Shown: positions 1 through 64,000 of the stretch, piece by piece
How positions within the stretch are numbered: position 1 is the first letter of the stretch
Layout: the number at the start of each line of letters is the position of its first letter
Source: an uncultured Actinomycetota bacterium
Lineage (GTDB): Bacteria; Actinomycetota; Actinomycetes; JACCUZ01
DNA length: 64,000 bases
NCBI GenBank assembly: GCA_963746175.1
Contig: CAVVAH010000004.1
Location: 511,567 to 575,566, forward strand
Direction of reading: 5' to 3'
Position numbers and translations under genes: made by a program
The notes under the pieces: generated by a model
The model's database searches: none
Seen by the model: the letters and a program-made list of their open reading frames with translations, nothing else
Told to the model about the DNA's origin: nothing

Positions 1-1462
1 GGCCGTGCTCCTCCGCGGTCTTGGCCGTCGCCGGGCCGATGCACGCGATGACGGTCGTCGTGTGCGGCTTGCCCGCGATGCCGACCAGGTTGCGCACCGT
101 CGAGGACGAGGTGAAGACGACGGCGTCGTAGCCGCCGGACTTGATCGCCTCGCGGATCGGCGCGGCCGGCGGGGCGGCGCGCACCGTGCGGTACGCCGTC
201 ACGTCGTCGACCTCCCAGCCGCGCTCGACGAGTCCGGCGACGAGGTTCTCGGTCGCGATGTCGGCCCGCGGCAGGAACACCCGGTCGATCGGGTCGAAGA
301 CCGGGTCGTAGGGCGGCCAGTCCTCCAGCAGCCCGGCGGCCGACTGCTCGCCGCTGGGCACCAGGTCGGGCTTGATGCCCCAGGCCAGCAGGTCGGCGGC
401 GGTCTGCTCGCCGACGGTGGCGACCTTGATGCCGGCGAACGCGCGGGCGTCCAGGCCGTACTCCTCGAACCGCTCGCGCACGGCCTTGACGGCGTTGCGC
501 GAGGTGAAGGCGACCCACTCGTAGCGGCCGGTGACCAGGCCCTTGATGGCCCGCTCCATCTGCTGCGGGGTGCGCGGCGGCTCGACCGCGATGGTCGGGA
601 CCTCTTCGGGGACCGCGCCGGCGGCGCGCAGCTTCTCGGACAGCTGGCCGGCCTGCTCCTTGGTGCGAGGCACGAGCACCCGCCAGCCGAACAGCGGCTT
701 GGTCTCGAACCACGACAGCTGCTCGCGCATGGTGACGGTGTCGCCGACGACGGTGATGGTCGGCGGCGCCAGCTTGGCGGCCTTCACGTCGGCGGCGATC
801 CGCTCGAGGGTGGACGTGACGGTGCGCTGCTCGGTGGTGGTGCCGAGCTGGGTCATGGCGACCGGGGTCTCCGGCGAGCGGCCCGCGGCGATCAGGGCCT
901 TCGCGACGTCGCCGATCACCTTGGTGGCCGACAGCAGCACCAGCGTGGCCGTGCCCTGACCGAGGGACGACCAGTCGACGCTGCCCTCGGCGACGTTGAC
1001 CACCCGCACCTCGCGGTGCTTCGCGGACGTCAGCGGGATGCCGGCGTACGCCGGGACCGCGGCGATCGACGAGACGCCGGGCACGACCTCGAACTCGATG
1101 CCGGCCTTGGCGCAGCCGGCCGCCTCCTCGGAGCCGGTGGCGTAGAGGAAGGGGTCGCCGTCGAGCAGCCGGACGACGAGGCCGCCGGACTTGGCGGCCT
1201 TGACGACGAGGCGGGCTCGCACGGCGTGGCTCAGGGGCTGGCCGTCGTCACCGAGCGAGCCGTCGACGACCTCGACGTCGGGCCGGCAGAACCGCCGGAC
1301 GAACGCCGCGTCCTGCGACTCGGTGACCACGACGTCGGCCCGGGCGAGCAGGTCGACGGCACGGACCGTCAGCAGCTCCGGGTCACCGGGGCCGGCGCCG
1401 ACGAAGGCAACGCTGCCGATCGGCTTGACGGGCTTCTTCTTGGCGGAGTTCGGGCGGGTCAC
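1..1462 (-). CDS. hemD: Bifunctional uroporphyrinogen-III C-methyltransferase/synthase (CobA-HemD), 3' end off-window
   Basis: Manual translation from GTG at 1462 (overlaps hemC stop) gives MTRPNSAKKKPVKPIGSVAFVGAGPGDPELLTVRA, the tetrapyrrole methylase motif. It follows hemC as in the actinobacterial hemACD operon. Not in the ORF track because it runs off the edge. Confidence 0.9.
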   Translation of the reverse strand, partial: MTRPNSAKKKPVKPIGSVAFVGAGPGDPELLTVRAVDLLARADVVVTESQDAAFVRRFCRPDVEVVDGSLGDDGQPLSHAVRARLVVKAAKSGGLVVRLLDGDPFLYATGSEEAAGCAKAGIEFEVVPGVSSIAAVPAYAGIPLTSAKHREVRVVNVAEGSVDWSSLGQGTATLVLLSATKVIGDVAKALIAAGRSPETPVAMTQLGTTTEQRTVTSTLERIAADVKAAKLAPPTITVVGDTVTMREQLSWFETKPLFGWRVLVPRTKEQAGQLSEKLRAAGAVPEEVPTIAVEPPRTPQQMERAIKGLVTGRYEWVAFTSRNAVKAVRERFEEYGLDARAFAGIKVATVGEQTAADLLAWGIKPDLVPSGEQSAAGLLEDWPPYDPVFDPIDRVFLPRADIATENLVAGLVERGWEVDDVTAYRTVRAAPPAAPIREAIKSGGYDAVVFTSSSTVRNLVGIAGKPHTTTVIACIGPATAKTAEEHG

Positions 1463-2409
1463 TGGACGCGCTCCCACATGAGATCAGCCGCACCTTCGGC
1501 GAGCAGCTCGGTCGCGAGGTCGCGACCGATCCGTGAGGCCTCGCCGAGAGGCCCGGTGGCGGACAGCCGGACCTGCGCGGATCCGTCGACAGCACTGACG
1601 ACGGCACGCAGGTACAGCTCGGGTTCCTCCTCGCCGGGCTCCGGATCGGCGGCTTCGCCGTAGGCCCCGACAGGGGCCGAGCAGCCGGCTTCCAGAGTGG
1701 CGAGCAGGGTTCGCTCGGCATCCACCACGAGCCGGGTCACGGCGTCGTCGAGGGTGGCGAGCAGGTCAAGGGTTGTCGTGCTCGAGGCATCGTGCGCCAT
1801 CAGGCACTCGATCGCCAAAGCGCCCTGGCCAGGGGCGGGGAGCAGCTGGATCGGGTCGAGGGTCTCGGTGACCTCGTCGAGCCGCCCGAGGCGGGCCAGC
1901 CCGGCCCGCGCCAGGACCACGGCGTCGACCGTCCCGTCGGCCACCAGCCGGAGCCGGGTGTCGACGTTGCCGCGGACGTCGACGACCTGGAGACCGAGGC
2001 CGAGCGCGCGCAGCTGGGCCGCCCGGCGGGGCGAGCCGGTGCCGATGGTGGCGCCGGCCGGCAGCTCGCCGAGGGTCAGCCCGTCGCGGGCGATCAGGAC
2101 GTCGCGCGCGTCCTCGCGCAGCGGGACCGCGGCCAGCGCGATCCCCTCCGGCGGTGCCGTCGGGAGGTCCTTGAGCGAGTGCACCGCCAGGTCGACGTCG
2201 CCGGCGAGCAGCGCCTCGCGCAGCGCCGAGACGAAGACGCCGGTGCCGCCGATCTGCGTCAGCGCCTCGCGGGAGGTGTCGCCGTACGTCGTGACCGGGA
2301 CCAGCTCGACGGCGCGGCCGGTGCGGGCGGTGAGGTCGTCGGCGACCCGCTGCGCCTGCGCGGTCGCCAGGGCGCTGCGGCGCGTACCGAGCCGGAGCGG
2401 GGCGGTCAT
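1459..2409 (-). CDS. hemC: Hydroxymethylbilane synthase (porphobilinogen deaminase)
   Basis: C-terminal part of ORF 1459..4419: MTAPLRLGTRRSALA, GVFVSALR, DLAVHSLKD, GTGSPRRAAQL, RGNVDTRL, LEAGCSAPVG. Start overlaps the hemA stop. Confidence 0.97.
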   Translation of the reverse strand: MTAPLRLGTRRSALATAQAQRVADDLTARTGRAVELVPVTTYGDTSREALTQIGGTGVFVSALREALLAGDVDLAVHSLKDLPTAPPEGIALAAVPLREDARDVLIARDGLTLGELPAGATIGTGSPRRAAQLRALGLGLQVVDVRGNVDTRLRLVADGTVDAVVLARAGLARLGRLDEVTETLDPIQLLPAPGQGALAIECLMAHDASSTTTLDLLATLDDAVTRLVVDAERTLLATLEAGCSAPVGAYGEAADPEPGEEEPELYLRAVVSAVDGSAQVRLSATGPLGEASRIGRDLATELLAEGAADLMWERVQ

Positions 2410-3716
2410 CACTGACTCCCCTCGTCGCCGAGGTCGACCGCCGTCATGGCCTCGACGGCCTTGGGGTCGAGGTCGAAGAGCCGGGTCAGCGCGTCGGCGT
2501 AGGCCTGGCCGCCGGGCTCCTCGGCGAGCTGCTTCACCCGGACCGTGGGCGCGTGCAGCAGCTTGTCGACGACCCGCGAGACGGTCTGCTCGAACTCGGC
2601 GCTCGCCTTGGCGTCGAGGTCGGGCAGCCGGCCGGCGAGACGGACCAGCTCGGCCTGCACGACGGCGTCGGCCATCGCGCGGAGCGCCACCACGGTGGGC
2701 GCGACGCTGACCGCGCGCTGCCAGCCGAGGAAGGCGGCGACCTCCTCCGCGACGATCTCGCGGGTGGCCTCCACGTCGGCGGCGTGCTCGCTGGTGGCCA
2801 GCGCCGACGCCAGCGTCTCGAGGTCGACGACGGTCACGCCGTCGAGGTCGTGTGCGGCCGGATCGACGTCGCGGGGCAGCGCGAGGTCGAGGACGACGAG
2901 CGGACGGCCCGAGCGACCTGACAGCGGCGCGAGCAGGTCGGCGTCCAGCACGTGGCCGACGGCGCCGGTGCAGGAGACGACGAGGTCGGCCTCGGCGAGG
3001 GCGGCAGGCAGCTCGGACAGCGGCCGGGCCTGCGCGCCGAGCGAGGCGGCCAGCCGCTCGGCCCGGTCGAAGGTGCGGTTGGCCACCACGACCCGAGCCG
3101 CACCGGACTGCGTGACGACGGTGGCGGCCAGGGCGCTCATCGCCCCGGCGCCGACGACGAGCACGGACAGCCCGTCGAGATGGCCCAGGAGGGCGGTCGC
3201 CTGCTCGAGACCGGCCGTGACGAGCGAGCGCCCGGCCCGGTCGATGCCGGTCTCCGTGCGGGCCCGCTTGCCGACGCGCAGCGCCTGCTGCACGAGAGCA
3301 CCGAGCTGCCCGCCGACGGTGCCGTGGTCCTGTGCGGTGCGCAGGCCGGCCCGGACCTGGCCGAGGATCTGGCTCTCGCCGACGACCATCGAGTCCAGCC
3401 CGCAGGCGACCGAGAACAGGTGCGCCACGGCGCGGTCCTCGTAGTGCACGTAGAGGTGCGGGGTGAGCTCCTCGAGGTCCACCCCGGCCTGGCGCGCCAG
3501 CAGCTCGGACACCTGCGCGAGCCCGCCGTGGAACTTGTCGACCTCGGCGTAGACCTCGACCCGGTTGCAGGTGGAGAGCACCATCGCCTCGCTGGCGTGG
3601 TCGCTCACGGCCACGTCCTCGAGCAGCTTGGCCACGGCGTCCGGAGCGAGGACGACCCGCTCCAGCAGCTCGACCGGCGCGGTGCGGTGGGACAGCCCGA
3701 CCACCAAGGTGCTCAT
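2409..3716 (-). CDS. hemA: Glutamyl-tRNA reductase
   Basis: GLSHRTAP, LSTCNRVEVY, GLDSMVVGESQILGQ, VGAGAM and NRT motifs. Confidence 0.97.
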   Translation of the reverse strand: MSTLVVGLSHRTAPVELLERVVLAPDAVAKLLEDVAVSDHASEAMVLSTCNRVEVYAEVDKFHGGLAQVSELLARQAGVDLEELTPHLYVHYEDRAVAHLFSVACGLDSMVVGESQILGQVRAGLRTAQDHGTVGGQLGALVQQALRVGKRARTETGIDRAGRSLVTAGLEQATALLGHLDGLSVLVVGAGAMSALAATVVTQSGAARVVVANRTFDRAERLAASLGAQARPLSELPAALAEADLVVSCTGAVGHVLDADLLAPLSGRSGRPLVVLDLALPRDVDPAAHDLDGVTVVDLETLASALATSEHAADVEATREIVAEEVAAFLGWQRAVSVAPTVVALRAMADAVVQAELVRLAGRLPDLDAKASAEFEQTVSRVVDKLLHAPTVRVKQLAEEPGGQAYADALTRLFDLDPKAVEAMTAVDLGDEGSQ

Positions 3717-4453
3717 TTCCCGACCGCCTTCGCGAGGTCGGGGGTGAGGTCGGGCGACACCTTGCGCTGCTCGTGGAAGGCCAGGATCTGCAGCTCGATG
3801 GACATGTCGACCTTGCGGACCTCGACGTGGTCGGGAACCACGAGGACGCTCGGCGCGAAGTTGAGGACGCTGCCGACTCCGGCGGCGACCAGCCGGTCGC
3901 AGACCTCCTGGGCGACGGTGGCCGGGGTGGTGATGACGCCGATGGCGACGCCGAGCGACGAGACCACCTGCTCGAGGCGGTCGAGCGGCTCCACGACCAG
4001 GCCGCCGACCTCGGTGCCGACGATCGCCGGGTCGTTGTCGACGAGCGCGCGGATCGCGAAGCCGCGGGACGTGAAGCCGCCGTAGTTGGCCAGCGCGTGC
4101 CCGAGGTGGCCGAGCCCGACGATGACGACCGGCCAGTCCTGGGTGAGGCCGAGCTCGCGGGACACCTGGTAGACGAGGTAGTCGACGTCGTAGCCGACGC
4201 CGCGGGTGCCGTACGAGCCCAGGTAGGAGAGGTCCTTGCGCAGCTTGGCCGAGTTGACGCCGGCGGCCGCGGCGAGGGCCTCGGAGCTGACGGTCGAGAC
4301 GCCCTCGTCGCCGAGCGTGCCGAGGGCGCGGAGGTAGATCGGGAGCCGGGCGACGGTGGCCTCGGGGATGCCCTGGCGGCCGTGACGCCGCTGCCCGTCG
4401 CGCACCGGGCGCGCGCCACCGGGGCGCGGCGCGTGCACGTCAGGGCTGGTCAC
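3713..4453 (-). CDS. rex: Redox-sensing transcriptional repressor Rex
   Basis: IPEATVARLPIYLR, LRKDLSYLGSYGTRGVGY, GLGHLG Rossmann motif, LNFAP. GTG at 4453 has a GGAGG RBS upstream. Confidence 0.95.
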   Translation of the reverse strand: MTSPDVHAPRPGGARPVRDGQRRHGRQGIPEATVARLPIYLRALGTLGDEGVSTVSSEALAAAAGVNSAKLRKDLSYLGSYGTRGVGYDVDYLVYQVSRELGLTQDWPVVIVGLGHLGHALANYGGFTSRGFAIRALVDNDPAIVGTEVGGLVVEPLDRLEQVVSSLGVAIGVITTPATVAQEVCDRLVAAGVGSVLNFAPSVLVVPDHVEVRKVDMSIELQILAFHEQRKVSPDLTPDLAKAVGK

Positions 4454-4506
4454 GGGACTCCCTCCGCCGGTGGTCGTTCCCACCGGCCGCCCGCCAGGCT
4501 AGGCGC

Positions 4507-4524
4507 TTGTGAACGCGAGCACAA
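4507..4524. promoter_or_regulatory. Rex operator (ROP) upstream of rex-hemACD
   Basis: TTGTGAACGCGAGCACAA versus the Rex consensus TTGTGAA-N4-TTCACAA (2 mismatches), about 55 bp upstream of rex. Confidence 0.85.
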
Positions 4525-4570
4525 AGTGAGCGATCTTGACCGCCGGGCGGCGGGTCAGCGGTTCAGCGGG

Positions 4571-4822
4571 TCAGCGGGTGAGGGCGGCCCGGAGGCGGTC
4601 GGCGGACACCCGCCAGAAGTCGTGCTGCTCGCCGTCGACCAGGGTCACCGGGATCTGCTCCCAGTACTGCTCCTCGAGCGCCCGGTCGTCGAGGATGCTC
4701 AGCTCCTCGTACGTCTCCCCCAGCTCGGTGGTCACCCGGGCGACGACCGCCCGGGCCTCGTCGCAGAGATGGCAGCCCGGCTTGCCGATCAGGGTGACCC
4801 GCGGGGTGGCGTCGGCGGTCAT
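4571..4822 (-). CDS. Glutaredoxin-like protein (DUF836 type)
   Basis: KPGCHLCDEA CxxC motif and IPVTLVDG; conserved position upstream of rex/hemA. Confidence 0.9.
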   Translation of the reverse strand: MTADATPRVTLIGKPGCHLCDEARAVVARVTTELGETYEELSILDDRALEEQYWEQIPVTLVDGEQHDFWRVSADRLRAALTR

Positions 4823-6345
4823 CCGAGGCCCTCGACCTCGCGGGCGCGCAGCCGGCCCTTGGCGACCTTGCCGGTGGCCGAGTGCGGCAGCACCGGCACG
4901 AGCGTGACGATGGTCGGCCGCTTGAACCGCGCCAGCCGGGTCGCGGCGTGGGCCGTGACGTCCTCGGCCGTGAGCCCCGACCCCTCGCGGGCGACGACGT
5001 AAGCCTTGACGGCCTCACCGGTGTACGGGTGCGGGACGGCGATCACCGCGACCTCGGCCACGTCGGGATGCACGGCCAGGGCGGCCTCGACCTCGCGCGG
5101 GTAGACGTTGAACCCGCTGACCAGCACCAGCTCCTTGCGGCGGTCGACGAGGAACAGGTCGCCGTCGTCGTCGGCGTACGCCACGTCACCGGTCGCCCAC
5201 CAGCCGTCCGCGTCCGGGCCCTCGGTGCCGTCCGGCCAGTAGCCGGAGAACAGGTTCGCGCCCCGGACCACGATCTCGCCAGGGTCGCCGTCGACGGCCG
5301 CCGAGCCGTCCTCGTCGACCAGCCGGACCTCGACGCCGGGCACCGGCCGGCCGATCGAGCCCGGCTTCACCTCCGGCGCCGCGAGGGTGCTCGAGACCAC
5401 CGGCGCGGTCTCGGTGAGGCCGTAGCCCTCGTGGACGGTGCGGCCCGTCGTGGTCCGCACCTGCTCCTGCACGGCCGGCGGCAGCGGCGAGGCGCCGGAA
5501 GCCAGCAGCCGCACGCCGCGCAGCGCGTCGAGCTGGTCGGCCGCGGTCCACCCGACGTACATGGGCGGCGCCCCCGGCACGTTGGTCACGCCCTCGTCGC
5601 GGACCAGGGCCGCCGTGGCGACCGGGTCGAAGCGCTCCACGAGGACACCCGTGGCGCCGGTGGCGGCGACCATGCCGAGACCGGTGTTGAGGCCGTAGAT
5701 GTGGAACAGCGGCAGCACCAGCAGCACCACGTCGTCCTCGGTCATCGGCGCCGGCTCGAGGCGTCGGCACTGGTCGAGGTTGGCGAGCAGGGCGCGATGG
5801 CTGAGCATCGCCGCCCGCGGCCGGCCGCTCGTGCCGGAGGTGAACATGAGGACGGCGAGCTCCTCGCCGCCGCGACCGACGCCGTCGGCGCGGTGCCCAC
5901 GCCCGGCCGCGGTCACGGAGTCGAGTCCCGCCGGGTCGACCAGCGCGCGGTCGCTCTCGGCCACCGCCTCCTCGGCCACGGTCAGCGTCGCGTCGTCGCA
6001 GAGGACGACGTGCGCGTCGGAGTCGTGCAGCAGCTGCGACACCTCGGGTGCGGTGTAGCCGGTGTTGAGCGGTACGGCGACCAGGCCCGCGCGCAGCACG
6101 GCGAAGTAGGCGGTCACGAAGGCGGGCGTCGACCCCAGCGCCAGGGCGACCCGGTCCCCGGTGTGCAGCCCGAGCTCGGTCCGCAGGCCGACCGCGGTGG
6201 CCTCGACGTCCGCGTCGAGCGCGGCCCAGGTCGTCGTCGTACGGTCGCCCGTCTCGGGCCGGTGCACCAGCGCGACGCTGTCGGGGCGGTGGGCCGCAGC
6301 GGCACGGACGAGGTCCGCGACGTTGGCGCCCTCGGTGCCGGCCAC
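4819..6345 (-). CDS. AMP-binding enzyme (long-chain acyl-CoA synthetase-like)
   Basis: MFTSGTSGRPRAA, GYGLTETAP, WATGD and RKELVLVSGFNVYPRE motifs. The ORF-track N-terminal extension to 7554 is a shadow of opposite-strand genes; the start at 6345 is approximate. Confidence 0.9.
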   Translation of the reverse strand: MAGTEGANVADLVRAAAAHRPDSVALVHRPETGDRTTTTWAALDADVEATAVGLRTELGLHTGDRVALALGSTPAFVTAYFAVLRAGLVAVPLNTGYTAPEVSQLLHDSDAHVVLCDDATLTVAEEAVAESDRALVDPAGLDSVTAAGRGHRADGVGRGGEELAVLMFTSGTSGRPRAAMLSHRALLANLDQCRRLEPAPMTEDDVVLLVLPLFHIYGLNTGLGMVAATGATGVLVERFDPVATAALVRDEGVTNVPGAPPMYVGWTAADQLDALRGVRLLASGASPLPPAVQEQVRTTTGRTVHEGYGLTETAPVVSSTLAAPEVKPGSIGRPVPGVEVRLVDEDGSAAVDGDPGEIVVRGANLFSGYWPDGTEGPDADGWWATGDVAYADDDGDLFLVDRRKELVLVSGFNVYPREVEAALAVHPDVAEVAVIAVPHPYTGEAVKAYVVAREGSGLTAEDVTAHAATRLARFKRPTIVTLVPVLPHSATGKVAKGRLRAREVEGLG

Positions 6346-6381
6346 CGGCGCAGTTTCGCACAGCGGCCCTAGGCTTCGGGC

Positions 6382-7248
6382 ATGGCGGCCGACGGCTCGA
6401 GGCACGACGCGGACGCCGTCGCTGCCGGTCGCGCGTCGGCGGCCGCGGCCGATGTCCAGACCGCCCTGCAGGTGGTGGACGACCCGCACGCCGCGGCGTT
6501 CTTCGACGTCGACAACACCGTCATGCAGGGCGCGTCGATCTTCCACCTGGCGCGCGGCCTCTACCAGCGCGACTTCTTCACGGCCCGCGACATCGGCCGG
6601 TTCGCGTGGCAGCAGGCGAGGTTCCGCGTCGTCGGACGCGAGCACCTCGACGACGTGCACGAGGCCCGCGAGACCGCGCTGTCCTTCGCCGCCGGTCACA
6701 CCGTCGCCGAGCTGACCGTCATCGGCGAGGAGGTCTTCGACGAGGTGATGGCCGCCAAGGTGTGGCCGGGCACCCGGGCGCTGGCCCAGATGCACCTCGA
6801 CGCGGGTCAGCGGGTGTGGCTCGTCACGGCGACACCGGTCGAGGTGGCGACGGTCATCGCGAAGCGGCTCGGGCTCACGGGCGCGCTGGGCACCGTGGCC
6901 GAGACCGAGGACGGGGTCTACACCGGCCGGCTGGTCGGCGAGATCCTGCACGGCGCGGCGAAGGCCGAGGCGGTCACGGCGCTGGCCGAGCGCGAGGGAC
7001 TCGACCTGGCCACCTGCTCGGCGTACTCCGACTCGGCCCACGACATCCCGCTGCTCTCGCTGGTCGGTCACCCGTGCGCGATCAACCCGGACTCGGCGCT
7101 GCGGGCGCACGCCCGGGAGCACGGCTGGCGGGTCCGCGACTACCGCACCGGCCGCAAGGCCGTGAAGTTCGGTGTCCCCACCGCGGCTGCCGTCGGCGCG
7201 CTGGCGGGAGCGATGGCCGCGGCCGGCGCCCGCCGCCGCTCCCGCTGA
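6382..7248 (+). CDS. HAD-IB family hydrolase (SerB1/Rv0505c-like)
   Basis: AFFDVDNT motif [14 protein letters not shown]. Probably leaderless (TAGGCT-N6-ATG). Confidence 0.9.
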
Positions 7249-7356
7249 CGGCTCTCTGGTGCTCCCGCGGCGTCGTCCGGGGGCTGGCCGACTCGCCATC
7301 GGCCACCCTTCCCGCCGCTCCGGGAGTGAACGGTCGCCACGGAGGGTGAGGAACGC

Positions 7357-7371
7357 CTCGCGCAGAGTGAT
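7357..7371. promoter_or_regulatory. Candidate BldD box upstream of bldN-like gene
   Basis: CTCGCGCAGAGTGAT versus the Streptomyces BldD consensus NTNACNC(A/T)GNGTNAN (1 mismatch). bldN is a known BldD target in Streptomyces. Confidence 0.55.
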
Positions 7372-7519
7372 CGTGGGCCAGAAGGATGGTCCGGGTGGAT
7401 TTGGACCGGATCGGGCGGCAGAGTTACCGTCGAGTAGCCCTCCGAGACGTTCGTCACACCGCCGCCTCGGGTATCTGCCGTCCAGCCTGCCGGTCCACGC
7501 CGCGGAGAAGGGGGACCTC

Positions 7520-8251
7520 GTGCAGCACGTCGCGCGCCGCCCCCGCCTCGCCACGGGGCTGGCCGGGCTGCACGCCCTGGTGCGGCTCGCGGCGGTCGGC
7601 GACGGCGGTGCCCTGGTCGTCGCGATGGCAGGGAGCGGAACGGGGACGCTGCCCGGCAGCCCGGTGGGCGGGTCGGGCCCCGGGCCGGTCGACGACGACC
7701 CCGAGCGGTCGCGGATCGCCGGCCTCGTCGCACTGGCCCAGCAGGGCGACGCCGAGGCCTTCGGGACGGTCTACGACGCGTACGTCGACCAGATCTACCG
7801 CTACCTCTACTACCGCGTCGGGTCGCACGCCCTGGCCGAGGACCTCACCTCCGAGACCTTCCTGCGCGCGCTGCGCCGGATCGACACGTTCACCTACACC
7901 GGCAAGGACATCGGGGCCTGGTTCACGACGATCGCCCGCAACCTGGTCACGGACCACGTGAAGTCCAGCCGCTTCAAGCTGGAGGTCACGACCGCGGACA
8001 TGCTCGACGCCGACCGTGGCGACGACGGCATCGAGCAGCAGGTGCTCGACCGGCTGCAGAGCGCCGCCCTCCTCGACGCGGTCAAGACGCTGAAGCCGGA
8101 GCAGCAGGAGTGCATCGTCCTGCGGTTCCTCCAGGGTCTCAGCGTCGCCGAGACCGCCGGTGTGATGTCGCGTACCGAGGGCGCCGTGAAGCAGCTCCAG
8201 CTGCGCGCGGTCCGCGCCCTGGCCAAGCTCCTCCCGGGGCCGGTCCGATGA
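7520..8251 (+). CDS. bldN: ECF sigma factor, sigma-BldN/AdsA orthologue, with N-terminal extension
   Basis: AQQGDAEAFGTVYDAY, YRYLYYRVG, AEDLTSETFLRALRRI, DHVKSSRFKLEVTT and QQECIVLRFLQGLSVAETA closely match Streptomyces BldN as I recall it. Synteny agrees (between the HAD gene and rsbN). GTG start has a purine-rich RBS. Confidence 0.85.
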   Translation: MQHVARRPRLATGLAGLHALVRLAAVGDGGALVVAMAGSGTGTLPGSPVGGSGPGPVDDDPERSRIAGLVALAQQGDAEAFGTVYDAYVDQIYRYLYYRVGSHALAEDLTSETFLRALRRIDTFTYTGKDIGAWFTTIARNLVTDHVKSSRFKLEVTTADMLDADRGDDGIEQQVLDRLQSAALLDAVKTLKPEQQECIVLRFLQGLSVAETAGVMSRTEGAVKQLQLRAVRALAKLLPGPVR

Positions 8252-8267
8252 TCTCCCGACCGCGCCC

Positions 8268-8295
8268 CGTAACCGCCGTTCCCGGTGGTCGTTGT
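8268..8295 (+). promoter_or_regulatory. Sigma-BldN-type promoter of rsbN-like gene
   Basis: CGTAAC-N16-CGTTGT versus the BldN consensus CGTAAC-N16-CGTTGA, 56 bp before the ATG at 8352. Confidence 0.75.
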
Positions 8296-8351
8296 CAGGG
8301 CGGTCGCAGCACAGGGTGCGGCCGGCGTGACGACCGGAGGGGAGCCGGCAG

Positions 8352-9578
8352 ATGAGCATGATCATGTCGACCCGCCGCCGGCAGGCCGAGGACCTCCAGG
8401 CGCTGCTGGACGGGGGCCGGGCCAGCACCCCCGAGGCCGCCTCCGAGCTGGCCTCCCTCGTCGCCCTGGCCGCCAGACTCGCCCCGTACGACGTCCGGCC
8501 GCGCGCCGACTTCCGCGCCGGGCTGCGCGCGCAGCTGCTCACCGAGGCCGCCGCGCGCGAGCCGGCACCACGTGCCCTCGTCACCGTCGACCGCGAGCGC
8601 CGCAGCGCCGGTCACCGGGTCAAGCAGGCGGTCGCGGCGGTCGCCGTGACCTCGGTGGTCGTCGGAGTCGGCGCCGCTGCTGCCAGCACCCGGGCCCTGC
8701 CCGGCGACACGCTCTACGGCCTCAAGCGCCAGGTCGAGAACGTCCAGCTGACCCTCGCTCAGGGCGACGTGGGCCACGGCCGCGAGCTGCTCGAGCAGGC
8801 CGATGCCCGGCTCGGAGAGGCCGAGGCGCTGGCCGCCGGCGAGGACGGTGCCACGCCGCAGACCCGCGAACGCCTCGCCGGGACGCTCGCCGACATGGAC
8901 GCCGCAGTCAGCGCTGCCGCCGACGACCTGACCCGCGCCTACCGGGAGACCGGTGACGAGGAGCCGCTGCAGCTGCTGGCGCAGTTCGTCGCCGAGCAGC
9001 AGGACCGGCTCGACGACCTGCTGACGCTGCTCGACCCGCAGCTCCGGGACCAGGTCCGGGCCCTGCAGGCCCGTCTCGCCGAGCTCGGCGAGCAGACCTC
9101 GTCGGTGCTCGGCCTCGCCCTCGGGAGGACGTCCGGCACGGGCAGCGGGTCCGGCGGCACCGGCGGCTCGACGCTGGACCGAACCCGCGGCGGCACCGGC
9201 GGCGCACCGGCCGACGGGACGACGGCCGGCGGGGCGTCGGTGCCCGGGGCAGCCGGGGGTGCCGCCGGCGCGGTCGGCGGCGTGGTCGACAGTCTCACCG
9301 GTGGCGGCACGAGCGGTTCCGGCGGCTCGGGCACGTCCGGTGGTACGACGTCCGGCGGCGGCCTGCTCGGCGGGAACGCCACCTCGGCGTCCTCCGCCCC
9401 GCTGCCGAGCAACCCGGTCAGCGCCGTCACCAGCGCGGTGCCGGTGCCGACCCCCACGCCGCTGGTGACCGACCCGGTCTCGGTCGTGACGAGCGCCGTG
9501 CCGCTGCCGTCGATCAGCCCGCTGCCGTCGGTGTCGGTCAGCGCCTGCGTGCCGGTGCCGCCGCTCACCGCCTGCTGA
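8352..9578 (+). CDS. rsbN: Anti-sigma factor RsbN-like membrane protein (DUF5667)
   Basis: Directly downstream of bldN. Has a PRADFRAGLRAQL cytoplasmic part, one TM segment, the ALPGDTLYGLKRQVE motif and a Gly/Ser/Thr/Pro-rich tail. Confidence 0.75.
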   Translation: MSMIMSTRRRQAEDLQALLDGGRASTPEAASELASLVALAARLAPYDVRPRADFRAGLRAQLLTEAAAREPAPRALVTVDRERRSAGHRVKQAVAAVAVTSVVVGVGAAAASTRALPGDTLYGLKRQVENVQLTLAQGDVGHGRELLEQADARLGEAEALAAGEDGATPQTRERLAGTLADMDAAVSAAADDLTRAYRETGDEEPLQLLAQFVAEQQDRLDDLLTLLDPQLRDQVRALQARLAELGEQTSSVLGLALGRTSGTGSGSGGTGGSTLDRTRGGTGGAPADGTTAGGASVPGAAGGAAGAVGGVVDSLTGGGTSGSGGSGTSGGTTSGGGLLGGNATSASSAPLPSNPVSAVTSAVPVPTPTPLVTDPVSVVTSAVPLPSISPLPSVSVSACVPVPPLTAC

Positions 9579-9686
9579 ACCGCCGTTGGCGGCGCGGTCG
9601 GAGCCGCAATGACGGGGACGCGACGCCGTCTTCGTTCCCGCCGTCGATCACTGTCCCCGGTCGTCCACATCGTGGAGTTGACCGCT

Positions 9687-9754
9687 CCACAACAGGCGGA
9701 TGCATGCCGCAACAGGCCGGTCCACCTGTTGCGGGAGCTACTCACCTGTTGTGG
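9687..9754. repeat. Nested inverted repeat between convergent genes (possible bidirectional terminator or REP-like element)
   Basis: CCACAACAGG-N10-CCGCAACAGG-N8-CCTGTTGCGG-N10-CCTGTTGTGG. Confidence 0.8.
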
Positions 9755-9770
9755 TGACGCCGATCTCGGC

Positions 9771-10859
9771 CTAGAAGAAGATCGACTTCCGGGACATCAG
9801 CAGCCGGTAGAGCGTGTGCTGGATCGTCTCGCGCACCTGGTCGGTGAGGTTGAAGACCAGCATCGGGTCGTCGGCCGAGCCGGGGTCGTAGCGGTCGGTC
9901 TCGATGGGCTCGCCGAACTCGATGATCCACTTGCTGGGCAACGGGATCGCGCCGAGCGGGCCCAGCCACGGGAAGGTCGGGGTCACCGGGACGTACGGCA
10001 GCCCCAGCAGGCGAGCCAGCGTCTTGACGTTGCCGAGGATCGGGTAGATCTCCTCGGCACCGACGATGGAGCACGGGACGATCGGCACCCGCGCCTTGAG
10101 GGCGGCCGAGACGAACCCGCCGCGGCCGAACCGCTGCAGCTTGTAGCGCTCGGAGAACGGCTTGCCGATCCCCTTGAACCCTTCCGGCCAGACCCCGACG
10201 AGCTCGCCCTTCCCGAGCAGCCGCTCCGCGTCGGCGTTGCACGCCAGGGTGGTGCCGCTCCTGCGCGCCAGCGTGCTCACGATCGGCGTCTGGAAGACGA
10301 GGTCGGCGCCGAGCATGCGCAGGTGGCGCCGCGCCGGGTGGTGGTCGAGGAGGGCGATCTGGGTCATGACGGAGTCGAGCGGGACGGTGCCGGAGTGGTT
10401 GGCGACGACCAGCGCGCCACCCTCGGCGGGGATGTTGTCCAGGCCGCGCGCCTCGACGCGGAAGTAACGCTCGTACAGCGGCCGCATCGCGGCCAGCAGC
10501 ACCTTCTCGGTCAGCTCGGCGTCGAACCCGAACTCGTCGACCTCGACGTCTCCGGTGAGGCGGCGGCGGACGAAGGCGAGGGTCGCGGCGACCTTGCGCT
10601 CCCACTCCGGCACCGCTGACGGGTCGTCGGCAGCCTCGGAGCCGGCCTGCGTGCCGGCGAGGCCGCTCTGCGCTGCGACCGTCTCGGCGTCGGCAGCCGC
10701 GGCCCGCGCCTCGGCCTCGTCCAGCAGCGGCGTCGCGCGCTTGCGACGGGCCCGCTCGCTGCCGGCCCGGGACGCCCCAGCAGCCACGGCGTCGGCCGCC
10801 GACGCCGGACGGCGCCGGTCGTCGCCGCCGTCGATCGGGATCACCCGGGCGTCAGCCAC
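9771..10859 (-). CDS. Lysophospholipid/glycerol acyltransferase family protein (Rv0502-like)
   Basis: ALVVANHSG (NHxxxxD), VWPEG, FGRGGFV and IEFGEPI motifs. Confidence 0.9.
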   Translation of the reverse strand: MADARVIPIDGGDDRRRPASAADAVAAGASRAGSERARRKRATPLLDEAEARAAAADAETVAAQSGLAGTQAGSEAADDPSAVPEWERKVAATLAFVRRRLTGDVEVDEFGFDAELTEKVLLAAMRPLYERYFRVEARGLDNIPAEGGALVVANHSGTVPLDSVMTQIALLDHHPARRHLRMLGADLVFQTPIVSTLARRSGTTLACNADAERLLGKGELVGVWPEGFKGIGKPFSERYKLQRFGRGGFVSAALKARVPIVPCSIVGAEEIYPILGNVKTLARLLGLPYVPVTPTFPWLGPLGAIPLPSKWIIEFGEPIETDRYDPGSADDPMLVFNLTDQVRETIQHTLYRLLMSRKSIFF

Positions 10860-11892
10860 GCGGCACCGCCCGACCGGCGGACGACAGGACGTCGACGACG
10901 CGGCCCTCGACGGCCCGCACGACGTCGGCCGAGAGCGGCCCGTGCAGATGCTGTCTGGTGACGAAGTCGTCGAAGGCCTCGCGGGTGGAGTAGCGCGGCT
11001 CGAACCCGAGCACCTCGCGCATCCGACTGGTGTCCACGACCCGGCCGTACGACAGGAAGCGGATCTGCTCGGCGGAGAAGTCGGCGAGCCCGAGGCGACG
11101 CAGAGCCTGACCGATCCACGGCGCCGCGGGCTGCGGCAGCGGCACCGACGGGCGCCCGGCCCGACGGATCGCCTGCGACAGGGTCATGACGCCGTCGCCC
11201 GCGATGTTGAACGTGCCGCCGTGGTCGCCGAGCGTGGTCCGCCAGAGGACCTCGAGGCCGTCACGCTCGTGCACGAACTGGAGCCGCGGGTCGTAGCCGA
11301 GGACGGTGGGCACCACCGGCAGCGAGAAGTACGACGTGAGCGCCGTCGTGACCTTCGGCCCGACGAAGTTGGCGAACCGCAACGTGGTCACCGACACGTC
11401 CGGCCGGCGGCGGGCGAAGCCGCGCACGTAGCCCTCGACCTCGACGGAGTCCTTGGCGTAGCCGCTGCGCGCCATGGCGTTCGGCTCGAGGTCCTCGGTG
11501 AACATCGCCGGGTCCTGCGGCGAGGAGCCGTAGACGGCGGTCGACGACTTCACCACCAGCTTGCGCACCGACGGAGCCTTCTGGCACGCGGCCAGCAGCT
11601 GCATCGTGCCGATGACGTTGATCTCCTTCATCATCGCGCGGCCGCCTGCGTCGAGCGGGGTGGCGAGCACTGCCATGTGCACCACGGTGTCGACCTCGGC
11701 GCGCGCGATGACCTTGCCGATGACCGGGTTGCGGATGTCGGCCCGCACGAACTCGGCGTCGCCGAGATCGGTCTTGGGCGGCACCACGTCGACGCCGATG
11801 ACCCGGGAGATGTCGGGGTCGGCCTGCAGCAGCTGGGTGAACCGGCCGCCGAGGTAGCGCGACACCCCGGTGACCATGACGACCCGGCCCAC
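10852..11892 (-). CDS. NAD-dependent epimerase/dehydratase (Rv0501-like)
   Basis: VMVTGVSRYLGG, EINVIGT, SSTAVYG, YAKDS (YxxxK-like) and QFVHERD. GTG at 11892 has a GAGGAG RBS. Confidence 0.9.
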   Translation of the reverse strand: MGRVVMVTGVSRYLGGRFTQLLQADPDISRVIGVDVVPPKTDLGDAEFVRADIRNPVIGKVIARAEVDTVVHMAVLATPLDAGGRAMMKEINVIGTMQLLAACQKAPSVRKLVVKSSTAVYGSSPQDPAMFTEDLEPNAMARSGYAKDSVEVEGYVRGFARRRPDVSVTTLRFANFVGPKVTTALTSYFSLPVVPTVLGYDPRLQFVHERDGLEVLWRTTLGDHGGTFNIAGDGVMTLSQAIRRAGRPSVPLPQPAAPWIGQALRRLGLADFSAEQIRFLSYGRVVDTSRMREVLGFEPRYSTREAFDDFVTRQHLHGPLSADVVRAVEGRVVDVLSSAGRAVPRG

Positions 11893-11941
11893 CGCGCTCC
11901 CTCCTCGCGTCTGCACCCCGGCCCGCTCCGGGCGGGCGGCG

Positions 11942-12040
11942 CTACTTCTTGTTACGACGCTGGACGCGCGTCTTCTTCAGCAGCTTGCGGTGCTTCTTCT
12001 TCGCCATGCGCTTGCGGCGCTTCTTGATGACGGAACCCAC
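11942..12040 (-). CDS. 30S ribosomal protein bS22 (AURKAIP1/COX24 domain, Rv0500B-like)
   Basis: MGSVIKKRRKRMAKKKHRKLLKKTRVQRRNKK, 32 aa. Confidence 0.95.
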   Translation of the reverse strand: MGSVIKKRRKRMAKKKHRKLLKKTRVQRRNKK

Positions 12041-12199
12041 GAGACCTCTTCGAGTCGGAGCGTGTGCAGGTGCTGTGGCACGGGTGCCGGTGGCGCACGG
12101 GCGCCACGCCTGGGGGCTGAGCCTACCTGCCGGGCGCTGACGGGCGCGATCCGGCGGGACGGCAGGAGACCAGCGCTCCGGAACGGAGGCGGACCGGAA

Positions 12200-12227
12200 C
12201 GTGACCTCCCTCACGCGGACTCGTTGG
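12200..12227 (+). promoter_or_regulatory. Candidate sigma-BldN-type promoter of the M36 peptidase gene
   Basis: CGTGAC-N16-CGTTGG has the same spacing as the rsbN promoter and one mismatch per hexamer to the consensus. It lies 31 bp before the ATG at 12259. Confidence 0.5.
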
Positions 12228-12258
12228 TCGGTGCAGACCACCCGAGTCGCCGCAACCG

Positions 12259-15200
12259 ATGGCGACGACCCTTCCCGTGGAGGACCCCGTGCGGAGATCA
12301 CCCCGCCCCCGGCAGCTGCTCGCCGCAGGTGCCGCCCTCGCCGTGTCGGCCGCGATCCTGCCGACAGCCACCCTGACGGCATCGTCCGCGAGCGCCGTCG
12401 TGAGCGACCTGCCGAGCGCCACCGGCTCCGGCACCGAGAGGGCCGCCGACAGCCGGGCGACCAGCTCGGCCCTGAAGCCGACGCAGGCCCAGCTGGACGC
12501 CGTCCGCGCGATCCTCGCGGCCGCGCCGCAGGGCACCCGGGCCACCTGGGACCCGCGCTTCGGCACGCCGCGCACGATCGTCGGGACGAACGGCTACCTC
12601 ACGGGTGCCCGCAGCGGCTCGGCCGTGTCGGTCGCGCGCGGCTGGGTGGCCGACAACCGTGCGGCGTTCGGGATGACCGACGTCCAGGTCGCGGCGATGC
12701 AGGTGACCCGCGACCACGCGCTGCCCGGCACCGGCACCCACGTCGTGACGTTCGCCCAGGTCTTCGACGGCGTCGCCGCCGTCCAGGGCGGCCGCCTGAA
12801 CGTCGCCGTCACGAAGGACGGCAAGGTCCTCTCGTACGGCGGCAACCCGACGCGCGGGTCGCAGCTGACCGGCTCGTGGTCGATGTCCGCAGGCCAGGCG
12901 CTGACGGCGGCCGCCCAGAAGCTCGCCGGGACGTCAGTCACGCCGAGCGCGACCGGGACGACCGCAGGCTGGACGACCTTCGCGAAGGGACCGTTCGCCG
13001 CGTCGTCGTATGCGAAGAAGGCCGTCTTCCCGACGGCGGACGGGGCGCGCGCCGCCTTCCGTGTCCTGCTGGTCGAGAAGCTCGACCGGGCCTGGGACAC
13101 CGTCGTGGACGCGCAGTCCGGCGCGGTGCTCTGGAAGCAGAGCCTGGTGAAGAACGACTCCGAGGGCACCGTCTACGAGAACTTCCCGGGTGCCCCGAAG
13201 GGTGGCCAGCCGGTCGTCACGTCCTTCGGCCCCACCGCCGAGTCGCCGTCCGGCTACACGGACCCGACGGGTCTCGCCGGGCTCGGCGGGCCCACGACGT
13301 TCGGCAACAACGCCAACACCTACGCCAACTACTCGAACTTCCTGGTGCCCGCCGACGAGGGCCCCCGGCCGGTCAGCCCGACGAGCCAGTTCAACTACGC
13401 GTACGCCAAGAACTGGCAGCGCACGAACGGCGCGATCCTCCCGCCGTCGTACGCGCTGGACCTCGAGCCGGCCGCCACCAACCTGTTCTGGCAGCACAAC
13501 CGGATCCACGACGAGTTCTACGACTTCGGCTTCACCGAGACCGCCGGCAACTTCCAGACCGACGGCGGCGACCCGGTGCTCGGTCTCGTGCACGCCGGTG
13601 CCGCGAGCGGTGGCGCGCCGACGTACACCGGTCGGGACAACGCCTACTTCCTGCCGCTGCCCGACGGCGTGCCGTCGTGGAGCGGGATGTTCCTCTGGGA
13701 GCCGATCAACGACGCGTTCGAGGGGCCGTACTCCGACGGCAACTTCGACGCCTCCGTGATCGAGCACGAGTACGCGCACGGCCTGTCGACGCGCTACGTC
13801 GCCGGCGGCGAGGCGCTCGGCTCGCAGCAGGCCGGGTCGATGGGTGAGGGCTGGGGCGACTGGTACGGCCTGAACTACCTGCACCGCGAGGGCCTCTACG
13901 CGAAGTCGGTCGTGGGCGAGTACGTGACCGGCAACCCGGTCCGCGGCATCCGCAACTGGGCGTACGACGCCAACCCGACCAACTACGGCGACGTCGGCTA
14001 CGACCTCACCGGGCCGGAGGTGCACGCGGACGGCGAGATCTGGACGGCGACGCTGTGGCAGCTGCGCAAGCGGCTGGTGGCACAGTACGGCCAGGCGCAG
14101 GGCTCCGAGACGGCTGCCCGGCTGATCACCGACGCGATGCCGCTGTCGGCGCCGGACCCGTCGTTCCTCGACATGCGCGACGCGATCCTGGCCGCCGACA
14201 CCGACCGCTACCACGGTGCCAACACCGACACGATCTGGACGGTCTTCGCCCAGCGCGGCGCCGGCGCCTCGGCGTCGAGCGCGACCGGTGACGACACCGA
14301 CCCGCAGCCGGCGTTCGACCACGCGTCGTCCGCGCGCAACGGGACCCTGGTCGGCAACGTCGTGAACTCGTCGACCGGTGCGCCGGTCGCGGGCGCGAAG
14401 GTGGTCGTCGGAGCGTTCGAGGCGCGGGTGACACCGCTGGTGCGCTCGTCGTCGACCGGCGGCTTCGGCGCGCAGATGGTCGCCGGCACGTACGACCTGC
14501 TCGTGCAGGCGCCCGGCTTCGGCGTCCAGCAGTTCACGGGCGTCACCGTGACCGCGGGCCAGACCAAGGCCGTGAAGCTGACGCTCGCACCGAACCTCGC
14601 CTCGACCAACGCCGGTGCCTCCGTCGTGTCGGTGTCCAGCGAGGACCCGGGCCTGCCGGCGTCGTTCCTGCTCGACGACACCGCGGCGAGCGTGTGGAGC
14701 ACGAAGAAGTCGGCGACGACCTACAACGCCGGGCGGGACGAGCGGGTGACCGTCAAGCTGGCGAAGCCGGCGACGATCGACCGCATCCAGGTCAGCGCGT
14801 ACAAGAACACGGCTGCCAGCCGGTTCGCGGCGCTGAAGGACTTCACCTTCCAGGTCTCCGACGACGGCGTGCTCTGGAAGACCGTGAAGACCGGTGGCTT
14901 CGGATACCAGACCCCGCGGCCGACCGCTCCGGACCTCAACTACAAGACCTTCACCCTGGCGACGCCGACGAAGGCGACGTACGTGCGGTTCTTCGTGGAC
15001 TCGGTCCAGGGCGAGACGCTCGACTACGCGCAGGTCGCCGAGCTGCAGGTCTTCGGCAACGCCAGGGGCATCACGCCGACGACGCCGCCGGCCGACCCGA
15101 CGTTCACCGACGAGGGCACCATCGCGACGGGCAACCCGGCCACCGGCGAGACCGTCGAGACGGTCATCGGCGTCACCGGCACGGAGTTCCAGAACACCTG

Positions 15201-15495
15201 CCCGGACCCGTACGCCGCGCCGGCGTCGCAGGGTGCGGACGGCTGGGTCTCGGCGCTGCCGAAGGGCTTCGGCGACGGGACGCACACGGTCACCGTCACC
15301 GGCGGCGAGTCCACGCCGGCGGGGCACGACATCGACGTGTACTTCCTCGACTCGGCGTGCCAGGTGATCGGGTCGGCGGCGAGCTCGGCGGCCGACGAGT
15401 CGGGGGTGATCCCCGGCGGCACGGCGTACGTGCTCACCCAGCTCTACACCGGGGCGAACGTGCCGTTCACCCTCACCGCGACCGACGCCGGGTAG
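12259..15495 (+). CDS. Secreted M36 (fungalysin) metallopeptidase with propeptide, carboxypeptidase-regulatory-like and discoidin (F5/8C)-like domains
   Basis: N-terminal signal peptide; HEYAH zinc motif; downstream EGWGD; VHADGEIW; PDPSFLDMRDAIL; C-terminal VSAY...FTFQVSDDG...YVRF...VAELQVF discoidin-like segment. Confidence 0.9.
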   Translation: MATTLPVEDPVRRSPRPRQLLAAGAALAVSAAILPTATLTASSASAVVSDLPSATGSGTERAADSRATSSALKPTQAQLDAVRAILAAAPQGTRATWDPRFGTPRTIVGTNGYLTGARSGSAVSVARGWVADNRAAFGMTDVQVAAMQVTRDHALPGTGTHVVTFAQVFDGVAAVQGGRLNVAVTKDGKVLSYGGNPTRGSQLTGSWSMSAGQALTAAAQKLAGTSVTPSATGTTAGWTTFAKGPFAASSYAKKAVFPTADGARAAFRVLLVEKLDRAWDTVVDAQSGAVLWKQSLVKNDSEGTVYENFPGAPKGGQPVVTSFGPTAESPSGYTDPTGLAGLGGPTTFGNNANTYANYSNFLVPADEGPRPVSPTSQFNYAYAKNWQRTNGAILPPSYALDLEPAATNLFWQHNRIHDEFYDFGFTETAGNFQTDGGDPVLGLVHAGAASGGAPTYTGRDNAYFLPLPDGVPSWSGMFLWEPINDAFEGPYSDGNFDASVIEHEYAHGLSTRYVAGGEALGSQQAGSMGEGWGDWYGLNYLHREGLYAKSVVGEYVTGNPVRGIRNWAYDANPTNYGDVGYDLTGPEVHADGEIWTATLWQLRKRLVAQYGQAQGSETAARLITDAMPLSAPDPSFLDMRDAILAADTDRYHGANTDTIWTVFAQRGAGASASSATGDDTDPQPAFDHASSARNGTLVGNVVNSSTGAPVAGAKVVVGAFEARVTPLVRSSSTGGFGAQMVAGTYDLLVQAPGFGVQQFTGVTVTAGQTKAVKLTLAPNLASTNAGASVVSVSSEDPGLPASFLLDDTAASVWSTKKSATTYNAGRDERVTVKLAKPATIDRIQVSAYKNTAASRFAALKDFTFQVSDDGVLWKTVKTGGFGYQTPRPTAPDLNYKTFTLATPTKATYVRFFVDSVQGETLDYAQVAELQVFGNARGITPTTPPADPTFTDEGTIATGNPATGETVETVIGVTGTEFQNTCPDPYAAPASQGADGWVSALPKGFGDGTHTVTVTGGESTPAGHDIDVYFLDSACQVIGSAASSAADESGVIPGGTAYVLTQLYTGANVPFTLTATDAG

Positions 15496-15517
15496 CCCCC
15501 GCGCCGGGGACGAGGCC

Positions 15518-15556
15518 GCCCCCGCTCACCCCGACGGCAGGGGGGTGGGCGGGGGC
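15518..15556. terminator. GC-rich hairpin between convergent M36 and bdtA genes
   Basis: GCCCCCGCTCACCCC-N9-GGGGTGGGCGGGGGC. Confidence 0.75.
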
Positions 15557-15588
15557 TTCGTCGTGGTGGAGCCGGACGGGACGAGCAG

Positions 15589-15801
15589 TCAGGCGGTCTC
15601 GACGTAGGACTGGTCGAGGTAGTCGTGGACGGCCTTCTCCGGCACGCGGAACGAGCGGCCGACCCGGACGGCGGGCAGCGTGCCCGCGTGGACCAGGCGG
15701 TAGACGGTCATCTTGGACACGCGCATCACCGCCGCGACCTCGGCCACGGTGAGGAACGTGACCTCGGACAGCGGACGGTCCTTGGGACCCTGAGCAGGCA
15801 T
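15589..15801 (-). CDS. bdtA: Excisionase-like HTH DNA-binding protein (BdtA/Rv0500A family)
   Basis: FLTVAEVAAVMRVSKMTVYRLVHAGTLPAVRVGRSFRVP; conserved position near bS22. Confidence 0.85.
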   Translation of the reverse strand: MPAQGPKDRPLSEVTFLTVAEVAAVMRVSKMTVYRLVHAGTLPAVRVGRSFRVPEKAVHDYLDQSYVETA

Positions 15802-15949
15802 GAGGCACCGGACCTTCAGCACGTGACGGGCGCCGGCTTCCCCACCGGTGCGCGAAAGGCGTACGCGCTCTGACCCCCAGGGTAGGGGCGGGTGTGCCTC
15901 GTGGGAAAGGGGTGACCAGACTTCACCCGCTCGGCGGCCCCCGGCAGGG

Positions 15950-17929
15950 TCAGGCGGGGACGCCGGCCGCGCGGGTCAGGTCGAGGTCGGCGGCGGGCAC
16001 CGGCCGGCCCAGCAGGTAGCCCTGGGCTACCCGGCAGCCCAGCCGGTCGAGCTCGGCGAGCGTCGCGTCGTCCTCGACGCCCTCGGCCACCACGTCGAGG
16101 CCGAGCCGGTTGCCGAGCCCGATGGTCGAGTCGACGATCACCCGGTCCCGGGCGCTCGAGGTGAGCGCGGCGACGAACGTCCGGTCGATCTTCAGCTCGT
16201 GGACCGGCAGCCGCTTAAGGTACGCGAGCGAGGAGTAGCCGGTGCCGAAGTCGTCGATGCTCAGGCGTACGCCGGCCGCGGCCAGCCGCCCCAGCACCTC
16301 GAGAGCGGTCTCCGGGTCCTCCATGATCGTGGTCTCGGTGATCTCCAGCCCGAGCCGCTCGGCGCGTACGCCGTGGGTCCCCAGCGCGGCCAGCACCTGC
16401 TCGGCGAAGCCGGGCTGCAGCAGGCTGCGGGTCGAGATGTTCACCGCCACCGGGACGACCAGCCCCTGGTCCGCCCAGGTCCGGGCCTGCGCCAGCGCCA
16501 GGTCGAGCACCTGCTCGGTGAGCGGGTGGATCAGGCCGGTGCGCTCGGCGACCGGGATGAACTCCATCGGCGGCACCAGGCCCCGGACGGGGTGCTGCCA
16601 GCGGACCAGCGCCTCGACGCCGAGGACCGTCCCGGCCAGGTCGCACTTCGGCTGGTAGTGCAGCACCAGCTCGGCGTGGACGAGCGCCCGCGACAGGTCG
16701 GCGATCAGCCCGAGGCGCTCCTCGCTGTGCTGGTCCTGCGCCCGGTCGTAGGCCTGGACGCCGACGTGCGCCAGCTTGGCCGCCTCGGTGGCGACGTCCG
16801 CGTGCCGCAGCATCGTCGGGCCGTCCTCGGCGTCCACCCCCTGCACGGACACGCCGCTGCGCGCGCCGAGGACGACGTCGATCCCGGCCATCGGCACCGG
16901 CGCGCAGAGCGCCCGACGGAGCACCTCGGCGTGCACCACCGCCGACTCGACGCCGTCGACGTCCGCCAGCAGGACCGCGAAGTCGTCGCCGCCGAGCCGA
17001 GCCACCAGGTCCGAGGGGCCGACGAGGGACTCCAGCCGCGCGGCCATCTCGCAGACCAGCTCGTCACCCCGGTCGTGCCCGAGGGTGTCGTTGACCTCGC
17101 GGAACCGGTCGAGGTCCAGCAGGACCAAGGCGGGGCGGGTGCCCTCCCGGTCGACGGCGGCCGCGAGCTCACGGTCGAGCAGGCGGCGGTTGGCGAGCCC
17201 GGTCAGGGGGTCGTGGGTGAACTGGTGCTCGGTCCTGGCAGCCTCGTCGCGCAGGCGGCGGGACGCCGACGCGACGGTGCGGAACAACCCGAGCCAGAGG
17301 ACCACCAGCCCGAGGGACAGCACTCCGACCGCGCGCAACGTGTCCGACCGGATGCTGGCCTGCACCGGCCGGTACGGCAGGTAGAGCTCGAAGACGCCGG
17401 CCGGCTCGGAGTTCCCGGCGTACTCGATCGGGACGTAGACCTCGAGCAGCGTGCCGTACCGCTGGAGCAGGGGCGCGTTCTCGGGCTCGTCCGCGGTGGT
17501 CACCACCTCGGCCTCGATGTTGCCCTCCAGCGCCTCGCCGAGCTCGTCCGACGGCTCCGCGTCCGGGGCGGGGACGGTGACGCTGACGGTGTGCGGGTCC
17601 CGCAGGTAGAGCAGGTCGCCGTCCGCGTGCCAGATCTTGATCCGCGCGAGCTCGGTGCCACCGCGCGAACCATTGACCGCCCGGTCGAGGGCAGCGACCT
17701 TGTCGGCGGGCAGTCCGGCCGCCAGGTCGTGCCGGGTGAGCAGCGGCTGGATCGCGATCGTCGTGGTGAGGACCGCCGAGTCCTTGGCCGCCTGCAGCGC
17801 CCGGCCGGCGATCATCGACGCCAGCAGCTGGCTCAGCAGCACGCCGAGGGCGACGACCAGAACGAGGCTGACCGCAGCCACGCGAGCGAGCAGGCTGGGT
17901 CGCCGTACCCGCTCGAGGACAGTCCGCAC
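15950..17929 (-). CDS. Membrane-anchored GGDEF-EAL diguanylate cyclase/phosphodiesterase
   Basis: Two TM segments; DPLTGLANR, DLDRFREVNDTLGH, RLGGDDF; YQPK, VEALVRW, LEITE, IDDFGTGYSS, ELKIDR, AEGVE. Confidence 0.93.
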   Translation of the reverse strand: MRTVLERVRRPSLLARVAAVSLVLVVALGVLLSQLLASMIAGRALQAAKDSAVLTTTIAIQPLLTRHDLAAGLPADKVAALDRAVNGSRGGTELARIKIWHADGDLLYLRDPHTVSVTVPAPDAEPSDELGEALEGNIEAEVVTTADEPENAPLLQRYGTLLEVYVPIEYAGNSEPAGVFELYLPYRPVQASIRSDTLRAVGVLSLGLVVLWLGLFRTVASASRRLRDEAARTEHQFTHDPLTGLANRRLLDRELAAAVDREGTRPALVLLDLDRFREVNDTLGHDRGDELVCEMAARLESLVGPSDLVARLGGDDFAVLLADVDGVESAVVHAEVLRRALCAPVPMAGIDVVLGARSGVSVQGVDAEDGPTMLRHADVATEAAKLAHVGVQAYDRAQDQHSEERLGLIADLSRALVHAELVLHYQPKCDLAGTVLGVEALVRWQHPVRGLVPPMEFIPVAERTGLIHPLTEQVLDLALAQARTWADQGLVVPVAVNISTRSLLQPGFAEQVLAALGTHGVRAERLGLEITETTIMEDPETALEVLGRLAAAGVRLSIDDFGTGYSSLAYLKRLPVHELKIDRTFVAALTSSARDRVIVDSTIGLGNRLGLDVVAEGVEDDATLAELDRLGCRVAQGYLLGRPVPAADLDLTRAAGVPA

Positions 17930-18065
17930 ACGTGTGTACTCGGCACTCCCCGCGCCGCCTCGATCACCCGAACGGGTGCAGCGCCCACCCCTCGACCCCC
18001 GCGAGCGCTGCAGACACGCAGGCGCCGGCCGCGTTCCGTCGGCGTGTCGGGAGCGCTCGCGGAGG

Positions 18066-18884
18066 TCAGGAGAGCAGGCCGGCGGCGTGCAGGAGGTACG
18101 CCGTCATGGGGGCGTAGCGGTGCGGCGGGACGTTGTCGTCCAGCGGCACGGACACGGCGACCAGGCCCTCGGCCTCGCCGACGAACAGGGCCGGGTCGTT
18201 GCAGTCCGCGAACCCGACGGAGGTGATCCCGGCCTGTCCGGCGGCTCCCGCCCAGCCGTGGTCGGCCATCACGAGGTCGGGGGGCCCCTCGCCGTCGGCA
18301 GCCAGCGAGGCGAGGACGCCACGCATCGGCTCGGGCGAGTGGGTGTGGTTGAGGTTCCCCGTGCTGCTCACGACGGCGACGTCCCCGACGTAGCGGACGT
18401 GCCGGTCGACCTTGCCCCACCTCGTCATCGACTGGTACTCGAAGCCCGCGCCCGGGGTGAGGACCGTCGCACCGGCAGCCCGCAGCGCGGTCGCCGCGGC
18501 CATCTGCACGACGAGCAGGCCGGCCGGGTGGCCGGTGGCGAGCAGGACGCGGGACCGGTCCCGCCCGGCGCGGCCGAGGTGCTCGGCCATCCGGTCGAGG
18601 CCGTCGATGGTGAGGTCCGGGTCGATCCGGTCCTGGCCGCGCAGGAGGCTGCGGTCCGGCGAGACCCCGACCTTCTCGACCATCAGGTCGAGGACGTCGT
18701 CGAGGTTCCAGCGCCCGGTCGGTTCGAGCCCGAACATCGCCTTCGAGAGGCGGCCGGCGAGCATGCCGTACTTCACGAGGTTGTCCTCGCGGGTGGTGCG
18801 GACGTCGCCGGCGATCAGCGCGTCGACCAGCTGGTCGCGCAGCTCGTCGCGGGTCGGGACGGCACCGGGGGCCAGGACGCTCAC
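18066..18884 (-). CDS. Actinobacterial 'phosphatase' family conserved protein
   Basis: C-terminal part of ORF 18066..20111: LLATGHPAGL, HTHSPEPM, DLVMADHGWAG, DCNDPALF. GTG overlaps the acuC stop. Function not established. Confidence 0.75.
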   Translation of the reverse strand: MSVLAPGAVPTRDELRDQLVDALIAGDVRTTREDNLVKYGMLAGRLSKAMFGLEPTGRWNLDDVLDLMVEKVGVSPDRSLLRGQDRIDPDLTIDGLDRMAEHLGRAGRDRSRVLLATGHPAGLLVVQMAAATALRAAGATVLTPGAGFEYQSMTRWGKVDRHVRYVGDVAVVSSTGNLNHTHSPEPMRGVLASLAADGEGPPDLVMADHGWAGAAGQAGITSVGFADCNDPALFVGEAEGLVAVSVPLDDNVPPHRYAPMTAYLLHAAGLLS

Positions 18885-20068
18885 AGGTCGAGCAACCCGC
18901 CGAGACCGTTGGCCGGGAACACGGCCCTCCGGGTCGCCAGCACGGCGCGGTCGACCGCGTCGTCCGGGTCGTACCCCTCCGACCAGTCCCGCCAGGCCGG
19001 CGTCGCGCCGTCGGTCATCCGTAGCGGCGCGGCCAGGCCGTAACGCTCCTCGACGTACTCCCGCCAGCCCTCCGGCACCGCCGTCTCGGGCGGGACGGGG
19101 CTGCCGGCCGCCTCGGCGAGCAGGTGGGTCCACGCCCGGGGCACGACCTGCGCCAGCTCGTAGCCACCGCCGCCGGTGGCGAGCCACCGGCCGCCCGCGA
19201 AGCGGTGCGCGAAGTCGTGCAGCGCGGCGTACGACGTCCGCTGGGCGTCGAGGGTGAGGCCGAGGTGGGCCAGGGGGTCCAGCAGGTGGCTGTCGCAGCC
19301 GTGCTGGGTCACCAGCACCTCGGGCCGGAACTCCTCGAGCAGTGCCGGCACCACGGCGTGGAAGCCGCGCAGCCAGCCGGTGTCGCTCGTCCCGGGTGGC
19401 AGCGCCAGGTTGACGGCGCGGCCGTCGGCGCCGGGGCCGCCGCAGTCGTCGGGGAACCCGGTGCCGGGGAACAGCCACCGGCCCGACTCGTGCACCGAGA
19501 TGGTCAGCACGCGCGGCTCGTCCCAGAAGGCCCGCTCGACGCCGTCGCCGTGGTGCACGTCGACGTCCACGTAGGCGATCCGCTCGGCGCCCTGCTCGAG
19601 CATCCACGCGATCGCGATCGCCGGGTCGTTGTAGACGCAGAAGCCGCTGCCGGCGCCGGGCATCGCGTGGTGCAGCCCGCCCGCGACGTTCACGGCGTGC
19701 TCCGTCTCGCCCGACCACACCGACCGGGCGGCGGCGAGCGTGGCACCGACGACCAGTGCGGAGGCCTCGTGCATGTGCCGGAAGGCCGGCGTGTCCGTGG
19801 TCCCGAGGCCGCGCGAGACGTCCGCGTGCGCGGGGTCCTCGCTCGCGGCCTTGACCGCGTCGACGTACTCCTTCTCGTGCACGAGGTGGAGCTCGTCGTC
19901 GGTGGCCGGCGGCGGTCTCGTCATCGTGACGGTCGGCTGGTCGAGGACACCGAGGTCGCGAGCCAGCCGCATGGTCAGGTCGACGCGCAGCGGGTTGAGC
20001 GGGTGGTCGTGGCCGAAGTCGTAGCCGACGAGCGCGTCGTCCCAGGGGACCAGCACGGACGCGCTCAT
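18881..20068 (-). CDS. acuC: AcuC/histone-deacetylase-like protein (acetoin utilization)
   Basis: HPLNPLR, GGLHHA, GFCVYND, YVDVDVHHGDG, SVHESG, QHGCDSH and TGGGGY motifs. Confidence 0.93.
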   Translation of the reverse strand: MSASVLVPWDDALVGYDFGHDHPLNPLRVDLTMRLARDLGVLDQPTVTMTRPPPATDDELHLVHEKEYVDAVKAASEDPAHADVSRGLGTTDTPAFRHMHEASALVVGATLAAARSVWSGETEHAVNVAGGLHHAMPGAGSGFCVYNDPAIAIAWMLEQGAERIAYVDVDVHHGDGVERAFWDEPRVLTISVHESGRWLFPGTGFPDDCGGPGADGRAVNLALPPGTSDTGWLRGFHAVVPALLEEFRPEVLVTQHGCDSHLLDPLAHLGLTLDAQRTSYAALHDFAHRFAGGRWLATGGGGYELAQVVPRAWTHLLAEAAGSPVPPETAVPEGWREYVEERYGLAAPLRMTDGATPAWRDWSEGYDPDDAVDRAVLATRRAVFPANGLGGLLDL

Positions 20069-20121
20069 GCGGCGACGCTACCCGCCGGGGACCGAGGGCA
20101 CTCCCCCGCACCGTGGCACCG

Positions 20122-21302
20122 TCACTCCGACCGCAGGGCGACGACCGGGTCGAGCCGGCCGGCCCGGCGTGCCGGCGCGACCCCGAAGAAGATGCCGACC
20201 GCCGCGGAGACGGCGAACGCCAGCACCGGCGACCACCAGGCGATGACGGCGGGCAGCGGCGAGACGGCCGCGACGAGCAGCGAGCCGCCGACGCCGAGCC
20301 CGATGCCGATCAGCCCGCCGACGACGCAGAGCAGCACCGCCTCGATGAGGAACTGCAGCAGGACGTCGCGCTGCCGGGCGCCGAGCGCCTTGCGCAGGCC
20401 GATCTCACGGGTCCGCTCCCGGACGCTCACCAGCATGATGTTGGAGACGCCGACCCCGCCGACCAGCAGGGAGATGGCGGCGATCGCGGCCAGCACCAGG
20501 GTCAGCAGACCGAGGATCCGGCCGATGGTCCCGAGGATCTGGGTCTGCGTGACGGCCGAGAACTCCTCGCCGTCGTACTTGTCCTGCAGGGCCGCGGTGA
20601 GCCTCTTCTGCAGGGGCTCGACGTCGTCGGCACGCGGCGCCTTCACCGCGAGCGCGTCGATCCGGTCGACGCCGAACAGCCGCTGCGCGGCGGTCACCGG
20701 GATGTGCACCTCGGTGTCGCGGTCGACGCCGAACGTCGACCCCACCCTCTCGAAGACGCCGATGACGCGGAACCGGACGCCGGCGATCGAGACCTGCCGC
20801 CCGAGCGGGTCGACGTCGCCGAACACCCGGCGTACGACGGTCGAGCCGAGCACCGCGACGCGACGCCGGGTGTCGACGTCCGAGGCGGTGATGTACTCGC
20901 CTCGAGCCAGCGGCCGGTCGAAGACGTTGGGCACGTTCTCGTTGACGCCGTTGACAGTCACGAACGTCTCGCGTCGGCCCACCCCGACGTTCTCGCCGGA
21001 GGCGACCGACACGGCGACCCGTCGCTCGTCACCGACGACGCGACCGAGCAGCGACACGTCGTCAAGGGTCAGCCGGCTCACCGTCGGCGCCGACCCGAGC
21101 TCGAACTTGCCCGGCACGACGATGATGATGTTCGACCCGAGCCCCTCGACCTGGTCCTCGACCTCCTGCTTCGCGCCGCTCCCGAGGGCCACCAGCACCA
21201 CGACGGCCGCGACGCCGATGATGACGCCGAGCATCGTCAGCGCGCTGCGCAACCGGTTGGCGCGCAAGGCGCCGAGGGCGACCCGGAAGGCTTCGCCGGC
21301 TC

Positions 21303-21306
<4 letters not shown>
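20122..21306 (-). CDS. ABC transporter permease (MacB/FtsX family)
   Basis: LRSALTMLGVIIG, VGGVGVSNIMLVSVRERTREIG, LDPVVALRSE. Confidence 0.93.
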
Positions 21307-21991
<685 letters not shown>

Positions 21992-21995
<4 letters not shown>

Positions 21996-23329
21996 GGGAC
22001 CTCGTCGCCGTCGTGGACCTGGTCGGCGCCGCGCACGACGACCTGCTGGCCGACCGACAGTCCCTCGACCACCTCGACCCGGCTCTCGCCCTGGGCGCCG
22101 AGCCGGACCTGCTGCTCGCGGGCGCGGCCGCCGCGGACCAGCCAGACGGCGTCGCGGCGCCCGTCGCGGAACACCGCGGCGGCGGGCACGGCGACGGTGT
22201 CGCGGGCGGTCCGGACGCTGAGGTCGACGACAGCGCTCATCCCCGGTCGCGGCGTCGGGGCGGCTCCCCCGTCGGCAAGGCTGCCGCGGCCGAGCGAGAG
22301 CCGCACGACGTACGTCACGCCGCCCCGGCTGGACTGCGTGGGTGTCGGGTCGACGGTCGTCACCGCTGCCTCGTACGTCGCATCGGGGACGGCGTCCAGC
22401 TCGGCGGCCGCCGGGACGCCCGCGGTGATCAGCAGTACGTCGGTCTCGTCGACCTGCGCGGTGAGTGACAGCTGGGACGCGTCGGTGACGGTGAGCAGTC
22501 CCTGGCCGCGGCTGACCGGCCGCCCCTCGGCGAGCACCGCGTCGACCGAGGACGATCCGCTGCCGCCGAGCAGGCTCCCGGCCTGCCCCTGCAGGCTCTC
22601 CGGGAGCTGGTCCAGCAGGGCCGAGCTGTCGCCGGTCGCGGACGAGGTAGCGGGCGGCGACAGCGACACGGTGCCTGCCACCGGGGCGCGGACGACGAGC
22701 GCCGCGACAGCCTGGCGGGCGACCGCGACGGCCGCGCGGGTCTGCACCCGCTGGGCCGACGACAGCGCGGCCACCGCGTCGGACAGGCTGCCGAGGCCGG
22801 CGGCCAGCTGCGCGGCGGCCTGGTCGGCGGCGGAGCGGGCGGCGCGGTACTGCGACTGCGACACCTGCAGCGCCGACAGCGCCTGCCGTCGCGCCGCCGG
22901 GTCGGTGATCCGCTGCGCGGCTCGGCGCGCGCGGGCGAACGCGCGGGAGGCCTGGGCATCGGCCTGCGCGGCGCCGGCCAGGATGACCGGGGTGCTGTCC
23001 GACCGGCCGGCCGCCGCGGCCCGGGCGTCGGCGCGCAGTGCCTGGCGGAGCTGCCGGCGGGCCGACGGCGACTCGACGCGCAGCAGCACCTGGCCGGCCC
23101 GCACCCCCTGACCTTCATCCACCCGCAGCTCGGCGACCGAGCCGTCGGCCGGCGAGCTCACGGTGGCCGACGCGCGCGCGGTGACGGTGGCCGGCGCCTC
23201 GACGACCTCCGTCACGGTGGCGCGCCCGACCTTCGCCACCTCGATGGTGCCGCTGCCTCCGCCGGTGCAGCCCGCGAGGGCCAGCGCAGCGGCGGCGAGC
23301 AGCGCTGCGCGACAGCCGGCGGAGATCAC
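21992..23329 (-). CDS. Membrane-fusion/efflux adaptor subunit (MacA-like), possible lipoprotein
   Basis: ALALAGC lipobox-like sequence, lipoyl-type VDEGQGVRAGQVL, coiled coil, RPGMSA and VEVVEGL. Leaderless start (TACGAT-N6-GTG). Confidence 0.88.
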
Positions 23330-23496
23330 CGCGTCATCGTAGGTACGCCCGCCGCGCCTTCGCCGTGCCCCCGCGCGCCGGATGCACCCGCTACAGGCTC
23401 AAAGCTGTGCCCGAGATCAAGGGCGGCTTCGGACGGCCGCACTGGCTCGGCAGCCATCCGACGCCACCTGTGCGTCTCAGTAGCCGGGACGGCGTC

Positions 23497-23547
23497 AAGT
23501 GGCCCCGCTAAGGGCCCCCGGAATCCACGACCGCACCGGGGCCACTT
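23497..23547. repeat. Palindromic dispersed repeat family A, copy 1
   Basis: AAGTGGCCCCG...CGGGGCCACTT arms; related copies at 45084, 45228 and 60855. Confidence 0.85.
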
Positions 23548-23645
23548 CGCTCTTTGTCGCTGGTGGACCGGAACGACGCGGGTCAGTCTCGGACTGGATC
23601 GCCGAGTAACAGGCCGGATCCCGTCCGGGACGGGCGAGCTCGGGG

Positions 23646-24029
23646 CTAGGCCTCGAGGTCGGCGGCGACGGCGCGCAGGACGGCGGCGGTCTTGCCGGCG
23701 GTGCTCTTGTCCGGGTAGCGGCCGCGGCGCAGCGAGTTGCCGACGCCGTCGAGCAGCTTGATGACGTCCTCGACGATGACCGCCATGTCGTCCGCGGGCT
23801 TGCGGGCACCGGCCGCGACCGAGGGCAGCGGGTCGAGGAGCTTCACCGTCAGGGCCTGCTCACCGCGGCGGCCGTCGACGATGCCGAACTCCACCCGGCT
23901 GCCCGCCTTGAGCGCGGCCACGTCGGCGGGGAGCGCGGACGAGTGCACGAAGACCTCGCCGCCGTCGTCGCGGGAGAGGAAGCCGAAGCCCTTGTCGGTG
24001 TCGTACCACTTGACCTTGCCGGTAGGCAC
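23646..24029 (-). CDS. Cold-shock domain protein with C-terminal extension (CspB/Rv0871-like)
   Basis: [17 protein letters not shown] and VFVHSSAL (RNP1/RNP2). Confidence 0.92.
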
Positions 24030-24119
24030 GGGAGACCTCATCGATCGTCGTCAGGACGGGGTGCGCGCCGATCGGCGCGGCCCGCCAGGATAGCCCGCGG
24101 TCGCGCGGGTTCCCACCGG

Positions 24120-25556
24120 TTAGCGGTAGCGGGCCGGGTCGGCCAGCAGCTCGTTCATCGCGCCGGACCGGAAGCCGCGCGGGTCGACCTCGACCGCGGC
24201 GAACCCGGCGTCCAGGACCACCTGCCGGGCCGCCGCCGAGGCGGTCACCGCGTCGACGGCGGCCGGGGACACCTCGATGCGCGCGAGGTCGCCGAGGTCC
24301 CGCACCCGCACGTCGGGCGCTGCGATCTCCTCCGACGCGAGCACCTCCCGGAGGGCTGCCTCGGCGCGCTCCACCCGGGCCAGCCGGGCCGGCGTGATCT
24401 CCAGGCCGAAAGCCACGCGGCTGGACAGGCAGGCGGCTGCGGGCTTGTCCCACGTGACGAGGTCCCAGTCGCGGCTGGCCGCCCGGACCTGCGCCTTGGT
24501 CAGCCCGGCGTCGAGCAGCGGGGTCGCAGCGGCGCGGTCGGCCGCCGCCCGGATCCCTGGCCGGAAGCCCGCCCGGGCGTCGTCCGCGTTGGTGCCGGTG
24601 GCCACCGCCGCGATCCCGAGCTCGTCGGCCAGCGGCCGGAGCACGTCCAGCAGCTCGGCCTTGCAGAAGTAGCAGCGGTCGCCGGCGTTGGCCCGGTAGC
24701 CGTCGCGGCTCATCTCGTCGGTCTCGGGCAGCAGGTGCCGGACCCCGAGGGCCGCCGCGAAGGCCGCCGCGGCCGAGAGCTCGGACGCCGGCAGGCTCGA
24801 GCTGACCGCGGTGGCGGCGACGACGTGCTCGGCGCCCAGGGCGCGTACGGCGGCGGCCAGCAGGAACGCCGAGTCGGCACCGCCGGAGAAGGCCACGACC
24901 ACCGAGCCGAGGGCGCGCAACGAGTCGGCGAGATCCGCCAGCCGCCGGTCGAGCACGTAGCGGTCCAGCCAGGCGGGGAACTCGGTGAGGTCGGCGAGGA
25001 CGACGTCCGCGCCCGCGTCCCGCAGCTCGTCGGCGGAGACCGGTCCGGTCGCCACGCCGACCGAGAGCGCCCCTGCGGCCCGGGCACCCACCACGTCGCC
25101 GACGTGGTCCCCGACGTAGACGGTCGCGCCGTGCTCCAGCAGGGCGACGGCCTTCTGCTCCCCCCACAGCCAGCCGATGCACTCGTCGACGGCGATGCCG
25201 AGGTGCTCGAGGTGCAGCCGCGCGTTGGGCTCGTACTTGCCGGTGACCACGATCGCCCGGCCACCGTGGGCGTGGACCGCCTCGACCGCCTCACGCGCTC
25301 CGCCGAACGCCGGGGTGGGGTGCACCGCCAGGCCGGGGTAGAGCTCGCGGAACCGGTCGCCGATGGCGCCGACCTGCTCGGCCGGGAACCAGCGCGCGAC
25401 CTCCTCGTCGAGCGGCGGCCCGAGCCGGCTGACCGCGGCGGCGCTGTCGACCGGGACGCCGGTCTCGGCGGACAGCGCGTCCCACACCGCGGCGATGCCC
25501 GGCCGGGTGTCGATCAGCGTCATGTCGAGGTCGAACCCGACGACGAGGGGGCGCAC
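24120..25556 (-). CDS. larE: Fusion of HAD-family hydrolase and LarE-like sulfur insertase (PP-loop ATPase)
   Basis: N-terminal half: GFDLDMTL, YVGDHVGD. C-terminal half: AFSGGADS, RCYFCK, GTNADD..RPG, KPAAACLSSR. One uninterrupted frame. Confidence 0.85.
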   Translation of the reverse strand: MRPLVVGFDLDMTLIDTRPGIAAVWDALSAETGVPVDSAAAVSRLGPPLDEEVARWFPAEQVGAIGDRFRELYPGLAVHPTPAFGGAREAVEAVHAHGGRAIVVTGKYEPNARLHLEHLGIAVDECIGWLWGEQKAVALLEHGATVYVGDHVGDVVGARAAGALSVGVATGPVSADELRDAGADVVLADLTEFPAWLDRYVLDRRLADLADSLRALGSVVVAFSGGADSAFLLAAAVRALGAEHVVAATAVSSSLPASELSAAAAFAAALGVRHLLPETDEMSRDGYRANAGDRCYFCKAELLDVLRPLADELGIAAVATGTNADDARAGFRPGIRAAADRAAATPLLDAGLTKAQVRAASRDWDLVTWDKPAAACLSSRVAFGLEITPARLARVERAEAALREVLASEEIAAPDVRVRDLGDLARIEVSPAAVDAVTASAAARQVVLDAGFAAVEVDPRGFRSGAMNELLADPARYR

Positions 25557-25600
25557 CCGCCCAGCGTAGGTGGGCGGGAGCGCCCCGGCGGACGCGGTCG

Positions 25601-26422
25601 TCAGGCGGGCGGGGTCTCGCGACCCGGCGTGGTCCGGCTCCGCTCGCCCTCGGTGAGGTCCAGCTGCTGCTGCCCGTCGAGCTCGCCACGGCGCCCGGTG
25701 CCGCCGGTGGTGACGCGGGGGTCCGGCGCGCTCGCGGCGCCGTCGTCGAGCGCGGTGCGGTCGGTCGTGCCGGCCCGGTCGTCGGACGTCGTGTCCGTGT
25801 CCGTGGCCTCGGTCGTCCCGGTGCTGTCGTCAGAGGTGCTCACCGCGTGGGTAGCCGCCGCGGCGGCGCCCGGCCCGGCGACCGCGTGCCGGCCGTCTGG
25901 CGTGCCGAGCAGCTCGGTGAACAGCGCCCGGTAGTGGACGAACGCCTGGCGCAGCTCCTCCGTGGACGCCTCCTGGGCGCGGCTGCCGATGGCGTGCGCG
26001 GAGCGGTAGTGGTGCGCGAGCTCGGCGTGGTCGGCGGCCACCAGGTCGCCGCGGTCCTCGACGTCGTCCAGCGGGTAGCCGCGCTCCCGCATGACCTCGC
26101 CCACCAAGGTGTCGGCGCTGCCGGCAGCACCGGCCGGGTCGTCGACGAAGTCGGCCTGCGCCTGGGTCCAGCGCTCGGAGAACCGCTCTCGCTCGGCGGG
26201 AGTCAGGTCGCGGATCTCCGCCTTGTCCCGACGGGCGGCGACGTCGGACAGCCGGTGCTCGGCCGCCCTGCGGTCGCCGGTCTCGTCGACCGCCCGGTCG
26301 TACTCGGGTCCGAACCGCTCCTGGAGCCCGGCGCGTTCCTTCTTGCGCTTCTGGTCGTACAGGTACGCCGCCACGGCCGCGATCAGCAGGACGACGACGA
26401 CGAGAAGGATGGCGTTGGTCAT
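25601..26422 (-). CDS. Conserved hypothetical membrane-anchored protein
   Basis: N-terminal TM helix, RFGPEYDR and FVHYRALF motifs, acidic low-complexity tail. GGAG RBS. Confidence 0.75.
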   Translation of the reverse strand: MTNAILLVVVVLLIAAVAAYLYDQKRKKERAGLQERFGPEYDRAVDETGDRRAAEHRLSDVAARRDKAEIRDLTPAERERFSERWTQAQADFVDDPAGAAGSADTLVGEVMRERGYPLDDVEDRGDLVAADHAELAHHYRSAHAIGSRAQEASTEELRQAFVHYRALFTELLGTPDGRHAVAGPGAAAAATHAVSTSDDSTGTTEATDTDTTSDDRAGTTDRTALDDGAASAPDPRVTTGGTGRRGELDGQQQLDLTEGERSRTTPGRETPPA

Positions 26423-26535
26423 GGAGTGCCTCCAGGCAGACCGGGGAGCAGGGCGGGGTCACGACCCCGTACGCGGACCTACCCCACCCGGAGCGCGGAT
26501 AACGGACGTGGCCCGTCGGTCCGGGAGACACCCAG

Positions 26536-27558
26536 TCACATGACGAGGTCGCCGCGCTCCTTGGCCAGCTCGACCTGCCCGGACGTCAGCTGAGCGGCGA
26601 CCGGGTAGGTCGCCGAGGCCGCCTCGCGGCTCTCCTCGGCCCACCGCTTGCGCATCGCCGACCGCCGCTCGAAGGCGTCCTTGGCGTACCTCGCGACGAG
26701 CTTGGGCGACGGCCGCGCGCCGTCACCGGACAGCTGGTAGTCCCAGCGCTGCAGCTTGCGGCGCAGCACGGTCTCCATCAGCCCGAGCTCCCACGGCTCC
26801 AGCCCCTTGCGCCACGACTCGACCCGGTCGGTGTTGACCGACTGGTTGAGGTTGACGTGCCACGTCTTCTTCTCCGGCACGACCGAGCGGACCTCGCTCG
26901 GCTCGAGCATCGCCGGGACGAAGTCCTCCTGGAGGAAGGCGCACAGCTCGCGCAGCACCGGCTCGGGGTCGGCGACCAGCGACTCGTAGCGGATCACGTG
27001 GAAGACGTCCTCGGGCAGCCGCTTCGCGTTGCGCTGCGAGCAGAACTCGGCCTGCGACCAGGACGCCATCGACCCGATCGAGTCGTAGGGCCACCACGGC
27101 ATCTTCTTCAACGACGCGACGTTGGCCCGGCCGTCACGCACGATGTGCACGATCTGCGCGTCCGGGAACAGCCGCAGCAGGACGTCGACCTCCTGGTAGT
27201 ACGCCGGCCGCTTGTCACCCCACCGGGCGGCACCGTGCTTGTCGGCGAACAGCTTGAAGACAGTGCCGAACGCCGAGCCGAGGGTCGGCGGCGCGTCGAG
27301 GATCGCCTGCAGCGTCTCGTCCGGGTCGAGCCCCAGGTCGCGCACCTTAGACCCGGTGCGGACGCAGGACTTCGCCAGCGCCAGCCGCTGCTCGGGTGTC
27401 GACAGGTCGCCGTACTTCTCGCGCTTGCGCCAGGTCTTGATGAGGAACCGGGACTCCGGCGGCATCGCCAGCCGCGGGTGGGCGTGGATCATCAGCGACA
27501 GCATCGTGGTGCCCGAGCGCGGGCAGCCCACGACGAAGATCGGCCGGTCGCTGGTCAT
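26536..27558 (-). CDS. Sulfotransferase family protein (paralog 1)
   Basis: FVVGCPRSGTT 5'-PSB loop, RWGDKRP, HIVRDGR 3'-PB, IRYESLVADP. Confidence 0.9.
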   Translation of the reverse strand: MTSDRPIFVVGCPRSGTTMLSLMIHAHPRLAMPPESRFLIKTWRKREKYGDLSTPEQRLALAKSCVRTGSKVRDLGLDPDETLQAILDAPPTLGSAFGTVFKLFADKHGAARWGDKRPAYYQEVDVLLRLFPDAQIVHIVRDGRANVASLKKMPWWPYDSIGSMASWSQAEFCSQRNAKRLPEDVFHVIRYESLVADPEPVLRELCAFLQEDFVPAMLEPSEVRSVVPEKKTWHVNLNQSVNTDRVESWRKGLEPWELGLMETVLRRKLQRWDYQLSGDGARPSPKLVARYAKDAFERRSAMRKRWAEESREAASATYPVAAQLTSGQVELAKERGDLVM

Positions 27559-27623
27559 GGCAGGAGGCTAGACGAACTGTCACGACGGGCCGACACGCGG
27601 GCGCACCGCGTACCGTGGGACGG

Positions 27624-29990
27624 ATGCCCACCTCCCGGCCGCGCAGCCTGGCGGACGACCTGCGCGCGCGTGACGACGCCGATCTCGTCGCGCTGCTCCG
27701 CGCCCGGCCGGACCTGCTGTCGCCGGTGCCGTCGGACCTCGCCTCGCTGGCGGCCCGGGCGACCACCCGGCCGTCGGTGACCCGCGCGCTGGACCAGCTC
27801 GACCGGTTCGCGCTGCAGGTGGTCGAGGTGCTGTGCGCGCTGCCCGACCACGGCACGGACGCCGACGTACGCCGGCTGCTGGGCGCCGACGCGACGCCGG
27901 TGCTGGCCGACCTGCACCGCCGGGCACTGGTCTACCGCGACGAGGAGGGCGGGCTGGTGCTGCCGCGGACCGTGGTCGAGGTGCTCGGGCACGCCGCCGG
28001 GCTCGGGCCGCCGGCCGAGCAGCTGCTGCACGGCTACGGCACCGCGCGACTGGCGCGGATCGCTGCCGACGTGGGTGCCGACCTGTCCGACCCGCGGGTC
28101 GCCGGTGACCCGGTGCGCGCCTCGCACGCGGTCGCGCAGGTGCTCGCCGACGGCGGGCGGCTGACGGCCCTGCTCGCCGCCGCCCCGGCCGGTGCGACGG
28201 AGGCGCTGGCGACCATGACGTGGGGGCCGCCCACCGGGCACCTCGAGCGGGCCCGCCGCGAGGTCGACGCGGCGAGCGCGGGGAGCCCTGTCGAGTGGCT
28301 GCTGGCGCACGGCCTCCTCGTCGGCACCGACCCGGTGACGGTCGTGCTCCCGCGCGAGGTCGCGCTGCACCTGCGCGGGGGCCGGGTCCACGAGGCACCC
28401 CAGCCGACGGTGCCGGCTCCGGAGACGTCCCCTGTCGACGCCTCCCGGGTCGACCGGGTCGCGGCCGGTGCGGCGGCCGACGTCGTGCGGCTCGTCGACG
28501 AGCTGCTCGAGCTCTGGTCCACCGAGCCACCCAAGGTGCTGCGCGCCGGCGGTGTCGGCGTGCGGGAGCGCGCCAGGGCGGCGACGGCGCTCGACCTCGA
28601 CGAGCCGGCGCTGGCCCTGCTCGCCGAGGTCGCCCAGGCGGCCGGCCTGCTCGGGTCCGGCGACGACGGCAGCGCCGACGCCGAGGTGTGGCTGCCGACA
28701 CCGGCGTACGACGGCTGGCTGGACGAGCCGGTCGAGGTCCGGTGGGCGACGTTGGCGCGGGCCTGGCTGACCACGACCCGGGTGGCCGGGCTGGCCGGCA
28801 GCCAGGACGTGCGCGGCAGGACGCTGGCCCCGCTCGGCCCTGACCTGGACCGCACCGTCGCGCCGGTCGTGCGCGCCGGCGTGCTGGGCGACCTCGCCGC
28901 CCTGCCGGTCGGCACCGCGACGACGACCGCGTCGCTGACGGCCCGGCTGCGCTGGCACGCGCCGCGCCGCGGTGGCCGGCTGCACGACGACCTCGTCGGC
29001 TGGACGGTGCGCGAGGGCGAGCGGCTCGGCCTGCTCTCCGGCGGCGCCCTCGCCGTCCACGGCCGTGCCCTGGTCGAGGGCCGCCCCGACGACGCCGTCG
29101 GCGCGCTGGCCGCGCTGCTGCCCGCGCCGCTCGACCACGTGCTGCTGCAGGCCGACCTCACCGCGGTCGCGCCCGGTCCGCTGGAGCCCGGGCTGGCCCG
29201 CTCGGTCCGGCTGGTCGCCGACGTCGAGTCCACCGGTGGCGCGACGGTCTACCGCTTCACCGAGGCGACCGTGCGCCGGGCGTTCGACGCGGGCTGGACG
29301 GCCGGCGACGTCACCAGCCTGCTGACCAAGCACTCCCGCACGCCGGTGCCGCAGCCGCTGACCTACCTCGTCGAGGACGTGGCGCGCCGGCACGGCCGGG
29401 TCCGGGTCGGCGCCGCGTCGTCGTTCGTCCGGTGCGACGACGAGGCGACTCTCGGCGTCCTGCTCTCCGACCGCAAGGTCAGCAGCCTCGGCCTCCGCCG
29501 GATCGCGCCGACCGTCCTGGCGTCGACGTCGCCACCGGACGTCGTTCTGGAGCGGCTGCGCGAGGCGGGCCTGGCACCCGCCGCCGAGGGCCCGGACGGC
29601 GCCGTCGTGGTCCGGCGGCCCGAGTCGCGCCGCTCGCCCGTCCGCCGGCGCCCGGTGCCGGTGGCGACGGCCGCGCCGACGCCGCCGTCCGACCCGCTGC
29701 TCGACGCCGCGGTGCGCGCGATCCGCGGCGGCGACCGGGCGGGCTCGCTCAGCACCGGCCGCCCGACGGCGGACGTGCTGGCGATGCTGGTGCAGGCCGC
29801 GGGCTCCGGCGAGGCGCTGTGGATCGGCTACGTCGACGCCGAGGGCCGGGCCACCCAGCGGGTCGTCGAGCCGGTCGCGGTCGAGGGCGGCTACCTCAAC
29901 GCCTACGACCACCTGCGCGGCGCCGTCCGGTCGTTCGCCGTGCACCGGATCACCGGTGTCTCGCCGCTGGACGACGACGCCGTCTCCTGA
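27624..29990 (+). CDS. Helicase-associated domain protein (XPB partner, Rv0862c-like) with C-terminal WYL domain
   Basis: LLQADLTAVAPGPL, ADVESTGGATVYRFTEATVRRAFDAG, PVPQPLTYLVEDVARRHG. C-terminal WIGYVD...RSFAVHRI is WYL-like. Confidence 0.88.
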   Translation: MPTSRPRSLADDLRARDDADLVALLRARPDLLSPVPSDLASLAARATTRPSVTRALDQLDRFALQVVEVLCALPDHGTDADVRRLLGADATPVLADLHRRALVYRDEEGGLVLPRTVVEVLGHAAGLGPPAEQLLHGYGTARLARIAADVGADLSDPRVAGDPVRASHAVAQVLADGGRLTALLAAAPAGATEALATMTWGPPTGHLERARREVDAASAGSPVEWLLAHGLLVGTDPVTVVLPREVALHLRGGRVHEAPQPTVPAPETSPVDASRVDRVAAGAAADVVRLVDELLELWSTEPPKVLRAGGVGVRERARAATALDLDEPALALLAEVAQAAGLLGSGDDGSADAEVWLPTPAYDGWLDEPVEVRWATLARAWLTTTRVAGLAGSQDVRGRTLAPLGPDLDRTVAPVVRAGVLGDLAALPVGTATTTASLTARLRWHAPRRGGRLHDDLVGWTVREGERLGLLSGGALAVHGRALVEGRPDDAVGALAALLPAPLDHVLLQADLTAVAPGPLEPGLARSVRLVADVESTGGATVYRFTEATVRRAFDAGWTAGDVTSLLTKHSRTPVPQPLTYLVEDVARRHGRVRVGAASSFVRCDDEATLGVLLSDRKVSSLGLRRIAPTVLASTSPPDVVLERLREAGLAPAAEGPDGAVVVRRPESRRSPVRRRPVPVATAAPTPPSDPLLDAAVRAIRGGDRAGSLSTGRPTADVLAMLVQAAGSGEALWIGYVDAEGRATQRVVEPVAVEGGYLNAYDHLRGAVRSFAVHRITGVSPLDDDAVS

Positions 29991-30063
29991 CGCTCGCACC
30001 CATGCCCCCGGCCCTGCCGCGCGCCGGGCTGACTCCTGGGGCAGGACCACGACTCCTGGCGCA

Positions 30064-30130
30064 TGACCACGTAGACGTGGTCAACACACGCTTGTCGGGG
30101 TGTCGATGCCACGACAAGCACATACTCGCC
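30064..30130. repeat. Palindromic dispersed repeat family B, copy 1
   Basis: TGACCACGT-AG-ACGTGGTCA plus a second stem GCTTGTCG..CGACAAGC. 54/67 identical, ungapped, to 39543..39609 by hand count. Confidence 0.85.
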
Positions 30131-30309
30131 CTGCCAAGCAGGTGTTGGGGGGAGCTCGCACTCGTGCCCGCACCGCCCTCCGCGCGCCGGGCTTGCCGCG
30201 TTTGCCCCATCTGCCCCTTCGGATTTCGTCGGCCCGTCGTCGGCGCCGTCACAGGTCCGCCGGACGGGCCTAGATTTCGCAGCACGGCACCTACCGCGTG
30301 GAGGACACC

Positions 30310-30765
30310 ATGACCACGACCGACGAGCTCGTCGCCGTCCTGGCGAAGGTCGACCTGTTCGACGGGCTCGACCACAAGCTGCTGCGGAGCATCGCGGAGG
30401 CCGGCCGCGAGGAGACGTTCGAGCCCGGGGCCACGGTGCTCTCGGAGGGCGAGGAGGTCAGCGGCTTCCGGTCGTTCTCACCCAAGGGTGTCGAGATGCA
30501 CGTCGTCCTGGCCGGCAGCGCGAGCGCCGGCGTCGGGGGCACGGCGCACGGCACGCTCGGGCCAGGCGACTACTTCGGAGAGGTGTCGCTCATCGACGGC
30601 CGGCCGCGGTCCGCCGACATCGTCGCCGGGGACGACGGGCTGACGACGTTCGGCCTCGCGAAGTGGACCTTCCACGAGCTGCTGGAGACGCACCCGGAGA
30701 TCGCGGTCCCGATGCTGCGTGTCATGACGGCGCGGCTGCGCGCCGCCGAGCACCCACGCGCCTGA
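30310..30765 (+). CDS. Stand-alone cyclic-nucleotide-binding domain protein
   Basis: LGPGDYFGEVSLIDGRPRSAD phosphate-binding cassette; GGAGG RBS; no DNA-binding domain. Confidence 0.88.
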   Translation: MTTTDELVAVLAKVDLFDGLDHKLLRSIAEAGREETFEPGATVLSEGEEVSGFRSFSPKGVEMHVVLAGSASAGVGGTAHGTLGPGDYFGEVSLIDGRPRSADIVAGDDGLTTFGLAKWTFHELLETHPEIAVPMLRVMTARLRAAEHPRA

Positions 30766-30780
30766 GGACGGTCGGACTGC

Positions 30781-31773
30781 TCAGCGGTAGGCGACCGACC
30801 CGGCCGGCTTCGCGAGCCGCGCGTCGCGGCGGGTGTTGACCGCCGTACGCAGCCGCAGCTGGGCGATCTTCCTCGCGAACCGCAGGAGGTCGGCCGGCGG
30901 CACCGTCGGGCGGTCCGGTACGTCGTAGCCGAGCCGGCGCATCCGGGAGCCGGCCACCCGCTCGACGAGGGCGACCTCCGCGGGCGTGAGCACCCCGGCG
31001 TAGGTGCCGACCCGCTGGGTGCCGACCTGGTTCTGGGTCTCGCGGTGCCAGCCGCCGCGCTGCCGTTCGGGCAGCCGGGCCGCCTCCACCGGGTGGTCCA
31101 GCATCGCCTCCTCGAAGTCCTCGCCCAGGAAGGAGCACAGCCGCTGCAGCTCGGCGCGCGGGTCGGCGACGAGGTCCTCGTAGCGCAGCTCGTGGAAGGC
31201 GCCGGCCGGCAGCCGGCGACGGGCGGCCCGCGCCAGGTCGACGGCGTGCACCCAGGTCGCCACGGCCCCGACCGTCCCGTGCTTCCACCACGACATCCGC
31301 TTGAGCGAGCCGACGCAGTCGCGGGGGTCGCGCACCAGGTGCACGACCTGCGCGTCCGGGAACAACGCCAGGAGCACGCCGACGTTGCGGAAGTAGCCCG
31401 GTCGCTTGTCGCCCCAGCGCGGCTTGCCGCGGTCGGCGGCGTAGAGCCGGTACGGCGCCGCCAGCGCGCTCCCCATCGTCGGCGAGCCCTCGACGACCTC
31501 CTTCTTCACCCGGTCGGCGTCGATCCCGAGGTGCCGGAACTTCGTGCCCTTCCGGCGCACGACCGCCCGGGCCAGCCGGCGCCGGTTGTGCTTGTCGGTG
31601 AGGTCGCCGAAGGCGCGGCGGCGCCGGAACACCGGCAGCAGGAACCGGGTCTCCGGCGGGATGGCGAGGCGCGAGTGGCTGCTGAGCATCAGCGTGAGCA
31701 GCGTGGTGCCCGACCGCGGGCAGCCGATGACGAAGACCGGCCGGTCGCCGGACACGGGGGCTGGGGTGGGCAT
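30781..31773 (-). CDS. Sulfotransferase family protein (paralog 2)
   Basis: FVIGCPRSGTT, LAIPPETRF, RWGDKRP, HLVRDPRD and LRYEDLVADP; clearly paralogous to 26536..27558. Confidence 0.9.
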   Translation of the reverse strand: MPTPAPVSGDRPVFVIGCPRSGTTLLTLMLSSHSRLAIPPETRFLLPVFRRRRAFGDLTDKHNRRRLARAVVRRKGTKFRHLGIDADRVKKEVVEGSPTMGSALAAPYRLYAADRGKPRWGDKRPGYFRNVGVLLALFPDAQVVHLVRDPRDCVGSLKRMSWWKHGTVGAVATWVHAVDLARAARRRLPAGAFHELRYEDLVADPRAELQRLCSFLGEDFEEAMLDHPVEAARLPERQRGGWHRETQNQVGTQRVGTYAGVLTPAEVALVERVAGSRMRRLGYDVPDRPTVPPADLLRFARKIAQLRLRTAVNTRRDARLAKPAGSVAYR

Positions 31774-31926
31774 CGCGCGACAGGGTATCCGCGCCGCGTC
31801 GGCGAGCCGGACGCGTCCTGCTACGCCGTGGAGACGGCGTGTCTTCACTGCCCGTAAATCCGTTGTCACTCAGTGCACTGGGGCTGTCGACCGTTTGTCC
31901 GATACCCCTCACTTGCCCGCTGCTGG

Positions 31927-32003
31927 AGGCTTACGTTCTACGCGCCGCGGGTGAGGGAGACGCCCGTGTGTCATCGCGTTCACCACCTCATGGGGGGCTC
32001 ATG
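31927..32003 (+). promoter_or_regulatory. Conserved promoter/5' leader, copy 1
   Basis: TACGTT -10-like hexamer followed by a hairpin-forming leader and G6 RBS; near-identical to 35189..35263. Confidence 0.7.
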
Positions 32004-35000
32004 CACCGCGCACGTCGTTCGACCACCCGTTCCACGGTCCGCTCACTCGGCACCGCGTTCCTCGCGATCGTCGTCGCCGTCCTCGGGCTGCCGCTGCTGC
32101 CCTCGGCCGCATCGGCGACGGCCATCACGGCCGGCTACCAGGACCAGGACTACGCCTCTGCGTCACGGCCCGGACGAGGTGACCTCGTACCACTCGCAGA
32201 ACAAGCTGTGGTTCAACGACGGCCGCTGGTGGTCGGTCATGTGGCGCCCGGACGCTGCGGGTGGTCCGAAGTGGACTATCAACGAGCTCATCAACCCGGG
32301 AACTGCCGCGCAGTCCTGGAGCAACACGAACGTCGAGGTCGATCCACGCAACAAGAGCCACTACGACGTGCTCTCCGACGGCGCCAAGCTCTACATCGCC
32401 GCGTCGAACGACAACGCGGCCACGAACGAGATCCGGGTCTTCACGTTCAACTACAACGTCGGCACTCACAGCTACAGCAGCGCTGCCGGCTCTGCGACAC
32501 TCCCGACCTCACTTATCGACAGCACGCCTACCGGGCTGGGCGTGAGCTACGCGAGCCTGGCCAAGTCCGGCTCGACGCTGTGGATCGGCTACGCGTCCGA
32601 CAACAAGGTGTGGACGGCGTCGTCGCCGACCTCCGGCGCAGGGACGACATGGTCCCCCCCGGCCCCCCTGACCGTGTCTGCGGGTACCGAGCCGATCGTC
32701 GGCGCAGCTGGTTCGACGCTTCAGCTCGACGACATCGCTGTGCTCGTCCCGATCAATGGTGGCGTCGGCGTCATGTGGAGCCGGACCAGCACGACCGGCA
32801 CCGACTTCGGGGGATTCTTCTTCCAGAAGAACACCACGGGCACCTGGGGCGGGCAGGAGACGGCCTGGGCCGGTACCTCGATCGGTGACAACCACATCAG
32901 CGCCAAGACGGCCACCGACGGCCGCGTCATCGTCGCGGTCAAGTCCAGCCTGGACAAGAACGGGACCAACACCGACCCGCTGATCGGTGTCCTGGCCCGC
33001 AGCACCGCCGGCGCCTGGACCGTGCCGACAAGCTCGGTGACGACGACCGGCGGCACACCGGTTGCCGGCCGCAAGGTCGCCACCGTGATCCAGGGCGTCA
33101 CCCGGCCGATGCTGGTGCTCGACGAGGGCGGCAACAGCGCCGACGTCTACTTCTCGACCGCGGTCGGCGGCGGCGACATCAACCGCCGCGTCGCGCCGTT
33201 GACGACGTTGAGCTTCACCGACCCGGGGCTGACCTCGGCAAAGCCAGGCGAGAAGATGATCGACGGTCCCGGCGTCACCACCATCAATGACGCCACGTCC
33301 ACCAAGCAGGTGCTCGACAGCCGCTCCACCGGAACCGGCATCGTCGTCCTCGCCTCCAACATTGCAACGACCGACTACGTGCACAGCTGCGTGGGTGGTG
33401 TCTGCGCCGCCGTGACCCCCGAGCCGTCGGCGTTCACCGCAACCCCGTCGTCCGGGACTGCGCCGCTCGCGGTGTCGTTCGGGGCGCCGGCCGGTGCCAC
33501 GAGCTCGTCGTGGAACTTCGGCGACGGGACTCCAGCGGGCTCCGGCACGCCCGTTTCGCACACCTACAGCACGGCCGGGACCTACACCGTCACCTACACC
33601 GGTCAGTTCACGGCCGGACAGCGGGTGATGAGCCAGACCGTCACCGTGACGGCGCCGGTGGTCACTCCCCCTCCGCCGCCGCCCGGTGGTGGAGGCACCA
33701 CGCCGGCCTGCACCGGCTGCCCGACGGCGTCGTTCACGATGGACGCCTCCTCGGGGCGGACGCCGTTCACGGTGCAGTTCACCGACACCTCCGTGGGTGC
33801 GACGAGCCGGTCGTGGAACTTCGGTGACGGAGTGACCGACACCACCGCGAACCCGACGCACACCTACACCGCGTCCGGGACCTACACCGTGACCCTCACT
33901 GCGAGCAACGCGAGCGGCTCGACCAGCTCGGCGCAGACCGTCACCGTCATCAACGGCGGCGCCCGGTTCACCCCGGTGGCACCGACGACGGCGCTCAAGG
34001 GCAAGGCGATCGGCGCCGGGCAGTTCGCGACGCTGACGCTCAAGCCGCCGCCCGGCACCAACACGGTGGCGCTCAACGTGTCGGTCACCAAGGCGAGCGC
34101 ATCGACGACCGTCTCGGTGTGCACGGGCGACGACCTGCCGGCCGACTGCACCGCCCAGACAGTGGTCCGGGCACGCAAGGGCGGCAAGGGGTCCGGCTTC
34201 ACCATCACGAAGCTCGACGCCACCGACTCGGTGAAGATCTGGAACGCGGCGGGAACCGCAGTCGTCAAGGCCGAGGTCGAGGGCTGGTTCGGCGGCAAGA
34301 CGGACCAGAGCTACTTCGTGCCGCAGGGCAACCGACGGATCCTGACCTCGGCCAAGGTGGGCGGCAACAAGGCGTACACGCTCACCATCCCGAAGTCCCT
34401 TCGGCCGAGCGGCACCCGGGCCGTGGCGCTGAACGTCTGGGCCACCAGCGCCTCCACCGCGACCGACGTGTCGGTGTGCAACGCGGGCGTGGGGAAGAAG
34501 GCGTGCAAGAAGCACCCGACCCTCTACACCGGCAAGGGCGCCGCCGTGAGCACGCACGTCGTCACGACGATGGGCTCGGGCGGCAAGGTGAAGCTGGTCA
34601 ACCGCAAGGGCAGCGTCCGGCTCACGGTCGCGGTCCAGGGCGTCTACACCTCGGGAGCAACGGGTGCGACGTTCCGGCCGAACCCGCTGCGTCGGGTCCT
34701 GACCACCCAGACGCTGGGGGCGAAGAAGTCCTTCACGATGTCGATGAAGTCGCTGCCGGCGGGCACGAGCACGGTGGCGCTCCGCGTCACCATCGGGTCG
34801 GCGACGTCGACCGGCTCGGTGGCGGTCTGCACCGGCGGCACCGCGACGAAGGTCTGCAAGGCCTCGCCCACGGTGCCGGTGCAGAAGGGCCGGGTGACCA
34901 ACCAGGTGGTGTTCGCCAAGGTCGGACCGGGCGGCACCGTGAAGTTCTGGAACGCCGCAGGCACCACGAAGATCACCGTGGACGTCTTCGGATCCCTGGG

Positions 35001-35010
35001 TCGCACCTGA
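32001..35010 (+). pseudogene. Large secreted protein A (repeat-rich N-terminal domain, 2 PKD domains, 3 basic Cx8C modules), interrupted by a +1 frameshift near 32160
   Basis: The signal peptide MHRARR...LPSAASA lies in one frame (ATG 32001) and the body (GPDEVTSYHSQNKLWFNDG onward) in the +1 frame. PKD motifs SWNFGDG...HTY...GTYTV occur twice. This could be a true frameshift or a sequence error. Confidence 0.75.
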
Positions 35011-35027
35011 CAGACCGCCTGCACGTC

Positions 35028-35066
35028 CGGACGGCCCGTCTCGCACCGAGCGAGACGGGCCGTTCG
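35028..35066 (+). terminator. Intrinsic terminator-like hairpin after secreted protein A
   Basis: CGGACGGCCCGTCTCGC-N5-GCGAGACGGGCCGTTCG. Confidence 0.8.
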
Positions 35067-35188
35067 CGTCTGAGCGCACCGTGGTCGACGGCGTTCGTCG
35101 GCCCGCCTTCACCCGCTGTATGGGCTGTCGTCACGCAACGCCAACATTTCGACCAATAGCCGCATACCGCCACCTGGCCCGCAGGCCA

Positions 35189-35263
35189 AGGCTTACGTTC
35201 GACGCGCCCCGGGTGAGGCAGACGCCCGGTGTCCTCGCTCATCACGTCATGGGGGGCCTCATG
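35189..35263 (+). promoter_or_regulatory. Conserved promoter/5' leader, copy 2
   Basis: Near-identical to 31927..32003. Confidence 0.7.
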
Positions 35264-37693
35264 CAGCGCGCTCGCCGTCCTTCGTCCAACGGTTCGCGTC
35301 GGCGGCCCGTCGCGACCTTCGCCCTGTGGGCACTCGTCGCCCTGCTCGGCCTGTCCCTGCTGCCCAGCGCCCCGGCGTCCGCGGCCCGTGCCGACGGCGC
35401 CGGCTTCGTCGACTTCGCGTACGGCAGCGCCACCAACGACGTCACGGCCCACAGCTCGCAGAGCAAGGTGTGGTGGAACGCCGGGTCCTGGTGGGCGGTG
35501 ATGATGGAACCCGCGGAGGGCGGGCTGGTGCCGCACGAGACGCGGTGGGCGATCTTCCGGCTCGACATGCCGTCCCAGACCTGGGTCAGCACCAGGGTGC
35601 AGGTGGACGAGCGCAACCAGTCCCACCCCGACGTCCTCGCCTTCGGCAACAGGCTCTACGTCGTGTCGTCCTACTCGCGGACCGAGACCGGCGCGGTCAA
35701 GGTCTTCGCCTACGACTACGCCGCCGCGTCGGATACCTACGTCCTGGACCCGCTGTTCGTCGACAGCGACCCGATCGAGGGCAGCCCGGGCCGGTTCGAC
35801 GACGGCATCGAGACTCCCGCCAAGGGTGTCCAGTACGCCACGATCGCCCGAAGCAACGACTCGCTGTTCATCGCTTACACGTCCAATAACGGCGTCTGGT
35901 GGATGAGGTCCGACCTCACGGGCGTCACCTGGGAGGGGCCGGCGCAGATCAGCACCGGCGCCCGGTCGCCCATCTCCGGGCCGCCGGGACCGGCCACGTC
36001 CTCCAGCGACGACATCGCCCAGGCCGTCGGCTTCGGCGACGGGCAGGTCGGCATCATGTGGAGCCGCACCAGCACGACCGCGGCGCCCTACGGTGGCTTC
36101 TTCTTCGCGACCTTCAACGGCTCCGGCTTCGGGGACCCGGAGGTCGCGTGGGAGGGCGCCGACGTCGGCGACAACCACATCAGCGTGAAGACCGCTGGTG
36201 CCCGGGTCCTCGTCGCCGTGAAGACGAGCTTCAAGGGGACGGACGATCCTCTCGTGTCGGTGCTCGAGCGCAACGGCAGCACGCCGTGGGCCCAGCACAC
36301 CGTCATCACCCGCAATGCGGCCGGCGTCAGCCGGGATGCGACCCGTCCGGTGCTGGTCCTCGACCAGGGCAGCGCGCACGTGTTCATGACCGACCGGGTC
36401 GACGGCGGTGCGATCTACCGCAACGCCGCGCCCCTGAGCACGCTGAGCTTCCCGAACGGGCTGGGTGAGGCGTTCATCGCCAGCTCGGCGCACCAGTTCG
36501 TCAACGACGCGACCACCACCAAGCAGCAGGTCGACACCGCTGCGTGGGGCCTGGTGGCGCTCGGGAGCGACGACCGGCCGGGCGTCGACACCTACCTGCA
36601 CGGCTGCATCGGCGGACCCTGCGCGACCGGCGGGGTGGCACCGCCGCCCACCGCGGCGACCCCGACCTCGACGGCCCTGACGACCTCGCCGAACCCGTCG
36701 ACGGCAGGTGGCGCCGTCACGCTCGACGCCACCGTCACGGGCGGGCCCGGCATCGGCGGGACCATCACCTTCTTCGACGGCACCGCGCAGCTCAAGACCG
36801 TCGCTCTCAGCGGTGGCAGCGCGTCGACCACCACTGCCACCCTGGGTGAGGGCACGCACCCGCTGCGGGCGGTGTACAGCTCCAGCGGCACCTACGCAGC
36901 GAGCAGCTCGCCGGTGGTCACGCAGACCGTGCTGGCGGCGCCGCCGGGCAGTGCGAGCGGCGGGGGCGGACCCATCACGAGGGCTCCGGTCGGGACGCGG
37001 TTCCAGGTGCTCGCAACGCCGAAGCGAGTGGTGACCGGACGGAAGGTCGGACCCCGCAAGATCAAGACGGTCGGCCTGCCCGCACCGGCCGGCGCCAAGG
37101 CGGTGGCCGTCAACGTCAGCGTCCAGGCCGGCACGAAGCGCACGGTCGTCTCGGTCTGCGCCGGCGGCACGACGAAGGCCGCCTGCAAGCGCAGCAAGGT
37201 CGTGCGAGTCGACGAACGCGACCGCAAGGCAGGCCTCGCGACCGTGACCCTGCCGGCGGGTGCGGAGGTCCGCGTCTACAACTCCCGTGGGAAGGCGCGC
37301 GTCTCCCTGGATATCCAGGGCTGGTACGTCAGAGACGCGTCGCGGGCACTGTTCACCGGGCTGGCCCGGCCCCAGCGAGTGCTGAAGTGGACCACGGTCG
37401 GCTCGCACCACGTGCTGAAGATCCCGAAGAGCATGCGGCCGAGCGGAACGGTGGCGGTCGAGCTGGCCCTGACGGCGAAACGGGCCGGCCGGTCGTCCGC
37501 CCTGGCTGCCTGCCGCAAGGCAGCGAGCCAGAAGGCCTGCCTCGCCCACCCGACGCTGTACGCGGACCGGGGAACCACCGTGACGAACCGGGTCATCGTG
37601 AAGCTTGACAAGAAGGGAAGGGTCCAGCTGGTCAACGGCTCCGGATCGGTGCGCGTCAAGGCGTTCCTGCGGGGGGTCTACACGAGGAGCTGA
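35261..37693 (+). CDS. Large secreted protein B, paralog of protein A (same N-terminal domain, one Ig-like domain, 2 basic Cx8C modules)
   Basis: Signal peptide; shared motifs SQSKVWWNAG, GIMWSR, GDNHISVKT, TRPVLVLD, NDATTTKQ. Ig-like TLDATV...GTITFFDG...LGEGTHPLRAVYS. Confidence 0.85.
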   Translation: MQRARRPSSNGSRRRPVATFALWALVALLGLSLLPSAPASAARADGAGFVDFAYGSATNDVTAHSSQSKVWWNAGSWWAVMMEPAEGGLVPHETRWAIFRLDMPSQTWVSTRVQVDERNQSHPDVLAFGNRLYVVSSYSRTETGAVKVFAYDYAAASDTYVLDPLFVDSDPIEGSPGRFDDGIETPAKGVQYATIARSNDSLFIAYTSNNGVWWMRSDLTGVTWEGPAQISTGARSPISGPPGPATSSSDDIAQAVGFGDGQVGIMWSRTSTTAAPYGGFFFATFNGSGFGDPEVAWEGADVGDNHISVKTAGARVLVAVKTSFKGTDDPLVSVLERNGSTPWAQHTVITRNAAGVSRDATRPVLVLDQGSAHVFMTDRVDGGAIYRNAAPLSTLSFPNGLGEAFIASSAHQFVNDATTTKQQVDTAAWGLVALGSDDRPGVDTYLHGCIGGPCATGGVAPPPTAATPTSTALTTSPNPSTAGGAVTLDATVTGGPGIGGTITFFDGTAQLKTVALSGGSASTTTATLGEGTHPLRAVYSSSGTYAASSSPVVTQTVLAAPPGSASGGGGPITRAPVGTRFQVLATPKRVVTGRKVGPRKIKTVGLPAPAGAKAVAVNVSVQAGTKRTVVSVCAGGTTKAACKRSKVVRVDERDRKAGLATVTLPAGAEVRVYNSRGKARVSLDIQGWYVRDASRALFTGLARPQRVLKWTTVGSHHVLKIPKSMRPSGTVAVELALTAKRAGRSSALAACRKAASQKACLAHPTLYADRGTTVTNRVIVKLDKKGRVQLVNGSGSVRVKAFLRGVYTRS

Positions 37694-37706
37694 CTGCTCT
37701 CACGAC

Positions 37707-37745
37707 CGACGGGCACCGCGGACGGCCGGTTCGCTGTGCCCGTCG
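37707..37745 (+). terminator. Hairpin after secreted protein B
   Basis: CGACGGGCAC...GTGCCCGTCG with an inner GCGGAC/GTTCGC stem. Confidence 0.65.
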
Positions 37746-37861
37746 ACGTGTCTCAGGCGGCGGACCTGACGGACCTGAGCTCCGTGGAAGCGATCGTGCC
37801 GGCCGATGGTTGACACTGGTCCGGTGTGTTCTGGTCGCCGCCAACCGTGGAAAGGTCCTGC

Positions 37862-39514
37862 ATGACTGATGGCCCACTGATCGTGCAGTCGGACAAGACC
37901 CTCCTGCTCGAGGTCGACCACGAGCAGGCCGGTGACTGCCGTCGCGCGATCGCGCCGTTCGCCGAGCTGGAGCGGTCGCCGGAGCACGTGCACACCTACC
38001 GGCTGACCCCGCTGGGGCTGTGGAACGCGCGCGCTGCCGGGCACGACGCCGAGCAGGTCGTCGACGTGCTGCTCCGGTACTCGCGGTACGCCGTGCCGCA
38101 CGCCCTGCTGGTCGACGTCGCAGACACGATGGCCCGCTACGGCCGGCTGCGACTGGAGAAGCACCCGGTGCACGGGCTGGTCCTCATCACCACCGACCGC
38201 GCGGTCCTCGAGGAGGTCGTCCGGTCGAAGAAGGTCAGCCCGCTGATCGGCGCCCGCGTCGACGACGACTCCGTCGCGGTGCACCCCTCGGAGCGCGGCC
38301 ACCTCAAGCAGGTGCTGCTCAAGCTCGGCTGGCCCGCCGAGGACCTGGCCGGCTACGTCGACGGCGAGGCCCACGCGATCGCGCTGCGCGAGGACGGCTG
38401 GCACATGCGGGCGTACCAGCAGGAGGCGGTGGACGGCTTCTGGCACGGCGGGTCCGGCGTGGTCGTCCTCCCCTGCGGCGCTGGCAAGACGATCGTCGGC
38501 GCGGCCGCGATGGCCCGGGCCGGTGCGACCACGCTGATCCTCGTCACCAACACGGTGTCCGCCCGGCAGTGGCGGCACGAGCTGCTCAAGCGCACCTCGC
38601 TGACCGAGGACGAGATCGGCGAGTACTCCGGTGCCCGCAAGGAGGTCCGGCCGGTCACCATCGCGACCTACCAGGTGATGACGACCCGCCGGAAGGGCGT
38701 CTACACGCACCTCGAGCTGCTCGACGCGCGCGACTGGGGACTCGTCGTCTACGACGAGGTGCACCTGCTGCCGGCGCCGATCTTCCGGATGACCGCCGAC
38801 CTGCAGGCCCGACGGCGGCTCGGGCTCACCGCGACGCTGGTGCGCGAGGACGGCCGCGAGGGCGACGTGTTCTCGCTGATCGGCCCGAAGCGCTACGACG
38901 CGCCGTGGAAGGACATCGAGGCGCAGGGCTGGATCGCACCGGCCGACTGCGTCGAGGTGCGGGTGACGCTGACCGACTCCGAGCGGCTCGCGTACGCCAT
39001 GGCCGAGCCGGAGGAGCGCTACCGGTTCGCGTCCTGCACGCCGTCCAAGACCCGCGTCGTGGAGCGGCTGGTCGAGCGCCACCGCGGTGACCAGGTGCTC
39101 GTCATCGGCCAGTACCTCGACCAGCTCGACGACCTCGGCGAACGGTTGGACGCCCCGGTCATCAAGGGTGACACCACCGTCAAGGAGCGGGAGCGGCTGT
39201 TCCAGGCGTTCCGCACGGGCGAGGTGTCGCTGCTGGTCGTGTCGAAGGTGGCGAACTTCTCCATCGACCTGCCCGAGGCCGCCGTCGCCATCCAGGTGTC
39301 GGGGACCTTCGGCTCGCGGCAGGAGGAGGCTCAGCGGCTCGGCCGGGTGCTGCGTCCCAAGGCCGACGGGCGCACCGCCCGGTTCTACGCCGTCACGGCA
39401 CGCGACACCGTCGACCAGGACTTCGCCGCGCACCGGCAGCGGTTCCTCGCCGAGCAGGGCTACGCCTACCGGATCGTCGACTCCGACGACCTCCCCACCC
39501 TCGACGCCAGCTGA
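37862..39514 (+). CDS. ercc3: XPB/ERCC3-family SF2 DNA helicase
   Basis: PLIVQSDKTLLLE, LPCGAGKT, VYDEVH, LGLTATLVREDG, SKVANFSIDLP, QEEAQRLGR. Confidence 0.95.
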   Translation: MTDGPLIVQSDKTLLLEVDHEQAGDCRRAIAPFAELERSPEHVHTYRLTPLGLWNARAAGHDAEQVVDVLLRYSRYAVPHALLVDVADTMARYGRLRLEKHPVHGLVLITTDRAVLEEVVRSKKVSPLIGARVDDDSVAVHPSERGHLKQVLLKLGWPAEDLAGYVDGEAHAIALREDGWHMRAYQQEAVDGFWHGGSGVVVLPCGAGKTIVGAAAMARAGATTLILVTNTVSARQWRHELLKRTSLTEDEIGEYSGARKEVRPVTIATYQVMTTRRKGVYTHLELLDARDWGLVVYDEVHLLPAPIFRMTADLQARRRLGLTATLVREDGREGDVFSLIGPKRYDAPWKDIEAQGWIAPADCVEVRVTLTDSERLAYAMAEPEERYRFASCTPSKTRVVERLVERHRGDQVLVIGQYLDQLDDLGERLDAPVIKGDTTVKERERLFQAFRTGEVSLLVVSKVANFSIDLPEAAVAIQVSGTFGSRQEEAQRLGRVLRPKADGRTARFYAVTARDTVDQDFAAHRQRFLAEQGYAYRIVDSDDLPTLDAS

Positions 39515-39542
39515 CCCACCCCCGCCGCCCGCCGGTGGCGGT

Positions 39543-39609
39543 TGACCACGTATACGTGGTCAACCGGTGCCTGGCGGGGCGTACATGCCACGACAAGCAC
39601 TTCTTCGCC
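39543..39609. repeat. Palindromic dispersed repeat family B, copy 2
   Basis: Overlaps the perfect 24-bp palindrome GTTGACCACGTATACGTGGTCAAC (39541..39564). Confidence 0.85.
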
Positions 39610-39633
39610 ACGACGAGCGGGCAGGCTGGTGGC

Positions 39634-40170
39634 ATGACCGAGGTACGAGTGATGGCCGACGACGGCGTCCCCGCCGAGCTCCTCGAGGTGGTACGGACGC
39701 TGACGTTCGCGGCGTTCGGCGACCGGTTCGACGAGCACGACTGGGAGCACACCTACGGCGGGCACCGCATCCTGGTCCTCGACGGCGCGGTGCCGGTCGC
39801 CGCCGCCGCGGTCGTGCCACGCGAGCTGGTGGTCGGCGAGACGTCGTACGCCGCGGGCTACGTCGAGGGCGTGGCGACCGCTCCGGACCGCCACGGGCAA
39901 CGACTTGGCTCGGCGGTGATGGCCACCGTCGGAGACCTGGTCCGGAACAGGTACCAGCTCGGCGCGCTGTCGACCAGCCGGCACTCGTTCTACGAGCGGC
40001 TCGGCTGGGAGCGGTGGCGCGGCCCGACATACGTCCGGCACGCCGACGGCCCGCCCGAGCGCACGCCCGACGAGGACGACGGTGTGCTGGTCCTGCGCTG
40101 CGCGGCGACCGAGGCCCTGGACCTGACGGCCTCGATCAGCTGCGACGCGCGCCCCGGCGACGACTGGTAG
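39634..40170 (+). CDS. aac(2')-I: GNAT acetyltransferase, aminoglycoside 2'-N-acetyltransferase (AAC(2')-I)-like
   Basis: F...DWEHTYGG, GYVEGVA, YQLGALS, YERLGWERWRGPT, RTPDEDD and CDARPGDDW parallel mycobacterial AAC(2')-Ic as recalled. Confidence 0.8.
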   Translation: MTEVRVMADDGVPAELLEVVRTLTFAAFGDRFDEHDWEHTYGGHRILVLDGAVPVAAAAVVPRELVVGETSYAAGYVEGVATAPDRHGQRLGSAVMATVGDLVRNRYQLGALSTSRHSFYERLGWERWRGPTYVRHADGPPERTPDEDDGVLVLRCAATEALDLTASISCDARPGDDW

Positions 40171-40173
40171 CGG

Positions 40174-40572
40174 TCAGCCCGCCGGATGGGCCTCGTCGTA
40201 GGCGGCGACGGCGCGCTTCCCGGCCGACATCCGCCAGGCCTGGACGACCAGCGCCGACACGTCGTCCCAGTCCGGCCGGGAGGCCCGGTCGACGTTGACG
40301 GCGACCCAGCCGCTCGGCCCGAGGTACGGCGGCGCGAAGTAGCGCTCGGGATCAGCCGCCACGAGCGCCTCCTGCTCGCCGCGCGGCGCCTTCACCCACA
40401 GGGCCAAGCGGCCGTCGCCGTGGTGGTCGACGAGCAGCCAGGCGACCTTCTTGCCCGCCAGCAGGTAGCCGACGTGGCCGTACGCCTCCTCGACCACGAC
40501 TCCTGGAAGTGCGGCGACGACACCGGCGAGCCGTGCTGAGGCGTCGGACACGTCTGAGCTGTTCCAGGGCAT
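40174..40572 (-). CDS. MmcQ/YjbR family protein
   Basis: PERYFAPPYLGPSGWVAV motif; leaderless start (TAACCT-N6-ATG). Confidence 0.85.
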   Translation of the reverse strand: MPWNSSDVSDASARLAGVVAALPGVVVEEAYGHVGYLLAGKKVAWLLVDHHGDGRLALWVKAPRGEQEALVAADPERYFAPPYLGPSGWVAVNVDRASRPDWDDVSALVVQAWRMSAGKRAVAAYDEAHPAG

Positions 40573-40601
40573 GCGCGCAGGTTACGAGACGACATGACTG
40601 C

Positions 40602-41222
40602 TCAGGTGAGTGCGAACCGGACCTGCAGGGTCACGGTCAGCGCGGTGCTGCCGGGCTCCACGGGCACCGTGAGGAGCTTCTCGCCCGCCTGCCGCCCGCC
40701 GAGCGAGGCGGCCCGCGCGAAGGGGACGAAGGACTGCTGCGGCTCCACCCGCCGCACCGGGCCCAGCGTGCGCCCGGCGAGAGCGGCCAGCTGCTCGGCC
40801 TGGTGACGGGCGTCGGCGAAGGCGGCCTCGCGGGCCGCGTCCATGGCGGCCTCCGGCTCCGCGACGGTGAACGACACCTGGCGGACGCGGCTGGCGTCGC
40901 CCCCCGCGGCCACGACGTCGGCGAGAACGGCACCGGCCGCGGCGACGTCGCGCAAGGTCAGGGCCAGGCCGATCGCCGCGCGGAAGCCCTCGGGTCCGTC
41001 CTTGCCGTAGTTCGTCGACACCGTGACGTCGGAGGTCCGGACGTCCGTGTCAGCGGTCCCACCGGCGCGCGCCGCCGCCGCCATCGCCGCGACGGCGGTC
41101 TCCGCGACGGCGAGGGCCGACGCCACGTCGGCCGCGGTGGCCTCCGCCTCCATTGCCGCCTGCATGAGGTCCGGCGGAAGCTGAGCGCTGCCGCTGCCGA
41201 TCACCACGACCCGGTCGGTCAT
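40602..41222 (-). CDS. SIMPL/DUF541 domain protein
   Basis: VIGSGSAQLPPD, AREAAFADARHQAEQLAALAGRTLG and VEPG...VTLQVRF. C-terminal part of ORF 40602..41504. Confidence 0.8.
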   Translation of the reverse strand: MTDRVVVIGSGSAQLPPDLMQAAMEAEATAADVASALAVAETAVAAMAAAARAGGTADTDVRTSDVTVSTNYGKDGPEGFRAAIGLALTLRDVAAAGAVLADVVAAGGDASRVRQVSFTVAEPEAAMDAAREAAFADARHQAEQLAALAGRTLGPVRRVEPQQSFVPFARAASLGGRQAGEKLLTVPVEPGSTALTVTLQVRFALT

Positions 41223-41905
41223 GTCGCCCTGCCCTCGAGCACGGCCTGGCGTCGCCGCCACAGTGCCACTGCCACCAGGATCGGCGCGACCAGCACCACG
41301 ACCGCCACCAGAGCCCCGACCCACACGGGGTACGGCGCGCCGCCCGTGCACGTCCGCGTCGGATCGCCCACCGCCGTGCTGGTCGACACGCACTGCTCGA
41401 CGTACGACGCGGTCGATCCCACCCCGAGCACCCCGAGATAGCCGAACGGCCAGACGAAGGTGCCGAGCAGCTTCTCCCGCAGCCGCCAGCTCGGCGACAG
41501 CCACAGCAGGACGACACCGGCGAACCAGCCGACGACGAGGACGAAGCCACCGAACAGCAGCAGGAAGACGGCCAGCGGCTCGCCGTAGCGGACCAGCCCG
41601 CCGGGCTGCGCCGGCCCGGCGGCGGCCACCGCGACGGGGACGCCGGACTGCTCGGCCTCGGCCCGGGCGATCTCCTCGGGGGTGCCCAGCCGGGCCAGGG
41701 CGTTCCGAGCCGCGGACGCGGCGTCGCCGCCGGCGGCCACCTCGGCGGCGACCGCCTGGCGGACGTGGTCGCGGACGTCGGCGAGGACCTCGGCCAGGCG
41801 TTCGGGCGGGAGCGACCGACCGGCGGTCTCCAGCCGCCGGACGTACTCCTGCACCTCGGGCGACGTCGTCGGGTCGGCGCCCGGGTCAACGGTCACGTCG
41901 GTCAC
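41219..41905 (-). CDS. HAAS-domain membrane protein
   Basis: EYVRRLE...ERLAEVLADVRDHV...ALARLGTPEEIA followed by 2-3 TM segments; typical PadR partner. Start approximate. Confidence 0.75.
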   Translation of the reverse strand: MTDVTVDPGADPTTSPEVQEYVRRLETAGRSLPPERLAEVLADVRDHVRQAVAAEVAAGGDAASAARNALARLGTPEEIARAEAEQSGVPVAVAAAGPAQPGGLVRYGEPLAVFLLLFGGFVLVVGWFAGVVLLWLSPSWRLREKLLGTFVWPFGYLGVLGVGSTASYVEQCVSTSTAVGDPTRTCTGGAPYPVWVGALVAVVVLVAPILVAVALWRRRQAVLEGRAT

Positions 41906-42266
41906 CTCGTGCTCCTCTCGCGCGGGCACCACGGGCCTGCCGCAGCAGGTCGTCGACGCCCTCGGTGAACGTGCTCCACTCCGCGGCGAACGCATTCAGC
42001 GCGCGACGGCCGGCCGTGGTCAGGTCGTAGTACTTGCGCGGCGGGCCGGCGTCCGACGGCTGCCACGTCGTCGAGACCAGGCCGTCGCGGCTCAGCCGTG
42101 ACAGCAGCGGGTAGATCGTGCCCTCGCTGGTCACGAGCCCCTCGACCGCCGAGAGCCGGCGCACCAGCTCGAAGGCGTACTCCGGCGACCGCGCCAGCAC
42201 GGCCAGCACGCAGTGCTCCAGCACGCCGCGGCGCAGCTGGGTGGCGACGTTGCCGCCCGGTTCCAT
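41886..42266 (-). CDS. PadR-family transcriptional regulator
   Basis: QLRRGVLEHCVL, EGTIYPLLSRL, GPPRKYY. Confidence 0.92.
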   Translation of the reverse strand: MEPGGNVATQLRRGVLEHCVLAVLARSPEYAFELVRRLSAVEGLVTSEGTIYPLLSRLSRDGLVSTTWQPSDAGPPRKYYDLTTAGRRALNAFAAEWSTFTEGVDDLLRQARGARARGARGDRRDR

Positions 42267-42268
42267 GC

Positions 42269-42288
42269 GTCACAAGGTACCTGGTGAC
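42269..42288. promoter_or_regulatory. Candidate PadR operator overlapping the padR -10 element
   Basis: Near-perfect palindrome GTCACAAGGTACCTGGTGAC, 2 bp upstream of the ATG; contains TACCTT-N7-ATG on the minus strand. Confidence 0.6.
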
Positions 42289-42337
42289 ACCTAGCCCGGC
42301 AAGGGCTTCATGATCGGCCGGAGGAGGACTGCCGTGG

Positions 42338-42763
42338 TCAGCCGGGGAGCAGGTCCGGCGGCACCTCGGCCGTGCACTCGTAGTAGCGCATCACCAGCCG
42401 CGCGGTGTCGACGTCGACGCTCCCCTCACCCACGGCGATGACCGTGTTGAGCCACCGGTGCGGCTCGTGCTCGGTCCGGAACGTCATCACGTGCACGCCC
42501 GTCCCGTCCTCGAGGGAGGACATCCCCGTGAGGGTGAACAGCACGAACGCGTCCTCGGCGACGACGAGTGAGCCGTGGGCGTTCGGGAAGGCGTAGCCCT
42601 CCCGCAGCCGCGGGAAGTTGGCCCAGGTCGCCGTCCCGGCCAACCGGCCCGTGAACTCCGCCGAGCCCTGGCCGAAGACCTGGCCGTCCGCGCCCTCGGA
42701 GGCCTCGACGCCGTGCAGCAGCTCGTACTGCCAGACGACGTCGGTGAGGTGGTCGAGCTGCAT
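42338..42763 (-). CDS. Hypothetical protein (weak DUF3237-like resemblance)
   Basis: GC3-rich ORF starting 3 bp after the acyl-CoA synthetase stop; FRTEHEPHRWLN...VGEG. Confidence 0.65.
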   Translation of the reverse strand: MQLDHLTDVVWQYELLHGVEASEGADGQVFGQGSAEFTGRLAGTATWANFPRLREGYAFPNAHGSLVVAEDAFVLFTLTGMSSLEDGTGVHVMTFRTEHEPHRWLNTVIAVGEGSVDVDTARLVMRYYECTAEVPPDLLPG

Positions 42764-42766
42764 GGC

Positions 42767-44425
<1,659 letters not shown>

Positions 44426-44614
44426 ACCTCGCATCGTGCTCCGCCGGGGCACCACCCCACCAGGCCCCGCCAGGCAGTCCGGCTCCCAGAGGACAGGCAG
44501 ATCGCCCACAGGCATCTCACAGGTGACGGCAGGACGGTCGGAGACGTCGCAGACCGCAGCACCGGACGACCGGCACCACCCGGCCGACCGGCCGGGCGAA
44601 CCCGAGGAGCAGCC

Positions 44615-45064
44615 ATGACCGTCACCGCCAGCCGCCGCGCCGAGAGCATCGTCGACGGGCAGGTGGTCGACACCGCGCCGGGGCAGGAGGTCGGCAGCGG
44701 CGAGCTGGCCGGCCGGCTGGCCGAGCACGTGGTCGCCGGTGCGCTGGTACGCAAGAGCGTCGACGACCCGGTGCCGTTCCCGGTCTGGTGGCGGGTGACC
44801 GACGCACTGCGGTCGGCGGTGCTGGACGCCCCCGCCGTCGCGGCCGACGAGGTGGCGGCCGCCATGTCGTCCCTCGAGGCCGCGGTGGAGGGTCTCGGGC
44901 ACGCCCCGGCCGGTCCCTCGGTGACCGGCCTCGAGGACGCCCGGTCGGTGCACCGCGCGCGGGTCCTGGTGGCCCGGCTGGTCTTCTCGACCGCGGCGAC
45001 CTCGCCCACGCTCCTGCACGTCCGGCTGGCCCGCCTGCGCCGCGCCCTCCTCGCCGCCGCCTGA
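44615..45064 (+). CDS. Hypothetical protein
   Basis: GAGGAG RBS before ATG 44615; GC3-rich frame; no recognisable motif. Confidence 0.6.
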
Positions 45065-45083
45065 CCTTCTCGGCCCCCCAGCG

Positions 45084-45132
45084 AAGTGGCCCCGCTGCAG
45101 TCGTGGAAACCACGACCCGAGCGGGGCCGCTT
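45084..45132. repeat. Palindromic dispersed repeat family A, copy 2
   Basis: AAGTGGCCCCGCT...AGCGGGGCCGCTT. Confidence 0.85.
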
Positions 45133-45227
45133 GCCGCCGTCGGGGTGGGAGTCAGAGCAGCCAGGACGAGCGGCGGCAGTCGTCGGCGGGCCGCTGTCCG
45201 CGAGCCCGCCGTCGATCCCCGATAGCC

Positions 45228-45276
45228 AAGTGGCCCCGCTGGAGTCGTGGAAAGCGCGACCCGAGCGGGGCCACTT
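45228..45276. repeat. Palindromic dispersed repeat family A, copy 3
   Basis: AAGTGGCCCCGCT...AGCGGGGCCACTT. Confidence 0.85.
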
Positions 45277-45480
45277 CGCTCAGGACCGGCAGACGGGAAG
45301 CCGCTCCCCATCCCAAGCCGCTCTGGCAGTCGGCCGACGGCGGGAGAGCCGCGGGCGGCGAAGGGCCTTTCGCCGCCGCCGTCGTCGGCAGTACGCTGCT
45401 GCGCCCCCTTCCACGACGAGCCGAGCGACGACCTCGGCAGCCGCTGCGCGCTGCCGACGAGACGAGAGGCGTGCTGCCGC

Positions 45481-47547
45481 GTGCCCGCAGGACATCCCAC
45501 CGAGACGGAGCCGACCACCACCCCGACCACCACCACACCCGCCACCACCGACCCCGCGCTGGCCGCCGAGCAGGCGTACCTCGCCGCCGCCCGCGCCGAC
45601 CTGGCCGAGATGCGCGACGCCACCCTGGCGCTGGACGCCCGCGGCGGCGACGCCGTCTCCGAGGCCTACCTCGCCTCCTCGCTGCACAAGCGGGTGCAGG
45701 CACTGACCGACGACCCCGAGACGCCGCTCTTCTTCGGTCGGCTCGACCTGGCCGGGACCGCCGAGCACGGCGACGAGCGGTTCTACATCGGCCGGCGCCA
45801 CGTGCACGACGACCAGGGCGACCCCGTCGTCATCGACTGGCGGGCCGACGTGTCCACGCCGTTCTACCGGGCCACCCGCGGCGAGCCGATGCACGTCGCG
45901 CTGCGCCGGCGGTTCGGATTCGAGCGCGGCCGGATCACGGCGTACGAGGACGAGCATCTCCTCGACGAGACCGAGGCGAGCCGGAACAGTCGCATTCTTG
46001 CGGCCGAGATCGAGCGGCCGCGCGTCGGGCCGATGCGCGACATCGTCGCGACCATCCAGCCCGAGCAGGACGTCATCGTGCGCGCGGACGTGACGGAGAC
46101 CATCTGCGTGCAGGGTGCGCCCGGCACCGGCAAGACGGCCGTCGGCCTGCACCGCGCGGCGTACCTGCTCTACACGCACCGCGACCGGCTGCGCAGAGGC
46201 GGTGTCCTCGTCGTGGGACCCAACACCGCGTTCCTGTCCTACATCTCCGCCGTCCTTCCCGCCCTCGGCGAGGTCGACGTCCGCCAGCTGACCCTCGACC
46301 AGCTCGTCGGCGAGCGGGTGGAGATCCGCGGCACCGACGAGCCCGACGTGGCGACCCTCAAGGGCGACCCACGGATGGCCACCGTCCTCGACAACGCCGT
46401 GCACGCCGGGCTGACCGAGCCGACCGAGCCCGTCGTGCTCACGACCGGGTCGCGACGATGGCGGGTGCCGGCGTACGAGCTGGCCGAGATCGTTGCCGAG
46501 CTGAGGTCGCGCGATGTCCGGTACGGCGCCGCGCGGGCGATGCTGGCTCAACGGCTGGCGCACGTGGTGCTCACGAAGATGGAGTCCGCCGGCGAGTCCC
46601 CCGACGACCGGGTGCAGGACTCGGTGGCGCGCAGCGCCCCGGTGCGCAAGGCGGTCGACGCGCTCTGGCCGGCGGTCGACCCGGTCCGCGTCGTGATCGC
46701 TCTGCTGTCCGACGCCGCGGTGCTCGCGGCCGCGGCCGACGGCGTCCTCGAGACCGAGGAGCAGGCGGCCCTGCTCTGGGCGAAGCCCGCGCGCGGCCCG
46801 AAGACCGCGCGCTGGTCGCTCGCCGACGCCGTGCTCGTGGACGAGGCCGCCGACCTCGTCGAGCGCGTCGCCAGCCTGGGTCACGTCGTCCTCGACGAGG
46901 CGCAGGACCTCTCGCCGATGCAGCTGCGCGCCGTCGGCCGGCGCTGCTCGACCGCCGCCGCCACGGTGCTCGGCGACATCGCGCAGGGCACGACGCCGTG
47001 GGCGACGAACGACTGGGACGAGACGCTCGCCCATCTCGGCAAGCCGGGCGCGCACGTGGAGGTGCTGGCCCGGGGCTACCGCGTCCCCGCAGCCGTCATC
47101 GAGTTCGCCGCGCGCCTGCTGCCGCACATCGCGCCGGGTGTCAGCGCACCGGAGTCGGTGCGCGAGAACGACGGCCGTCTCGAGATCGTCGCCGCGGCCG
47201 ACGTCGCCTCCGAGGTCGCTGCCGAGGTACGCCGGGCACTCGCCGACCCGGGATCGGTCGGCCTCATCGTCGCCGACCGCGGCGTCGAGGCCCTCTCCGC
47301 CCGGCTCGACGTCCCGCACGACGTGCTCGGCGGCGAGGACACCGGGGCGCGGGTCGTCGTCGTCCCGGCGTCGCTGGCCAAGGGGCTCGAGTACGACCAC
47401 GTCGTCGTGGTGGAGCCCGCCGACATCGTCGCCGGCGAGCCCTCGACGTGGCAGGGACTCCGCCGGCTCTACGTCGTCCTCACTCGTGCGGTGTCCGGGC
47501 TCACCGTCGTGCACGCCGAGCCGCTGCCCGACGCGCTGGCGGCCTGA
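45481..47547 (+). CDS. helD: HelD-family SF1 helicase-like ATPase (RNA polymerase recycling type)
   Basis: LFFGRLD, FYIGRRHV, VIDWRA, MRDIVATIQPEQD, QGAPGTGKTAVGLHRAAYLL, VLDEAQD and KGLEYD...LYVVLTRA. Start approximate. Confidence 0.85.
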   Translation: MPAGHPTETEPTTTPTTTTPATTDPALAAEQAYLAAARADLAEMRDATLALDARGGDAVSEAYLASSLHKRVQALTDDPETPLFFGRLDLAGTAEHGDERFYIGRRHVHDDQGDPVVIDWRADVSTPFYRATRGEPMHVALRRRFGFERGRITAYEDEHLLDETEASRNSRILAAEIERPRVGPMRDIVATIQPEQDVIVRADVTETICVQGAPGTGKTAVGLHRAAYLLYTHRDRLRRGGVLVVGPNTAFLSYISAVLPALGEVDVRQLTLDQLVGERVEIRGTDEPDVATLKGDPRMATVLDNAVHAGLTEPTEPVVLTTGSRRWRVPAYELAEIVAELRSRDVRYGAARAMLAQRLAHVVLTKMESAGESPDDRVQDSVARSAPVRKAVDALWPAVDPVRVVIALLSDAAVLAAAADGVLETEEQAALLWAKPARGPKTARWSLADAVLVDEAADLVERVASLGHVVLDEAQDLSPMQLRAVGRRCSTAAATVLGDIAQGTTPWATNDWDETLAHLGKPGAHVEVLARGYRVPAAVIEFAARLLPHIAPGVSAPESVRENDGRLEIVAAADVASEVAAEVRRALADPGSVGLIVADRGVEALSARLDVPHDVLGGEDTGARVVVVPASLAKGLEYDHVVVVEPADIVAGEPSTWQGLRRLYVVLTRAVSGLTVVHAEPLPDALAA

Positions 47548-47548
47548 C

Positions 47549-48193
47549 GTGTCCCCGGTGCGGCACCTCGCCGTCGACTGGCTGCAGCTCTGCCGCCGGG
47601 TCGGTGCGCGCGGCGACGTCGCCGGTGCGGGCGCGACGCTGCTCGGGCGCTGGGCCGAGCAGCACCGCGCGTACCACGACCTCGCGCACCTCGACGAGGT
47701 GCTCGCACGGGTCGGTGTGCTGGCGGCGGAGGCGGCCGACGCCGACACCGTGCGGCTGGCGGCGTGGTTCCACGACGCGGTCTACCACCCGCCCGCGCCG
47801 GACAACGAGGAGCGCAGCGCCGAGCTCGCGACCGTCGCCCTCAGTGCGCTGGACGTCGCCCCGGCCCGCGTCGCCGGCGTGGCCCGGCTGGTCCGGCTCA
47901 CCGCCACGCACGACGTGGCGCCCGGCGACGCCGACGGCGCCGTGCTCTGCGACGCCGACCTCGCGGTGCTGGCCGCGGACGACCTGCGCTACGCGTCGTA
48001 CGTCGAGGGTGTCCGCCGCGAGTACGTGCACGTCGACGACGCGGCCTTCGCCGCGGGCCGCGCCCAGGTGCTCGCGACGCTGCTCGACCGGCCCGCGCTG
48101 TTCCGCACCGAGCACGGCCGGGTCGAGTGGGAGGGACGGGCGCGGGCCAACGCCGGCGCCGAGCTGTCGCGGCTGCGCGCCGGCAGCGGGTGA
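47549..48193 (+). CDS. HD-domain metal-dependent phosphohydrolase
   Basis: RAYHDLAHL, AAWFHDAVY, NEERSA and LCDADLAVL. Confidence 0.85.
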   Translation: MSPVRHLAVDWLQLCRRVGARGDVAGAGATLLGRWAEQHRAYHDLAHLDEVLARVGVLAAEAADADTVRLAAWFHDAVYHPPAPDNEERSAELATVALSALDVAPARVAGVARLVRLTATHDVAPGDADGAVLCDADLAVLAADDLRYASYVEGVRREYVHVDDAAFAAGRAQVLATLLDRPALFRTEHGRVEWEGRARANAGAELSRLRAGSG

Positions 48194-48200
48194 GGCGGCG

Positions 48201-49409
48201 TCAGTGCGCGGCGTGCCGGATGCGGTCGCGGTCGTCGGCGAGGACCACCGCTTCGTAGCCGATCAGGAGCACCAGCACCGTCAGCAGCGCACCCAGTGCC
48301 GCGATCGCGGGGAGCTGCGCTCCGAACGGCAGCAGCACCAGCAGCGCCGCGCTGGCGACGAGGCGCTGCACGTTCCACCCGCCGACGTTGCGCCGGCGCA
48401 AGGCTGAGAGCGCCACGAGGTAGAGGACCGCCCCGCCGAACAACGCGACGAGCGGCACCCACGGCAGCGCGTCACCGAGGTCGTGGTGCTCGGGGTCGGC
48501 GACGTACGTGAGGACCTTCTTCATGCCGAGCGCCAGGTAGACGATGCCGACGAGCATCGGGAAATGCAGGTAGGTGAACGAGTCCCGCGCCAGCCGGCTG
48601 CGTGGCTCGCCCTCCAGCCGGGACAGGACCCGCTCGGCCACCAGCGCGACCACGTCGAAGTACACCCACCACAGCGCCACCGAGACGGCGAGGCCGAGCA
48701 GCGCCGCGAGGACGACAGCGGCGGTGACCGGCTCGTCCGCGATGCCGGCGCCGACGGCCACGACCGACTCGCCGAGCGCGACGATGATGATGAGCCCGTG
48801 GCGTTCGGCGAAGTGCGCGGGGCTGTAGACACGCCAGCCCTGCGTCCCGCCGGCGAAGACGCCGACGTAGTCCACGACCAGCGCCAGCACCCACAACGCG
48901 GACTGCCACGGGGAGCCGGCGGCGCCACCGGCGACCAGCAGCAGCAGGGCCACCGTCGTCGGGACGGTCTGGACGAGCAGCTGGCGGCGCAGGCCGCGGT
49001 CGTCACCGGCCGCGACGAGGTAGACCACGAGGTGCGCGATCCGCACGGTCGCGTAGCAGGCGGCGAGCACGAACGGCCCGTACAGGCCGCCGGGCTCGTC
49101 GTCGTAGGACTCCGGGATCGCCAGGGCGACGACGAAGAGCGCGCCCATCGCCGCGAGCATCGCCGCCCGGAGCAGGCCCTCGTCGGCCTTCGCCTGGTTG
49201 CCGAGCCAGGCGTACGACGACCAGCCGAACCAGAGCAGCGCGAGCAGCACCAGCCCGCGGCTGAGACCGCGCACTGTCGGGTCGTCGGCCATCAGCGCCG
49301 TGACCTGAGTCAGCGCGAAGACGAACACCAGGTCGAAGAACAGCTCCAGCGTCGTGACGCGGTGCGAGTCGTCGGTCGGCCGGACGACCAGCGCTCGGGC
49401 GATCTGCAC
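48201..49409 (-). CDS. ltrA: Low temperature requirement protein A family membrane protein
   Basis: VTTLELFFDLVFVFA and HFAERHGLIIIVALGES; many TM segments. Confidence 0.9.
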   Translation of the reverse strand: MQIARALVVRPTDDSHRVTTLELFFDLVFVFALTQVTALMADDPTVRGLSRGLVLLALLWFGWSSYAWLGNQAKADEGLLRAAMLAAMGALFVVALAIPESYDDEPGGLYGPFVLAACYATVRIAHLVVYLVAAGDDRGLRRQLLVQTVPTTVALLLLVAGGAAGSPWQSALWVLALVVDYVGVFAGGTQGWRVYSPAHFAERHGLIIIVALGESVVAVGAGIADEPVTAAVVLAALLGLAVSVALWWVYFDVVALVAERVLSRLEGEPRSRLARDSFTYLHFPMLVGIVYLALGMKKVLTYVADPEHHDLGDALPWVPLVALFGGAVLYLVALSALRRRNVGGWNVQRLVASAALLVLLPFGAQLPAIAALGALLTVLVLLIGYEAVVLADDRDRIRHAAH

Positions 49410-49494
49410 GCCGGTAGCGTCGCACCCGCCTACGACGGGAGCCAGCGCTGTCCGCTGTGGGCGAAGCCGGTAGCCGTGGTCAGTAGCGGTGCGG

Positions 49495-49755
49495 TCAGTG
49501 CCGGTGCGGTCGGCGCAGGCCGGAGGCGCGCAGCCGCGTGATCAGCTCGCGACCGGTGACCGGCTGGGCGCCCAGCGCGATGGCGGCGTCGCGCAGCTCG
49601 GCGGGCAGGTCGTAGTGGTCGCCCTGGAAGCCGCGTCGCGGGATCCCCAGCTGCTCCGCGACGGCGTGCAGCTCGTCGTACGACGTGTCGCTCACGAGAT
49701 GGCACCAGAGCCGGTCGCGGAAGGGCCAGATGGGCGTGTCGACGAGGATCGCCAT
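49495..49755 (-). CDS. DUF4031 family protein
   Basis: WCHLVSD..YDELH..A..LGIPRRGFQGDHYD. Confidence 0.85.
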   Translation of the reverse strand: MAILVDTPIWPFRDRLWCHLVSDTSYDELHAVAEQLGIPRRGFQGDHYDLPAELRDAAIALGAQPVTGRELITRLRASGLRRPHRH

Positions 49756-49787
49756 CTTCTGATCCTCGCGCAACGGATGATGGCCCG

Positions 49788-50141
49788 ATGACCGACGCGC
49801 TGCTCGAGGCCCGCGCCCGGGTGCTGCACGACCTCGCGGCGCGCGGCCTGGACAACGCCGCGACGGTCTCCGTCGTCGACGAGGTGCTCACCGCCCGCCG
49901 CTGGTGGGTGGACCAGTGGCCGGACGGCGCGCCGTTCGTCGCCTGCCTGGTCGCGCAGGACGTGCAGGAGGCGCTGCTCGAGCAGGTGGGCCGGTGGCCG
50001 CTGTGCACCGCGACCCACGACCCCGAGGACGAGGCCGCGGAGCACGAGCTGCGCGTCAGCCCGGACCTCGGCGAGGACCCGCACTGGGTCTGCGAGGAGG
50101 TCGGCGTGGTCGTCGCCCCCGTCGGCGCCCTGGACCGCTGA
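49788..50141 (+). CDS. Conserved hypothetical protein (Cys/His motif)
   Basis: LVAQDVQEALLE..GRWPLC...H...PDLGEDPHWVC. Confidence 0.7.
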   Translation: MTDALLEARARVLHDLAARGLDNAATVSVVDEVLTARRWWVDQWPDGAPFVACLVAQDVQEALLEQVGRWPLCTATHDPEDEAAEHELRVSPDLGEDPHWVCEEVGVVVAPVGALDR

Positions 50142-50157
50142 CCACCGACGCTCGTCC

Positions 50158-50210
50158 CTCACCGGTGATCATGCAGTTTCGGCGCGCAAAGCTGCATGAT
50201 CACCGATGAG
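50158..50210. repeat. GTGATC-terminated palindromic element (family C)
   Basis: CTCACCGGTGATCATGCAG...CTGCATGATCACCGATGAG. Confidence 0.85.
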
Positions 50211-50238
50211 TTCGGGGGCAGAGGCGGGTCTGCCCGGC

Positions 50239-50844
50239 ATGACCGACCCAAAGATCGTCGACCTGCACCCCGCCGCGGCCGAGGTGTCCCGCCTCCTCGA
50301 CGGCGTCACCGAGGCGCAGCTGGACGGACCCACGCCCTGCCCGGAGTACCCGGTGGGCGCCCTCCTCGACCACCTGATGGGCCTCACGCTGGCGTTCACG
50401 TGGGGCGCCCGCAAGACGGCCCCGGCCGCGGCGGCCGACGCCTCGGGACCGGGGGCCGCCACGGCCGCGCACCTCGACCCGCAGTGGCGCACCCGCCTCC
50501 CCCAGCAGCTCACGACGCTGGCCGACGCCTGGGCCGAGCCGGATGCGTGGCGCGGCACGACGACGGTGGGCGGCGCCACCCTGCCCGGCGAGGTCATGGG
50601 GCTGGTGGCGATGGACGAGCTGGTCCTGCACGGCTGGGACCTGGCCCGGGCGACCGGCCAGGAGTTCCGCTGCGACCCGATGAGCACCGAGGTCGTCCTG
50701 GGGTTCACCGAGGCCAGCGCGCAGCCCGGCGAGGAGGCAAGCCGCGCGGGCATCTTCGGCCCGGTCGTCCCCGTCGCGACGGACGCCCCGCCCCTGGACC
50801 ACGCCCTCGGCTACGCCGGCCGCAACCCCGCCTGGACCCCCTGA
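50239..50844 (+). CDS. TIGR03086/MDMPI-like (DinB superfamily) metal-binding protein
   Basis: PTPCPEYPVGALLDHL and DELVLHGWDLARATGQ. Confidence 0.85.
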   Translation: MTDPKIVDLHPAAAEVSRLLDGVTEAQLDGPTPCPEYPVGALLDHLMGLTLAFTWGARKTAPAAAADASGPGAATAAHLDPQWRTRLPQQLTTLADAWAEPDAWRGTTTVGGATLPGEVMGLVAMDELVLHGWDLARATGQEFRCDPMSTEVVLGFTEASAQPGEEASRAGIFGPVVPVATDAPPLDHALGYAGRNPAWTP

Positions 50845-50883
50845 CCCGCCTAAGCCGTGCGCCCTCGCCGTCCGTCGACGAGT

Positions 50884-50957
50884 GATCGTTTGCGACCTGA
50901 GCCCCCGACACGCCGTGGCGTAGCCCGGCGTGTCCGTGAACCAGGTCGCAAACGATC
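50884..50957. repeat. Nested palindromic element with perfect 16-bp outer arms
   Basis: GATCGTTTGCGACCTG / CAGGTCGCAAACGATC with inner arms GACACGCCG / CGGCGTGTC. Confidence 0.85.
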
Positions 50958-51156
50958 TTCTACGGGCACCAGCGCGCGGACGGCGGGGGACCAGGCAGCC
51001 CGCTCCGTCGTCCCGGCTGGTCTGACGGCATCGTGGACGGCGGGTCAGCGGGCCCCCAGGAGCAGACCAGAACCTTGCCTGTGCATAACTTCACGGGCGT
51101 TTCCCTCGGGCTGCGTACGTTCGTGTGCACCCGACGTACTCATCCAGGAGGTCTCC

Positions 51157-51447
51157 ATGACCGCGTTCCGCGTCACCCCGGCCGAGCTGCTCTCGCTGTC
51201 CCAGCAGGTCAACGGCACGTCCGGGAACATCGAGTCCGAGCTCGGCGGCCTGCGCAGCAAGGTGCTGCCGATCAGCGGCACCTGGGGCGGCGCCGCGCAG
51301 GAGCGGTTCCAGCAGCTGTACGACGACTGGAACCGCAACGCCAACGGTCTGCAGCAGGCGCTGGCCGGCATCAGCCAGCTGCTCTCGCAGGCCGGCCAGG
51401 GCTACGACGACACCGAGCGGCGGATCGCGGGGATGTTCAGCGGCTGA
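51157..51447 (+). CDS. WXG100/ESAT-6 family protein
   Basis: 96 aa; central TWGG; C-terminal YDDTE (YxxxE); CAGGAGG RBS. Confidence 0.92.
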   Translation: MTAFRVTPAELLSLSQQVNGTSGNIESELGGLRSKVLPISGTWGGAAQERFQQLYDDWNRNANGLQQALAGISQLLSQAGQGYDDTERRIAGMFSG

Positions 51448-51477
51448 CCGCCGCACCCGCCGCTCTCAGCCCCACAC

Positions 51478-51539
51478 CCACCGTGATCATGAAGGATCTT
51501 GCGCGGTCTAACGCCGACATCCCTTCATGATCACGGTGG
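51478..51539. repeat. GTGATC-terminated palindromic element (family C), followed by a degenerate copy at about 51550..51602
   Basis: Perfect 18-bp arms CCACCGTGATCATGAAGG / CCTTCATGATCACGGTGG. Confidence 0.85.
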
Positions 51540-51754
51540 TCCGGTGACACCGATCTGTGACGCCGGAGGATCTTGGCCGCAACGATTCCGTCACGATCAC
51601 GGGCCGACCCTCGGCACGGGACGGGCGCGTACGGCAGCGTGTCAGCGCACTGGCACACGGGCTCACCGGCCGATCATCTGATCGCCCCTCCATCACGACG
51701 CCCGCGGCACGCAGGCCGCCGGAGCACCGACCATCGTGAAGGGAGGCGCCGAGC

Positions 51755-54700
51755 ATGTCGCGGGGCGCCTCCGGGTCGGTGACCGTCGCCGCGCTGCGCC
51801 ACCGCCCCCGGCAGGCCCTCCTCGTCGTCGTCCTGGCGGCCGTGGTCACCGCCTCGGCCGCTCTCGGGCCGCTGTACGCCCGCGCGGTTGAGCAGTCCGT
51901 CCTGCGCAACGTCGTCGCCGACGCCCCCGCGACCAGCAGCACGCTGGTCGTGACCGACGCCTCGGACCAGCCCGCGTCGCCGGCGAGGCTGCAACGGCTG
52001 GTCCGGAGCGAGCTCACGCCGCAGTTCGGCCGACCGGTGCAGGGCGCCGAGGTCTCCGTCGTCCTCAGCACCCCGGCGGGCGAGTCGGGCAGGAGCCGGC
52101 TCACGAGCCGGGCCGGCGTCTGCGGCCACCTCGACGTCCTCGACGGCCGCTGCGCCCGGTCGGCCGGCGAGGCGATCGTCAGCGCTCGGGCGGCCGGGCA
52201 GCTCGGTGTCGGTCCCGGCGACGTCCTGCAGGTCCGCGCGAGCACGGCCGAGGGCGGCGTCCTGCGCACCGTGACGGTGGTCGGGACCTACGGCGCCCTC
52301 GACGAGTCCAGCGACTACTGGGCCGGCCGGGCCCGCCCGCCGACCGTGGCAAGGCCGCAGACCGACGCGGCCGTCCAGCGCACCGTCGACGACGTCATCA
52401 CCCCGTGGCCGACCCTGGCGGCCACGGCGTGGCCAGCCCTCCGGACCCACCTGGACGTGCCGCTCCGTGCCGAGCGGTTGAGCCTGGACAACCTCCCCCA
52501 GGTCCGAGCTGTGACTGCCGACGTCGATGACCGGGCCCGCACCGTCGGCGGAGCAGCAGTCAGCCCGATCAACGACCTGCTCGCCTCGACGACCGGTCAG
52601 CGCGACCAGGCCCGCACCGTCATCCCGCTGCTCGCCGTGCAGCTGGCGGTGCTCGGCATCGTCGTGCTGGCGTTCGTCTGCGCCGCCGCTGCCGAGCAGC
52701 GCCGTCCGGAGATCGCCCTGGCCAGGCTGCGCGGGCACGGGGTCCTCGGAGCCGCGGGCATGCTGCTGCGCGAGCTGGGGCTGCTCGTCGTCGCCGGTGC
52801 GATCCTCGGCTCCGGTCTCGGCTGGCTGGTCGGCGAGGGGGCGGCCCGCTGGTGGCTGGAGGCGGGGGTCCGCCCGGAGCTGCGGGCACCTGTCGTCCTC
52901 GCCGTCCTGGCGTCCGTCGTCGCCGGGCTGCTGGCCATCGTCGCCGCAGCCACACCGACCCTGCGTCAGCCGCTGACAGCGCTGCTGCGCCGGGTACCGC
53001 CGCGCGCGTCGTCGTTGCAGATCGGTCTCGTCGAGGGCGCCGTCGTCGCAGCAGCCGCGGCGGGACTGGTGACGCTGCTCTCCGGAGCGGGCGGCGGGAT
53101 CTCGCTGCTGGCACCCGGGCTGCTGGCGATCGCCGGTGGCCTGCTGCTGGCCCAGGCCACGATCCCCACCGCCGGCCCCCTCGCGCGGGCCGCGATGCGC
53201 CGTGGCCGGGTGCCCTGGGCGCTCGCGGGGCTGCAGATCGCCCGCCGTCCGGCGCTGCGCCGGCTGATCGCGATCATCACGGTGGCCTGCGCGCTGCTGG
53301 TCTTCGCCGTCGACGCCTGGTCGGTCTCGACCCGCAACCGCGAGACCCGCGCCGAGCTGGAGGCGGGCGCCCCGGTCGTCCTCACGGTCGACGCGACCAG
53401 TCCGACAGCGCTCCGCACCGCCGTGCTCGACATCGACCCGCACGGCCGGTTTGCGACCCCGGTCGTCGTCACCCACTCGGCGACTCCGGTCGGCCCCGTG
53501 ACGACCGCGGTCGAGCCGGCGGCGTTCCGGCGGATCGCGCAGTGGGCGCCCGGCACGAGGGTGCCCTCGCCACGCCGGATCCGTTCCCTCCAGCCGCCCG
53601 TCGTCGACCGCGTGCCGCTGGCTGCCGGCACCGGCCTCGCCGTCGACGCGCGCTGGACGGCGAAGCCCCTCGACCGGCCCGCCGGCGTGCGGGGCAACCT
53701 GCAGAAGCTCACGCTCTCGGTCAGCGTCACGCCCAGGGGCGAGGAGCCGCGCTACCTCTACCTCGGCCGCCTCCGCGCCGGCCGGCACGTCTACCGCGCG
53801 CCCTTCACGTGCGACGACTGCACCCTGACGTCGTTCGTCATCGCGCGCGAGTTCGGCGACTCGTACCCCGTCCGCGTCTCGCTGACCGTCGACAGGGTGA
53901 CCTTCGCCGGCCAGCCGGTGGACCTCGGGCCCAGCACTCCCGAGGCCTGGCAGGTCGGCAGCGAGCAGGCGTTCTTCAGCAGCGCCCGGGTCCGGCCCGG
54001 CCCACCGCTGACGATCGCCGACCGCGAGAGCTACGCCACCCTCGAGGTGCGCCGCGGTGACGTCCCGGCGCTCACCCCGGCCTTGATGGCGGGGAACCTG
54101 TCGCTGATGTTCCACGGCGGCCCCGACGACCCAGCATCGCCGCGCGTGGCGCCGGACCTGTCCGGTGGCGAGCACTTCTACAAGATCGTCGGACGCATCT
54201 CGCAGGTGCCGCGGTCCGGCCCGCGCGGCGTCGTCTCCGACCTGCGGTCGCTGATCGGTGCCTCGGCGCCCGGCGGCCTCACCACGACGTACGACGTGTG
54301 GCTGGCCGCCGACGACCCGGCCCGCGAGGCCCGGCTGCGCGCCAGGCTGGCCGACCACGGCCTGCTGGTCGTTGCACGCGACTCGACCGGGGAGCACGTC
54401 GCTGCGCTGGCCAGCGAGGGGCCGTCGCTGGCGCTCCGGCTCGCTCTGCTGGCCGGATTCGTCGCCGTCGTGCTCGCCGCGGCCGTGCTGGTCGTCGGCG
54501 TCGCGACGTCGGGTGCCAGCCGGGCCCGCGACCTGGCGGGACTGCGCCTGGTCGGCGTACCGGCCGCGACCGTGCGCCGGGCGTCGGTGCGCGAGCATCT
54601 GGTCGTGGCCGTGCTCGGGGTGCTCGCCGGGACGACCCTGGGGCTGGTCGCAGCGCAGGCGGCCCTGCCGGACATCCCGCTCTTCGCCCGCCCGGACCGG

Positions 54701-54847
54701 CTCGTGCCGCTGATGCTGGACCCGGCCTGGGGAGTGGTCGCCATGACCGCCGCCGGCTGTCTGCTGCTCCTCGGCGCGGTGTCGGTGGTCGTCGGCCGTG
54801 CGCTGGCCGCCGCGGCCGTTCCGGCGCGGCTGCGGGAGGGTCGATGA
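51755..54847 (+). CDS. Giant FtsX-like ABC permease 1
   Basis: Two FtsX-type TM clusters (EQRRPEIALARLRG; RARDLAGLRLVG) separated by large extracytoplasmic domains; 1030 aa. Confidence 0.85.
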   Translation: MSRGASGSVTVAALRHRPRQALLVVVLAAVVTASAALGPLYARAVEQSVLRNVVADAPATSSTLVVTDASDQPASPARLQRLVRSELTPQFGRPVQGAEVSVVLSTPAGESGRSRLTSRAGVCGHLDVLDGRCARSAGEAIVSARAAGQLGVGPGDVLQVRASTAEGGVLRTVTVVGTYGALDESSDYWAGRARPPTVARPQTDAAVQRTVDDVITPWPTLAATAWPALRTHLDVPLRAERLSLDNLPQVRAVTADVDDRARTVGGAAVSPINDLLASTTGQRDQARTVIPLLAVQLAVLGIVVLAFVCAAAAEQRRPEIALARLRGHGVLGAAGMLLRELGLLVVAGAILGSGLGWLVGEGAARWWLEAGVRPELRAPVVLAVLASVVAGLLAIVAAATPTLRQPLTALLRRVPPRASSLQIGLVEGAVVAAAAAGLVTLLSGAGGGISLLAPGLLAIAGGLLLAQATIPTAGPLARAAMRRGRVPWALAGLQIARRPALRRLIAIITVACALLVFAVDAWSVSTRNRETRAELEAGAPVVLTVDATSPTALRTAVLDIDPHGRFATPVVVTHSATPVGPVTTAVEPAAFRRIAQWAPGTRVPSPRRIRSLQPPVVDRVPLAAGTGLAVDARWTAKPLDRPAGVRGNLQKLTLSVSVTPRGEEPRYLYLGRLRAGRHVYRAPFTCDDCTLTSFVIAREFGDSYPVRVSLTVDRVTFAGQPVDLGPSTPEAWQVGSEQAFFSSARVRPGPPLTIADRESYATLEVRRGDVPALTPALMAGNLSLMFHGGPDDPASPRVAPDLSGGEHFYKIVGRISQVPRSGPRGVVSDLRSLIGASAPGGLTTTYDVWLAADDPAREARLRARLADHGLLVVARDSTGEHVAALASEGPSLALRLALLAGFVAVVLAAAVLVVGVATSGASRARDLAGLRLVGVPAATVRRASVREHLVVAVLGVLAGTTLGLVAAQAALPDIPLFARPDRLVPLMLDPAWGVVAMTAAGCLLLLGAVSVVVGRALAAAAVPARLREGR

Positions 54848-57800
54848 GGGCCGCCGCCCCCGCCGGCCGGGGCACCACATTGCGCCTCGCGGTCGCCGGC
54901 CTGTGGTTCCGGCGCAGCACCGCGCTGATCGTCCTGGTCCTCGCCACTGTCGCCAGCGCCGCGTCGGTCATCGCCCCGCTGTACTCGCGGGCGGCGGAGG
55001 AGTCCATCGTCCGCGACACCCTGAGCCGGGCCGACGCGTTCACGCTTTCCGTGCAGGTGGCGGTGCCCACGTCCGGCGCCGGTGTCGGCCTCGGGGCCGC
55101 CCAGCGCGGCGAGTTCGAGGTCCGCACGATGCACCGGATCCTCACCCACCCGGCCTTCGGCACGGCCCGGATGGCCTACTCCGGCAAGGGAAAGTACACG
55201 CCGACCGCAGGACCGTTCCAGGGCGGCGACGTCGTCGGGCAGGTCGTCGAGCGGGCCGGCGTCTGCGAGCACCTCCGGCTCGCCGCCGGCCGGTGCCCGT
55301 CCGCTCCGGACGAGGCCATCGTCACCCGGCGCAGCCTCGACCTGATCGGTGGCCGGATCGGCCGGGCGATGACGATCGACCTGCCGGACTCGCAGACCAT
55401 CGAGAACCTCGCGCCACCGTCGGTGCACGTCACGATCGTCGGCACGTTCGACCCGGTGCCGGTGCAGTCGCCGTACTGGGCCGGCCGGCCGTACTTCACG
55501 TCGTACTACCCGCAGGCCTCCCCGAACGGTCTCGGCGAGAACCCACCGACGGCCGACCCGATCTTCCTCGGCCCGGGCGGCGCCGCCGCCGGCCGCATCA
55601 CGACGTACACCGTCGACGTCCCGGTGCTGCCGGGCCGGGTCCGGCTCGACGACGCGACCGAGCTGCGGCAGCAGATCCGCCGGCTCGGCATCAAGAACGC
55701 CACCTACCAGCTCACCACCTACTCCCAGCTGCCGGCCGCGCTGGGTCGCGCGGACGACGGCCGTGAGCTGGTACGGATCGCCGCGCCGCTCGCCGTCACC
55801 CAGCTCGTGCTGCTGAGCTGGTGGACGCTGTACCTCGTCGTCGGGTCAGCGACCGAGGAGCGGTCGCCCGAGCTGGGGCTGGCGAAGCTGCGCGGCCTCA
55901 CCGCGCGGCAGACGCGACGGTTCGGGCTGGCCGAGATCTTCCTGCTGCTGCTGGTGGCCGCGCCGCTGGGCACCGTCGTGGGCTACCTGGCCGTCCGCGG
56001 CGCCGCGCCGCACGTGTTCGCCCCCGGCACCGAGGTGCTGCTCACCTGGTCGGTCCTCCTCACCGTCCTCGGCGCCGTCGCAGGCGGAATCGTCACCGCC
56101 GCGCTGTCCTCCCGCCAGGTCTTCAACCGCCCGGTGTCGGAGCTGCTGCGCCGGGTCCCACCGCGCCGGGCCGGTCGCAGGGCGGGCCTCGTCGAGGGCG
56201 TGGTCGTCGTGCTGGCGGTCGCCGGCGTCGTGCAGCTGGTGAGCGACCGCGGCGGTCGCCCCAGCCCGGTCGCCCTGCTGGCACCGGGCATGGTCGCGGT
56301 CGCCGGCGGCCTGCTCGCCGCCCGGGTGCTCGTGCGAGTCGCCCGTCGCCGGGCGGCACGGGCCCTGGACCGTGGCCGGGCCGCGGGCGCTGTCGGCTGG
56401 GCGGGCGTCGCCCGCCGGCCCGGCACCGCACGGATCGCCTCGGTCCTGGCGGTGGCGACCTGTCTGCTCATCGTCGGTGTCCAGGCCTGGACCGTGGCGG
56501 AGCGCAACAGATACGAGCGCGCCGCCGCCGAGACGGGCGCCGAGGTCGTGCTCCAGGTGCGCGCCCCGAGCCACCGGGCGCTGCTCGACGCGGTCCGCGC
56601 CGCCGATCGCGACGGGCACTATGCGATGGCCGCCGTGCAGGTGACGACGAGCAACCAGGAGGCGGCGCTGCTCGCCGTCGACTCGACCCGGGCCGACCGC
56701 ATCATCGAGTGGGGAGCGCCCGACGCGGCGCCGCACGACCCGGTGTCCGAGGTGCTGCGGCCACCGATGCCCGCCTCGATCCGGCTCGGCGCCGGTCGCC
56801 TCGACGCGGGTGTCGACCTGCAGTCGCTCGAGTCACCGACGCCGCTGCGCCTGACGGCCGCCGTGGATCACGGCGGCACGGTCGAGCGGATCGACCTCGG
56901 ACACCTGCGACGAGGCGCGCACACCTACGGCACGGACCTGCCGGCGGCCTGCGCCGAGGAGCAGTGCCGGCTGGTGTCGCTGGCCGTCGACCACCCCGGC
57001 ACCGACATCGAGAGCGCCACCGCCGACCTGGTGGTGACGGCGCTGGCCCTGACCCCGCCCGGCGGGACCGCGACCCGGCTGCCCGCAACGCTGGACACCG
57101 ACGGTGCCTGGCGGCCGGGCGCACCCACCATCGGCGGTCCCGAGGTGCAGCTGACGCCCGCCGACGACGGGCTGCACGCACGGGTCCACGTGCCCGGCGG
57201 TCCCTTCGCGGAGATCGTCCGCGGCGACTCGCCGGAGCCGCTGCCCGCCTACGCCGGCGCACCCGGCGGCGGCACCACGCCGGAGGAGGGCGACCTGCCC
57301 GTCGCGCAGACGACCGGCCTCGACGGGCGGTCGACCCGGTACTCGACAACTCACCCGGCGGCGTACATCCCGCGGCTCGGCCGCGACGCCACGCTGGTCG
57401 ACCTCGACCTCGCGCTGCGCCTGGACGAGGAGGCCGCGCTCGGCGACCGCGAGGTGTGGCTCTCGCGCGACGACCCCGCCGCCGAGGCCGCGCTGCGCCG
57501 GTCCCTGGCCAAGGCCGACATCACCGTGCAGCGCCGCGACACCCGCGGCGGCCTGGAGCGCGTCTACGCCGGCGACGGTGCCGTCCTGGCGCTGCGGCTG
57601 CTGCTCGTGTGCGGCGCCTCCGCCGTGCTCGTCGCCGTGGGCGCGCTCCTGGTCGCGGCGTACGTCGGCCGGCGCCAGCGGGCCTACGAGGTCGCCGCGC
57701 TGCGTGTGGTGGGTGTGCGCCGCCGCACGGTCCGTGCGCTGCTGCTCCGTGAGAACGTCGGGACCGTGCTCGTCGCGCTGGTCTGCGGGGCTGTCGCCGC

Positions 57801-58008
57801 GCTGGTCGCCACCTGGGTCGTGCTGCCGGCGCTGCCGCAGTTCGACGACCCGTCGGCGTTCGTCGAGGTGCGCTACGTGCCCGACGCCGCCACCGCCTGG
57901 GCCGCCGTCGGCGGTCTCGGCCTGCTCCTCGTCGGCGTCGGCCTGGCCGTCGCCGTGCTGCAGCTGCGCAGCGGTCGCGTCGACCGCCTGCGGGAAGGGG
58001 TCCGATGA
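54844..58008 (+). CDS. Giant FtsX-like ABC permease 2
   Basis: EERSPELGLAKLRG and RAYEVAALRVVG; ATG overlaps the permease 1 stop; same architecture as permease 1. Confidence 0.85.
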   Translation: MRAAAPAGRGTTLRLAVAGLWFRRSTALIVLVLATVASAASVIAPLYSRAAEESIVRDTLSRADAFTLSVQVAVPTSGAGVGLGAAQRGEFEVRTMHRILTHPAFGTARMAYSGKGKYTPTAGPFQGGDVVGQVVERAGVCEHLRLAAGRCPSAPDEAIVTRRSLDLIGGRIGRAMTIDLPDSQTIENLAPPSVHVTIVGTFDPVPVQSPYWAGRPYFTSYYPQASPNGLGENPPTADPIFLGPGGAAAGRITTYTVDVPVLPGRVRLDDATELRQQIRRLGIKNATYQLTTYSQLPAALGRADDGRELVRIAAPLAVTQLVLLSWWTLYLVVGSATEERSPELGLAKLRGLTARQTRRFGLAEIFLLLLVAAPLGTVVGYLAVRGAAPHVFAPGTEVLLTWSVLLTVLGAVAGGIVTAALSSRQVFNRPVSELLRRVPPRRAGRRAGLVEGVVVVLAVAGVVQLVSDRGGRPSPVALLAPGMVAVAGGLLAARVLVRVARRRAARALDRGRAAGAVGWAGVARRPGTARIASVLAVATCLLIVGVQAWTVAERNRYERAAAETGAEVVLQVRAPSHRALLDAVRAADRDGHYAMAAVQVTTSNQEAALLAVDSTRADRIIEWGAPDAAPHDPVSEVLRPPMPASIRLGAGRLDAGVDLQSLESPTPLRLTAAVDHGGTVERIDLGHLRRGAHTYGTDLPAACAEEQCRLVSLAVDHPGTDIESATADLVVTALALTPPGGTATRLPATLDTDGAWRPGAPTIGGPEVQLTPADDGLHARVHVPGGPFAEIVRGDSPEPLPAYAGAPGGGTTPEEGDLPVAQTTGLDGRSTRYSTTHPAAYIPRLGRDATLVDLDLALRLDEEAALGDREVWLSRDDPAAEAALRRSLAKADITVQRRDTRGGLERVYAGDGAVLALRLLLVCGASAVLVAVGALLVAAYVGRRQRAYEVAALRVVGVRRRTVRALLLRENVGTVLVALVCGAVAALVATWVVLPALPQFDDPSAFVEVRYVPDAATAWAAVGGLGLLLVGVGLAVAVLQLRSGRVDRLREGVR

Positions 58009-58030
58009 CGAACCACGCGAGGGCGGCGTC

Positions 58031-58909
58031 ATGACGGGCATCCCCGTCTCGGCGCACGGCCTGGTGCACATCTACCGGCTGGAGGGCAACGACGTGGTCG
58101 CCCTCTCCGGCGTCGACCTCGACGTCGCCGCCGGCGAGGTCGTCGGGCTGCTCGGACCGTCCGGGTCCGGCAAGTCGACGCTGCTCAACCTCTTCGCCGG
58201 CCTGCTCCGCCCCAGCGCCGGCCGCCTGACGGTCGGCCGGCACGAGATCGCCCGGATGGACGAGCGAGGCCTGGCCCGCATGCGCGCCGGTGACGTCGGG
58301 GTCGTGCTGCAGGGCGCGATGCGCAACCTGCTGCCGTACGCCAACCCGGTCGACAACGTGCGCTTCGCGCAGCGCGGCGCCCGCCGGCTGGCCAAGAGCG
58401 CCGACGACACGGTGCCGGTGCTGCTGCTCGAGCCGGAGGAGGTCCTCGAGCTGGTGGGGCTCGCCGACCACGCGCACACCTCGCTCACGAACCTGTCCCC
58501 CGGCCAGCGGCAGCGGCTCGCGGTCGGTGTCGGGCTGGCCGCCCGGCCGGGCCTGCTGCTGCTCGACGAGCCGACCAGCCAGCTCGACCACGAGGGCCGC
58601 GACGAGGTGCTCGCCGCCGTGATCGACATCAACCGCGACCTCGGCACCACGGTCGTCGCGGTGACGCACGATCCCGAGGTCGCCGAGCGGCTGCCGCGGA
58701 CGGTCACCATCCGCGACGGCCGGGTGGGCGCCGAGGGCCGTCGCGGCGAGGAGTACGCCGTGGTCGCGCGCGACGGCTCGCTGACGCTGCCGCCCGACGT
58801 GCTGGAGCGGGTGCCGCCCGGGTCGCTGCTGCGTGTCACGATCGTCGACGAGGACGCGGTCCGGCTGGACCGCACCGACACCGGCGCCGGAGAGGGGAGC
58901 GTGGCATGA
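58031..58909 (+). CDS. ABC transporter ATP-binding protein with C-terminal extension
   Basis: GPSGSGKS, LSPGQRQR, LLDEPTSQLD and VTHD. Confidence 0.92.
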   Translation: MTGIPVSAHGLVHIYRLEGNDVVALSGVDLDVAAGEVVGLLGPSGSGKSTLLNLFAGLLRPSAGRLTVGRHEIARMDERGLARMRAGDVGVVLQGAMRNLLPYANPVDNVRFAQRGARRLAKSADDTVPVLLLEPEEVLELVGLADHAHTSLTNLSPGQRQRLAVGVGLAARPGLLLLDEPTSQLDHEGRDEVLAAVIDINRDLGTTVVAVTHDPEVAERLPRTVTIRDGRVGAEGRRGEEYAVVARDGSLTLPPDVLERVPPGSLLRVTIVDEDAVRLDRTDTGAGEGSVA

Positions 58910-59619
58910 GCCGCCCAGCGCAGCCGCCGGAGGGACCGCCGCAGCCGGTCGAGGTCGTCGCCCGCGACGTGCACGTCGCCTACGACGGCCACGAGGTGCT
59001 CGCCGGGGTCGACCTGCGCGCCGTGCCGGGACGCATGGTCGCCGTGACCGGACCGTCGGGCGCCGGGAAGACCACCCTCCTGTGGGTGCTCGCCGGCCTG
59101 GTGCACCCGCAGCGGGGCGAGGTGCTGGTCGCCGGCGAGCCGCCCCGGGACCGCGACCACACCAGCGCCGCCGGCGTCGTGCTGATCCCCCAGGACAACG
59201 CGCTGGCCAGCGTCCTGACCGCCACCGAGAACGTCGTCGTCCCGCTGCTGGCCGGCGGCGTGGCACCCACCGAGGCCGGCCCACGGGCGTCCGCCGCCCT
59301 GGAGTCGGTGGGCCTGGGTGCCGCCGGGAACCAGCTCATCGAGGAGCTCAGCGGTGGCCAGCAGCAGCGGGTCGCGGTGGCCCGCGGGCTCGCCCAGCAG
59401 GGCACGGTGGTCCTCGCCGACGAGCCGACCAGCGAGCTGGACGCCGCCAACCGGGCTCGCGTAGTCGGCCTGCTGCGCGCCGAGGCCGACCGGGGCGCCG
59501 CCGTCGTCCTGGCCACCCACGACCCGGACGCCGCCGCCGAGTGCGACGCCGAGCTGCACCTCGACGCCGGCGAGGCCACCTGGGTGCGACCGCTCGAGGC
59601 CGTCGCCGCGGGTCGCTAG
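58906..59619 (+). CDS. ABC transporter ATP-binding protein
   Basis: GPSGAGKT, LSGGQQQR, LADEPTSELD and ATHD. Confidence 0.92.
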   Translation: MSRPAQPPEGPPQPVEVVARDVHVAYDGHEVLAGVDLRAVPGRMVAVTGPSGAGKTTLLWVLAGLVHPQRGEVLVAGEPPRDRDHTSAAGVVLIPQDNALASVLTATENVVVPLLAGGVAPTEAGPRASAALESVGLGAAGNQLIEELSGGQQQRVAVARGLAQQGTVVLADEPTSELDAANRARVVGLLRAEADRGAAVVLATHDPDAAAECDAELHLDAGEATWVRPLEAVAAGR

Positions 59620-59722
59620 CTCGTACGTTTCGACCGCTCCAGGGAGGCTAGGCTCACCTCATCATTCGCGGCCGTCCAGGACCCGGCGATCACGCGCAGG
59701 CTCTCCAGAAACGCGGCACGCC

Positions 59723-60739
59723 ATGACGGCTCCTCTCACGACCACGACCACCCCGACCCACGGCAGCGACTTCGCCGAGCTGTCGCGACGCATCAAGGCG
59801 GCGGGCCTGATGCACCGCCGCCCCGTCTACTACGCCGTGGCGATCACCACGACGGTCCTGCTCCTCGTGTCCGGCTGGGCCGTGCTGATCCTGGCCGGCC
59901 CGAGCTGGTGGCAGCTGCTGACGGCGGCGTTCCTCGGGGTGATGTTCACCCAGCTCGGCTTCCTCGGGCACGACGTCGGCCACAAGCAGGTGTTCCGGTC
60001 GCGACGCGTGACCTACGCGTTCGGCGTGCTGGCCGGCAACGCAGGCATCGGGCTCAGCTACGGCTGGTGGATGGACAAGCACAACCGGCACCACGCCCAC
60101 CCCAACGACCTCGAGCGGGACCCCGACGTGCGCGCCGGCGCCCTGGTCTTCGACGCCAGCCAGCGCCGCGGTCGGCGCGGCCTCGGCAGCATCCTCACGT
60201 CGGCGCAGGCGTACCTGTTCTTCCCGATGCTGCTGCTCGAGGGACTGCACCTGCACGTCGCGAGCTTCCGCGCCCTGCGCTCCGGAGGGGTGCGGACGCG
60301 GTGGCTCGAGGGCAGCCTGCTGCTCGTGCACGTCGCGGCGTACGTCGGTGTGGTGGCGCTCGTCCTCCCACTGTGGCAGGCGGTCGCGTTCATCGCCTTG
60401 CAACAGGCGGTCTTCGGTCTCTACATGGGTGTGTCCTTCGCCCCCAACCACAAGGGGATGCCGGTCGAGGGGCCCGACGACCACTGGGACTTCCTGCGCC
60501 GTCAGGTGCTCACCTCCCGCGACGTCAGGGGCAACCCGGTGGTCGACGTGGCCCTCGGCGGGCTCAACTACCAGGTCGAGCACCACCTCTTCCCGAGCAT
60601 GCCCCGGCCGTCGTTGCGCCGGGCGCAGCCCCTCGTGCGCGCCTTCTGCCACGAGCGTGGCGTGCGCTACGTCGAGACCGGTCTGCTCGCGTCCTACCGC
60701 CAGACGCTCGGCCACCTCGACGCCGTCGGCCGGGCCTGA
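59723..60739 (+). CDS. Membrane fatty acid desaturase
   Basis: His boxes HDVGH, HNRHH and QVEHHLFP. Confidence 0.92.
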   Translation: MTAPLTTTTTPTHGSDFAELSRRIKAAGLMHRRPVYYAVAITTTVLLLVSGWAVLILAGPSWWQLLTAAFLGVMFTQLGFLGHDVGHKQVFRSRRVTYAFGVLAGNAGIGLSYGWWMDKHNRHHAHPNDLERDPDVRAGALVFDASQRRGRRGLGSILTSAQAYLFFPMLLLEGLHLHVASFRALRSGGVRTRWLEGSLLLVHVAAYVGVVALVLPLWQAVAFIALQQAVFGLYMGVSFAPNHKGMPVEGPDDHWDFLRRQVLTSRDVRGNPVVDVALGGLNYQVEHHLFPSMPRPSLRRAQPLVRAFCHERGVRYVETGLLASYRQTLGHLDAVGRA

Positions 60740-60854
60740 CTCTGAAGCAGGTTGGCGGTGGCTCAGCGGGTTGTCGTCGGGCTCAGAGCGGCCCGGACGA
60801 CGAGGCCGGACGGCCCACCGTCCCCGCCGACCCGTCGTCGTCGGACTGGCGCCG

Positions 60855-60903
60855 AAGTGGCCCCGCCAACGGGGCGGAATCCACCACCGCAGCGGGGCCA
60901 CTT
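60855..60903. repeat. Palindromic dispersed repeat family A, copy 4
   Basis: AAGTGGCCCCGC...GCGGGGCCACTT; its core CGGAATCCAC.ACCGCA is shared with copy 1. Confidence 0.85.
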
Positions 60904-60936
60904 GGCTCTTTCGCCCGCCGGGCTTCGCGGATGCGC

Positions 60937-61428
60937 TCAGCCGACCGGGTGGCCCTCCTCGAGCTCGGCCGTCTCGCCGCTGGCCATCGCCGCGATCGCG
61001 GCCCGCAACCGGCGGCTGAAGAACGGCGTGGTGCGCGCCTCGACCTCGGCCCCGTCGCAGAACCGCCACGACGCGAGCTCGTCGCTCGGGAGCACGATCT
61101 GTGCGGTGTCGACGGGGCTGCCCGCGTAGAGCAGCATCAGGCCGTCGTCCGGGCGGCGGCCCGGCGGGACCCAGTCGACGACGAGCAGCCGCCCGACCGC
61201 CACCGCGACACCGAGCTCCTCAAGGCACTCACGGGCTGCGCCGGCTCGCGGTGACTCGTTCGCCTCGACCATGCCGCCCGGGACCTCCCAGCCGGGTTTG
61301 TAGGTCGGCTCGACCAGCAGCACCCGCCCCGCGTCGTCGACGAGGACCACCCCGGCACCCACCCGCTTGCGCGGCAGGGCCGCCCAGACCGCCGGGTCGA
61401 CCTCGTTGGGCGTGGGGTCGACCGCCAC
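60937..61428 (-). CDS. NUDIX hydrolase
   Basis: PGGMVEANESPRAGAARECLEELG NUDIX box. Confidence 0.9.
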   Translation of the reverse strand: MAVDPTPNEVDPAVWAALPRKRVGAGVVLVDDAGRVLLVEPTYKPGWEVPGGMVEANESPRAGAARECLEELGVAVAVGRLLVVDWVPPGRRPDDGLMLLYAGSPVDTAQIVLPSDELASWRFCDGAEVEARTTPFFSRRLRAAIAAMASGETAELEEGHPVG

Positions 61429-61431
61429 CCG

Positions 61432-62667
61432 TCAGGCCTCGGCGAGGACGAACACGTCGCCGCGGGTCACCGGGACGGTGGTGCCGTCGGCCTGGATGCC
61501 GTCGATCTCGACCTCCGGGCTGCCGACGACGACGTCGACGTGGGTCGGTGAGGAGTTCATGCCCGCCTCACGCAGCTCGTCCGGCGACATCTCCAGGCCG
61601 CGTTCGAAGCCGACCGGGAAGCCGGCGCCCCACGCCACGTGCGAGCCGATGTTCTCGTCGTAGAGCATGTCGCCGTACGTGAGGTTCGTGCGCCGGACTG
61701 CCGAGTCGCCGTCGACGATCGCGATCTCGCCGAGGTGCCGGGCGTTGGGCACGCTGTCCATCTGCTTCTGCACCACCTCCTCGCCGCGGGTCGCCGTCGC
61801 CCCCTTGACGGTGCCGTCGGCGAGCTCGAGCTCGAGCCCTTCGACGAGCACGTTGAGGCCGGGGACGTAGAACGGTGCCGTGGTGCGGGCGAAGCCGTCC
61901 GCCCGCCGCCAGTCCGGGGAGATGAAGACCTCCTCGGTCGGCAGGTTCGGGACGAACTCGGTGCCGGCGGCGTTCGTCGTCGAGCCGCCCATCCAGCGCG
62001 CCGTCGGCGGTAGCCCGACCGTGAGGTCGGTGCCCGGGCCGCGGTAGCGGATCCGGTCGAAGCGGCGGGAGTTGAGCATCTCCCGACGGACGTGCAGCTT
62101 CTCGAGATGGTCACGCCAGGACTGCACCGGGTCGGCCTCGTGCAGCCGGGTGGCGATGGCCACAGCGTCCCAGAGCCGCGCCACGTCCGGGGTGCCGAGC
62201 ACGCTCTCGGCCCAGCCGGCGTTCGGCGCGCCGACGACGGTCCAGGCGACCGTGTTGGTGGCGACGATCGGCATGACCTCGCGCATCAGCTCGACCGGCT
62301 GCATCTTCACCAACCGGTCCGGGTCGAGCCCCTCCATCATCCGGGGGTTGGGGTTGCCCGTCAGCGAGATGACCGCCGGCCGGTCCTCCTTCCAGGCCCG
62401 GACGCCCTCCAGCTCGTGCGGCAGGCTCTTCCCGAGCATGTCGTCGGGCTGGAGCTCGGCCGCAGCACGGTTCAGGTGCTGGTCGCGGTACTCCATCGTC
62501 ACCATGCTCGCGCCGACCCGGTAGGCCTCCTTCGCGATCGCCCGCGCCACCGGTGCGTGCTCGACCTGCGCGATGACGACGACCCGCTGGCCGGGCTGGA
62601 CGTTGACGCCCACCCGCACCACCAGGCGTGCGTAGGCCTCGATCAGGTGGTCGTACGGCTCAGACAT
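61432..62667 (-). CDS. Aminopeptidase, M29 (AmpT/PepS) family
   Basis: PNLPTEEVF, HLGEIAIV, LYDENIGSHVAWG, NSSPTHVDVVVG. Confidence 0.92.
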   Translation of the reverse strand: MSEPYDHLIEAYARLVVRVGVNVQPGQRVVVIAQVEHAPVARAIAKEAYRVGASMVTMEYRDQHLNRAAAELQPDDMLGKSLPHELEGVRAWKEDRPAVISLTGNPNPRMMEGLDPDRLVKMQPVELMREVMPIVATNTVAWTVVGAPNAGWAESVLGTPDVARLWDAVAIATRLHEADPVQSWRDHLEKLHVRREMLNSRRFDRIRYRGPGTDLTVGLPPTARWMGGSTTNAAGTEFVPNLPTEEVFISPDWRRADGFARTTAPFYVPGLNVLVEGLELELADGTVKGATATRGEEVVQKQMDSVPNARHLGEIAIVDGDSAVRRTNLTYGDMLYDENIGSHVAWGAGFPVGFERGLEMSPDELREAGMNSSPTHVDVVVGSPEVEIDGIQADGTTVPVTRGDVFVLAEA

Positions 62668-62770
62668 GCGGGCTCCCGAGGACTCGTGGCGGACCGACGG
62701 CCACCGTACAACGTGGCAGCACTAGCGCCGATCGGCGCTAGCCGTAGGTCGGCAGGTCCGGGAACGCCGA

Positions 62771-62800
62771 CGGGCGGCCCTCCGTGAGGAGGACCGCCCG
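62771..62800 (-). terminator. Hairpin downstream of groEL
   Basis: CGGGCGGCCCTCC-N4-GGAGGACCGCCCG. Confidence 0.7.
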
Positions 62801-62836
62801 CCGGGACGTGCTGCGGTGCTGGTCGTGCGGTGGGGA

Positions 62837-64000
<1,164 letters not shown>

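Follow-up and report, generated by a model that had tools for sequence, protein, structure and literature searches.

Two tandem paralogous genes, here termed A and B, lie in the analysed window (the whole 64,000-nt stretch of DNA presented above), each behind a nearly identical leader with a conserved GC-rich hairpin. On balance, we favour the reading that each paralogue holds its own copy of one promoter-plus-leader module, in which a stem-loop close to the mRNA 5' end would act at the RNA level, and that the two copies are kept alike by selection together with gene conversion. The features on which this reading is based are, in order along the window:

31887 to 31906, + strand: upstream block b of gene A, TCGACCGTTTGTCCGATACC
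31926 to 31937, + strand: -10-like hexamers of gene A, GAGGCT (31926–31931) and TACGTT (31932–31937)
31946 to 31968, + strand: leader hairpin of gene A, with 5' arm 31946–31953, loop AGGGAGA 31954–31960 and 3' arm 31961–31968
31992 to 31997, + strand: GGGGGG ribosome-binding tract of gene A, 3 nt ahead of the ATG at 32001
32001 to 35010, + strand: gene A, coding for a secreted beta-propeller protein with two PKD domains (translation, Pfam PKD)
35030 to 35064, + strand: 15-bp GC-rich hairpin, 20 nt past the gene A stop (read from the sequence)
35149 to 35168, + strand: upstream block b of gene B, TCGACCAATAGCCGCATACC
35188 to 35199, + strand: -10-like hexamers of gene B, AAGGCT (35188–35193) and TACGTT (35194–35199)
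35209 to 35229, + strand: leader hairpin of gene B, with 5' arm 35209–35215, loop AGGCAGA 35216–35222 and 3' arm 35223–35229
35251 to 35256, + strand: GGGGGG ribosome-binding tract of gene B, 4 nt ahead of the ATG at 35261
35261 to 37693, + strand: gene B, coding for a secreted protein of 810 aa with an N-terminal beta-propeller, a Big_3_5 Ig-like domain and C-terminal beta domains (Pfam)

In the window, the gene A frame, opening at the ATG at 32001, is shifted after the signal peptide by a 1-nt insertion at position 32166; the extra base is absent both in the public contig L124, where the gene is intact (1002 aa), and in a contig from run X1. The AlphaFold2 model of the gene B product, read from the ATG at 35261, has a mean pLDDT of 80.7, and its best fold matches are the propellers of PL24 ulvan lyase, GH43 and endosialidase, all at low TM-scores (0.26–0.45). 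The gene neighbourhood is polysaccharide-related. Small neighbouring ORFs (50–66 aa) were considered as candidate regulators and set aside, since no Pfam domain was found in them and the 66-aa proteins look like membrane proteins. The upstream regions of the two paralogues lie 3.3 kb apart, in DNA of 73% GC content. Although not called by a scan for U-tract terminators, the hairpin at 35030–35064 is likely a terminator devoid of a U-tract, and so strong a hairpin downstream of gene A implies that gene B needs a promoter of its own.

Global alignment of 31927–32003 with 35189–35263 gave 78 columns, with 68 identical positions, 6 substitutions and 4 gap columns, exactly the figures obtained by hand in the first-pass annotation, while 2000 same-length pairs drawn from the window had on average 49 identical positions (sd 2.3, maximum 57). 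Within the window, a 39-nt core pattern in which 3 positions were left free matched the two leaders only, with 0 matches expected in shuffled sequences. The single elements that had been described were all retrieved in both leaders, namely TACGTT (31932–31937 and 35194–35199), the CGGGTG-N7-CGCCCG hairpin and TCATGGGGGG, as was the similarity further upstream, which is weaker and reaches about 190 nt. On the contrary, the proposed extension of the stem by pairing (G/T)ACGC with GTGT did not hold, as RNAalifold retained the six inner pairs only and pairs past the eighth are unconserved.

The A and B proteins are 40–41% identical, and over the aligned codons the coding nucleotides are 56% identical, with 53% identity at third positions and 43% at fourfold-degenerate sites. 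A recent duplication, which had been named beforehand as the finding that would speak against selection on the leader, is thus ruled out by the low synonymous-site identity, and the leader (87% identical, against 43% at the fourfold-degenerate sites) is conserved far better than the coding sequence. Nor is the leader a coding leader or an upstream ORF, as indels of 1 and 2 nt separate the two copies and the related genome L001 has CTG in place of the upstream ATG.

The conserved core of the leader is a hairpin of 7–8 bp with a 7-nt loop, located just downstream of the -10-like hexamers and about 25–30 nt upstream of the GGGGGG tract. The covariance model R1 scored 39.4 bits on gene A (31942–31972) and 37.5 bits on gene B (35204–35234), with folding energies of -14.1 and -13.3 kcal/mol, respectively. 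The hairpin is kept in eight leaders from two clades, including both orthologues in L001, and is the minimum-free-energy fold in all eight. In the second clade, at about 55% protein identity, it occurs with a G-C to C-G swap and with a U.G/C-G alternation. Overall, 93.8% of the cells are paired across the eight leaders, against 28–56% when the 3' partners are slid. One pair is G-C in four leaders and C-G in the other four, another is U.G in six and C-G in two, and another alternates among GC, GU and CG. Two pairs change on both sides, and all the changes within the six inner pairs retain pairing; the observed pairing or covariation score was reached by only 1 of 500 shuffles. RNAalifold, run on the eight leaders, independently found the same hairpin, as a 6-bp helix and as the sole consensus structure of the UTR. 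A stable 5' UTR hairpin of conserved structure is therefore what the leaders share, and chance would give the same inner stem and loop length only about 0.006 times per 40-nt stretch. Since a U.G pair, whether invariant or alternating, becomes an A.C mismatch on the opposite strand, the pattern fits an RNA read from the sense strand.

The variation among related strains points in the same direction. Among the sites listed for the A leader, 11 variant sites fall within 31880–31936, clustering at 31917–31926, and none within 31938–32030; the single listed change within TACGTT (31936 T>G) leaves TAnnnT intact. Run X8 contains a divergent strain whose gene B hairpin has G>C at 35211, in the 5' arm, together with one additional G in the 3' arm; this hairpin folds at -15.6 kcal/mol with both changes but at -12.0 kcal/mol with G>C alone. 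The loop reads AGGGAGA in gene A and its L001 orthologue, AGGGAGT in the L001 gene B orthologue, AGGCAGA in gene B, and CAGCAGC, AACCAGC or AAGCAGC in the second clade.

The weight of the hairpin has its limits. Its stability is unremarkable for DNA so rich in GC (z-scores from +0.07 to -3.2), whole leaders fold no better than their shuffles, and generic 6-bp hairpins with a 7-nt loop are common, at about 0.16 per 40 nt. The number of independent events behind the eight leaders is small, and pairing is lost through three changes in the outer pairs. A covariance model built from the window clade alone did not detect the hairpins of the second clade, so that the case for homology across clades depends on position and on a motif recognised post hoc. 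Moreover, the hairpin is absent from the homologues L002, L004, L121 and L125, which makes it dispensable for the gene family, and it might be either not transcribed or not 5'-proximal. A search of RNA sequencing runs found none that covers the locus.

Much of the near-identity of the two leaders is confined to the window genome. Core identity is 80–87% in all six comparisons among the A and B leaders of the window and of L001, while the flanks are about 50–60% identical between orthologues. In the segments flanking the core, the two window leaders share 21 of 30 and 22 of 27 columns, the other pairs 13–18 of 27–30; in block b it is the two L001 leaders that share most (24 of 30, against 16–20 of 29–30 in the other pairs). 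Flank near-identity specific to each genome points to gene conversion between the tandem paralogues, by which the hairpin flanks would have been homogenised. The earlier proposal that selection preserves a structured leader is thus upheld for the hairpin, kept in two clades with compensatory and wobble changes, and not for the whole 75 nt, where much of the likeness comes from this homogenisation. Gene conversion is generally known to cause concerted evolution in the control regions of tandem paralogues, and here too the upstream regions of A and B resemble each other more closely within a genome than they resemble their orthologues, while the coding sequences have diverged. Unlike the general case, the tracts are short (tens of nt) and not the same in the two genomes, and the core that they surround is also conserved between genomes.

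Upstream of the hairpin, the elements are suggestive of a promoter. A position weight matrix for block b scored 29.0 on gene A and 23.0 on gene B, the latter being the second-best match in the window, against 12.9 for the best match outside the leaders and maxima of 10–17 in shuffles. Block b precedes all B-type homologues, hairpin-less ones included, and the end of its 11-nt core lies 24 nt from an nAnnnT hexamer in L003, L004 and L125 and 25 nt in L002; the spacing from block b to the -10 is thus conserved, and L125 carries a good TAGAGT. We infer that the gene A hexamers (31926–31937) include the promoter -10, and by analogy with gene A, L003, L004 and L125 the gene B hexamers would have the same function. 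A sigma-70 consensus scan returned no sites, and readings of block b as a WhiG/FliA-, SigB/F- or ECF-type promoter were discarded by eye, no -35/-10 pair being found at the right spacing. Block b was also rejected as the site of a wider regulon, its matrix matches being the two leaders only. At the other end of the leader, a run of at least five G, 2–8 nt ahead of the start codon, is present in 11 of the 11 family leaders compared, and in L125.

The two paralogues account for every copy of the hairpin motif, in the window as well as in the genome-collection assembly of the related genome. The genome-collection scan returned 35 loci, of which L024, from the same genome as L001, was the only true match, the remaining ones being coincidences within coding sequences (e.g., a conserved Kocuria/Arthrobacter gene); a regulon-wide operator was rejected on these grounds. 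A metagenome scan by protein profile retrieved only homologues about 30% identical, the hairpin being found in none of them. Rfam 15 at gathering thresholds gave no match in the whole window, and at E<=10 the sole match in the region 31780–32080 was a weak one to Proteo-phage-1, on the antisense strand, at 18.8 bits where the threshold is 42. The earlier remark that the leader resembles no riboswitch class agrees both with this result and with the conservation of one small hairpin only.

Other readings of the same leaders were weighed. The imperfect inverted repeat CGGGTG-N7-CGCCCG could be a DNA operator for a dimeric transcription factor, located at about +3 to +25 of each promoter, through which the two paralogues would be co-repressed. 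Indeed, a site just past the predicted start is typical for repressors, the loop bases are about as conserved as those of the stem within the window clade, the loop AG at positions 5–6 is invariant in all eight leaders, and conserved loop bases suggest sequence-specific recognition; the symmetric half-site change (G-C to C-G) would be expected from co-evolution with a dimeric protein as well. We nevertheless consider an operator unlikely, as its half-sites are unequal (T vs C) in six of the eight leaders (L005 and L123 have the only perfect dyads), the window and the related genome contain no further copies of the motif, none of the neighbouring genes conserved across clades codes for a transcription factor, and 5–6 of the 8–9 single-sided changes are C/T transitions preserving a G.U pair, which a DNA palindrome leaves unexplained. 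On the choice between RNA element and DNA operator, which the first-pass annotation had left standing, the sequence evidence thus leans towards RNA.

More doubtful still, in our judgement, is that only a promoter is conserved, the similarity being a remnant of one or more gene conversions and the hairpin an incidental GC-rich palindrome. The genome-specific flank similarity is what conversion predicts, GC hairpins are frequent and this one is not unusually stable, and among the B orthologues core identity (80%) is no higher than, and in effect equals, that at the neutral fourfold sites (78%). Yet such a remnant requires an ancestral tract of just about 30 nt, whereas the geometry recurs, with the six inner pairs always kept, in the clade of about 55% protein identity, where neutral sites are saturated; the listed A-leader strain variation avoids the hairpin, and in the B-type strain the stem change is accompanied by a stabilising one. 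As for a riboswitch, thermosensor or attenuator, switching translation or termination by ligand or temperature, a conserved non-coding leader ahead of genes in a polysaccharide-related neighbourhood might invite it, but we regard it as highly improbable. Just one hairpin of 6–8 bp is conserved, with no second helix, which sets the leader apart from riboswitch-like RNA; the predicted transcribed leader spans merely about 55–60 nt, RNAalifold on the eight leaders involved neither the Shine-Dalgarno tract nor the start codon in any alternative pairing, a U-tract is absent, and Rfam gave no match even at E<=10. An intrinsic terminator or attenuator was rejected, as the hairpin is followed by GTGTGTCATCG or GTGTCCTCGC, with no U run, and the scan returned 0 sites; so was sequestration of the Shine-Dalgarno sequence or pairing of the loop with downstream sequence, for which only unconserved complementarities of 4–5 nt were found. 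The stem-loop is not a ligand sensor, and the ribosome-binding site is left unmasked.

In the promoter-plus-leader reading that we favour, the module would start with the family-specific upstream block at roughly -47 to -37, followed by a weak -10 (TACGTT or the adjoining nAGGCT) and by a predicted transcription start 1–10 nt ahead of the GC-rich stem-loop (7–8 bp, 7-nt loop); a linker of about 25 nt, the GGGGGG Shine-Dalgarno tract and the ATG would complete it. The stem-loop would act in RNA as a 5'-proximal cis element of the mRNA, its most likely role being either to shield the 5' end from RNase E or RNase J or to provide a docking site for an RNA-binding protein, and both secreted proteins would be expressed together. 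In the window genome, the high identity of the copies would reflect both purifying selection acting on the hairpin and gene conversion between the two upstream regions.

Stabilising stem-loops at the 5' terminus are established in the ompA hp1 hairpin of E. coli and in the aprE leader of B. subtilis (reviewed in PMC3997798). As in those, a single GC-rich hairpin is predicted here a few nt from the mRNA 5' end, upstream of and separate from the ribosome-binding site and with no terminator tail; its loop bases (AG at positions 5–6) are, however, conserved, for which a purely steric 5' cap would have no need. Actinobacteria have both RNase E and RNase J, each of which is dependent on the 5' end. 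In STAB-SD elements of the B. subtilis cryIIIA type, a Shine-Dalgarno-like sequence stands close to the 5' end, as does the gene A loop AGGGAGA, Shine-Dalgarno-like and near the predicted 5' end; this parallel was discarded, as the likeness is not conserved: gene B has AGGCAGA instead, and the second clade (A/C)A(G/C)CAGC. A further parallel concerns the 5' UTR of M. abscessus eccB4, where a six-G tract pairs with the C-rich loops of the sRNA 6C/B11 (PMC10470900). The GGGGGG at both ribosome-binding sites has the length of about six G described for such targets (PMC10470900). The likeness touches the G tract of the leaders and not their hairpin, and Rfam gave no match to a 6C sRNA within the 64-kb window of this 3.77-Mb genome. 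G-rich Shine-Dalgarno sequences are common in DNA of 73% GC. A more elaborate scheme, which we regard as speculative and improbable, would make the loop (nnSSAGn) and the G6 tract a family-specific post-transcriptional module of a Sporichthyaceae-like lineage, with an RNA-binding protein on the loop and a 6C sRNA on the G tract gating secreted beta-propeller, possibly polysaccharide-lyase-like, proteins, and with gene conversion keeping the copies identical.

The element is modest, lineage-specific and ordinary in kind; it opens no new class of mechanism and makes no long-standing question testable. If the favoured reading is true, it would be an unannotated cis-regulatory leader hairpin, confined to a small family of secreted proteins of uncultured soil actinobacteria, and would aid the annotation of such metagenome-assembled genomes. 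It would also provide a small case of regulatory concerted evolution, in which gene conversion keeps the control regions of tandem paralogues alike while their proteins drift to 40% identity.

The leaders of two tandem paralogues encoding secreted beta-propeller proteins, genes A and B, had been described in the first-pass annotation as near-identical, and its alignment of positions 31927-32003 with 35189-35263 was confirmed in full: of 78 columns, 68 are identical, 6 are substitutions and 4 are gap columns. Random window pairs, used as control, averaged 49 identical columns and never exceeded 57, and a 39-nt pattern of the core (the conserved hairpin with its near surroundings), with three free positions, matched the two leaders only in the window. 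The features of the region are as follows.

31887-31906 (A) and 35149-35168 (B): block b, 20 nt, the first element of each upstream region, followed by a variable spacer
31926-31937 (A) and 35188-35199 (B): two adjoining -10-like hexamers, nAGGCT then TACGTT
31946-31953, 31954-31960 and 31961-31968: 5' arm, loop and 3' arm of the gene A stem-loop
35209-35215, 35216-35222 and 35223-35229: 5' arm, loop and 3' arm of the gene B stem-loop
Between stem-loop and GGGGGG in both leaders: linker of about 25 nt
31992-31997 (A) and 35251-35256 (B): GGGGGG tract, followed by 3-4 nt and the ATG
32001: start ATG of gene A, same strand as gene B; signal peptide, domain of about 430 aa without Pfam match, then PKD domains
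35030-35064: 15-bp GC-rich hairpin with a 5-nt loop and no U-tract, between the genes, 20 nt past the gene A stop; probably an actinobacterial-type terminator
35261: start ATG of gene B, same strand as gene A; signal peptide, domain of about 430 aa without Pfam match, then a Big_3_5 domain

The proteins are 40-41% identical, and their aligned codons agree at 56% of nucleotides, falling to 53% at third positions and 43% at fourfold-degenerate sites. Synonymous identity is thus far from matching that of the leaders, as the first-pass annotation would have expected of a recent duplication, and such an event is ruled out. A coding leader is likewise ruled out, since 1-nt and 2-nt indels separate the copies and a related genome has CTG in place of the upstream ATG. 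The AlphaFold2 model of the gene B protein is all-beta (mean pLDDT 80.7), with a predicted N-terminal beta-propeller for which PL24 ulvan lyase, GH43 enzymes and endosialidase give the nearest solved folds, at low TM-scores. Sulfotransferases are found among the neighbouring genes, and glycosyltransferases and a priming transferase in other lineages; a role on a polysaccharide, possibly a sulfated one, would be plausible.

The source is an uncultured soil actinobacterium (window GC 73.5%), and its relatives are labelled as Sporichthyaceae, Frankiales or Actinomycetota metagenome-assembled genomes. In the window (27615-39514) and in the homologous locus L001 (2231-14252), the stretch between a Helicase_C_3/WYL protein and an XPB/ERCC3-type helicase contains A, B, a gene for a sulfotransferase and one for a 151-aa protein with a cNMP-binding domain; an XPB-type helicase also lies downstream of gene B in L004, as though the A/B region had been inserted into a conserved pair of helicase genes. 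Against L124, a public contig of the same genome (ERZ25039485 contig_3986, 3.77 Mb), window positions 30501-36510 showed 13 substitutions and a 1-nt insertion in 6 kb, with 0 differences in the leaders. The insertion, at 32166 in gene A (the C in tcaCgg), splits the signal-peptide frame (ATG 32001) from the mature-protein frame; being missing in L124, where the gene is intact (1002 aa), and in a contig of the soil sequencing run X1, it is either an error, of assembly or specific to one copy, or the mark of a strain-specific pseudogene.

Full-length homologues of gene B number only about ten in 5.8 billion proteins. The same A-B tandem occurs in L001/L024 (Actinomycetota MAG MFD02581; B 87% and A 71-74% identical to the window), where the core GCGCCGYGGGTGAGGGAGWCGCCC precedes both genes. 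A core scan of the genome collection returned 35 loci, with the L001/L024 genome, at exactly two copies, as the only true match; the others were dismissed as lying in coding sequence of unrelated genes. Fourfold-degenerate identity between window/L124 and L001 is 78% for the B orthologues and only 57% for the A orthologues, indicating unequal rates or different histories of the tandem genes. In a second clade (L003, L005, L122 and L123; proteins about 55% identical) a hairpin, CCGG(T/C)G-[7 nt]-(C/T)GCCGG, occupies the equivalent place between an nACGAT hexamer and CATGGGGGG. In L002, L004, L121 and L125 block b and the G tract are kept, with other hairpins or none at that place, and the hairpin was absent from about 80 metagenome homologues (about 30% identity). 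A third propeller-domain paralogue of the second clade, about 30% identical to A and B (L003 3507-5372, L005 1571-3424 and L123 427-2244, all minus strand), is divergently transcribed beyond a 66-aa predicted membrane protein and lacks the leader hairpin. A 50-aa arginine-rich ORF, VR(T/Q)QQ(T/V)R(R/K)RA..., without Pfam domain and without tblastn match in the window, is shared by two lineages, where it lies close to members of the family (L001 4700-4852 and L125 716-868, both plus strand).

In an ungapped alignment of eight leaders, 93.8% of cells were paired, against 28-56% after sliding the 3' partners by 1-3 columns, and the observed pairing or covariation score was reached by only 1 of 500 shuffles. 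Column pair 8-24 divides equally between G-C and C-G, with four leaders each; at 11-21 two leaders have C-G and the other six U.G, 6-26 varies among GC, GU and CG, and at 12-20 seven leaders have G-C and one has G.U. Applied to the whole UTR, RNAalifold predicted this helix and nothing else. The shared inner stem with two outer pairs and a 7-nt loop occurs at 1.4e-4 per nt in comparable DNA, giving a chance of about 0.006 for an equivalent 40-nt stretch of an independent clade. Across four soil runs, the A leader carried 11 listed variant sites at 31880-31936 and none at 31938-32030. In a divergent B-type strain, 35211 G>C in the 5' arm is accompanied by one more G in the 3' arm, with fold energies of -15.6 kcal/mol for both changes, -12.0 for G>C alone and -14.3 for the reference.

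Several figures temper this evidence. The number of independent events behind the eight leaders is small, and three outer-pair changes break pairing. Hairpin z-scores run from +0.07 to -3.2 and those of whole leaders are positive, an ordinary stability for DNA this GC-rich, in which a generic 6-bp hairpin with a 7-nt loop turns up often, at about 0.16 per 40 nt. Between the B orthologues the core (80% identical) is no better conserved than the fourfold sites (78%), so that the case for selection rests on the paralogue and A-orthologue comparisons, the recurrence in the second clade and the strain data. A model from the four window-clade leaders (those of A and B in the window and in L001) did not recover the second-clade hairpins, in what is a low-power test. 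The best non-leader match of the hairpin model in the window (53037-53066, plus strand, 21.4 bits) lies inside the coding region of an apparent membrane protein and was judged chance.

Segment-wise comparison of the same four leaders, in six pairs, gave a core identity of 80-87% in every pair. In the segments flanking the core the two window leaders share 21/30 and 22/27 positions, and all other pairs 13-18 of 27-30 columns; in block b it is the two L001 leaders that stand out (24/30, other pairs 16-20 of 29-30). Homogenisation that affects different segments in each genome is the mark of gene conversion in repeated, short events, and on these comparisons the leader likeness is explained by conversion between the tandem paralogues, which lie 3.3 kb apart, superimposed on a core under selection. 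The selected structured leader or protein-binding site proposed by the first-pass annotation is therefore supported in part, for the hairpin through its pairing in eight leaders, and not for the likeness of the flanks, which would stem from conversion. That the whole likeness is a function-free remnant of conversion seems improbable. The core as a DNA operator is a somewhat stronger candidate, if still a doubtful one; a U.G pair is an A.C mismatch on the opposite strand, making the structure sense-strand-specific, as expected of an mRNA element. A riboswitch, attenuator or thermosensor is ruled out by the single short helix, the missing U-tract, the unpaired Shine-Dalgarno tract and the lack of any Rfam match.

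The hairpin at 35030-35064 sets gene B apart from gene A, so that gene B would need its own promoter. Consensus scans found neither a sigma-70 promoter nor a U-tract terminator. The usual actinobacterial promoter is TAnnnT, with the start 6-8 nt downstream. From the 11-nt core of block b to an nAnnnT hexamer the distance is 24 nt in L003 (GACGAT), L004 (CAGGAT) and L125 (TAGAGT), and 25 nt in L002. In the window clade the 24-nt position reads GAGGCT, AAGGCT and CACTCT and fails in the L001 B leader, and the 30-nt position reads TACGTT, TACGTT and TAGGTT and is imperfect in the L001 A leader. Whichever hexamer is used, transcription is predicted to start 1-10 nt upstream of the hairpin, which would place block b at about -47 to -37, where a class II activator would bind or a -35 element for a particular sigma factor would lie. 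Block b, likely an activator site or sigma-specific -35 region, scores above noise within the window at the two leaders only. Its sequence is TCRNCCGWTYGNSSGATRNN, within which a CCGWT-N3-SSGAT repeat occurs, and conservation before B-type genes extends to those without the hairpin (L002-L005, L122, L123, L125). The G tract, GGGGG(G), stands before the start codon of 11/11 family leaders compared, plus L125.

The best-supported reading of these sequences is a promoter common to both genes followed by a 5'-proximal mRNA stem-loop that would act post-transcriptionally, most likely as a barrier against 5'-end-dependent decay or as a protein docking site; a hint of the latter is the 'AG' that never varies at loop positions 5-6. 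In its working the hairpin would be closest to the stabilising stem-loops at the 5' ends of ompA or aprE mRNA. The G6 ribosome-binding tract, a part of the leader separate from the hairpin, is similar to the six-G targets of the actinobacterial sRNA 6C/B11 (PMC10470900). No described RNA family in Rfam matched the hairpin, which appears to be a lineage-specific element, real but ordinary.
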